In this document: positions 1-44,740 of the stretch, one piece after another
Position numbering within the stretch: position 1 is the first letter of the stretch
Layout of the letters: each line of letters begins with the position of its first letter
Position numbers and translations under genes: made by a program
Source: Craspedostauros australis
Lineage: Eukaryota
Assembly: GCA_030167865.1 (NCBI GenBank)
Contig: JALAGF010004138.1
Coordinates: 1-44,740, forward strand
Direction of reading: 5' to 3'
DNA length: 44,740 nucleotides
Notes under the pieces: generated by a model
What the model was told of the DNA's origin: nothing
The model's database searches: none
The model's input: the letters and a program-made list of their open reading frames with translations, nothing else

Positions 1-2307
1 ACAAGATCATCGTCCAAGTCCTCACTCAGACCAAGATCCAACAGCAGGACATCCAGAGGATCCATCCGTCCTCCACTCAACGTCACCTTCCATCAAAACG
101 TCGTGTCAAATGTCATGAAGTACGATGACGTGAACATCGGTGATGACGGTGTCATCGACAATATCGACCACGGTGCTACATACAACCACAGTGATGGCCA
201 CAACGATGACGATGATGACGATGACTCCCTTGTGTGTCTCCCCGGGATGGACACAGAGCTGGAGAAGATGTCCCAAGCGGCCGTGAACAGCATCGCTGAC
301 ACCATCAAGTCAGAGCTCGAGAATGAACGCGTCGACCAAGACGACTCCCCGTCCACGGGAGACGCCGAGGATGAGGATGAGGAGAGCGAGCATCCCATGG
401 ATGAGATAGAGATGATGGAGATGATGCAGAAGAAGGAGGTCGATGCAGCCGCAGAGCAGCTTTGGCAAGAAGAGACCAACAAGCTGGTGGACAAGCACGC
501 ACCTCGAGGATGCAGAAGGATCGATGCAAAGCGTGCAGCTGTCAGCTCGGGCCCAAGCTCGAACTCGAACTCAAAGCCTGACCCTCGCACCAATCTTCAC
601 TCAGATGAGGGTGTGAGTGAAAGCGTGAGCGCGAGACCCAAGACAAAGATCAGTCGCAAAGATGTCGTCGCAATGGCTCATGCTGTTGTGAATAGATACT
701 CCAATGACCCACCACCGCGGATGGGCATGCCTCCATCGACGGCAGATGCTGGAAAGGATGGAAACGAACGCATTGCGGCCAGTGGTGAGAAGACGACCAA
801 CAACACAAACAAGAACACCATCACAAACACAATCACAAACACGGGCATGGATACGGAGCAATCGTTCAACTCCATCGAGAACGGACCCAACTTCTTCCAT
901 GCCTTCCCCACCACCTTCGACCAATCGACAGACACCGATTCTGACGATGTCCCTCCATCGCCGCCACCAGTAGCGACAGCAACAGCAACTACTACAGCAA
1001 CAGCAACAGAAGAGGCGCAAACAAAAAACACAATGGATCACAACGACACTCCCTTCGATCATGGGATCCAAGCCACACCAACCACCGCGAACGAGACCAC
1101 AGATGTTCCCACCCCCAACAGCAGTCCCAACAACAGCAGCAGAAACAATGACAACAACGCCACCACCACCACCAACAACAACAACAGATATGACAGTGAG
1201 AGTCAGAACATTGACGGAGATGGTGATGGTGATGGTACTCCTGTCAAGCACGATGATGTGGACGATGATGTGGACGGCCACAATCGCAACCAGAATCGTG
1301 CGGTGTTGAATTCCCTCGTCGTGTCGGGAGGAGATCAAGGAGAGACGCATGAGATCAGCCGTCACTCCGTCCCAAACAAGGACGACGAAGTCAACGTCAA
1401 CACCAACAGTACCTCCATCACCGCCCCCAATAGCGAAAGCACCACCACCACCAACATCATCATCACAACCAACGACGTAACCGAGTGCGGAACATTCGAA
1501 CAACCCATTCTGCTGGATGACAGCGATGAAGACGATGAAGATGGTGACGACAACACCGATGTTAAACAGCAACCACAGACACAGCAGCAAGAACAACAAC
1601 GACAACAACATGACGGGTTTGCGCAAAACACCCAAGAACTTGATGACCTCAACATGGTCAGCTCTGAGTCCTTCGACCGTTTCTTCGCTGCCGAATTCGC
1701 ATCGGCTGATGATGCGAACGTCATCGATCTGTCCGATGAGCTGAGCCAGCAAGAGACCCTCCTTGAACAGGTCCATACCCACATCAGCGAGCAGTCTGCT
1801 GTGTCCAAGATGGCAGAATCAGCCATGCTCGCAACGTCGATGTCGAGGTCGAACTCTCCCATCCCAACCGCTCCATCCAAGCCAAGGCGATCCAGAGCAT
1901 CACTGCCACCATTGCCGCCACCTGTCCAGCGATCGAAGATCCTCAAGATGATGGACAGCAGCATCCCCACCCTCAGAAGCAGCAGCAACAACAACAAGTG
2001 CAAGGATCAGGATCTGATGGAAGAGCCCTTGTCGGCCCACTCGCCCTTGCTCACCCAATCCGAAACGAGTGATGCGATTGACACGTTGAGCACCTCGAGC
2101 AGCAGCAAGCGACGTCCCAGCCGTCTGCATCAACGATACCTGCAGCTTCGCAGTGGACGAATGGGTAGGTTCGTTGGCTTGGTGTCGAAGATCCCCACCG
2201 CCAAAGGTAGCGACAAGTCGAAGCGCAAGAAGAAGCGCGAGGCTGCCCTGAAGCACATCCAGATTATGAAGATGAAGACGAAGAGCAAGAGCAGTGGTGT
2301 GGTCTGA
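1..2307 (+). CDS. Hypothetical low-complexity (Asp/Asn/Thr/Ser-rich) disordered protein, probably 5'-truncated by the window edge
   Basis: Frame +1 is open from base 1 to TGA at 2305-2307, with the first in-frame ATG at 115. It has acidic tracts, SIM-like motifs (PILLDDSDEDD, VIDLSDE) and a basic C-terminus (KSKRKKKREAALK). No recognisable folded domain. Confidence 0.75.
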   Translation, partial: TRSSSKSSLRPRSNSRTSRGSIRPPLNVTFHQNVVSNVMKYDDVNIGDDGVIDNIDHGATYNHSDGHNDDDDDDDSLVCLPGMDTELEKMSQAAVNSIADTIKSELENERVDQDDSPSTGDAEDEDEESEHPMDEIEMMEMMQKKEVDAAAEQLWQEETNKLVDKHAPRGCRRIDAKRAAVSSGPSSNSNSKPDPRTNLHSDEGVSESVSARPKTKISRKDVVAMAHAVVNRYSNDPPPRMGMPPSTADAGKDGNERIAASGEKTTNNTNKNTITNTITNTGMDTEQSFNSIENGPNFFHAFPTTFDQSTDTDSDDVPPSPPPVATATATTTATATEEAQTKNTMDHNDTPFDHGIQATPTTANETTDVPTPNSSPNNSSRNNDNNATTTTNNNNRYDSESQNIDGDGDGDGTPVKHDDVDDDVDGHNRNQNRAVLNSLVVSGGDQGETHEISRHSVPNKDDEVNVNTNSTSITAPNSESTTTTNIIITTNDVTECGTFEQPILLDDSDEDDEDGDDNTDVKQQPQTQQQEQQRQQHDGFAQNTQELDDLNMVSSESFDRFFAAEFASADDANVIDLSDELSQQETLLEQVHTHISEQSAVSKMAESAMLATSMSRSNSPIPTAPSKPRRSRASLPPLPPPVQRSKILKMMDSSIPTLRSSSNNNKCKDQDLMEEPLSAHSPLLTQSETSDAIDTLSTSSSSKRRPSRLHQRYLQLRSGRMGRFVGLVSKIPTAKGSDKSKRKKKREAALKHIQIMKMKTKSKSSGVV

Positions 2308-2641
2308 GAGAGGTCGTTTGTCTGGGAGATTGTGGAAATACGCATACTCGTTGGAAGTGGAGCGGAGCTAGAGTTCTCTCGCTGCGTGACGATGGCTTCC
2401 GCTGTGCAGGATTACGTTGGCTGCGAAGCGGCGAGTAACAATTTATGGTCGAGTAATTTTAAGTGACGATGAAGAATGAAGATAACGAAACAATGGAGTA
2501 CTCTATTTGGAAAACGATGCTGACATGCCATATCATTCTGTGTTGTCTGGGCTGCCAGTAGTGATGAGTTGAGTTGTCATGAAGAATCCTATTGTTCCAA
2601 TTGCACTTGCAATGCGCTATCTAACGTCTTCGATCACCGTG

Positions 2642-5260
2642 TTATGCTTGGTTCTGTTTGTTCTGTCTCAGCAGTGTCCAGGTCGATGGACTCCCCGTTT
2701 CGAGCTCCGCATCGTTTGCGTCATCCTGACTCTTGTTGACCTTGTGGAATGTTCCTTGCCACACGCTTTCCGCAACGCTCTGTTTCATCGATTTTGTTTC
2801 GGTCGTTGTCGCGGAGAGACCCGATCTGGATCGGGAGAGACCGGTCGATGCCATCGTGTCAGAGTTATGGAGTCTGGAGAGAACATTCCCGATGCCAATC
2901 GACCGAGGCACAGAGTGGAATGACCGATCTGTCGACAAACTCGGGACGAAGGAAGATTCGCCATCAACGTCCCCAATGATGGCACTGAGGTTGATCGACG
3001 TGTCAGCGTGCGTGGTCGCCGAAGGATCCTCGCGAACTTCTCCCCGAACATCTTTGCTTCTGGATACGGCCGAAGGGACCAAGGACAACGACGCAGTGCT
3101 ACTTGTACCGACGGAAAAGTGGACAGGGTTGGATATCTTTTCCCCGCCGCTCCTTGTGCCGATCCCATCGGGTTTCGGAAGATCGTCCCTCGAATCCGGG
3201 TGTGCCTCAGCATGAGCTTTCTGCAACGATGGAGATGATAGAGGTAATGGTGGCCTTCCCTTGCTGGCTCTTGATTGTCTGGAAGCCTGCGTCGCTCTAG
3301 ACTTGATGCTGTTGCGCGATGCGACATCTGATTTCGCACTGCTGCTAGCGCTGTGCCGACTTCTGTGGCTTTTCTTGCTGCTCGTGGTCGTCGCTCTCGA
3401 TCTCGCGGAGGATGTGTCCACGAGTGACACATCGTCATTGGTGCTGTCGTTGGATGGCTTCCCACCCATACTCTTCTCACGACCAGTACGGACACTGGTC
3501 TCATCTCCAAGTGCCGTCTCTGCAAGATTGGTAATCAAATCTCCGTCATCACGGAGATTCTTCCCGTTGCCAGATGCTGCGCTTTCAGCAGGAATCGGCA
3601 TGTCAGCCACGATACTAACGTTGTCAGCAGATGAATTGCGAGATATGGATTTGTCACTCGCGGATTTTGAACGGATGCTTCGAATGGAGGACCCATGAGA
3701 GAACGCCGACTGTATACCAGCATGCTGCTGCTGGAGCGGCGGTGTCTTGTGGGAAGCGATGGATTGATCCTCGTTGTTGTTGGCATGGACGACTTCGATT
3801 ACGACCGGTTTGGCGGCTGATGGTGATTCTTTCACAGAAGGCAACGCGGATGTGACTGAACGATGGGATCGGCGACTTCTTCTCGATGATGTTGAACGAA
3901 TGGAGCGAGTGGAACGGGTTGAACGCACAGAGTCAGACGATGGTGGACAGATTGGAGCATTGAGTTCCTCATTATCGGGGTACACGATGGTAACTTCAGC
4001 CACGGGTACTTGGTTTGGGACAGCTTGTTGGACGCTGATATGGGTAGGGTGAGGTGTGGCGTTGACATTGGCCTTGCCCAAGTTGTATGCCATCTTCGCG
4101 ATCGCCATGCCCGACATGGGAGCTCCGGTCACCCCGTCGAAACTGAAACCACGTCCAACCGTGAGGATATCTGCCGCTGGCGGGTGTCTCCGCGTTGCGA
4201 TGGGACCATGCCCGATCTTGTTCTTCGGTGTGGGAGGCAACTTGAGGAGGAGTTTGTTTCTCATATTCTTGAGCTTTGATGAACGCGTGCTCTGCCCTCC
4301 GCTGTTGCTTCGTGATCCTTTGCTGTGGGATGAGCGGCTCTGCACGGTGACGTTGCTAGTTTCTGCTGCACTCTCGCTGACATTGCCGTTGACGTCTTCA
4401 CCAGCGTCTTCGTTTTGAATCTCCATTCCCAGCTGGCCTCCATCGGCGATGCGCAGCTGAGTGCTCCCCGGGTTGAGGGCTTCAAACTTCCCGGAGAAGG
4501 ATACGTTGATGGAATACACCTCGATTGCTTCTGTCATGTGGGATGTATCGTCATTGCCCATGTTTTCGTGCTGTCTCGCAGAAGTGTCCGCAGTCATCTT
4601 GCTGTCGCTTGGCTTCCGGTCAGCGAAATACTTGCGTGCCAGCCATGCTGTGGATTGTGACGATGACTTGGTGGAAGCGCCTGGGATCGAGGCAGCACAG
4701 TAATCTTGCCCTAAGTCCGCAGTGACGACTGTGTGCTTGGCGCTGGGACCGGTGTAGTATCCAGTCTGGTCTGTGTGACCCGTAAAACCTGTCATCCCAG
4801 TACGGGTGGACTGCTCGTCGATGGAGGTGCCGAATGTGTCTTTCGATCCGTCCGTATCGAAGAGGAGGCTGTCCTGGGCAGCGATGGCGCTGCGTTGGTA
4901 ATCAGCGTAGAGGTTGGAGTCACGTCCGAATCTCATATCCTCGTCTCTCGAACCTTGTCGCAGCCGGATGGATCTCAGCTTCCGCCACGCCATGTAGCGT
5001 TCACGATCAGCACGGTTGCGGAAGGTGAGGGACTCCTCTGTGGCGGAGGTTGCGTTGGTGACAGACGATGCATGTGATCTCTCGTCGTCCTCGTGAGGCT
5101 TGTAGGCTTTGGTTGGGTAGTCTTCGAAGAAGAGAGACCACATGAGCTCGCCGCAGCCAACTTCGTCAGTGCTCTTGTTCCCAGCGAGGGAGGCCACCGC
5201 CTCTTCACTTGGTACCGAGCCCACCATGGTCTTGATTGGTCTCCTCTGGCTCTGTTGCAT
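2642..5260 (-). CDS. Hypothetical Ser/Arg-rich disordered protein (872 aa), possibly with an additional upstream exon
   Basis: Long ATG-initiated ORF with repeated S-x-R-S tracts and a short structured-looking patch near the N-terminus (GELMWSLFFEDYP...ERYMAWRKLRSIR). A pyrimidine-rich CAG acceptor lies 4 nt before the ATG (an intron would end at 5265). Confidence 0.75.
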   Translation of the reverse strand: MQQSQRRPIKTMVGSVPSEEAVASLAGNKSTDEVGCGELMWSLFFEDYPTKAYKPHEDDERSHASSVTNATSATEESLTFRNRADRERYMAWRKLRSIRLRQGSRDEDMRFGRDSNLYADYQRSAIAAQDSLLFDTDGSKDTFGTSIDEQSTRTGMTGFTGHTDQTGYYTGPSAKHTVVTADLGQDYCAASIPGASTKSSSQSTAWLARKYFADRKPSDSKMTADTSARQHENMGNDDTSHMTEAIEVYSINVSFSGKFEALNPGSTQLRIADGGQLGMEIQNEDAGEDVNGNVSESAAETSNVTVQSRSSHSKGSRSNSGGQSTRSSKLKNMRNKLLLKLPPTPKNKIGHGPIATRRHPPAADILTVGRGFSFDGVTGAPMSGMAIAKMAYNLGKANVNATPHPTHISVQQAVPNQVPVAEVTIVYPDNEELNAPICPPSSDSVRSTRSTRSIRSTSSRRSRRSHRSVTSALPSVKESPSAAKPVVIEVVHANNNEDQSIASHKTPPLQQQHAGIQSAFSHGSSIRSIRSKSASDKSISRNSSADNVSIVADMPIPAESAASGNGKNLRDDGDLITNLAETALGDETSVRTGREKSMGGKPSNDSTNDDVSLVDTSSARSRATTTSSKKSHRSRHSASSSAKSDVASRNSIKSRATQASRQSRASKGRPPLPLSSPSLQKAHAEAHPDSRDDLPKPDGIGTRSGGEKISNPVHFSVGTSSTASLSLVPSAVSRSKDVRGEVREDPSATTHADTSINLSAIIGDVDGESSFVPSLSTDRSFHSVPRSIGIGNVLSRLHNSDTMASTGLSRSRSGLSATTTETKSMKQSVAESVWQGTFHKVNKSQDDANDAELETGSPSTWTLLRQNKQNQA

Positions 5261-5609
5261 TATCCTGAAGTGGAGTGGAGTGAAATGGATCGCTCACAGC
5301 TGTCACCAAATGTGTCGAGATCGGAGCCGCGATAGTCAGAGGATCAGCAGTTGTTGTGTTTGTTTGTCGTTGATCGTTGCCCTTTTGATCGTGGAGCATG
5401 TTTTGTTGAGTAAGGTGGGTTGTTTGAGGCAAACGGAATGAGTTCAAATGATGTCACGCTGTGTGGAGTATGTACTAACAAGAGCGCAGGAGGGCAGAAA
5501 TGGGATCGCGATGATGTCGAGTGCTCACGGTCTGCTCGGTGGTGAGTTGCAGGTGTTGGAAGGTACCAGTTTCATCGTTGTTGAAATCTTGGTGCCATCC
5601 TCGTTTTAC

Positions 5610-5824
5610 ACTTCGGTCCACCGTTGGATCGGAGTGGCCTCTTTCTCTTTGCTCATCCTCAGCAGCGACGCTGCGACGGGACCATTCAAGTCGACCGTGC
5701 TTGGCTCTGCTTCACTCTGCTTGACCCTGCTGTCATGCGCATCTTCCAATGCAGAGTCGACGTTGCGATTGCGCTGATGAATCTGTTGAAGAGGGACTTC
5801 CATAAGTACACTTCCGTTGACCAT
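5610..5824 (-). other. Possible first coding exon of the 2642-5260 gene
   Basis: ATG-initiated, protein-like 72-aa ORF (5824-5606). A phase-2 splice from GT|GTAAAA (intron 5609-5265) joins it in frame to ...ATA ATG of the long ORF. The donor is weak, and an alternative GTGAGC donor nearer the gene also fits. Confidence 0.35.
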
Positions 5825-5954
5825 GTTGGGACGGTTGGATGGTGTAGTTGTGAGGGCAGATGCGACAAATCCGGGGATTCAGCGATGCGCGGAGGCGTCA
5901 GAATCGTGAGAGGAAAGGTGTCGACAAGGTCATGGCGCACTGGGTGTGCAAGAC

Positions 5955-5970
5955 ATGTCGCATGCGACAT
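5955..5970. promoter_or_regulatory. Perfect 16-bp palindrome ATGTCGCATGCGACAT in a divergent intergenic region
   Basis: The sequence equals its own reverse complement. It lies between the divergently transcribed genes starting at 5260/5824 (-) and 6656 (+). A regulatory role is not demonstrated. Confidence 0.3.
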
Positions 5971-6655
5971 TTTTGTCGTGATCGGCAAGCAGGCGGACGA
6001 TTTCCCAATTCACTTTTTAATTTTTGGTGCCGGGCAAAGGCGTTGGGCGAAGAAATTGCATAGGCGACGAGTGAGAAATGATCTGCCTGCCCAGCTTCAC
6101 TTAGCAATAGCGCAACATGTTTCCATGCGTTCAACGCTCGTCACGTTCAATTTTGTGAGTATGTGACACCAAGAAACGGAAGGTTTGATCCTGGATTGGG
6201 CATCATCGGAAAGGGGACTGTCCGTGTCACTCGAAACGTTGCATGTGGATGAAACTTCGAGATGGGCAACGACGTCCTTACACCACCACGAGGAACCAAA
6301 GAGTCCCCTGCGTCAACTTCGGCGGACAATAGCAACACCATTGATTGCAGCATTGGTGCAACGTTCCGCACATCCGAGCAAGAGACGAAGACGAAGACAG
6401 TACGAGAGAAGAATAAAGACTGATCCATCTCATCTCATCACATCACATAGCACTTTTTGCGACCAGAATGTACCAGAGGGTTCCATCTGATCACAAAACA
6501 AGCCTCATTCTAACCTTCCTCTTGACGCCAAGTGCGTGAAAGCCTCAAAGCCAACCGAAATCGCATCAAGCACAAAAGAGTCATTGCACACAATCAGACA
6601 TCCCAACACACTACATCACAGCGCAACGGAATACACAATACAAGTCACTGCAAAC

Positions 6656-7684
6656 ATGGATCTTCCCGACACCGATGCCATCTTCTCCATGCTTTTCGGC
6701 GACGCTCCGACCGAGACTCAATACAGTCGGCACCAGCATACCCTGATAAGCCACAGTCGGCGCAAGCAGTCGCCTTCCATGTTGGCAGCGCCATCCCCAT
6801 CGTTGATGACACCAACGCCGCCGCCGCCACCACCAGCAGACAAGAAGAGAACCAAGCGCAGGTCACGCAAGTACCGCAGACCAATTTTCAAGGATCCTGC
6901 GCCCAAATCGAAGCCAACAGTGCAGGCAAAAGAGGCGGAATCGTCAGCATCTCGTATGCAGCACTCTGGTGTTGACGCTCGCATGCAGCGGATGATGCCT
7001 CAAGCTGCACAACAAAGTCATGTTCAACAATCTATTCCGATTATGGATGACTTCCGACACGAGCTGCAGAAGATCTCAAGCCAAGAGCAGGAGGACGATT
7101 CGACCCTCGTGGGCACCGACGAGCAGTACCGTGCAGCGGTGCGAGCGCGATCCCTTATCGAGATTAACACGAAGGACCAGTTCGACAAGCGATCCATTAA
7201 GAACCGAATTCCTCCTTCGCTGAAAGATGATGAATCGCCGAAGGAAGCAGCGGTTGCTAACAACGGCATCACATTTATTTCGAACGATGATTGCGTCCGC
7301 CGAGTATCGGAAGAAACGAAGCACGGCGAGACCGATTACAATCACGACGACGGAGAGTATAGTGCTGCTGATTCCTTCCAGTTCCAGCCCATCAAGGTGA
7401 AACGAAACATTAGCGATCTGAGCCAATTCCTGTTTGACGTTGGCGCCAAGATGGGTATAAACCGACCTCGCAGATCAGAGATTGATAGCGATCGTGGTCA
7501 TCAAGGAGCTGGAGAAGAGGAAGAGTATGACGACTCGCCAATCCTGCAGACTCGCAATGACGGGAGCGTCAATCGTGATACGCCAAATGCCAGCTTCAGC
7601 GCAATGGAATACTCCGACATCAACTACATCATCGACGAGCACAGAGAACTTCCCGATGTGTTGCATTCCCAATCATTCTACTAA
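6656..7684 (+). CDS. Hypothetical protein (342 aa), largely disordered
   Basis: First in-frame ATG at 6656 (caaacATGg). Contains a poly-Pro run followed by a basic NLS-like cluster (KKRTKRRSRKYRR). Stop TAA at 7682-7684. Confidence 0.7.
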   Translation: MDLPDTDAIFSMLFGDAPTETQYSRHQHTLISHSRRKQSPSMLAAPSPSLMTPTPPPPPPADKKRTKRRSRKYRRPIFKDPAPKSKPTVQAKEAESSASRMQHSGVDARMQRMMPQAAQQSHVQQSIPIMDDFRHELQKISSQEQEDDSTLVGTDEQYRAAVRARSLIEINTKDQFDKRSIKNRIPPSLKDDESPKEAAVANNGITFISNDDCVRRVSEETKHGETDYNHDDGEYSAADSFQFQPIKVKRNISDLSQFLFDVGAKMGINRPRRSEIDSDRGHQGAGEEEEYDDSPILQTRNDGSVNRDTPNASFSAMEYSDINYIIDEHRELPDVLHSQSFY

Positions 7685-7987
7685 GGCACAGCAATCCAGC
7701 TCAGCCAGTACAGAACGGGGTGGGACAAGGAAACTATTACTCTACGAGCACATCGCATTGCATGAGAGTGAAACAAATACCACACGAGTCAAGGAAACGT
7801 GAGCAAAGCATATCGGAGTATAATGTATGCAATGGAGCGCCCGCTGTGTTCAGGCAAATGGCTTTGCAACGCGAGGAAACAAGTGCACTCGAGAAAGCCA
7901 CGATTAATATTAATCTCAAGAGACGAACTTCTTGGGACTTTCCTACTGTTGCGCTCGCGCACCTGGTACATCTTCGACTCTCCCCAG

Positions 7988-8024
7988 GAGAGAGAGAGAG
8001 TAGAGAGTAGAGAGTAGAGAATAG
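7988..8024. repeat. (AG)n / (AGAGTAG)n microsatellite
   Basis: gagagagagagagtagagagtagagagtagagaatag read directly. Confidence 0.85.
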
Positions 8025-8106
8025 TTCGTACAACTTTATCGGGGCAAGAGTAGCCCGCAGAGTTGTGGACGTGAGGCTGAAATCGTCGTCTGTCTGTCGT
8101 CCCGTT

Positions 8107-8115
8107 TTTGGCGCG
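8107..8115 (+). promoter_or_regulatory. E2F-consensus-like site TTTGGCGCG
   Basis: Matches TTTSSCGC about 180 bp upstream of the ATG at 8291. Short motif, so a chance match is possible. Confidence 0.25.
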
Positions 8116-8290
8116 AGAGAATCGACACGGAAGACACCATCTGTCGGTTTGGGATGTTCTGCACAACGAGTGTTGGCAAGGTCGCCCATCATTCGCTATC
8201 CACCATCCGCCATCCATCACACTTCACAATTGAGCAAAGAGTGGAGCAGTGTACAATAAGGTGGTACTGCAGTGTCTCGAGCACTGCGCT

Positions 8291-9418
8291 ATGCTCCAGA
8301 CGACGCTCATCATGAATGGGATTACCAGTAGATATACCAAGCAGCTTCGTCAACATTTCGTGGCCCGGTCGCTTCATCAGCTGCGAAATATACAAGGAAG
8401 GGCTACTGTTTCATCGTTATCATCAACATCTTCATCGCCTTCATCTTTGTCCTCGGCACCAGCGCCATTCGCTCTTCAGCGTCTGAGTTCATGCGTAAGT
8501 ATAAGTACAAGTACACCTCAAAGAGCAGCGGTTTCTGCTGCAGCTTTGCGCTTTGCGTCTTCAGCCAGCGATGGATCCGTTCATTATGAGTACTTTGTGG
8601 ACACAACAGGGCCAACCTCGAGCCCTTTCCTTCCCATCCATTTCTACAAGGATTCTCACGCCAGCCAATCGGACGTTCTCGATAAGATAGAGGCTATGAT
8701 GCAGCATCCAAAGAATGTGCGTGGGATGTTGCTCTCGCAGCCCAAATACCCGAGAGACTTCCGCAACATGAAGGCCTTGCGTGCTGTCATGCCGCCACAT
8801 CTCTCTGTCTTCTACGAGGAAAGCATCACAAACTACATTGCCAAGCAGCACAGGAATGCGGGGATAGCTACAGAACCATCGTCAGCAGTTGCACAAGACC
8901 GAGTTAGGTACCAAGCACAGCTGCCGGATGAATTCACCCCTCTCTACACGATCCCTCCGATGGAAACGGAGGAGTCCGAAAGGCTCAAGCGAGTCCTGAT
9001 GCAGCAGTCTGACGACGCAGGGGGGAGTGTATGGATCAAGCTTCCAATCGACTCTGGATTTGACCCGATCGCCCAGACACCGCTCATGTCTCCAAACTTT
9101 GGTGGCCTCAATGAATCTGCGCGAAGGTGTTTGGAGATGTTTCAAGCCTGCGACGTTGACATAAATTTGTGGGTGACGCATTTCACGCAGAAGGCAGACG
9201 AGGGTATTGAAGAAGATAGGCCTACTCGTAGCCACACACATGCAATGGAGCTGTGTCGGTATCTTGTTGAATCAGGCGTTGTGAAAGCCTCACAACTGAT
9301 TGTCCCGCTTGATTCTATTCCGGATGATGACAGGTCCGACGAGGGTTCTATGTTGAAATCACATTTGGATGTCGGCATTCGTAGGTTCACGGTTCAAGAT
9401 CGAGTTATTCACCTGTAG
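8291..9418 (+). CDS. Hypothetical protein with a probable mitochondrial targeting presequence
   Basis: The N-terminal ~90 aa are Arg/Ser/Leu/Ala-rich with no acidic residues and end in ...AALRFASS, an R-2/R-3-like cleavage context. A globular-looking region follows, ending in LDVGIRRFTV. Confidence 0.7.
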   Translation: MLQTTLIMNGITSRYTKQLRQHFVARSLHQLRNIQGRATVSSLSSTSSSPSSLSSAPAPFALQRLSSCVSISTSTPQRAAVSAAALRFASSASDGSVHYEYFVDTTGPTSSPFLPIHFYKDSHASQSDVLDKIEAMMQHPKNVRGMLLSQPKYPRDFRNMKALRAVMPPHLSVFYEESITNYIAKQHRNAGIATEPSSAVAQDRVRYQAQLPDEFTPLYTIPPMETEESERLKRVLMQQSDDAGGSVWIKLPIDSGFDPIAQTPLMSPNFGGLNESARRCLEMFQACDVDINLWVTHFTQKADEGIEEDRPTRSHTHAMELCRYLVESGVVKASQLIVPLDSIPDDDRSDEGSMLKSHLDVGIRRFTVQDRVIHL

Positions 9419-9736
9419 AGAGAACTGTGTAGATACAATGTAATGACAACACAATTCTCCTTCGGACAGCCTGTGACCATCTTCACAATCTTCCCAAGAA
9501 ATCCGCACCTACTCTATTGCTTGCAACGATGAAACAGAGTATACTGCGGTAGAGTACTCTCTACTATACTTTCTAGAGAGTTTGTTTGCGGCCGTACTAC
9601 TTTCCCCGTGCGACCAAAGTACATCGTTCAATGCCGACACGTACATGTCCTCCGCGCCTTGTCTCTCCGAAACCGTTCTTGCACCGACTCACGTGCACAA
9701 ACATACACGCACATCCACATTCGCCCCGGTTCATAA

Positions 9737-12673
9737 TCAGTAAATCTCTCTGGCAACAGAAACACGATCATCGCTCGATCGCGACGTCCTGCTCTCGGGG
9801 ATTCGCAATTCCGTCATCATGTCAGCGTACTCGGAAACCGTGGCTTTGTCCACTCGCTGTTCTCGCTGTCTCACCAACTCCATGCGCCGCGCACGAATGT
9901 TTCGCAACCTGGAGTTCATTTCCTGATTCATCTTGGCGACCGTATCCAACGTGCGATAGGATTGCATGGTGATCTCGCTGATGGTGTCGGATGAGTTGAC
10001 CCGTCCGAGCTGCAGTTGCGCGTCGGTAGTGTTGTTGTTGATGTGGTGACGTGGATTCGTCAAACGTCGTCCAGCGGAAACACTTCTTTCCGACTTCGTG
10101 ACATCGATGGTCCTTCTTCGTCTTAAGTCGATTGGTGTCTTTTGAGCGCTGCTGTTGTTGTTGCTATTGCTGGTGCTTCTGTTGCTGCGGATGATACTGT
10201 CGTGAATGGTCATCAGTCTGTCTTCAGGCTTCATAAATGTGGTGGATATCTGATCAGGGTCTTCGATGGTGATGATATCAATGCTGCGCGATGGCGATGA
10301 CTGCGCCGGCAACTGCGATGTGGAGATAGTCACAACTTGCTTTGGTTCCTGCTGCCGTTGTTGCCCATGAGCATGTTCGTAGTGTGCGATTTCGATAGGT
10401 TCGGCCCATCTTGGCGGAGTGGGGACTGGCGCTTCGGCTCTGACGGCATCGATGACAGCCTCTTGCTGAGTTGGGTTCGTGGAGGATGCGATTTGCAGGC
10501 TCTCTTCTCTCGATTCAATCCGATGCCCCACCGGTGTGATGCCGGGAATGTTGGCCGTTGGGGCTTCACACGATGGTGGATCCAATTGCTTGGGGTCCAT
10601 GCTGTGATGCTGGACTTCCTGAACTTCACCTTGCGCATCGTCACCAAAAATGTAGTCGGTGAGATCGATGACTTCTGGGCCAGTCATCACCGAGGCGGCA
10701 GGCAGTGGTTTCGGCACATCGTCTTGACTCTGCTTTGGCGGTGTTGGTGCCTCCTCCGGTGTTGCTGGTTCTGATGGCGTTTCGTGGACAGAGATCTCGC
10801 ATAGCTCAGGGATGGCCTTGGTCTCCATATGCGCGCTACTATCGCTAGGTTCCTGACTTTGGAATGCAGAGATCGACTTTGTAGCCGGTGGGTCCTTGGC
10901 GGGCGGGTCCATGCGAATGTGTTCTTTGGGAACAAGGTCAACCACGGGGGCAGGCTCCGTTCCCTGATCTGTCTCTGTGGTCGGTGGGCTACTTGCTGGT
11001 TCTAGTTCGGATTCTGAAGTCTTGGAGGATGCGCGAGCACTTGAATCCATCGCGGCAGATGATGCGTGCTCGATGGTTTCGCCGATCAGATCGCTGTGGC
11101 AGTCGCTGACATCCTGGGCAGACGCTGGTTCCTTGGCATCATGTGTTGCTCTCTCGTGCTCGGCGACGGCAACAGCAGCAAGAGGATGTGACGTGAGAGC
11201 ATCGTCGATGTCCACCTGGGTTCCGCGAACCATTTGTGCATCGGTAGTTTCGTGTGGCAGAGCGTGGTCAGTTAGTATGACAGTGATTTCGTTGGTTGTA
11301 TCTGCGTCTGCGTCTGCATCGGCCATTGTCATTGCCGCTGGCGGTTCTTTGGACGCTGATGCCGCCGCCTTCGTTTCTGCCACCGTCTTCAAGACTGGAT
11401 CGACGACTCCTTCGAGCACACCTGTGGCCTTCCTAGCGTCTTCAGTAGGTCCCGGTTGCTTCACGGCATCCACTGAGGAATTGTGACTTGATACAGCGTC
11501 AAACTGGGAGGTTGAGCTTGATCGTTCAGATTTCGCGACAGTTTCATCGGCTTGCGGGTCTGTTGATTTTGGAGATTCGTGTCCTGTGCTCGTATTGGTG
11601 CTTGCATTCATGCTCGCGTTGGAAGTGGCTTCCTCGCTCTTACTCGTAGTTCGTGTGGCCTTTGTATCCGCCTTGGACTTCGGTGTGCACATCTTCCGCC
11701 GCGATCTCTTTCTGCGAGACCTCGGGCTGACAGCCAGATTCTGCTGCTGTCCGTCTTCGCTGTTCTGCTCCAGTTTCGAGATCCGCTTCTTGCGTCTGCG
11801 GAAGCTCCGCCTCACGCGGTTCGTGTGGCGATCGCCTTCCTCTTCTTCCTCTCCAAGGAAGTAGCTGATGACTGCTTCGTTGTCATTGGCCTGGGTCGGA
11901 GTCTGTGGCGATTTCGGAGAACCCTTTGGGGCGACCTTGTTGCCCTTCGTTGCACCGTCTCCCTTTCGCGTCGGGGAGCCATCGTGTTTCTTCTGACCGG
12001 AGCGACAGCGTGGAGGCTTGGAGTTGGGGCGAGCTGGGGACGTGGTCTTTGATGCGGTGGTTCCGTCTTGGCTTGCATTCGTTTGCTGTGCTGACCCGCC
12101 GGCCGATGTTGAGTCCTGTGTCGATGCCTTGGGGTGGCGCTCTTGGCTTGCAGAATGTCTGGGAGCAGCGGTTGCGTTTGCCTTGTCTTGGAACGAGCTG
12201 AGATCGACGCGTTTGATGTCTTCGCCGCCATCTTTCTTGCCAATGTTGCGGCCACACTCGCGGTGAACCTCTACATCATCTACCTTGGTGCGTTTGTCAC
12301 CCTTCGTGCTGCCTTTCTTGCCATCGTACTTCTCCAGGTACATTTTGGCAGATGCGCTGCCATCAACGTCGCCATCGTCGCCGTTGCCACCAGGACGGGC
12401 GTTGCTCTGAGCGTAGTCCCGGATGCGTTGACGAAGCCGCTCGGAGGGATCCTCTGGTGACCCACCACTGAACAGTGTGGTCTTCGAATCCCATGTCATT
12501 TTGGAGAAGCTTGTCGCCACGTCCCATCTGAGATCGTAGTCATCCAGCACGCATGCCCACAACGGATCACAAATTGATCCGGACTGCTGCGGCATGACAC
12601 TGACTGTGGCATCGGCACTCCTGCCGCTGAACGTATCAGCGGCCTTCAGATCATCCCAGTGTGGATCACTCAT
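9737..12673 (-). CDS. Hypothetical low-complexity protein (978 aa)
   Basis: Long ATG-initiated ORF with an N-terminal CDPLWACVLDDYDLRW patch, basic clusters (RRSFRRRKKR), SIM-like VIDLTD and IDIITIED, and a helical C-terminal segment. Confidence 0.8.
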   Translation of the reverse strand: MSDPHWDDLKAADTFSGRSADATVSVMPQQSGSICDPLWACVLDDYDLRWDVATSFSKMTWDSKTTLFSGGSPEDPSERLRQRIRDYAQSNARPGGNGDDGDVDGSASAKMYLEKYDGKKGSTKGDKRTKVDDVEVHRECGRNIGKKDGGEDIKRVDLSSFQDKANATAAPRHSASQERHPKASTQDSTSAGGSAQQTNASQDGTTASKTTSPARPNSKPPRCRSGQKKHDGSPTRKGDGATKGNKVAPKGSPKSPQTPTQANDNEAVISYFLGEEEEEGDRHTNRVRRSFRRRKKRISKLEQNSEDGQQQNLAVSPRSRRKRSRRKMCTPKSKADTKATRTTSKSEEATSNASMNASTNTSTGHESPKSTDPQADETVAKSERSSSTSQFDAVSSHNSSVDAVKQPGPTEDARKATGVLEGVVDPVLKTVAETKAAASASKEPPAAMTMADADADADTTNEITVILTDHALPHETTDAQMVRGTQVDIDDALTSHPLAAVAVAEHERATHDAKEPASAQDVSDCHSDLIGETIEHASSAAMDSSARASSKTSESELEPASSPPTTETDQGTEPAPVVDLVPKEHIRMDPPAKDPPATKSISAFQSQEPSDSSAHMETKAIPELCEISVHETPSEPATPEEAPTPPKQSQDDVPKPLPAASVMTGPEVIDLTDYIFGDDAQGEVQEVQHHSMDPKQLDPPSCEAPTANIPGITPVGHRIESREESLQIASSTNPTQQEAVIDAVRAEAPVPTPPRWAEPIEIAHYEHAHGQQRQQEPKQVVTISTSQLPAQSSPSRSIDIITIEDPDQISTTFMKPEDRLMTIHDSIIRSNRSTSNSNNNSSAQKTPIDLRRRRTIDVTKSERSVSAGRRLTNPRHHINNNTTDAQLQLGRVNSSDTISEITMQSYRTLDTVAKMNQEMNSRLRNIRARRMELVRQREQRVDKATVSEYADMMTELRIPESRTSRSSDDRVSVAREIY

Positions 12674-12797
12674 GGTTGTCTATTGTGAGCTCGGCCACCA
12701 CGGCTCTTTGTTGGTGCTATGATATATCTGTCCTTTTGATTTTTGCAATGGCACAAGGGTGCGTGAAATCGCAGTTTGGACAGATGCCGACGTTGCC

Positions 12798-12839
12798 GTC
12801 GTCGTCGTCGTCTTTGCTATTGTTGTTGTTGTTGTTGTT
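12798..12839. repeat. (GTC)n and (TTG)n trinucleotide microsatellites
   Basis: gtcgtcgtcgtcgtc...ttgttgttgttgttgttgtt, upstream of the 12673 ATG on the minus strand. Confidence 0.8.
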
Positions 12840-13805
12840 ACTTTTTACCTCGTTTTCTCTGATTTGGCTTTGGATGGCGATTTGTTTGTGTTGGTGCCGC
12901 TTTTGGATGAGGGTCGTTGTGCTGCCGTTGTTGCACCGTGTTGTTGACTTGCTGGTGCGTTGTCTCTCTGCTGTTTTCTGGAGTGTTGTGTCGTGGTGCG
13001 CAATGTATCCTCCAATCTGATCTCACTGTTCCCCATCACAGCAGCGCATCTCCGACCGAAACAGCACCACGGATGGTTTGGGTGCGCATCAGGTGATAAA
13101 CACGCGCGATAATGTGGGCGTTGGATTTGCGTTGTTAGGTGGGGACCGACGGTTGAATTGGAAACTAACGCATGTATCCGCGCCAACGTATTGATTAATA
13201 ACCGTAACCGTTACATTGAAGTTCATTGTAAATTTATCGTGGCAGTCTTGTGCGACATTTCAGTGCGCGAACTTCGGTTGTGATGGGCTTGTTTTTGCGA
13301 AGAATTCCATCGGAAGTCCGTCTCGGAGGAGATGGCGACGTAGTCCGCGAATGAATCACGAAAGTTCATGACCGGATGTATCTGAGTGGATTTCAGATGT
13401 CTGTCCACCCACCCGCATGCTGATGCAGAATGGCAACCACGATCACATCAAACACCAATCTTTGGCGTTTTCACAGGGGACCCAAAAACGAGAAAATCAG
13501 CAATGACGACCATCGACGACGGCAACAGCGGCAACGGTGGTGGGGGATGGTGGTCGTGTTGGTGGGAGCCCAAGGATGCTCTCATTGCCCCTTTTGTCGA
13601 CATAGAAGAAGGAAAGGAAAGGAAAGGACAGAAGAGGATCCATTGACTTCGGCTGTGCCTCGATTCCCGAGCTGATAATCACAAGTCGATCATTCGAGAG
13701 ACATCATCCACCCACCGAAGGGCTAATACGGATACATACCCGTCCAGATAGTCGTGCTACTCGTGCCGGGGCAGAGCAGCGACCCACATCTGATCCTTGT
13801 AGATC

Positions 13806-15626
13806 ATGGCACCACAACCAGCAAAGCTCTTGGATCCGAAGGAAGGTATCGAGTTCGATGCTCTGCCATGGAACTTGAACCTGCCCGAGGAGATCAGCTA
13901 CCTGCACCTGACGACCACGGATGAATGGACGAAGGATCATTACGATCTCGAGTCCGATACAGGCAGCATTTTCGATTCCTTGTATTCCTACAAGGACAGG
14001 ACATTGCCGCTCACCCCATCGACGACCTCGCTCAACTATGGTACGACGATCTGGGAGGGATTGAAGTGCTACCGCAAGAAGGATGGATCGGCCGTCGTCT
14101 TTCGTCCCGACCGAAACTTCGAGCGATTCTCCAACGGAGCCGAGCAGATGTGTCTCCCCAAGCCAAGCAAGGAGCTCTTCCTCAAAGGCGTGCAGCACGC
14201 CCTGCAGCAGAATTCTCACGTCATTCCGCCAAATGGTGAGGGAATGAAGCTGTACGTTCGTCCCATGCTGATGGGCAGCGGTCAACAGTTGGGATTGTAT
14301 CCGTCCCCAGAGTTCAGCCTGCTATTTTACGTTTCTCCGACGGTACGTCCCACACATGGTGATGTGATACCTCATTTCTGCTGCAAACGATGAGCGCAGG
14401 CAGCTGCGCTTTGCACTATTGAACCAAACAGAAAGAATGATTGGACGATGGATTGCTTCGTGTGCCCTCGCCTGGAGCATACCAGTGGCTGTCTGATTGA
14501 GGAGTACATCATTTTGACGCGCATGGTATATCCTGATGCGACTTGTGCGCCGCTTGCGCATGCAATACGCTCTGTTCTCAATTCAGTTCTTTGGCCCTAC
14601 TCGCACTCTGTTCTAATTCCAATGCTCTGATCGCACCCAATATCATGCGTGCACTTCACTGGCATTTACGCCTTCCTTTCCATTCGCTACACAGGGTAAT
14701 TACTTCAAGAATGCCACCGGCGGCCTCAACCTCCACCTCGAGACCAGACGTTCCCGCGCAGCACGTGGAGGCCTTGGCAATGTCAAGTGCAGCGGCAACT
14801 ACGCCGTTGCGTTGAAACCACTCCTGGATGCCAAGAAGCAAGGCTTCCATGACAACCTCTTCCTTGAGCTGGAGACTTTCAAGGAGGGTTCATTGGAAAC
14901 GGCCATTCTGCAGGAGATGTCCGCTGCCAACGTCTTCTTCGTCATGAAGACGGGCGAGATTGTCACGCCATCACTGGATCGCAAGACGATCCTGCCAGGC
15001 GTGACGCGGGACTCCGTCATCACGTTGGTGCAAGAGTTCAAGCATGACCTGAAGGCCGCCATCAAGGAGAGCACAGGACAGGACAACATCACGGTCTGCT
15101 CGCGGGATGTCACTGTTGGGGAATTGAAGGATGCGACTGAAGGTAAGACTTCGATGATATGAGAGTATGTTGCGATGCGGACGTGAAACATTGCATGATT
15201 GTGGCAGCATCAATGTTCAGGGGTGCGCGTGATACATCTAAAGATGGAGCACAACACAGCTCTCTCCCCAACTGACCCGCACTTTCTTTCCTTTCTCTTC
15301 CTCTCACTCATTCTACCATGGTTGACACCGCCGTTGACCGTCAACCCTTGGTTTGTTCATCATCGACATGCTCCATTCTATTATTCTATCACGTAGCCTT
15401 CTGCACCGGAACAGCTGCCGAGCTTGTGCCAATCGCCAGACTTGCGACTGGAGAAGGCGAGGAGGCCTTCGAGAGAGTCTTCCCACACGGCCAGAAGTTG
15501 GCAGGTCCAGTGACATCTGCCCTCCTCGGTTTGCTGCGACAAGTCATGGTCGGAGACAAGGGCACCGATGCCACCAAGGATTGGCTCCGCGATCCATTTG
15601 CTCCACCTTCCGAATTTTGCAAGTAG
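13806..15626 (+). CDS. BCAT: Branched-chain amino acid aminotransferase (PLP fold type IV), 3 exons
   Basis: Exons 13806-14342, 14695-15142 and 15397-15626, joined by GT-AG introns in consistent phase. Motifs: LNYGTTIWEGLKCY, FRPDRNFERF, LYVRP, SPT|GNYF, GLGNVKCSGNY (PLP lysine), EMSAANVF, ILPGVTRDS, EAFCTGTAA. Confidence 0.95.
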
Positions 15627-15822
15627 AGGAGCATGACGCAGTCGCAACAGCCACATTGGCAATGATGGCAAACACACAACACTGACGGCCTTTTGCTCTA
15701 CTCTATACCGATCTGTTTACTCGACAGGAACTATCATACTCCACTCTAGAGAGAGCGAAGCAGGATCAATGCATGATCAAAGAAGCTCAAGCTGCCACCT
15801 ATCACACGTCAATACTCTCTCC

Positions 15823-15842
15823 AGAGAGAGAGAGAGAGAGAG
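15823..15842. repeat. (AG)10 microsatellite
   Basis: Read directly, downstream of the BCAT stop. Confidence 0.9.
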
Positions 15843-16741
15843 AAAGACATTCATCCAATAGCATTCCTGCCAATACATGATCGTACCTATTATGTGCACA
15901 TGTTCATAGTATGTATTGTATCACACCACCACCTCCGCTGCCTAGCTAGATGGATTGACTGGTTACACAGAATCATGAGAGAGCATCTGGTCTGATGAGC
16001 GTGGGGCCATTGATCGCCCGCTCACGCGCATCGCGACAATCGGAATGGATGGTCTCGTCATCGCCGAAGTAGCGAAATCGCGAGTCGTGTATAATGCGCT
16101 CGCGAGGTGCGCGACACACAGTTCATGTGTTTGGCGTTGAAACGGCTCGTGCACGAAACAACAGTTATATTGACGTTATTGATAGCCCAACGCACGGACG
16201 ACCAACCCAACCGCAACAATTTGCAGACGATTTGGCGGAAGGTTGCGCCGAGATTCTCTGAAACTTTGGCTGGTTGCTGCGGCGGTACTGCCACATCCGA
16301 ACGATCGCCTCGAGTGGGGAAGCGGATGCGCGAGAATAAAGCAGCACTTCGCACATGATCGACACTCACAGGTGCCGCACTCCAACCGACAGGTTTGAAT
16401 CAGAGAAGACAGCGACACCAACCACACGCCCCAACGTCGTTCGACATTGTTCAACACCATCCAACCAAGAGGGGCAACTCGACAGTCAGGCACAAAGGGA
16501 GGCGAGAAGGAAAGTAACCGGCGGAGACTACATTCAACCCAAAGCGAAGTCCCTCAACTTTCATTGCGCATCCATTGCGCAATCGAGTAGGCATCTTTTA
16601 CAAGAGGTGAACCTCACCGAGATTTGCACTTCACATCATATTTCAAGTACATCAGGGTGCACTTCACTCCACTCCTCCTGTTCCACTCCCCAACACTCTG
16701 CTATCATTCATCTCGCAGCGACCCATGGACATTTGAGCACC

Positions 16742-19700
16742 ATGTCAACCAACGCAGAATCTGAAGCGTTCCTTGACCCAGTTTGGGCATACCTTCTCAA
16801 CGACCGGCTTCCGCAGCAGCAGGAGCCACAGCAGCAGCAGGTGAACAGCAGGCGAAGCAAGAGACAGAGCGAGCTGAAGCGCGTCATCGAGACTGAGAAG
16901 AAGGAGCAGAAGACCACATCGGCCTGGGATTCTTGGTTCATGGAGGATGACGACGACAATGATCAGCAAGACGATGCCGACTCCACGGACAGCGACGATG
17001 CACGCGATGATACCACCCACCGGAGATCGGAGATTGGCACAGACTCGTCCGTGCAGGCATTCCGTGGCAGCGACTCTCGCGTCATTATCACATCAAGACG
17101 ACCCACGGAGGACGCAACACTCGACAGCAGCAAGCCATCAAAGAGCTGGGGACCTTTTAGCAGGGGCAAGAGGAACAACAGCCGTCAGTTGAAACAGCCA
17201 AAGAGAAGCGGAGACGGGAGCCAGAAGGCGGATGGCAGCGAGAGGGGTTCGCAATCACAACAAACCCCTTCGACAACAGCATCGATCACTGACAACGGCA
17301 CGACAGCAAGCTCCGCACGTTCTGAACAAGTCTCAGAGAACAGCATCGTCGACAAGAAGTCCAAGAACGGCAAGAGACGTGGCCTGCTAAGAAAGACACT
17401 TTGCCTGTCTCCTCGGAGGATCAAGGAAGGCAGCAAGGAGGGAGATTTGAGGAACACAGAATCGGAAGACATCATCCTGGCTCCCACCCGCGATATTCGT
17501 CTGGATGAAGACTACTCACAGCAACGACAGGTGCGCTACACCCAACGGCAGCAGCCACAACTGGTGCCTCTATCAGACGGTGCAAGTAACGCTCGCCCGT
17601 CGAGCCGGGGCAGGAGATCCGCTGATCTTGCAAACAGCGACCTCAATGAAAGCACCCGGCCGAAGTACATCGATCCCTTCTCCATCATCTTCGGCAAGAC
17701 TGGAGTGGACAGTCCGTGGGCTGGATCCGAAACAGAATCTGACGGAGAAGATGCTGTGTCACGATTCTCGGACGCAGAAGCTGTGCGAACTCGATACAAA
17801 GAGGATGATGAAAGAGACCAAGACTCTGCGACAGAAACGTCGGTCACCGATAGCAACTTCACGGAGATCCGGCTGACCCACACGCCGAGAAAAGAACCGG
17901 TGCCTTCGTTCTCGTATGGCGATACAACCGACGAGAGTGATGGCGATGGCGATGAATACGATGAAAGTACAGAAGGATCTACCGACGACGATCGAGATGA
18001 TAGCGAGGAATATCAAACCCGCCAAGCTCAAATTCGACCCGCCACAAACGATGTGCCTGTGAGACATGCAAGGCAGTATCTCGAGAATGCCTCTCGACGG
18101 CGGGCGGCAAGATCCCGTATCATGGCCAACCAAGTCTCGACCGGCCGCACTGATGTGGAGAACGGCACAGCGAGGCCGTACGATAATGACCCCGACCAAC
18201 AGGCGCCGTTTCAGGCTTTGGGTGCTCTGGGCGATGAAATTAGCGAGGTGGCAGCATCGGATGAAGACGAGCCGGCGACTACAACTGACCGGGGCCGTGG
18301 CACACACTCGAGGACTGCAAATGAGAAGGCCACACCAACTTCGCGCTCGGCGTTGACGCAGGATAGCGATCCTGTCCAATCAGACCAACCAGTGTCCAGG
18401 AAAACGAAATTGAAGCAAAAGAGTCAGGTTCTTCTGAAGAAACTGGCGTGCTGGTCGCACAAGCCTCGGGACACTGGATTTGAAGGATCCATTCCCGACC
18501 TCGAAGAAGTGGGGAGCTTGCTGCCGAGGTCGAGAGTCATCCCCGACGATGACGCGGAACAGGCGTCGCTGGTGACCAGTCACAGCAACACTTACAGCGC
18601 TGTTCCCTCGTCCAAGATCCTGGAATCCAAGGGACCACAGTCAGTGTACGACTATGACTACGGGACGGAGGAACATCTCGCCTCTGTGTACACGGAGTTC
18701 AACCGATCGCCAAGGACCGATATTTCCACCTGGAAGTTTTCCGCACCACCCAAGGCATCGGAAGAGGGTGAGATGCCGACTGTGGTGATCCAAGTTGAGG
18801 TGAGCGCAATGATCAATGAACAAGCGAGTATCGAGCAGCAGAGTGAGGCACTTTACGGTGCTTTTCATCCCCCATAGGTCTGTCATCGCTGATTGTCGAT
18901 GATTGTTGTCGAGTATTGTTACTACCCTCTTTGCTATTCTTTGCTTATTTTTGCCAACTTCATCGCTGTTCATGACGCAACGATTGATGTATCATTGTTC
19001 TCATTCAATGCACGATGCTGACACCTACTGTACCACGGCACATTCTGTGTTACACGACGTGCACGAAACACCGCAAAAACCAAAACCCGTCCATCCATCC
19101 ACTTTCACTCATCCGTTTTCATCCATCCATCCATTTTCACCCATTGGCATAGGCTTCGACTGTGTCTGAGACAGACTGCATCATCCGACGCGGGCAGTGG
19201 CCTGGACAGAACGCGCCGACGGTCCCCGCTTCTCCTGGGGTGGATATCGTGGGCAGAATCTTTGACATCTCACCATCCGTCGCCATGGAGTACGGATTGA
19301 AGCGATGGCAGACAGTCATGGCATTGACAAAATGCGGCGGCAACGCAAGATTCATCAAATTGCACCCCGCATCGCTAGTCAACGTCCCGCCGAGCCTGGA
19401 TCCCGCCGAAGTAGTGTGCCTGGCGGAGACTTACCTCACCGCCTTCCAAGTACTGCATTTCGGCCAGAGAGGCACCGCGCGATACAAGAACACATCGCTG
19501 AAGGGAAAATCCGTCCTGATCGTCGGCGCCATGTCGAATAACCTTGGCAAGGCCATGATTGATCTCGCTACCAATGCCAATGCGGCAGTCATCTACGCCA
19601 CGGCAAAGAAGAAGCATTGGAAGACTCTAGCTGCGTTGGGCGCCATCCCGTTGGACCAGGAAGAATCCGAATGGATCACTCGCTTGGAGGAATCGATGGA

Positions 19701-20136
19701 CCTTGTGTTGGCAACGAACGGTGCCAATCGCGAAGACGTGTCGACGTTGCATATGAAGGCACTGCGCCCCAAGGCGGGACATCTGATCGTCTGTGGACAT
19801 CGCGTGGCGGATACTGATATTCCTGTTGGGGAATGGAAGGAACGCAAGCCGATGCAATTGAGCTGGCCGAAGCAAAATAGCTCGACGCAGTGGTTGCATT
19901 ACACGCACGGCTACGATGTGTTTGACCAATGGGATACCAAGCTCGACGTGTGCCAGGCGGATTTGAAGCATCTACTGCAGCTCCTGGCGGAGGGCGCGAT
20001 CAAACCGTATGTGCTGGATCGCATCCCGCTCACCAAGGTGCCCAAGGCGCAGGAAGTCTTGGACTCCAAACGTTTGGCTGGGCACCTGGTGTGTGAGCCA
20101 TGGCTGAAGAGTAAGAGACGGGCTGTTGGTTTGTAG
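16742..20136 (+). CDS. MDR-superfamily (non-zinc, quinone oxidoreductase/VAT-1-like) oxidoreductase with a ~640-aa disordered N-terminal extension, 2 exons
   Basis: Exons 16742-18799 and 19153-20136 (intron GTGAGC...CATAG, phase 0) give VVIQVE|ASTVSETDCIIRRG...SPGVDIVGRI...GGNARF...VPPSLDPAEVVCLAETYLTAFQVLH...SVLIVGA...IKPYVLDRIPL. This matches the GroES-like plus Rossmann MDR layout. Confidence 0.88.
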
Positions 20137-20670
20137 GAGCAAGTGAAACAAAGCCAAGGCCAAGGACAGATCAACGCAGCTCATGACGGCATACGCACGT
20201 GAGCATGAAAACATAGATGCAGAGCTGCGCACGCGAAGGCAAGGTCCACATGGTAGGTGATGGGAGAGACATTGGCATTGATGTGTGTAGAAAAGTGGGG
20301 AATAGAGAGCACAAGTGCAGAGAGTACTCCATTGGAAACAAATTGGGAGAATCGAATCAATCAAGTTCTACTGCACTCATTCAAGCAGTCTGGAGAGTGA
20401 CGCGGTTGTAAACTCCCTTGAGGACATCTTTGGAAAATCAGTGAATAGGTCCAATCTTAGCAATAGGGAAGTACCACACTCCATCTTTCCCGAGGACGTT
20501 CGATCGTCAAACCATGTGATTTCATCAACATGGAACTGCACTACTTTCGCATCACAATCCAAGCCAAGACACCGCACTTTCTGACAGAGCGGGTCAGTCC
20601 GTTGAGGATGAATACCCTACGCATAGTACGAGCATTTTGTGAACGCTGGATGAACATTTTACTCTACAGC

Positions 20671-22458
20671 TTACGTACGGGTATGTTCCGTACCACCGTC
20701 GGGCTTGCTGCCTTCGTTTCCCGCCGTCTTTTGTGTTTCAGCCACTGCGAGTACTTCGCGTTCCATGAACTGCAACATCTCAAGAGCGGACGCGCGTTTC
20801 TCGACATCTTGGCGCCACGCCATTTTCATCGCGTCCAACAGGATCCGTGTGAAGGGATCTGTTGTGTTGGTGTACTGTTCCGGGATCTTGGGTCGTCCTC
20901 CCTTGCTGACGCTCTTCGCAACGTCGTTGCTGCTCATGCCTTCGATGTCAAAGGGCCACAATCCCGTTAATATGCAGTACAATACATTGCCCAAGCTGTA
21001 GACATCGATCTTCTCGGTTTCCTTGTGCGGTTCGATGTACTCCTCCGGCGCACGGAAGCGACCCGGATTGTTGCCGATTCTGAAAGGGCAGGTCTTGCCT
21101 GTTTCGCGGTTGATCGTGATGAACCGCGCTCGGTTGAAGTCGTTGAGCTTGTAAATGCGACGTTGCTGCACCCAAACGAACTGCGCGGTCGTGATGTCGG
21201 TGTGCGCCATGCTGGGCACACCTTCTTGATCGATGTTGTGCATGGCGACCAATCCCAAGGTTGCCTGACGCGCGTATTTGAGACGATCTCGAGTGGACCA
21301 ATTGTCGTATTCATCTTTTCTGTACTGAAAGATGGCGTCGTAGAGGCTGCCGCCATTGGCGAATTCGAACAGACCGGAGTTGCCACAGAATGCGTAAATG
21401 TCCATGATGTGCTCGGATTTGGTGAGGCGTTCCATGGCGAGGGCGTCACGACGATGGCGATCGTAGTTGCGATCAGTGTAATCGTGTTCATATCGCATGA
21501 CCTTGAGGACGGATCGCCCGTGATAGTCGTCCAAGTCTCGAGCATCCGCCTGGACGCGCCACACGTCTCTCCAATAGCCATTCGCCAAGTACCTGATGGG
21601 CCAATTGTGACTGTCATCGTCATCGACCATGACCTGCGTGAGATCCTGCTCCATGACCATGTTGCAGGTGGGGATGGAATGCTTCTGCCATTCATGCTGC
21701 AATTCGCAATCCTCGGTCTCGACGGCATCCTGCATGCTCCACCAGTAATCGTCTGAGTCTGCCAAAGCCTTCTGTGCCTTGCGCGCTTCCTTAGTGTCGG
21801 GGAATCCGTGGAAGGAGATGCGGCGGAAGACAGCAGGGCGACGGATGAGGTTGGGATCGATCGGCTCAGCCCCGGTGATGACCGAGGTTACATTTGACAC
21901 CGTCGGCGCATTGAAGTACATGCCCACAACACGTGGTCGCTGCAGCGGCGTGTACGCATTCACATGCGAACCGCCCTGTTGCTTTGGTTGGGTCAGTGTG
22001 GGTCGATAGCGCCGGTCGGGCTTCACGGACCGCTGCAGTGGTTGGAAGAACTGCCTCGGTTGGTTGAAGGATCGATCCCTGACGGCGGTCTCGGTTTGAT
22101 ACAGTTCAGTGGCCGGTATCAGCCCGAAGTTGTTTCTGTGATGCCGATCCCGCCCTTGGATGGTCTCCGACGTCGTCCATCTGCTCAGGAGGATGAGCCA
22201 GGTTGCGCAGAGCAACAATGTGACCAGCCAGACGGACCGAAGCAAAGATGATCGTTTCCGCGGTCGTTTTTGCGGATGTCGATTCCTGGACTTCGCACCG
22301 GAGATGGCATCATCGTTGGCGGATCCAGCAGGGAGATCTCTGTTGCCATTGTCACTGCCGTTGTCTGTCCCACGCGAGTACTCGTAGTGCAGCCCTCGTT
22401 GACTGCGCGTCCCATCGCTGCTGGCGCCCGTCGCTTGTCTGTGTTTCAAAGTCTCCAT
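20671..22458 (-). CDS. Type II membrane protein kinase, PKDCC/VLK-POMK-like (luminal kinase domain), paralog 1
   Basis: ATG at 22458. A basic patch precedes a TM helix (SVWLVTLLLCATWLILLSRW). Kinase motifs: LANGYWRDVW, VLK, MERL, HTDITTAQF, KLNDFN, FRAPEEY, KIDVYSLG, W...KRASA. Confidence 0.88.
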   Translation of the reverse strand: METLKHRQATGASSDGTRSQRGLHYEYSRGTDNGSDNGNRDLPAGSANDDAISGAKSRNRHPQKRPRKRSSLLRSVWLVTLLLCATWLILLSRWTTSETIQGRDRHHRNNFGLIPATELYQTETAVRDRSFNQPRQFFQPLQRSVKPDRRYRPTLTQPKQQGGSHVNAYTPLQRPRVVGMYFNAPTVSNVTSVITGAEPIDPNLIRRPAVFRRISFHGFPDTKEARKAQKALADSDDYWWSMQDAVETEDCELQHEWQKHSIPTCNMVMEQDLTQVMVDDDDSHNWPIRYLANGYWRDVWRVQADARDLDDYHGRSVLKVMRYEHDYTDRNYDRHRRDALAMERLTKSEHIMDIYAFCGNSGLFEFANGGSLYDAIFQYRKDEYDNWSTRDRLKYARQATLGLVAMHNIDQEGVPSMAHTDITTAQFVWVQQRRIYKLNDFNRARFITINRETGKTCPFRIGNNPGRFRAPEEYIEPHKETEKIDVYSLGNVLYCILTGLWPFDIEGMSSNDVAKSVSKGGRPKIPEQYTNTTDPFTRILLDAMKMAWRQDVEKRASALEMLQFMEREVLAVAETQKTAGNEGSKPDGGTEHTRT

Positions 22459-23435
22459 GGTCGCTCGTCTTGCCTTGCACCACTCAACCTGATTGATATG
22501 TAGAGTATGTGCACAATGCTGATAGAAAGGTGGGATCGATGGATGAATGTAAAGCTGGCTGAACACAACGGGGACAGACCGAGAAGCGCTACTCTATCCT
22601 GCTTCTCTGTCTTCTCAGACTCGTGCTCGCACTTGTATTGAGACTGTTATGCGTCGTATGAATACACTAACGAGACGGATGCGCTCCAGTATGACGTCGC
22701 TTCCGCAAGCTTATTAGAATGGTGTGGCGCTCGTACTCCAACCTGCGACCCCCGCAAAGAGCGAAAGAGAGAGAGAGAGTTCGGTGTGGTTTGGTAAGAC
22801 TGCCGAAAGGAGACGCGGCTTCTGCTCACCTTTCTCCATCCACACGTCACAACAACGCGCTCTCTGTGCTCGTGCCCAACGGATCAGTTAGCTGGTCACA
22901 TTTTTTGGTGTCATGCCATTCCTCCACAATTTGGCACGTGCCGACGGACAATCAGCACAGAGATCCACGGTATTCAGCACACTCTCTTGTCCTCACGGAG
23001 CAGCAGGCTTGAAGTTTGCACAGTACTCCAGGATAAATAATCATAAATGCGTCCTCCCTCTCTCTCCGCTCTTGGGAGACTTCAACAAAGGGCGTCAAAC
23101 AGATGTGCTATTCTGGAGCCGAATCGACTGGAGCGCAGCACTTGTAGCCGTATCAGTAGGTAAGTAACCGAATAGTGATTGGATGAGAGTGCAGAGCGGA
23201 GCCCTCGCAAAAGCACGACGACCAACACGAAATCCTCTAATGTCTCTCTCTGGGGAGACAGAGAGAGCGCGAGTTGATCATCCCACTGTTTTACACTTTA
23301 GTCCTGGAACGACTGCTAACTCAATCTCCAGATCAATCAAATTCCGCAATCTATCGTATAATAGTCTACAAGTACGTAATCTATCAGCCCTTCACTCCTT
23401 CACTCCATCAGTCAACCAATTGACGCCGTGGTTGC

Positions 23436-25352
23436 CTACCTCTCTCCCTTGGCTGCGACGCCTAGCTTCTTCAAGGACTTATCCAAATGGTCGACCACTT
23501 CTGTGGCCGACGATCGCTCCTTGGGATCCTGTCGCCAGCACATGTTTATGGCCTTGACCAGCGCCTGTAGGAATGGATCCGTCGACTCTAGTAGCTCCTT
23601 CGATATGTGCGGCCGCCCTCCCTTGCGCACTTCTTCCTGCGCATCGTCCTCGCTGAGCTTCTCAAACGGAAATGTCTCCGTCAGGATGATGTACAGGATG
23701 TTGCCCAAACTGAACACGTCGATCTTCTCCGTCTCCACATGCGGCTTCACGTACTCTTCCGGCGCGCGGAACTTGCCCTTGTTGCTGGCCACAGCGAAGG
23801 GACACGGTTTCCCAGTCTCGCGATCCTTCAGGATGAAACGGGCGCGATTGAAGTCATTCAGCTTGAACATCCCCAGCTTGTTCAAGTACACGAATTGCGA
23901 CGCCGAGATATCCGTGTGCGAGATGGCGGCCATGGTCTTGGAATCGGTCGTGTGCACCGCGGCAACACCCGACGCCGCCTGATGCGAAACCACCAGCCGC
24001 TCCTTGCTGCTCCATCCGCCGCCGTCTTTGCCACCGAAGATGGCATCGTCCAAGGATCCGCCGTCTGCGAATTCGAACATGCCCGAGTTGGCGCAGAATG
24101 CGTAGATGTCCATGATGTATTCGGATCCCGTCAGGCGTTCCATGGCCACAGCATCGCGACGATGACGGTCGAAGTTACGTTTGGTGTAGTCGTGCATGTA
24201 TCGTAGGGTCTTGAGGACGGAACGACCGTCGTGGCCATCATTCTCTTCGTCGGCCAAGGGGGTGATCATCCTCCAGACGTCTCGGTAGTACCCGCCAGCC
24301 AAGTATTTGATGGGATGATGGAAGGAATGATGGCGTTTGTGATGCTCTTCCGCTAGACGGCGGTGTCCGTTCGTATCGTCTTCATCGTCTTCGCCCTCAT
24401 CATCCACAATTTCCTCCAATGGATGACTGGGAACCTCCATCGGATAATTGGGCAAATGCTTGTAGTGCGGATCGAACACCAACGTCATGTCCTGCTCCAG
24501 CACGAGGTTGCACGTCGGATTGTATCCGCCCTGCCACTCGTACTGCATGGCGCACTCGTCTGTCTCGAATGGATCCGGCAGCGCCTTTTTGTACTTGCGG
24601 GAGTTGGCCAGCGTTTCCTTTTGGAATTTGCGTTGTTCCTCAGTCTCGGGAAATCCCTTGAATTTGTGATCGTGCGGCAGCTGCACGCCCTGATGATGCG
24701 TGGGATCATCGTTGGGGTCCAGCAGCTCGATCGAATGGAAGTGCGAACGCGTCGCGCTTGTGAAGTACACGGCCATGGAACGCGGGCGGCTTGGGACGTA
24801 GGTCTCGAAATCCAAGGATTCTCTGGAGATCACAAGGTCCCTGTCGATGGGTTGTGCCAGGGTGCGAACCGAGGCGTACTCAGGAAAGTGCTCGAAGGGG
24901 TTGTCCTGGCCATCGTCCTCCTGCTCGACACCGGCCCAGCTCAAAGCGGAGCCAAGGTTGGCAGCCACCGATACCGACTGCGGTCCGTGATGTCCATGAG
25001 ATGCCGAAGACGGCACAGATGGCTCGTGGCGCCCTCGATGATATGCCGCGTACTTCTGGTCAGAACCGCCAAAGATCATGTAGTAAGCATCATCCAGGGC
25101 TCCGAAGAATGCCGCTGCGATGAAGAGCAGCACCATGCATGGCCAGAAGAGTACCATGGACGGAGACTTCCTCGCAGCAGAGGAGTACTTGTTGCGTTGC
25201 TCCGCGAACTTTCTTCCTCCCACATTTGCATTCGCATTGGCGTTATTGCCCATGCTGACTTCAACGGAGGCAGAAGGTGATCCGAATGGAGCTGGAGGAT
25301 CGATGCCTGCAGGCCGAGCGCGATGGCTTGCGGCTCTTCTTTGGACCACCAT
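23436..25352 (-). CDS. Type II membrane protein kinase, PKDCC/VLK-POMK-like, tandem paralog 2
   Basis: First ATG at 25352. TM helix MVLFWPCMVLLFIAAAFFGAL. Kinase motifs: LAGGYYRDVW, VLK, MERL, HTDISASQF, KLNDFN, FRAPEEY, KIDVFSLG. Colinear similarity with paralog 1. Confidence 0.88.
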   Translation of the reverse strand: MVVQRRAASHRARPAGIDPPAPFGSPSASVEVSMGNNANANANVGGRKFAEQRNKYSSAARKSPSMVLFWPCMVLLFIAAAFFGALDDAYYMIFGGSDQKYAAYHRGRHEPSVPSSASHGHHGPQSVSVAANLGSALSWAGVEQEDDGQDNPFEHFPEYASVRTLAQPIDRDLVISRESLDFETYVPSRPRSMAVYFTSATRSHFHSIELLDPNDDPTHHQGVQLPHDHKFKGFPETEEQRKFQKETLANSRKYKKALPDPFETDECAMQYEWQGGYNPTCNLVLEQDMTLVFDPHYKHLPNYPMEVPSHPLEEIVDDEGEDDEDDTNGHRRLAEEHHKRHHSFHHPIKYLAGGYYRDVWRMITPLADEENDGHDGRSVLKTLRYMHDYTKRNFDRHRRDAVAMERLTGSEYIMDIYAFCANSGMFEFADGGSLDDAIFGGKDGGGWSSKERLVVSHQAASGVAAVHTTDSKTMAAISHTDISASQFVYLNKLGMFKLNDFNRARFILKDRETGKPCPFAVASNKGKFRAPEEYVKPHVETEKIDVFSLGNILYIILTETFPFEKLSEDDAQEEVRKGGRPHISKELLESTDPFLQALVKAINMCWRQDPKERSSATEVVDHLDKSLKKLGVAAKGER

Positions 25353-25703
25353 CTCGACAATTCGATATCTTGCGACGCAATGCTTCTTTCCACTTGACAC
25401 TTCAGGATTTGCTTGTGCTATATGTCGTTGGATGCGATCCAACAGAGTAGAGTAGGTATTATACAAAGGATCACTCCACAATACTGTGTTGGATGATGAA
25501 TGGGAGACCTTGGTCGATCATCAACCTCAGGTGCGTGGAGACGTGAGCGAAGTGTAGGCAAAAACATGCAAAACCGATCGCTTTCCCCTTTCCCTCTCTG
25601 TGGTCATTTTGTCAAGTGTTTTGGTCCGTTGACCAATTGCTTCGCGACTCAACGTCCGTGTCTCAACTTATACATGACTCGATTGGAAGAATGTCATGCT
25701 GAG

Positions 25704-25711
25704 TGACGTCA
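25704..25711. promoter_or_regulatory. CRE/bZIP-type palindrome TGACGTCA in the kinase/helicase divergent promoter
   Basis: Exact TGACGTCA between the ATGs at 25352 (-) and 26120 (+). Confidence 0.25.
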
Positions 25712-25782
25712 CAGGCGTTGCACAATATAGTCGGACACGACTGGGACACAGAAGCGACAGTCGCTTGCCACCGCTAAAAGGT

Positions 25783-25792
25783 GGCGCCAAAA
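25783..25792 (-). promoter_or_regulatory. E2F-consensus-like site (TTTTGGCGCC) upstream of the DNA-repair helicase
   Basis: ggcgccaaaa on + reads TTTTGGCGCC on -, about 330 bp upstream of the helicase ATG. Confidence 0.3.
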
Positions 25793-25907
25793 TCGGGAAC
25801 TCCACAGATTTTCGCCACAGTGATGTGCTGCGCTGCATTGTTGTGTGCGCCAACCACACCGCGCCGAGAGAAACAGATGCCTTCCTGTCCTGTCCTCCAC
25901 CCATGCT

Positions 25908-25947
25908 CACACCCACACCCACACTCACACTCACACTCACACTCACA
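25908..25947. repeat. (CACACY)n hexamer microsatellite
   Basis: cacacccacacccacactcacactcacactcacactcaca read directly. Confidence 0.85.
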
Positions 25948-26119
25948 GACATCATCGTGCATGGTAATCCATGCGAGCGCTGCACATGCGATCAGCACAA
26001 TCTTCCCGAGTAATGCTTGTACACTGCTCGAAAAGAGTTCATGCGAAAGGCAGTGTTGGACACAAACTCGCTGCGAGCAGAGAAGAGCAACAACCGAGAC
26101 ACTGTACAGAACACGGAGA

Positions 26120-29100
26120 ATGGGCGACCCCGAGGATGAAGACAGCCAGGCAAGCTGCGTTTGTCTTGGTATCCGCCCTCCTCCACCCAAGCGACAGCGT
26201 CATCGCAGTGGGGATGGTATCGATGGTATCGATGGTATCGATGGTGCTCTCGGACTGTCGTATCCTCATTCAGGGTCGAACGGCTCAGACCCCATCATCC
26301 CGAACACAATGCTGGGCATCAATGATATCAATGGCATCAATGGCATCAATGACGACAATGCCGACAACGACAGCTCCGATGACGACTTGGAGTGTATCAT
26401 TGTAGAAGACCCATCGTCGTTGTATCCATCATCCGGGCAGTCAATGCTCCCATCATCCAACCCAGCCACAGGATCAACAGCAGAAGACGCAGACGCAGAT
26501 GTAGGGATAGACGATCTGTACCCTCTGGCCTCGCAGGTGGAAGTCACGAAATCCACAATGACCAATCCCAACATCGATTACATACACAAACGTCCAGACT
26601 GCGGGGTCCACAGCTTTGACGATGATCCAAAGCTCCACTGTGCCAAATGCTACTGCGTCGTATGCGACAAGCCCGCAAGTCAATGCCAAACGTGGGAGGA
26701 GCATTGCAAAGAGAAACCAAAGACCCAGAAGACCGAACACTGGGACGAGGTGGAACTTCTGGACGCCATCAATATGTCCATGCAACAGATGAGTCAGGCG
26801 CGGCAATCACAGCACCGCCAACATCAGCTGCAGCAACAGCAACATCGACAACGGCAACAATGGCACGTGCAGGCGAACCAGAAGCAACCACCACGGCATT
26901 CGGCACCGCAGGAAGCGGGCATGGTTCGGATCAGAAGTCGTCCTTCCACAAAATCACGCGGTGGTTCCCATGACAGCGCTTTGCCTAATCCAGTCGATGA
27001 ATTCAGCAATCAGCGGTCGAACAATGAGGGGCCACCATTACCTCACAAGAGCAGGTCCAAGCGGCAACCAGCTCAGAAAAAGATCATGGAAATATTCGAC
27101 GAGAATCTCGCCCTCTTGGTCAAGGGCGACGACAACGACCCCTCCACAAAGAAAAACCAACCTGCGGAAGTCCTCCCGACGGACGGCGACATCGACTCGC
27201 TGAAGATTCACAAGTCGCTCGTCATGAACCGAATTCAAATCGGATGGCCGTATCCGAAGATGATGCAACCCCAGCGACAGATGGCGATCCACATCCTGAA
27301 AGGATTGAAGACGAAGAAGCACGTGGTGCTGGAGAGCCCGACGGGGACGGGCAAATCCGCTGCCATCTTGTGCACGGTACTGGCATGGCAGCGCCACTTC
27401 TTCCAGGTGGAGCGCAAGGAAATAGCGAAGAAACTTAGAGCCCAAAAGCAGGCACGGGCTTCGCGAGATGCAGAAGCGACGCAAATGGACATTACCGCGA
27501 ACGGAAAACCTGCTGGCGATACTGCTGCGTCGTTCCAGGCAGTGACTGACAGAGAACCAGAGCTGCCATCAATCCAGGAGCATGCAGATACGGCTGCTTC
27601 ACCCAACACGTCAAAGCCACGACCGCAGGGTTCACCGGCAGTTTCGTCACCAGGAACGCAAGAGACGGCACGCCGCCAACAATTCGGTGACAGTGACAAA
27701 GACGTGACGGAACGGTTGAATCCTGTCATCATCTACTGCTCCCGCACACATTCGCAAGTGGCACAGATGGTATCCAGCCTTCGGAAGACGCCGTACAGAC
27801 CGCGCATGACGGTCATGGGAAGTCGTGATCGTCTTTGCATCAATCGGTACGTTCCTTTCACACTATTGGCTCCTGTTCCTGTCGTCTCGCATTTTGTGCT
27901 GTGCCGTCCAGCTGTACTCGCCCAGAACATGTGTCCACACAGCTCGCTAACCTCTCTGCTACATGACTTGCATTGATTACAGAGATTTGAAGAATGGCAA
28001 CAAAAAGGGGCAAGAGTTAACGCAGGCCTGCGTTGGACGCAAAAATCGAACCGAGTCGGACCGGAAGGAGATCTGGAAAAACAAACAGCTGCTTTATGAC
28101 GACGACAACCCGAGGGCTGGGTCTATCATCAGAGCAGAGCACTCCGTGAATCGCGATATGTATGACACCGATGAAGTTGGCTATACTGGGTCAGGACAAC
28201 GTGCACCGCCGTCGTACGAAGATGATGCTGAGGATGCGGCAGACAGAAAGAGTGGCAGCAAGGACGGACCCACATGTAGCCATTTCCGACAGCTGACGAG
28301 CAAACGAACTGCCGAATTGGTGCGATCGCGTTTTGCGATGGAAGTGGAGAAGATTAGTTGCTGCTCCTTGGGCGGAGAGAAGTCGAAGGTGGGCGTGCAC
28401 GACATCGAGGATCTCGTCACATTTGGAAAGAACCCGTACCTGGAGAAGGACATTGCCTTCTACAGAGACGGCGGAAAGCTCGGCATCACCATGTCGTTCG
28501 ATGTGGACAAGAAGACTTGCGTCGTCGAGAAGGTCCAGCCACAGGGGGCAGTGCAGAAGAACTCGGTGTATGTGGAGCCAGGTGATGTCATCATCGGAGT
28601 CAACGGAACCAACACAACGGGATGGTCGTTGGACCAAACCAAGGCCAAGATATTGAATACGAAGAAAGACCCGCTAACGTTGACAATATTGCGCAAGCAA
28701 GCCGATACGACCGCTCAGCTTGGCAATGGCGAAGCTGTAAATTCGATCCAGAACCAGTCTGCGCCCAACAGCATCGATCTCTCTGAAGCGTACTCGGATC
28801 ACGCGCCGTGTCCATACTACGTATCCCGAGGACTCATACCCCACGCCGAACTTATCTTTGCCCCGTACAACTACCTCCTGGATCCAGTAATTCGCAAACG
28901 ATCTGCTGTCAGCTTGCCGGGAAACGTCGTCGTCCTGGACGAAGCGCACAACATCGAAGACTTGCTCTGCGAAAGCGGCAGCGGAGAATTCGGCGAAATC
29001 GAACTGTGCGGATTGGTCCGTTTCTTATCGTTCCACGCAAACAAGGCGAGCGCGGGCAGAGCTTTCGTTACCGGTATTCGCAATGCTGGACCTGGGCAGA

Positions 29101-32100
29101 ACGAACTAGATGGTCAGGATACTGCAAAGCAAGACGGAATGAAGCAGTCAGCGCATACCTTGTTGGTGTTCGTGGAGAAGGTCGTTTGGCACATGAGGGG
29201 TCTGCGAAAGAAATTTCAAGGAAGTGCTCGTAAGTTGGAACGTGTGATAAAGAAGGCATGGATGGATGTATGAACGAATGAACGAATCTGAATACATGAA
29301 TGTCTGCGTCGTTGTGCCAAATCATGGTGGAAACGCGCCACACTATTGCGCCGTAATATTCGGTTCACCGACCCATCATGCGTTGCTCTGCTGATACAAC
29401 TGTGTACTCCATTGCCTTGCCCAAGCCTGGCATTGAGCGTTGTCACCATCTTTTGCATCATGATGCCTTGTTCACATCTGACGGAACTGCGTCGCATCAT
29501 TCTTGTTGATCATGCTGCCTCGGACACTGGTTGGCTGAGAGCAGAACGTCAGAAAGCTCTGAATCTCCACCAGGAACGGAGGCTCCCAGACAATCACTCA
29601 GAGGAGGTCGCCTTCTGTGGCCCAACAGGCATCGGGGTGAATGGGAGAGCCATCGGGTGCATGCCCTTCATGACAGAGCTCGGAGTGACTCCGCAGATTG
29701 TCACAGGGTTACAGCGGGACCTCAGCATCATCGCATTGGAACTGGCGTCATACAGTGGCAAAGAAGATGCTGGAGTGAACAACACTGTCGAAATGCTCTC
29801 CAAGTTGATTTCCAGGTTCGATCTCGCCGTGAAGAATCCACAGTAAGTCAATGGTTGCTCGATGATGGCGCTTGATCGGTGATTGTGTATGGTACGAGAG
29901 GGGAGCTCATGACCTTGTCCTTATTGTTTGTTGCTCGCCCTTCTTGGATACTACCAACACAAATCACATCCATCAACTCACAACGTTTGGGCTTGCTCCA
30001 TCAACTTCCGCCATCAAACATCATCACACCGTTCATCTCTTTCACCAAAACAGACATTACTACATGCTATACGAGATGAAGGCAACGGTGAACATGGACT
30101 ACGCCTGCATGTCTGAAGCGGAATGGGTTGCGCACAACAGGAAGCCTCACCGCGGAAAGCGACAGACTAAGTACCAAGGGAAGTCTCTCCGACAAATCCC
30201 ATTCATCAGCCCACGCACGGAAGCCAATCCGACCAGAGTGGTTCCTATCTGCGAGCTCTGCAAACGAAAGAACCCAACCCAGGCGGCCGTTGCACATGGC
30301 CTATTCTGCGACGGATCGCGACCGCAGTGGGAATCGCGGTTGGTCTTCCGATTGCTGTCACCCGGGATTCTGATGCGACCCTTGGCAGCTCAATGCCGAT
30401 CAGTGATCCTAGCCAGCGGCTCTTTGGCGCCGATACCATCTCTTTGCGCAGAACTGGATTTAATACGTCATCACAGGCGTGGTGCTGCTCCAGGTGTTCA
30501 AACTGCCACTCCGCAATATGCTCAAAGAGCTGGTGCTCCTGGAGGAAGAGACGAGCGCACAATGTCATCACCCGCAAGACGAGCAGGTGCTGCGGTGCCG
30601 AATGGAGTCAAACACGAAAGCGGAGTGGCCAATGGCCTGCCAGCATCACCCCCACACACGAACGCGCAACGAGAAAATTGGCTACATCGTTTGCAACTGA
30701 CCCCTCCACCGTTGGAAGCCAACCATGTCATCGACAAACATAATCAGTTGCTGGCGGTTGGCGTTGGTCATTTCCCAGATGGTTCGCGGTTGGCGTTTAC
30801 GTATTCTAACTACAGACAGCCTGGATACTACGAACGTCTGGGCCAATCCATCGCAACCATCATTGAAAGTATCCCCAGAGGCGGTGTGCTCATATTTCTG
30901 CCATCGTACAGCGTTCTCAAACAATGCGTGAGGTGTTGGAATCCAAACGAACCTGGTTTCGAAAACAACAGATTCGATGGATACAGCAACAGGAATCGAT
31001 TTCGCAGAAGAAACGGCAACAGTCAATACAACCGTCGCGCCACGGGGTTGTCCAATGTTTGGGGACGCTTTCAGGACGCAAAAAGATGTGTGATCGTCGA
31101 ACCGACGGGGAGTCAGGACGATTTTGAAAAATCCCGGGATGAGTATTCGAGGTCCATCGAGCAGACCGGCGAGTGCATCCTGCTGGCTGTGTACCGCGGC
31201 AAGATGTCCGAAGGCATCTCGTTCAACGACGATTACGCACGATGCGTGATCTGCGTTGGTATCCCGTACCCCAACAGGAATGATCGGTCCATCTCAGCCA
31301 AGCAAGCGTACAACAACGAACAGAGGAATGTCTGCAAAAACCTCGCCCTCCTCTCTGGCAGTCAATGGTACGCGCAACAAGCATACCGGGCGGTCGCGCA
31401 GGCGCTCGGACGATGCATCCGTCATGGTGCAGATTACGGCGCCATCATCCTTCTCGACCACCGCTTCTGCGACGACGGCTCTCCCAACGGAGGCATCTGC
31501 AGCCAACACCAGGCGCTTCCGAAATGGATGCGCTCGTCCATCCGGACGCTATCGCCACGCCAAAACTTTGGTCAGGGCGCCAATCCAATCGTCGGTGGGT
31601 ACGCAGGACTACGCAAAGCAATCGCCGCATTCTTTGATCGCGCCCCCAGGCACTGCAAGAAAATCCGCGATCAATGGGAGTCGGATCAAAGTGGAAGCAC
31701 CCAACCGGCAAGCAGACCAACACCGAATGGTGGTGAACATGGAATCGTCGCAACTGCAACTAGCGCCGTTGCCGCCGCCGCAGCAGCAACTGCCATATCC
31801 ACAACCGTTGCGACGGAAACTGCAAGTCCAGGACCAGGCAGTTCCCAGCCAGCAGTCGACGGACGCAGGGCAAGCTCGCAAGCCGCGGCAATCGAGAAGA
31901 TGATGGCAGCAACTGCAAGGGTAATTGCAGCACGACCAGCGGGCAGTCCCAACAGCATCGCCGCTCTCGTGGACGCAAGGATCCGGCCACCTGCGATCAC
32001 CCAAGTAGGCGGCGACGAAACAAATGCACCGTCGACACCAGTCTCAATGCCAGCCTCGATGACGACACCAGAGACGAACCGCAAGAAGATTTTCAATCCG

Positions 32101-32118
32101 TACGCGAAAGGTCCTTGA
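26120..32118 (+). CDS. XPD-family Fe-S DEAH DNA helicase, FANCJ(BRIP1)/RTEL1-like, with extra Cys/His and PDZ-like domains, 4 exons
   Basis: Exons 26120-27846, 27983-29229, ~29545-29842 and 30054-32118. The third-exon acceptor is the least certain. Motifs: Q-motif WPYPKMMQPQ, ESPTGTGKS, YCSRTHSQ, GSRDRLCIN, DIEDLVTFGK, CPYY, APYNYLLDP, LDEAHNIED, LASGSLAP, LIFLPSY, RGKMSEGISFND, GIPYPN, RAVAQALGRCIRHGADYGAIILLDHRF. Confidence 0.92.
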
Positions 32119-32180
32119 ACGTGATTGATGAATCATCATGACCTTTTTGGCACACCCCGTCTCAATTGAGCATCAATGCC

Positions 32181-32232
32181 AATAGAGAAATAGAGAAATA
32201 GAGTAATAGAGAACATAGAAATAGAGAGAGAG
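32181..32232. repeat. Degenerate (AATAGAG)n purine-rich repeat in the 3' flank of the helicase
   Basis: aatagagaaatagagaaatagagtaatagagaacatagaaatagagagagag read directly. Confidence 0.75.
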
Positions 32233-32808
32233 ACTGAACAGGAACAGCGTGGAAAGTTGCTTTACCTGTGGAATTGCCGAAACACATCCGAAAACGTGAT
32301 CTCTAGACATGACAACGTAGAAAAGCACGCTACGATTGAACACGGGACTGCTACCAATCAGCAATCCTGTCTTTGTCACGACAATAAAAGGGCTAATAAT
32401 GTACCTAGCGCTCCTTGGATGGAAGGGGAAGAGCTCAAGTCATCATGATCTGCGCGAAGGCGAAAACATGACCGAATGCAAACATCCAAGCACAAAATGG
32501 ATGCAAGATGAAGTTGTTCCTCTCTTCAGGCGTCTGCCATGTCAGCGTGCCATGGAGCATGCCACGGATGCGCATGCGGCATGGGACATCGTGATGGTGC
32601 GAGATGTGCAAGAACTGGGTCATCACACATAGAATACTCGTACATGCCATACTCTGCCCGCAAGCTTCCCGCTGTGACTTGGCTTGACTTGCATTGATCA
32701 AGAAGTTGAGTTGTGCGTTCACACATCCGCGAAAGCCAAAGAAGACAGACATCGATCCAGCGCGCTTGTGCATACCCCCGATCTTGCGGTGAACTGGAGG
32801 AAGGAACG

Positions 32809-35800
32809 ATGAGTGAGATCACGGATGAGAACGACGTTGCTCGCAAGCAAGGGAAGGAGGATGGCGATGATGCTCACGTGGGTGCAGGCGACGAGAACGC
32901 TGCATCTGATGGGCAGAATGTGACCTCCCACGGCGAAAAGGCAACCACAGAACCTGCACCAGGAGACCACAAAACGGACGAACAGGAAGACAAAAGCGAG
33001 CGCAGCGAGAGCAACAACGACGACGCAGGTGAGATCTTCGACGCAATCAATCAGAAGTACACCAAGGAAACTCGTCACAGCGCCCCACAACAGACCATGG
33101 ATGCGCAGCAGCCAGGTGAAGAGATCCAACATCCAAGCGCCCATCAAAGGCGGCGCGTTTTGATGGAACGCATGGCAACAAAGCCGGCCGGAGTTGGCGC
33201 GCACTCCGTCGCCGGGTTGGACGACAAGGTGCAATCCAAACTGAAGCGGTCCTTCGGAAGCTCCACGTCAAGTCCCGCGGCTGCTGTCGATGCAGCAAGG
33301 CAGCAGCGGCATGACGAATTGGCGAAGCGCGTCGAGAGGGATGCCCGGGCGAGCACTCCCGGGGCAACGCAAGTGACTTCAGACGATGCAGCGGCGAAGT
33401 ACGCTCGAAAGGTCGAAGGTCAACTGCAAGGACGCTCTTCCGCCGCTCCATCACAATTGGTCGGCGCTGTTTCCGTCCGCGGACCGGCAAAGACTTCCGC
33501 AAAGCAGGACCCAAAGAAGGATTCAACCAGCAACCAAGTTTGGATCAACAGTCTGCTGGATGAAGACAATGGTCGCAAATCCGCCGTGGGAACGGTCACG
33601 AGGTCTTCCATGGAGTTTCAGAAAAAGGCCGATGGTGCTTCCGACGAGAAGGCGGGCATGCGACTGGAGCCTGCTGTTGTTGCCACTGCAAGCACCTCGA
33701 TGTCGGCGACCAAGACGTTGGGACTGGAAAAGGGATATGGGTCAGCATCCACGGCCAATGGAGGCGGATTTTCCCCACAAGGCATCAACAATGGTGCCCC
33801 AAAGCCATCTTTATCGAGTTCAAGGAGCACAGCCACAGACCAGCATAACGGGGGCAACGTGGAGGACGAAAGTGCCACGGTTGCGGACACGGCGGCCACT
33901 CCACACAGCAACGATGACGACATCATGACCAACATCGATATCCATACTACCGTCGGTGCACACGCGATCGCAGGAATCGATTCCCACAGCCACCAACGTG
34001 ACGACGACTACGATTTACAATCCGATCTCGATGCGGCAGACGACAACTACGGCAACAGCAATTACAATGGGGACGATCCAAGCCTCGCAACAACCCCGGA
34101 CGGAGGCACGGTCCTTGTGGCAGCACGCGCGGTTGAAGAAGACGAATTGGCGGGTCTGCAAGACTTTCGTCATCAGCTCCGATCGGAGCTCGATCAGGAG
34201 CGTAATCTCATGGCGGCTGAAATCCGCAGGGAGGTGCAACGCGACATCCTCACCAATGTTGTTGCCGGCGAAGTTGTTCACGAGGTTCAGGAAGTTCATG
34301 ATACCGATGATCCGATAGGGAATCGGAAACCGGCGAACGGTGACGCCGCAATGTACGCTCGCGACAATGACGTTGAGCAGGGCGATCGGGACATGGAGAT
34401 CAAGGTCAAAGACGCGATCTCGCAACGAACCACGAAGAACAGGCGAATCATCGCCGTGCTGAGCTGCCTCGTGATTGCCGTTGCCGGTGTCCTCGCGGGC
34501 ATTTTCCTGGGTCAGTCGTCTGGCAGCGACGGCAACCCGGATTCAGGACAATTGCTGTCGCCTGTGCAAGTGCCTACGGAGGTGCCGACAGAAATGCCAA
34601 CCAAGGCGCCGACGGAGAGTCCGTCGAACCAACCCACTTCTGCGCCAACTTCGCGACCCACATCCATGACGCCATTCGGCGACACGACGTTGCCCCCCGT
34701 GAGCGCTCCGGCGGCCTTTGATATGTTTGAAGAAGAAGCGCAACTGCTTGCATTCGGCGTGTCCGGAAATTTGGTGCTCGAAGAAGACACACCGCAAAGT
34801 GCAGCCCTGAACTGGATCATCAACGAGGACAGAGACTTCTCGTCCACCTTGCGGTCCTTCGACTTGAGGGATAGGTACATCGTGACCTTGCTCTACTTTT
34901 CTCTCGGGGGTGACGGATGGATCGACTCGATGGGATTCCTCACGCCGCGACCGATCTGTGAATGGAACGTTCCTGATCCGAACATCGAAGACAACACGTT
35001 CGGGTTCGTCTGTCCCATTGCTACTTCAGACGTCTGGCTCACCTTGACAAGCAACAATCTCACTGGGACCATCCCAGAGGAGATTAGATTCTTGAGCCTC
35101 GCTGTTATCGATCTACGGGACAACAAGATCACCGGCAAGATCCCACAGGCGGCCGGAAACTTGAACAATCTCGAGTGGATCTTACTGTCTGACAATGACC
35201 TTACGGGCATTATCCCTCCCAAGGTCCCGAAATTGCCAGATCTGATCGCCTTATTTTTGGAGGGAAATCGATTGAGCGGTAGTATCCCCACCTTCAACTA
35301 CGAGAATCGAAATTTACGTCGCGTCCAACTGGTAAGTCGTCAGCATGTTTGCTGAGTGTTCGATTGGGCCCAAGATTGAATGTGACAGGCGTGGAAGCGA
35401 GTGAAATGAATTCAGCATTCGTTCGAGTGCCACCGTTTGAAATGTAACGAAGTGAAGCCAAATCCTGACATCACTCCATTCGCTGCAAACCCACTTGTAC
35501 ACCTATCCCGCGTCTGCTTGGCACATTGTGATCACCAACCCATCGCCAACCACATACTACGCTGTGCTTCAGTCTCAACGCAATTGCGGCAAGCTTTCCG
35601 GCAACATCGAGACCATTCTAGACTCCATTCGCGGCAGCATCTTCGAAGTCCTCAGTGGTAAGCGCAAACGACAGTCGATTCTGGCGATTCGCTTGACCGT
35701 CTCCCTGCCAATTGAAGCAGCGCAGGGGCGTTGCTCAGGCGTACCAATAAGTACCACCCTCGCAACCTTTGATCGATACTGACAGCTTTTGCACCGTTCC

Positions 35801-37246
35801 GTCGCTTCTTTGATGAAACATGAAATGTTTACACGGCATCAACAATGGCACCATACTCGTATGGTACAAATTGATACACGCACACACACATTGATGAATG
35901 CAGTCAATTGCGCCGACTTGACCGGCACCCTTCCACCAGAGGCATTCACGCGTTTGTCCAACCTCTACTATATTGACATCTCCAACTCAAGAGTCAGCGG
36001 GAGTATCCCGACGGAAGTTGCAGCCTTGCGACGGCTGGAGTACCTGATTCTGAATGACAATGATTTATCTGGTCCCATACCGTCGAAGTTGGCCATCTTT
36101 GGGATCATGCAATCCATCCAGCTCTCCAACAACAGACTGTCTGGCACCCTGCCAGGGCGCTTAAATACTCTCGATCGCCTGGTCCGATTCGAAGTGCAAG
36201 GCAACTCGCTGAACGGGACGGTACCAGCTTTTCCTGTCTCCTTGGATTCTCTGCAAACCATGAATCTCGTAAGTTGATACAACTCCCGCGCGCGATGTGA
36301 TGTGTCTGTTCATGAACTTGTGCGTGCGCGGCAGGTGGGATTAACAGCGCTGCATTTCATGCACTCCGCCACAACAGCGTAGAATACTCACATCTGCGTT
36401 GCTTCTTCTTGTAACTCTCCTGCTCTGCCGTTGCATGCATGTATCCATTCGGTTGTTCTACATTCCATTCTCAATCGATTTTCCACCATACATTATACTT
36501 GCGTACGTCAACTGTGCAGCAAAACGAAGCTGACAACAACGACTTCGTGTGGATCGTTGAGAACTTCTTGCGGGCAGGTAGTCGCAAAAATTTGCAGAGC
36601 ATCCAATGTAAGTTCCGTGTGCTACCACCATCGAACCACCCATCCTACTGCTGATACCTGTTCGTTCATGTGTGCCTTCTCCCCTCCATCTCCGGCTCCA
36701 GGTCTGCCTTTGACTTCTTGTTCTGACCCTGTTTTCCTAAATGGCTTTGTTAATCATTCACTCCGGTTTTAATTTCGGGCAACCATCTGCTCTCCCGTCA
36801 CAGGCAGCAATTGTCGGCTGAGAGGATCGCTCCCGACATACATCGGGGACATGTCACAGCTCCGATACCTCCATCTGACCAACCGAGTTGACGAAGGTCT
36901 CACCGGAATGATTCCACCAGAGCTCAATGCTCTGGAGTTTCTGGAAGAGCTTCACCTCTCCCGTAACTCATTCTCCAATAAAATCCCCACCGGATTGGGA
37001 CAGTTGACTGCCTTGACGCAGTTGCGGCTTGATGACAACAATTTTACAGGCACCATCCCTGCGGAAGTGGCCACCCTGGCCAGTTTGAAAGTTCTGGAAT
37101 TGCAGAACAACCCAAGCCTCGGCGGAGAACTGAACAGCGCAATCTGCGATCTCACGGATGGCTCGGCCTTCCGCTTCGTGTACCTATCGGCTGATTGCGG
37201 AGCGAATGATCGTGTGCCATGCTCGTGCTGCACAGAATGCTTCTGA
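32809..37246 (+). CDS. Diatom-type single-pass membrane leucine-rich-repeat protein (receptor-like, no kinase), 5 exons
   Basis: Exons 32809-35331, 35573-35657, 35904-36268, 36520-36607 and 36804-37246, all GT-AG and phase-consistent. Disordered N-terminus with repeated (P/V)GA-x-x-(V/I) motifs, TM IIAVLSCLVIAVAGVLAGIFLG, PTxxP stalk, TPQSAALNWI...RYIVTLLYFSLGG...CEW cap, plant-type LxxNxLxGxIP LRRs, and a C-terminal DC...CSCCTEC cap. Confidence 0.9.
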
Positions 37247-37440
37247 ACAAGGACGCCATGTCAGGTCCATGCTCGTCACGAGACGAGTAGTCTGGAGGAA
37301 TGCGACAATACTAGAAACCAACAATTCGATGACACATTGTCATAATACAATAGGTAGTATGGTTGACCAAAACTGACGTGAAGCTTTTCGCAGTTCGATG
37401 TACCTTCCTCCACACTCGTTGTACAGGGACAGGAATCCCT

Positions 37441-39829
37441 TCATCCAGTTTCCGTACCAGTAAGATAGGACACGATGCCGTGGTGACCCTCATCGATCGC
37501 GAGATCCAAGGGCCTCTGGCCGGAATCATTGGGAATACTCGCGTCCACTCCAATCTTTGATGTGACCATCGCCATGACGATGTCGCGGCCTCCCTTCCTG
37601 CAAGCACAATGTAAGGGCGTCTCGCCGTCGTTGTTCTGCAAATTTGGATCGATGCCTTGAAGTTTCAATAAGCGTTGCACCATGACAAGGCGCATCGTCT
37701 TCGCGGCGCGATGCAGCGCTGTGTCGCCCTGCTTGTTTCGGAGATTGACGTCGATCTTCACGTTGTGCGGTTGGATGAGGAAATCGAACATGTCCTTGTT
37801 GCGTCCCTCGCATACCTTGTGAAGCATGGTGTTGCCCTCACGATTTGGTATGGTGGCATCGACTTGCTCGGAATGCGCGTAGCGTTGCAGGGCGTGGATA
37901 TTGTCCACCTTGTGGCCGTAGTGCAGCGGGGTGTTGCCGATATTGTTCTGGACGTTCGCAGGATGCTGGGCCGATTGGATGAGCTGATCGATGACATCGC
38001 CGCGCGAGATGACCGTGGATCGGTTGATGTTCCTCTGTGCGACGACCCTCGTTTGGAGCTGGACGAAAAGCTTCGTGAGCCAGATGTCGTCATTAACGCG
38101 CAGGAAGTAGCCGTGTTTGCAGGCGACATGATAACTCGTGTCGCCGTTATTGTTCTGAATGTTGGTATCGACACAAGCTTTGTATGACCGCGTGAGGTAT
38201 GCAACCAACCGCCGATGCATATTTGCGCACGCCAGATGGAACGGCGTGTTTCCATCGTTATCCTGCGCGTTTGCATCAACGCCGACGTGGTCTGTCTCGA
38301 TCAAGTATCGGGCCACGTCCAGATGTCCCCAGCGACAGGCAAGGTGAAAGGCAGTGCGCCCGCTTGCATTGCGGATGCTGGGATCGGCAGCGATGTCGTT
38401 TGATTCGACGAGACATTGAACTGACATGGCGTGTCCATGCTGGCACGCGAAATGAAGAGGCGTGTCTCCGTACTTGTCCTGAATATTGACGTCGATCTCC
38501 TTCCGTTTTAATTGGGTGAGACGTTGCACGATGGTTCCGCATCCATACCTGCAGGCGATGTGCAAGGGCGTGCTGCCGTTGTTGTCACGGAGGTTGAAAT
38601 CTACGCAGGATGTATCCGATCCGATCAGGCACTCCACCGCCAAGCCCTGTCCGTACGCGCATGCAATATGGAGCGGAGTCTTGCCGTCGGCATCTTGAAT
38701 ATTGACATCTACGGCGATGCTGGAGGAGTTGTATTGGATCGCGTGGCTCAGCACACCGCAGTCTCCGTCCTGGCATGCGAAATGCAGCAGCATTCTGCCA
38801 CTGTCGTCCTGAATGTTGACATCAACGTCCACCTGATCGGATCGAATGAGGAACAGGGTTATCGCAGTGAAGCCTGCTTCGTAGGCATACTGAAGCGGCG
38901 TTTTGCCATCATCGTCTTGCGCGTTGACGTTCACATGGAGGTCGTGTGACTCCACCAGATGTTCCACCACGCAGATGTGCCCGCCTTGGCACGCCTCATG
39001 CAATGGCGTCGCTCCATTTCGATCCTTCTCGTTGACATCGACAGCTTCCGTCTCCTTCGAAAGCAGTTCATGAACTTTCCAAAGCTTGCCTGTTCTGCAC
39101 GCCTCGTGCAGCGGAGAATGATGCTGTTCGTGGAGCATGTCGCAATCCTTCGTGCTGTGGTATGCTATGCGATGTTATGGTATCGTACTGCGATATACTG
39201 CGATACACTGCGATATACTGCGTTGCACTACACTGTGCCTGCGTCGTAATCGTTTTTGTTCGCTTCGTGGGCAGAGTATGCGAGAATTATGTACGAGTAT
39301 GGTTGGGATTGAAGGCATGAGTTAGGTTGATGTCAGCAAATGTAAGGCAAGGCAAGACAACGCCCATGCAACAGACAATCGTCACCCTGTTGTTCTCTCT
39401 GCAGATCTTTCCGAAACACACTCTATCACAACGAACGAGGACCGTCGCTCACGAAGGCGTGGAGGAAGATGCACAAGGCTCACCTTGGCGTGGTCAGGTA
39501 TTCAGTGATGGAAAGTAGTCGTACAATAATGCTCTGCTGTAGTCAGAAATGAGAGTTTGTGTTGTCTTTCTCGCTGTTGCCACGAAGCTGCGGGGAGGAC
39601 GATGATCGAAGGCATGACAGAACATGACAGGACACATGACACAGAGAGGTGGGCGAGGTTGAAGATCCTTTTTTCGTGCATCTCGCCACTCTCCTGAGTG
39701 CATCTTCAAGGTGGAAACAATAACCTCGCTCACCTGGTCGCATCGAGCGGTTGGTCGTGAGATGTCGCGTAAGACGATGAACACGTTTGGGCCTTTTTGA
39801 TCTGAGGAGGAATTTCTCTCGTGTGCCAT
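37441..39829 (-). CDS. Ankyrin-repeat protein (about 14 repeats), probably with two small 5' exons
   Basis: The main exon (39154-37441; ATG at 39138 is in frame) is built of G-x-TPLH-x-AC repeats with DVNIQD linkers. Candidate upstream exons 39829-39734 and 39536-39484 both end in GTGAGC donors and splice in frame. The ankyrin call is secure, the 5' exons less so. Confidence 0.85.
39186..39222. repeat. 10-bp tandem repeat (ACTGCGATAY), about 3.5 copies
   Basis: tactgcgatatactgcgatacactgcgatatactgcg, just upstream of the ankyrin main exon on the minus strand. Confidence 0.8.
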
Positions 39830-40537
39830 TGTTACAAGCGAGATATCACCTCGTCGAGTCGGGTCTTGTTTGGACCTATTTTCTTGGTTTTGATTGGTCA
39901 AGCAAGATGCTTGATTCCCACGACAGCCCTGGCTGCACGCAAACACGAGAAGCATCGCGTGTGCGTTGTGTCCTTGTTCGGGTTGCTTCGCTTCGCCTTT
40001 CTCACTCCCTCCACGACCATGTCTGCAGCGATGTTCTTTCTGTGCGTGTCCAGCACAGAGAGAGGGTCCTTTTCATTTCGCGTTGATGCCAGCATTCTTC
40101 GCGCTCAGAGGCACAGAGATGGGTCGATTGTGTTCTTTGTGCCGTTCTGTCTCCCCCACTGTTCTCGTTGATGTTCTCGTTGACGCTATCACTGGTGTCG
40201 TGTGCTTCTTCGTCAGCTCTGCGCGTTGCCGTTGCATCCAACATCCTTCTCTTCGCCACTCTGCCTCCAAACCAATACCACCGCACATAGATTGAGCAAA
40301 CCATTGGTGTGCTTCCAAGCAATCTTGCAGCTGACATCGTTTCTATCTTGACCATCAACATCGACATCACCATTGTGCACACGACGCTCGCACATCACGC
40401 ATCACACATCACATTCTCAAGAATTCGACAGCCATCGTCACAGGCAGCACATCAAGCTTCTCTGGTTTCGAGCCAACAACCACCTTCTCTCTGATCATCG
40501 CACAACGAACACAAACACCTACACGAACACTGTGAGA

Positions 40538-41254
40538 ATGAGCGCATTCCTCCCGTCGTTGTTCCGCCAAGCGGAGCAGCAGATTCCATCCCGCTCGACT
40601 TATTCCTTCCCGCAGCATCAACCACAAGATGACGGAGGGCATAACGTCCACATCTCCTTCTGCGGTTCTGTTCTCGCCATCATGGTCGGTTTCATCATTC
40701 TCGAAACCTTGCTGATGGCCGTGGGGTCCGTCTGTCGATGGTGCTTCCGACCCGGCAACCTCGAGGATTACGGGTGGGTGTTTGATGATGAAGACGCACT
40801 CATCGATGGCCATGATGGCATTCACATGTCATCCTTGATCCACACGGCAAGGTCCGGATCCAACATGCACTTGGACAGCAATGGAAAGACGCGAAGGCGG
40901 AAAGTGCACATCAACAACCATCCACAACCTCACACCATGCCGCAGGCGCACGAAAGTAGCAGCAGCGTCTGTTGTGTCATTTGTCTCGACGAATTGACGA
41001 GCGCATCCACGGACGTCGTCAAGTTCAGCAACTGCTGCCAGTCTCTGTTCCATCAGTCGTGTCTCCAACAATGGCTGCGATCCCGCTCGGAGTGTCCGTG
41101 CTGCAGGCAACCTGCTTCGCAGTTTGAAGACGCAGATGCGCCTGGTGTTCTCCAAGGGAGGCAATCGGTGCTTTCCAACACAATGCGGTGGTTGAACCCA
41201 AGGAGCATGCTGGAGGAACGGGAAGATCTGTTCTGTCTCTTCACGCTGCGGTGA
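40538..41254 (+). CDS. Membrane-anchored RING-H2-like (ATL-type architecture) putative E3 ubiquitin ligase
   Basis: ATG at 40538. Hydrophobic segment SFCGSVLAIMVGFIILETLLMAVGSVC. RING: CVICLDEL...NCCQSLFHQSCLQQWLRSRSECPCCR. Confidence 0.85.
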   Translation: MSAFLPSLFRQAEQQIPSRSTYSFPQHQPQDDGGHNVHISFCGSVLAIMVGFIILETLLMAVGSVCRWCFRPGNLEDYGWVFDDEDALIDGHDGIHMSSLIHTARSGSNMHLDSNGKTRRRKVHINNHPQPHTMPQAHESSSSVCCVICLDELTSASTDVVKFSNCCQSLFHQSCLQQWLRSRSECPCCRQPASQFEDADAPGVLQGRQSVLSNTMRWLNPRSMLEEREDLFCLFTLR

Positions 41255-41907
41255 GGCCGTATTGGGAAGACGCGGTCGACGACGCAACATCAGCAAAGAA
41301 GCACACACTATCTCGGCGTGCCTCTTCAGAATCGATCAGCGCATGAATCGCGACTCATAATTCATTCGAACCAATGCCGGGCAGCATGGATGGATTGAGA
41401 CATGGGTTGCAAGGAAGCCACAAGTCCATTCTCATCTCGCCAGCTCCGCATCTATTATATGTTCTTTTTCTTCACAATAGCCCATAGTGTACAATTTAAT
41501 GTGCCGCCAAGGGGAAAATGATAGAGTATTGACCCGAATGATGATGTTTGCTGTGCCATCTCAAGGAACGAAGCGCCGCATCACAAAACAGTCAGCCAAT
41601 TTGCTTCAGAATAGTAGTGTGCGAACTGCCACGGAAGCAAGGAGATGAGGCTGCCTCTCCCTCCCATACGCGTACACGTGCTGCTGCGGTTTTGTCGAAT
41701 GCAGAACTCTTCGTGCACACATCATCACTTCCCATCGAATGCGGACCGTTCTCATGAGCGGCTTGTCAGCTATGGTTGAGCCACAGAAGGAAGAGAGGAG
41801 ACGGGAAGAAGAGTGGATTCGTCGTGGAGTCCATATGTATAGATACCTCATATATAGTATATCATACAAAGTGGATAAATTGGGACTGAAACCGATCGTG
41901 CTATCAG

Positions 41908-41915
41908 TGACGTCA
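41908..41915. promoter_or_regulatory. TGACGTCA palindrome upstream of the plastid peroxiredoxin
   Basis: Exact match about 295 bp upstream of the ATG at 42209. Confidence 0.25.
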
Positions 41916-42208
41916 TCGTGATATCTTTCCCATCAGGCCAAACGATTGATCTGCGTCATTCCTTTCGCTGTGCAGAGAACACGCTGGAACGACTTCGCAC
42001 AACACCCTTGTCGCAACCAGGAGAGGGAAAGATCCAAATGGCCTCAGCGGACATGCGCTGGTGGACATCGCTAACAAAAGACAACGATCCACGAAGGTCC
42101 CATCGTTTCGATTTGGTTCCAACACAATCCTGTATCTCAACCGAACTTTCCGTCACACGCTCGAACACAGCGCACCACAGAGCACTGCACAACACGCTCA
42201 CGTTCGCA

Positions 42209-43276
42209 ATGGCCCTCCGTCAACTGACCCTCTTCCTCGCATTTCTTTCGTTCGCCTCCGCTTTCGTGACCAGCTCCCCCCAGCGCCCAACCTTCCGTCC
42301 ACACCTTGCAGCCAGCGTCGAATCCGAGATGACTGAAGTCAAAGCAGGAGACAAGATCCCTTCCGTCACCCTCACAGAGGGCCTGGCTGATTTCCAGAAC
42401 AAGGACTATGACATCGCCGAGCTGATCGCCGGAAAGAAGGTCGCCATCTTCGGTGTGCCAGGTGCCTTCACCCCAGGCTGCTCCAAGTCCCACCTCCCAT
42501 CCTTCATGAAGGCACAGGATGAACTCAAGGCCAAGGGTGTCGATCTCACCATCTGCATCGCAACCAACGATCCTTTCGTCATGGGAGTGAGTCATCCCCA
42601 ACTACGTACTCTGTGTGTTGTGTGTGTTCATCTTGCTCTTACTGGGCGACGACCAATTGCCCTTGACGATGACCGCTTTGAAGTGACTGCTGTTGTTGAA
42701 TGTCATATCATACAAACTGTTGCTGGCGCCACCAGAGCCTGGGTCAACCACAAACGATGATGGAAGAGATCACAACACAAGGAATCTTTGCTGATAGCGG
42801 AGGTGGCGGATGTTCTTATTGCGCCATTCTTGATGACTTCATCCACATCTCAACCATGATGTTCCGATCCCTCATGTTCGTTTCCTTTTTCGACAAAACG
42901 CATTTGATTCTGCATCTTCTCTCCATGCACCGCGATCCTTGAATCGAAACTACTCGACGTACTCTACGAATTCACATCCTCTTCAATGCAAACATCCAAA
43001 TCGACTATACATGAATGCTCGCACAAACACCGATGCGTCGACAACCATACGCAGGCATGGGGCCGAGAATCTGGTGGTGCCGATGCTGGAATCATGTTCC
43101 TCGCTGATTCCAACGCCGAATTGACCAAGGCGCTTGGACTTGTCATGGAGACCCCGATGATGCCACGCACTAAGCGTTTCTCTTTGATTGCCGAGGATGG
43201 TGTCGTCACGCATTACTTCTCGTCCGCCGAAGAGTCATCCAACACGTGGGCGCCAGCAGTTCTGGCAAAGATGTGA
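42209..43276 (+). CDS. Plastid-targeted type II peroxiredoxin (PRDX5 family), 2 exons
   Basis: Exons 42209-42586 and 43055-43276 (intron GTGAGT...GCAG, phase 0). Signal peptide ending ASA/FV plus a transit peptide. Motifs: GDKIP, GVPGAFTPGCSKSHLP (peroxidatic Cys), NDPFVMG|AWG, FLADSNAELTKALGL, RTKRFSLI. Confidence 0.95.
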
Positions 43277-43329
43277 GCATGCACAGTTAGCTGACGTACG
43301 AGTAAATAATATCACAGTTATTGCATGCA

Positions 43330-43660
43330 AGCAGAGAGCGTTGACAGATCTATGCATGCAGTCACAGGAACCGTGGTGGCGACCGCTGCAAGATTTGCCA
43401 TGGCTGTTGCTGCTTCAGCCACAAGAGCCTCCGCCATGAATGTGATGCCTTCAGCCAGGACCGCGGCCGAAGCTTCAGCTGTGATCTGGACTGAAACTGT
43501 AGAAGCGTCCACGAGGATGGCGTCCAAGAGAGGTGTAACTGATTCTACGCTCGCGGGATGATCAAAGGATTATCCGATACATCCAGGTCCGCTGCTATGG
43601 CCGAAATCGTCACCGCCATTGCTTGTCACATGTTTCATTCCATGTCCTTGTTGGTTTGGG
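43330..43660 (-). pseudogene. Decayed Gly/Arg-rich coding relic, possibly a retrotransposon gag-like fragment
   Basis: A minus-strand frame reads GRHPRGRF...S*SFGRGPG*RHHIHGGGSCG*SSNSHGKSCSGRHHG...RSVNAL. The stops are TGA, and His/Cys codons sit where Arg would restore RG repeats. Confidence 0.3.
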
Positions 43661-43908
43661 TGGAGTAGTCTTACGATCTTTGGTGTGTTCTGAACCTCGG
43701 GATGATTGCGAACCCCGTTTCCTCCCACAAATCTTCTCGGTTTGTGAGTCAGGAGGTGGCGTGAGAATGGGGCGCAGCATCTGCGGAACACTTCGTTCTC
43801 CCACACATTCCATGTTTGGGTCGATTTGACCTCAAGGGAAAGGTGTCATTCTCAAATCATTCATCATCCAGGCACTGATTCATTTGACTCATTATCCCCA
43901 CAACAACC

Positions 43909-44305
43909 ATGCTGCGGTCTTTGATGTCAACAAGGATCGTCCCCAATGGCATTTCGCGTGGGCGCTCACGGACAGATGTCGCCGCAATAAGACGAATGCT
44001 GTCCTCGAATTCGCTGACAGCCGCCGAGGCTGGTCAGCGCGCGCAACAACTTGCGCTCACTCGTCGAGGCGGAGAGAAGGATGGAACGGCGTACAAGCCA
44101 ACTTCGTTGGACACGATCACCGCACACTCTGGTCTGCCAAGAGGATTGAATGCAGCGCTTGCGGCACCGCTCGTGCTTGCGTCCACGTACGAACGCCCTG
44201 CGGATGGCAATTTTGAGCCGTCTCATTCAATCTACACGAGAATTGACAACCCCACCAGATTGGAGCTGGAGAAGGCGATCTTCTCACTTGAAACACACGG
44301 GCTAA
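43909..44305 (+). CDS. 5' part of a Cys/Met-metabolism PLP enzyme (cystathionine gamma-synthase/lyase family) with a mitochondrial-type presequence; incomplete in the window
   Basis: An Arg/Ser-rich presequence is followed by SLDTITAHSG...ALAAPLVLASTYE...IYTRIDNPTRLELEKAIFSLE, the canonical N-terminus of this family. Similarity stops at about 44305. Confidence 0.8.
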
Positions 44306-44740
44306 GTTGGGACAGACTTGGTCCGGGATCCACTCGGGACTCAATCGTCCGCGTTGCGTACACGGTACCCGGTATCCGAACCCGATACTGCCATGAAAGG
44401 CTACCGCGCGCATGGTGTATAGTTGAACCACAATCCATGCTCTGCTCATCCTCCAGCTCATGCAACCGCGCCACCTGTTCAGCTAACCATCTTGCGAATC
44501 CTGCAGGCATCTTGAAGCATATCCACACCCGTGGATCAAGTACTGCTCTACAGATGGGGCTACTGAACAGCTGGGTATGTGCAGAACCATCACGACATGT
44601 TGCTGTACAACACAAACGGCTCAAGCACGATAGCATGAATCCTGCCCTTTTACTCGATCGTCCTGTCAACAGTAAGCTTAACACATAAAACAAGCAATCA
44701 GAAACAATCTTACCAGTTTACCTTCAAGTCTACTACAGTT

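Follow-up and report, generated by a model that had tools for sequence, protein, structure and literature searches.

We identified a complete, canonical PDZ domain, with its linkers, inside the Fe-S domain of a DNA helicase of the diatom Craspedostauros australis, encoded within the window (the whole stretch of 44,740 nucleotides that was analysed). The gene, which has four exons on the + strand, encodes an XPD-superfamily, FANCJ/RTEL1-like 5'-3' Fe-S helicase, and the PDZ with its linkers has been inserted into a loop of normally nine residues that runs from the DIEDLV..G helix to the fourth cysteine of the cluster. A preliminary description, made from the letters alone, had proposed a PDZ-like domain at this place, and the proposal is borne out by Pfam, by two AlphaFold models and fold searches, by the alignment of the Fe-S domain and by conservation in relatives. 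We consider the best overall explanation, with a probability of about one half, to be that the PDZ is a guest in the Fe-S loop acting as a docking module. XPD-family Fe-S helicases (XPD, FANCJ, RTEL1, DDX11) are central to genome stability, and diatoms and bolidophytes are major primary producers whose DNA-repair machinery has been little studied.

The helicase gene and the inserted segment

The exon borders are those of GT..AG introns read from the sequence in combination with tblastn searches with orthologues, and all features described here lie on the + strand. Exon 1 (26120..27846) occupies an open frame from 25778 to 27976 and is covered in a single frame from 26543 to 27853 by tblastn with P0005/P0006; its start codon at 26120 (MGDPEDED...) is inferred, having been chosen among candidate ATGs, and its 3' end falls two bases into an Arg codon, followed by a GTACGT donor. 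The frame is restored across intron 1 (27847..27982; GTACGT...TTACAG, 136 nt), beyond which the orthologue matches continue. Exon 2 (27983..29229) carries what remains of the Fe-S domain, including the PDZ, then motif II and the beginning of the Arch region, and its stop-free translation of 415 aa (P0003) yields DEAD_2 and PDZ in Pfam. Intron 2 (29230..29544; GTAAGT...GAGCAG) has its acceptor at 29541 or 29544, both in phase, and the orthologue match resumes at 29553-29568. Exon 3 (29545..29842), defined by tblastn and encoding part of the Arch region, ends at a GTAAGT donor at 29843 and is followed by intron 3 (29843..30053), which was placed by sequence reading and tblastn. Exon 4 (30054..32118; tblastn with P0005, E 5e-151) encodes Arch, HD2 and a low-complexity C-terminal tail up to the stop, and Helicase_C_2 at about 30853-31473 (144.9 bits, cut-off 25.3, E 3.2e-42) is the only confident Pfam family in it.

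The helicase motifs and the candidate ligands of the cluster could be followed along these exons. Motif I (Walker A, ESPTGTGKS) was read at 27332..27358 and motif II (DEAH), conserved in alignment A1, lies at 28938..28949. The first Fe-S cysteine (RLCIN, 27830..27844, in exon 1) aligns with the first cysteine of FANCJ/RTEL1-type proteins, and the same alignment provides the second (QACVG, 28023..28037) and the third (PTCSHF, 28269..28286), after which comes a patch of conserved H-(Y/F)-R residues. DIEDLVTFGK, the final conserved Fe-S-domain helix ahead of the insertion, is at 28401..28430, and the fourth cysteine with its aromatic residues, CPYY, at 28809..28820 (PCPYY spanning 28806-28820). 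In the numbering of P0003, A1 shows no variation at C98 and H100 and conservation of 90% or more at Y101 and R102; D140, E142, D143 and L144 of the DIEDL helix, and C276, P277, Y278 and Y279 of CPYY, are invariant as well. Each of the four cysteines aligns with a cysteine in plant FANCJ, in the RTEL1 of chicken and of Tribolium and in a Phytophthora protein, and A2, an alignment of 82 sequences headed by the orthologue P0009, shows them as invariant or conserved to 90% or more. The four candidate ligands are thus all kept, as had been proposed from RLCIN, QACVG, PTCSHF and PCPYY, and Fe-S cluster binding is putative on this evidence. The DEAD_2 match is itself split around the insert, its two parts scoring 36.8 bits (exon 1) and 84.3 bits (exon 2) against a cut-off of 21, with profile positions 1-42 in exon 1, ending at RLCIN, and positions 86-167 past the PDZ.

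The insert comprises the PDZ and its flanking linkers (28431..28808; 378 nt, 126 open codons). The preliminary description had placed it exactly, with DIEDLVTFGK at 28401-28430 and the cysteine of CPYY at 28809, and had correctly stated that no intron was needed, given that 28431-28808 lies within the single exon 27983-29229, whose translation holds the peptide quoted there. On the insert, the Pfam PDZ family PF00595 scores 52.0 bits against a cut-off of 23.2 (E 9.4e-14), so that with the DEAD_2 boundaries on either side the suggested profile check came out in favour of the domain. The match covers profile positions 6-81 of 81 and corresponds to insert residues 12-87, or P0003 residues 161-236. 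The PDZ fold proper (28440..28697; P0003 residues 153-238) has the element order bA bB bC aA bD bE aB bF and includes the carboxylate-binding loop R-DGG-K-L-G-I (KLGIT at 28476-28490, preceded by R161), the GDVIIGVNG motif (28581-28607) and the final strand LTLTILR (28674-28694). It is followed by a variable linker to the fourth cysteine (28698..28805), which ends in a conserved Y-S-x-x-x-(A/P)-C.

A PDB sequence search with the insert matched the PDZ domains of p55/MPP1, syntenin-1, GIPC2 and Erbin. With canonical PDZ domains (p55/MPP1, syntenin-1, Par-6, PSD-95 PDZ3, MPDZ) the insert shares the order of strands and helices, the final strand, the R-x3-x-hydrophobic-G-hydrophobic loop and GD.I..VNG, whereas its ‘GLGF’ loop begins with Lys and its helix aB with Leu; moreover, canonical PDZ domains are modules of scaffold proteins and this one is a guest inside another domain, in a nuclear DNA helicase. 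Class I PDZ domains have a His at the first position of helix aB. In syntrophins, a PH domain is split by a PDZ domain, and there too a loop of the host tolerates the PDZ because the N- and C-termini of the PDZ adjoin each other, the host here being a metal-cluster helicase domain instead.

The structure predictions, which the preliminary description had suggested as a check, gave a confidently folded PDZ both in a model of exon 2 and in a full-length model of the orthologue P0009. In the AlphaFold2 model of exon 2, pLDDT is 79-93 across the PDZ, and DSSP assigns the canonical order of strands and helices. Foldseek returned 162 PDB matches at E<=1e-3; among the matches listed, all are PDZ domains, with target TM scores of up to 0.85 at rmsd 1.5-2.3 (for instance PDZ7 of MPDZ, target TM 0.80, rmsd 1.7). 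The P0009 model has a mean pLDDT of 86.3 and a pTM of 0.86, and its residues 236-323 superpose on the Par-6 PDZ (VIA) with Z 13.9 over 87 aligned residues at rmsd 1.7. Compared with XPD chains by the same means, this model reaches Z 24-25 over 630-665 residues, the best match having Z 25.2, 665 aligned residues and rmsd 4.0. The four-domain fold of HD1, Fe-S, Arch and HD2 is thus predicted in the orthologue P0009 rather than in the window's own spliced protein. The ESM Atlas returned DEAD_2 clusters only, at 0.78-0.80, which is under the level of a usable lead.

An alternative would be that the segment is missing from the mature protein, as an unrecognised intron or an alternative exon. A scan of 28380-28830 found a single in-frame GTATGT...CAG pair, at 28568-28771, but this sole candidate intron cuts through the middle of the PDZ instead of removing it and, having no support, was rejected. 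The relatives P0178, P0189 and P0192 are also without the PDZ and could be isoforms or products of gene-model choices. Against this, the 126 open codons have the highest GC3 of the exon (0.71 for the insert, 0.59-0.60 for the flanking coding sequence and 0.40-0.50 for the introns), the segment is conserved at the protein level across more than 100 clusters, and several PDZ-bearing relatives occur on contigs that scarcely exceed their coding sequence (P0006: 1258 aa, 3895 nt), as might be expected of assembled transcripts. We therefore regard this alternative as highly improbable; the open frame, the codon bias and the conservation suggest that the segment is kept in the mRNA.

Spacing, distribution and relatives

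The spacing between the motif D-x-E-[DE]-[LIM] and the fourth cysteine, counted in residues, was determined in the 287 of 359 gathered proteins in which both motifs are present. It is exactly nine residues in 169 of the 287, so that the ‘few residues’ which the preliminary description had attributed to FANCJ/RTEL1/XPD helicases hold for FANCJ/RTEL1-type proteins. Spacings of 11-12 residues occur in 2 and of 13-89 residues in 5 of the 287, and 111 of the 287 have at least 90 residues (103 with 90-150 and 8 with more than 150). Outside the diatom-bolidophyte clade, nearly all FANCJ/RTEL1-type relatives have the gap of nine residues, and within A1 an insert of 97-144 residues sits at the same place in 27 of 29 rows.

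Pennate and centric diatoms, as well as Triparma from the bolidophytes, their sister algae, share this insertion site, in more than 100 sequence clusters and with Cylindrotheca, Pseudo-nitzschia, Nitzschia, Seminavis, Amphora, Thalassiosira, Cyclotella and Triparma among the carriers. In pairwise comparison the PDZ is 33% identical, against 24% for the disordered loop nearby. The insertion predates the split between diatoms and bolidophytes (Triparma), and it provides a clean synapomorphy of the diatom-bolidophyte lineage. The locus in the window is not unique, the architecture being usual among diatom and bolidophyte orthologues, and this lowers its novelty as a single locus. The architecture, which the preliminary description did not know from model organisms, already appears in the precomputed Pfam lists of these orthologues, in which it is the rule; the literature that was found, part of which was accessible, contained no description of a PDZ within an XPD-family helicase.

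The domain has also been duplicated and lost. Two PDZ stretches were detected in all seven long-insert proteins tested, and also in Seminavis; one lineage has undergone a tandem duplication. P0028 and P0029, which are without the PDZ, nest inside the diatoms in the tree; the PDZ was thus lost in at least one nested lineage, which indicates that it is not indispensable to the enzyme. Together with P0191, which has the canonical nine-residue spacer, these two proteins provide natural PDZ-less controls.

As for the position of the host, a quick LG+G4 tree of 46 rows, which had no XPD or DDX11 outgroup and is prone to long-branch artefacts, puts the diatom-bolidophyte clade (100*) together with Phaeothamnion and a group of dinoflagellates, and separates it from RTEL1 and from the FANCJ of oomycetes, plants and opisthokonts. 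Among PDB sequences, human FANCJ/BRIP1 (9ej9) matches best (E 2.2e-14, from CPYY to DEAH). Like the protein of the window, it is an SF2 helicase of the XPD family with a four-Cys Fe-S domain in HD1, and Helicase_C_2, the DIE[ED]L helix and the CPYY and DEAH motifs are common to both; furthermore, the matches to the C-terminal half of the window's protein outside the clade are mostly annotated as FANCJ. FANCJ-type proteins differ in having exactly nine residues where the protein of the window has 131, PDZ included, and the clade, which the tree does not put within animal or fungal FANCJ, is further set apart from FANCJ by the acidic loop that separates Cys2 from Cys3 and by a Cys-rich N-terminal motif. 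The BRCA1-binding phospho-motif and the MLH1-binding di-lysine insertion of FANCJ are not known outside vertebrates.

RTEL1 has the same layout of the Fe-S domain and follows the nine-residue rule too, its score against exon 2 is about equal to that of FANCJ, and the Seminavis orthologue is annotated as RTEL1. Yet animal RTEL1 forms its own clade (100*) away from the diatoms, and ARCH_RTEL1 (PF23109) and PF23116, both of which are carried by the RTEL1 proteins among the matches listed, gave no hit at E<=1 on the exon products of the window. Metazoan RTEL1 has a metal-binding RING-like motif at its C-terminus, and a RING likewise terminates many proteins orthologous to that of the window, which itself does not have one. 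XPD/Rad3 and archaeal XPD share the overall four-domain fold with the group, as judged from the P0009 model (Z 24-25), but are much less similar in sequence (PDB E of about 5e-7 compared with 2e-14 for FANCJ), and the aligned XPD chains are without a PDZ, residues 236-325 of the P0009 model being matched separately by PDZ entries.

Position relative to DNA and possible function

In human FANCJ, the cluster cysteines are Cys283/298/310/350, K348 belongs to a G4-recognition patch, Y352, Y353 and R356 contact ssDNA, and the substitution A349P, beside Cys350, causes Fanconi anaemia (PMC13490418). The loop ahead of the fourth cluster cysteine is a hot spot (A349P, K348; PMC13490418). The CPYY of the window aligns to residues 349 onward of the human FANCJ chain, and the interrupted loop corresponds to the human loop with K348 and A349, just before Y352/Y353/R356. 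In the diatom-bolidophyte clade this loop has taken up a whole folded domain, sometimes two, with all four cysteines kept, a natural experiment on how far cluster ligation and substrate recognition tolerate an insertion.

In the docking explanation, the PDZ would hang from the loop without disturbing cluster ligation because its ends are side by side. Since the human loop has K348/A349 and precedes the ssDNA contacts, the PDZ would sit on that side of the Fe-S domain which engages DNA, at the place where the junction of the substrate meets the helicase. The putative ligand would be the hydrophobic (class-II-like) C-terminal tail or an internal strand of a partner, as suggested by the carboxylate-loop signature of the clade and the usually hydrophobic start of helix aB (L9, I5, P5 and V2 of 27 at this variable position). 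Binding of the partner could then recruit a repair or replication factor to the point of unwinding, or the helicase to that factor. The arrangement points to a wiring, specific to the diatom and bolidophyte lineage, by which a repair helicase may be linked to a protein partner, and on a practical level the PDZ is a defined construct for ligand screening. Against docking stand the evolution of the PDZ, much more rapid than that of the helicase core (33% against 54-65% pairwise identity), the variable start of helix aB and the loss of the domain in at least one nested lineage; in addition, the position relative to DNA is carried over from human FANCJ, whereas the tree does not put this clade within animal FANCJ.

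This fast evolution would also fit with the PDZ being a tolerated passenger, that is an ancient insertion with little present function that decays slowly. Pairwise identity in the PDZ is 33%, PF00595 stays below its cut-off in several orthologues (18.6-22 bits in P0007, P0025, P0027, P0276 and P0290) and has no hit at E<=0.1 in P0278, and P0028 and P0029 have lost the domain. We nevertheless find a passenger quite unlikely. In 111 motif-bearing proteins the insertion has kept a single site from a time before diatoms and bolidophytes separated, the PDZ is confident in both models, and in another lineage it was duplicated, not lost. The residues that define the fold and the groove are conserved, with Y160, R161, G167, D201, N207, G208, P230 and L231 kept in 23-27 of 27 rows; in the carboxylate loop, G167 is kept in 27/27 and R161 in 26/27, and the flanking positions are hydrophobic.

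A possible, if doubtful, alternative to docking is that the PDZ acts on the substrate. It could serve DNA structures (G4, fork or junction) as an additional wedge, clamp or gate, or simply be a buttress of an Fe-S domain enlarged by other clade-specific loops. The site itself speaks for this, being the K348/A349 loop beside residues that contact DNA. In addition, the linkers flanking the PDZ in the P0009 model have pLDDT 90-97, which at a pTM of 0.86 suggests a fixed pose and not a floppy tether; the exon-2 model disagrees, with pLDDT 44-55 at P0003 residues 241-260, in the linker after the PDZ. Two further segments are inserted in the Fe-S domain of the clade, a CC.xGG segment and the acidic loop between Cys2 and Cys3 (28080..28268, from alignment and pLDDT), so that the domain as a whole has been remodelled. 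The acidic loop is absent from Prunus FANCJ, Gallus RTEL1, Tribolium RTEL1 and Phytophthora in the alignment and is predicted to be mostly disordered (pLDDT <50 at P0003 residues 47-81 and 84-92). A direct role on DNA sits less well with the groove, however: the carboxylate-loop signature with its Gly is kept in 27/27 rows and the Tyr and Arg ahead of it in 25/27 and 26/27, which would be surprising for a groove that serves no purpose. To our knowledge, PDZ domains are not known as DNA binders.

A special form of such control, a ligand-operated gate, seems unlikely to us: the PDZ with an empty groove would cover the patch that in human FANCJ recognises G4 and the ssDNA junction, and would be moved by the hydrophobic C-terminal tail of a partner. 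If true, structured DNA would be acted on solely in the presence of that partner, a component of the replisome, of repair or of a ubiquitin ligase, and the enzyme would be an Fe-S helicase under peptide control, which has not been described for XPD-family enzymes.

C-terminal tails and the N-terminal motif

Returning to docking, the partner need not be another protein: the PDZ might bind a tail or internal strand of its own polypeptide or of a second copy of the protein, in auto-inhibition or dimerisation. A candidate ligand exists in the centric-diatom orthologues, where a RING is followed by a conserved C-terminus ...V-(F/Y/H)-(W/I/L). A RING was found at the C-terminus of 24 of the 45 clade proteins examined (by motif scan, with RING Pfam hits too), most of which end in a hydrophobic x-V-[FYH]-[WILVMT] tail that would go well with the hydrophobic residue at the start of helix aB. 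The RING is absent from the protein of the window, however (Pfam on the exon products), as it is from its nearest relatives Cylindrotheca, Pseudo-nitzschia and Nitzschia, and all of these have unrelated C-termini and keep the PDZ; the tails of Triparma differ as well. A conserved tail behind a RING of this type is expected for the function of the RING itself. A complex prediction of the P0014 PDZ (712-818) with its own RING and tail (1798-1861) scored 0.00 in two runs, which had no controls, and is given no weight in either direction. Self-binding appears improbable to us, and we keep docking to a partner as the preferred reading.

At the other end of the protein, a Cys/His-rich motif (NPNIDY...CAKCYCVVC...WEEHC, 26564..26707) gave no Pfam hit in the window and no match below an E of about 1 in a PDB sequence search. 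It is kept across the clade: the precomputed domain lists of relatives include PF27679, and the consensus PH.R..CG...C..C.C..C...A..C..W..HC recurs in the alignments A1 and A3.

Gene structure and identity of the insert

The helicase gene, read from the sequence, is eukaryotic, lies on the plus strand and has four exons, with GTACGT or GTAAGT as intron donors and CAG as acceptors; the exon order was matched by tblastn with two orthologues. Exon 1 (about 26120-27846) carries Walker A and, as its last feature, the first Fe-S cysteine (Cys1, RLCIN). In exon 2 (27983-29229), whose 415 aa translation we call P0003, Cys2, Cys3 and the DIEDLVTFGK helix precede the insert, and CPYY (with Cys4) and DEAH follow it. 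Exon 3 (about 29545-29842), again on the plus strand and read from the sequence, is followed by exon 4 (30054-32118) with Helicase_C_2 (Pfam, E 3.2e-42). At the intron 2 acceptor (29538-29545) there is a tandem AG-CAG, both sites of which are in frame and differ by one or two residues. Tandem repeats of 9 bp lie in frame in exon 1 (encoding GIDGIDGID, 26213-26245, and INGINGIN, 26317-26353), and a (CTCACA)7 microsatellite (25898-25947) lies 5' of the likely start.

The insert is bordered upstream by DIEDLVTFGK (28401-28430) and downstream by the Cys of CPYY (Cys4, 28809), both on the plus strand. The coordinates in the preliminary description are exact: 378 nt, or 126 open codons, separate the two, and the peptide it quoted is present in the translation. 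Its reading of this peptide as a PDZ domain is borne out by Pfam, PDB sequence matches, modelling and Foldseek. PF00595 matches insert residues 12-87 (E 9.4e-14, 52 bits versus a cut-off of 23.2), and the DEAD_2 profile is split on either side: exon 1 matches profile positions 1-42, and the part past the insert matches positions 86-167. By sequence, the insert matches PDZ domains of p55/MPP1, syntenin-1, GIPC2 and Erbin in the PDB. An AlphaFold2 model of exon 2, built from a 29-sequence alignment, has a whole-model mean pLDDT of 69 with a confident PDZ part (pLDDT 79-93) in the canonical element order bA-bB-bC-aA-bD-bE-aB-bF, and all listed matches among the 162 that Foldseek found in the PDB at E<=1e-3 are PDZ domains. 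The carboxylate-binding loop reads R-D-G-G-K-L-G-I.

For the whole enzyme we modelled the full-length orthologue P0009 (1133 aa, 82-sequence alignment) instead of the spliced protein of the window. The model (mean pLDDT 86.3, pTM 0.86) matches XPD chains over 630-665 residues (Z 24-25, VIA-align), and a separate set of matches, to PDZ domains of known structure, covers its residues 236-325 (83-88 residues aligned, Z 13.5-13.9, rmsd 1.2-2.4); the PDZ and both flanking linkers are at pLDDT 90-97.

The helicase core is intact and every feature tested for membership of the XPD superfamily of Fe-S helicases was found. As had been proposed, the four Fe-S cysteines are kept: in an alignment of the Fe-S region, those of the diatom clade line up with the cysteines of plant FANCJ, of RTEL1 from chicken and Tribolium, and of Phytophthora. 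Among characterised relatives FANCJ is the best by sequence. RTEL1-specific Pfam domains are absent from the window protein, and in an LG+G4 tree without XPD or DDX11 outgroup the clade falls outside both opisthokont FANCJ and RTEL1. 'FANCJ/RTEL1-like' is the honest label.

Conservation and history of the insertion

Among 27 PDZ-bearing rows, the fold and the groove signature are conserved, including Y160 (25/27), R161 (26/27), G167 (27/27), D201 (26/27), N207 and G208 (24/27 each), P230 (24/27) and L231 (23/27). Mean pairwise identity is 33% for the PDZ, 24% for the adjoining disordered loop and 54-65% for the Fe-S/HD1 core, and GC3 is 0.71 in the insert, 0.59-0.60 in the remainder of the exon and 0.40-0.50 in introns. 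Together these values point to a coding insert under purifying selection weaker than that on the core. Two rival explanations, both judged unlikely, are that the segment is an unrecognised intron or that the PDZ is a tolerated passenger.

The insertion site is fixed. Three database searches yielded 359 proteins, 287 of which have both D-x-E-[DE]-[LIM] and C-[PA]-aromatic-aromatic motifs. The gap between these is exactly 9 residues in 169, 11-12 residues (bin 10-12) in 2 and 13-89 residues in 5; it is 90-150 residues in 103 and >150 residues in 8, the last two counts being approximate because the regular expression may take an upstream motif, as in the relative P0032. The best 28 long matches to exon 2 have 30-41% identity, and PF00595 is among the precomputed domains of 22 of them and of none of the other 92 rows among the exon-2 matches listed. 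The remaining six of the 28 have no precomputed PDZ: in P0007, P0023, P0025 and P0027 an insert of equal length scores weakly as PDZ, and P0028 and P0029 have only 20-24 unrelated residues at the site. Among named organisms, the insertion is present in Cylindrotheca fusiformis, C. closterium, a Pseudo-nitzschia (Psemu1), Nitzschia inconspicua, Seminavis robusta, Amphora coffeaeformis, four Thalassiosira and Cyclotella cryptica, and in the bolidophytes Triparma verrucosa and T. laevis. Among the proteins gathered, no PDZ was found at this site in oomycete, plant, animal, fungal or dinoflagellate relatives. Two PDZ stretches, in tandem within the Fe-S domain, occur in the Seminavis robusta protein P0271 and in 7/7 other long-insert proteins scanned (P0124, P0131, P0146, P0151, P0153, P0164 and P0177), with inserts of 211-344 residues.

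In the tree (46 rows, 795 columns, LG+G4 quick, SH-aLRT support only), window exon 4 groups with Cylindrotheca, Pseudo-nitzschia and Nitzschia (97), and diatoms, Triparma, P0027 and P0191 form one group (100). The PDZ-less P0028 and P0029 are nested within diatoms as sister to a PDZ-bearing sequence (97), which points to secondary loss. P0191, a putative early branch of the clade, lacks the PDZ and has the canonical 9-residue spacer; it also carries a UPF0029 (PF01205) domain and, C-terminally, a RING, and may represent the pre-insertion state. Therefore, one gain predating the diatom-bolidophyte split and one loss would require the fewest changes, the position of P0191 being tentative.

The preliminary description did not know this architecture from model organisms, and no account of a PDZ lying inside an XPD-family helicase turned up in the open-access and bioRxiv literature searched. 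Automatic Pfam annotation of public protein records already reveals the arrangement, which is the norm in this lineage of diatoms and bolidophytes, so the window holds one member among many. We consider its relevance moderate to good for researchers of Fe-S helicases and of diatom genome maintenance.

The insertion site and a possible role

In a cryo-EM study of human FANCJ (PMC13490418), the cluster ligands are Cys283, Cys298, Cys310 and Cys350; A349P, adjoining Cys350, reduces iron content and unwinding; K348 belongs to a G4-recognition patch; and Tyr352, Tyr353 and Arg356 contact ssDNA. The window's PCPYYVSR aligns to FANCJ chain residues 349 onward (PDB sequence search), which would place the PDZ within the loop of K348 and A349, on the side of the Fe-S domain that meets substrate DNA. 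There, the PDZ would most likely dock a peptide at the point of unwinding. The first position of helix aB, Leu216 of P0003, is mostly hydrophobic (L9, I5, V2, P5 among the 27 rows), so the ligand would probably be a hydrophobic C-terminal tail. A rival for the same location is a DNA-side or structural role of the PDZ, to be weighed against the conserved binding loop.

Many centric-diatom and Triparma orthologues (P0008, P0012, P0014, P0015, P0017, P0026, P0269-P0291) end in a RING finger (PF13920) and a conserved hydrophobic ...V-(F/Y/H)-(W/I/L) tail, so a fusion of helicase and E3 ligase is the probable ancestral state. The PDZ might bind the protein's own RING tail in cis; this suits RING-bearing orthologues only, as the RING is absent at window 31474-32118 and from the nearest relatives Cylindrotheca, Pseudo-nitzschia and Nitzschia.

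Other features of the protein and its neighbours

The PDZ is one of three clade additions in the Fe-S region, together with an acidic loop between Cys2 and Cys3 and a lengthened Cys3-to-DIEDL segment with a conserved CC.xGG. The clade-specific acidic loop (28080-28268) comprises ~60 residues and is predicted to be disordered; the extra cysteine pair (28353-28376), likewise clade-specific, lies ahead of the DIEDL helix in the motif (I/V)xCCSxGGE.

Two open frames neighbour the gene, one with a protein kinase domain (23439-25517, minus strand; Pkinase, E 7.6e-18) and one with PT repeats and leucine-rich repeats (32710-35352, plus strand); neither has an evident tie to the helicase.

Lastly, a Cys/His-rich motif lies N-terminally, 5' of the helicase core (26564-26707; clade consensus PH.R..CG...C..C.C..C...A..C..W..HC). 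It has no match in our local Pfam copy and nothing below E about 1 in a PDB sequence search; relatives have PF27679 among their precomputed domains, and the motif probably forms a small module that binds zinc.
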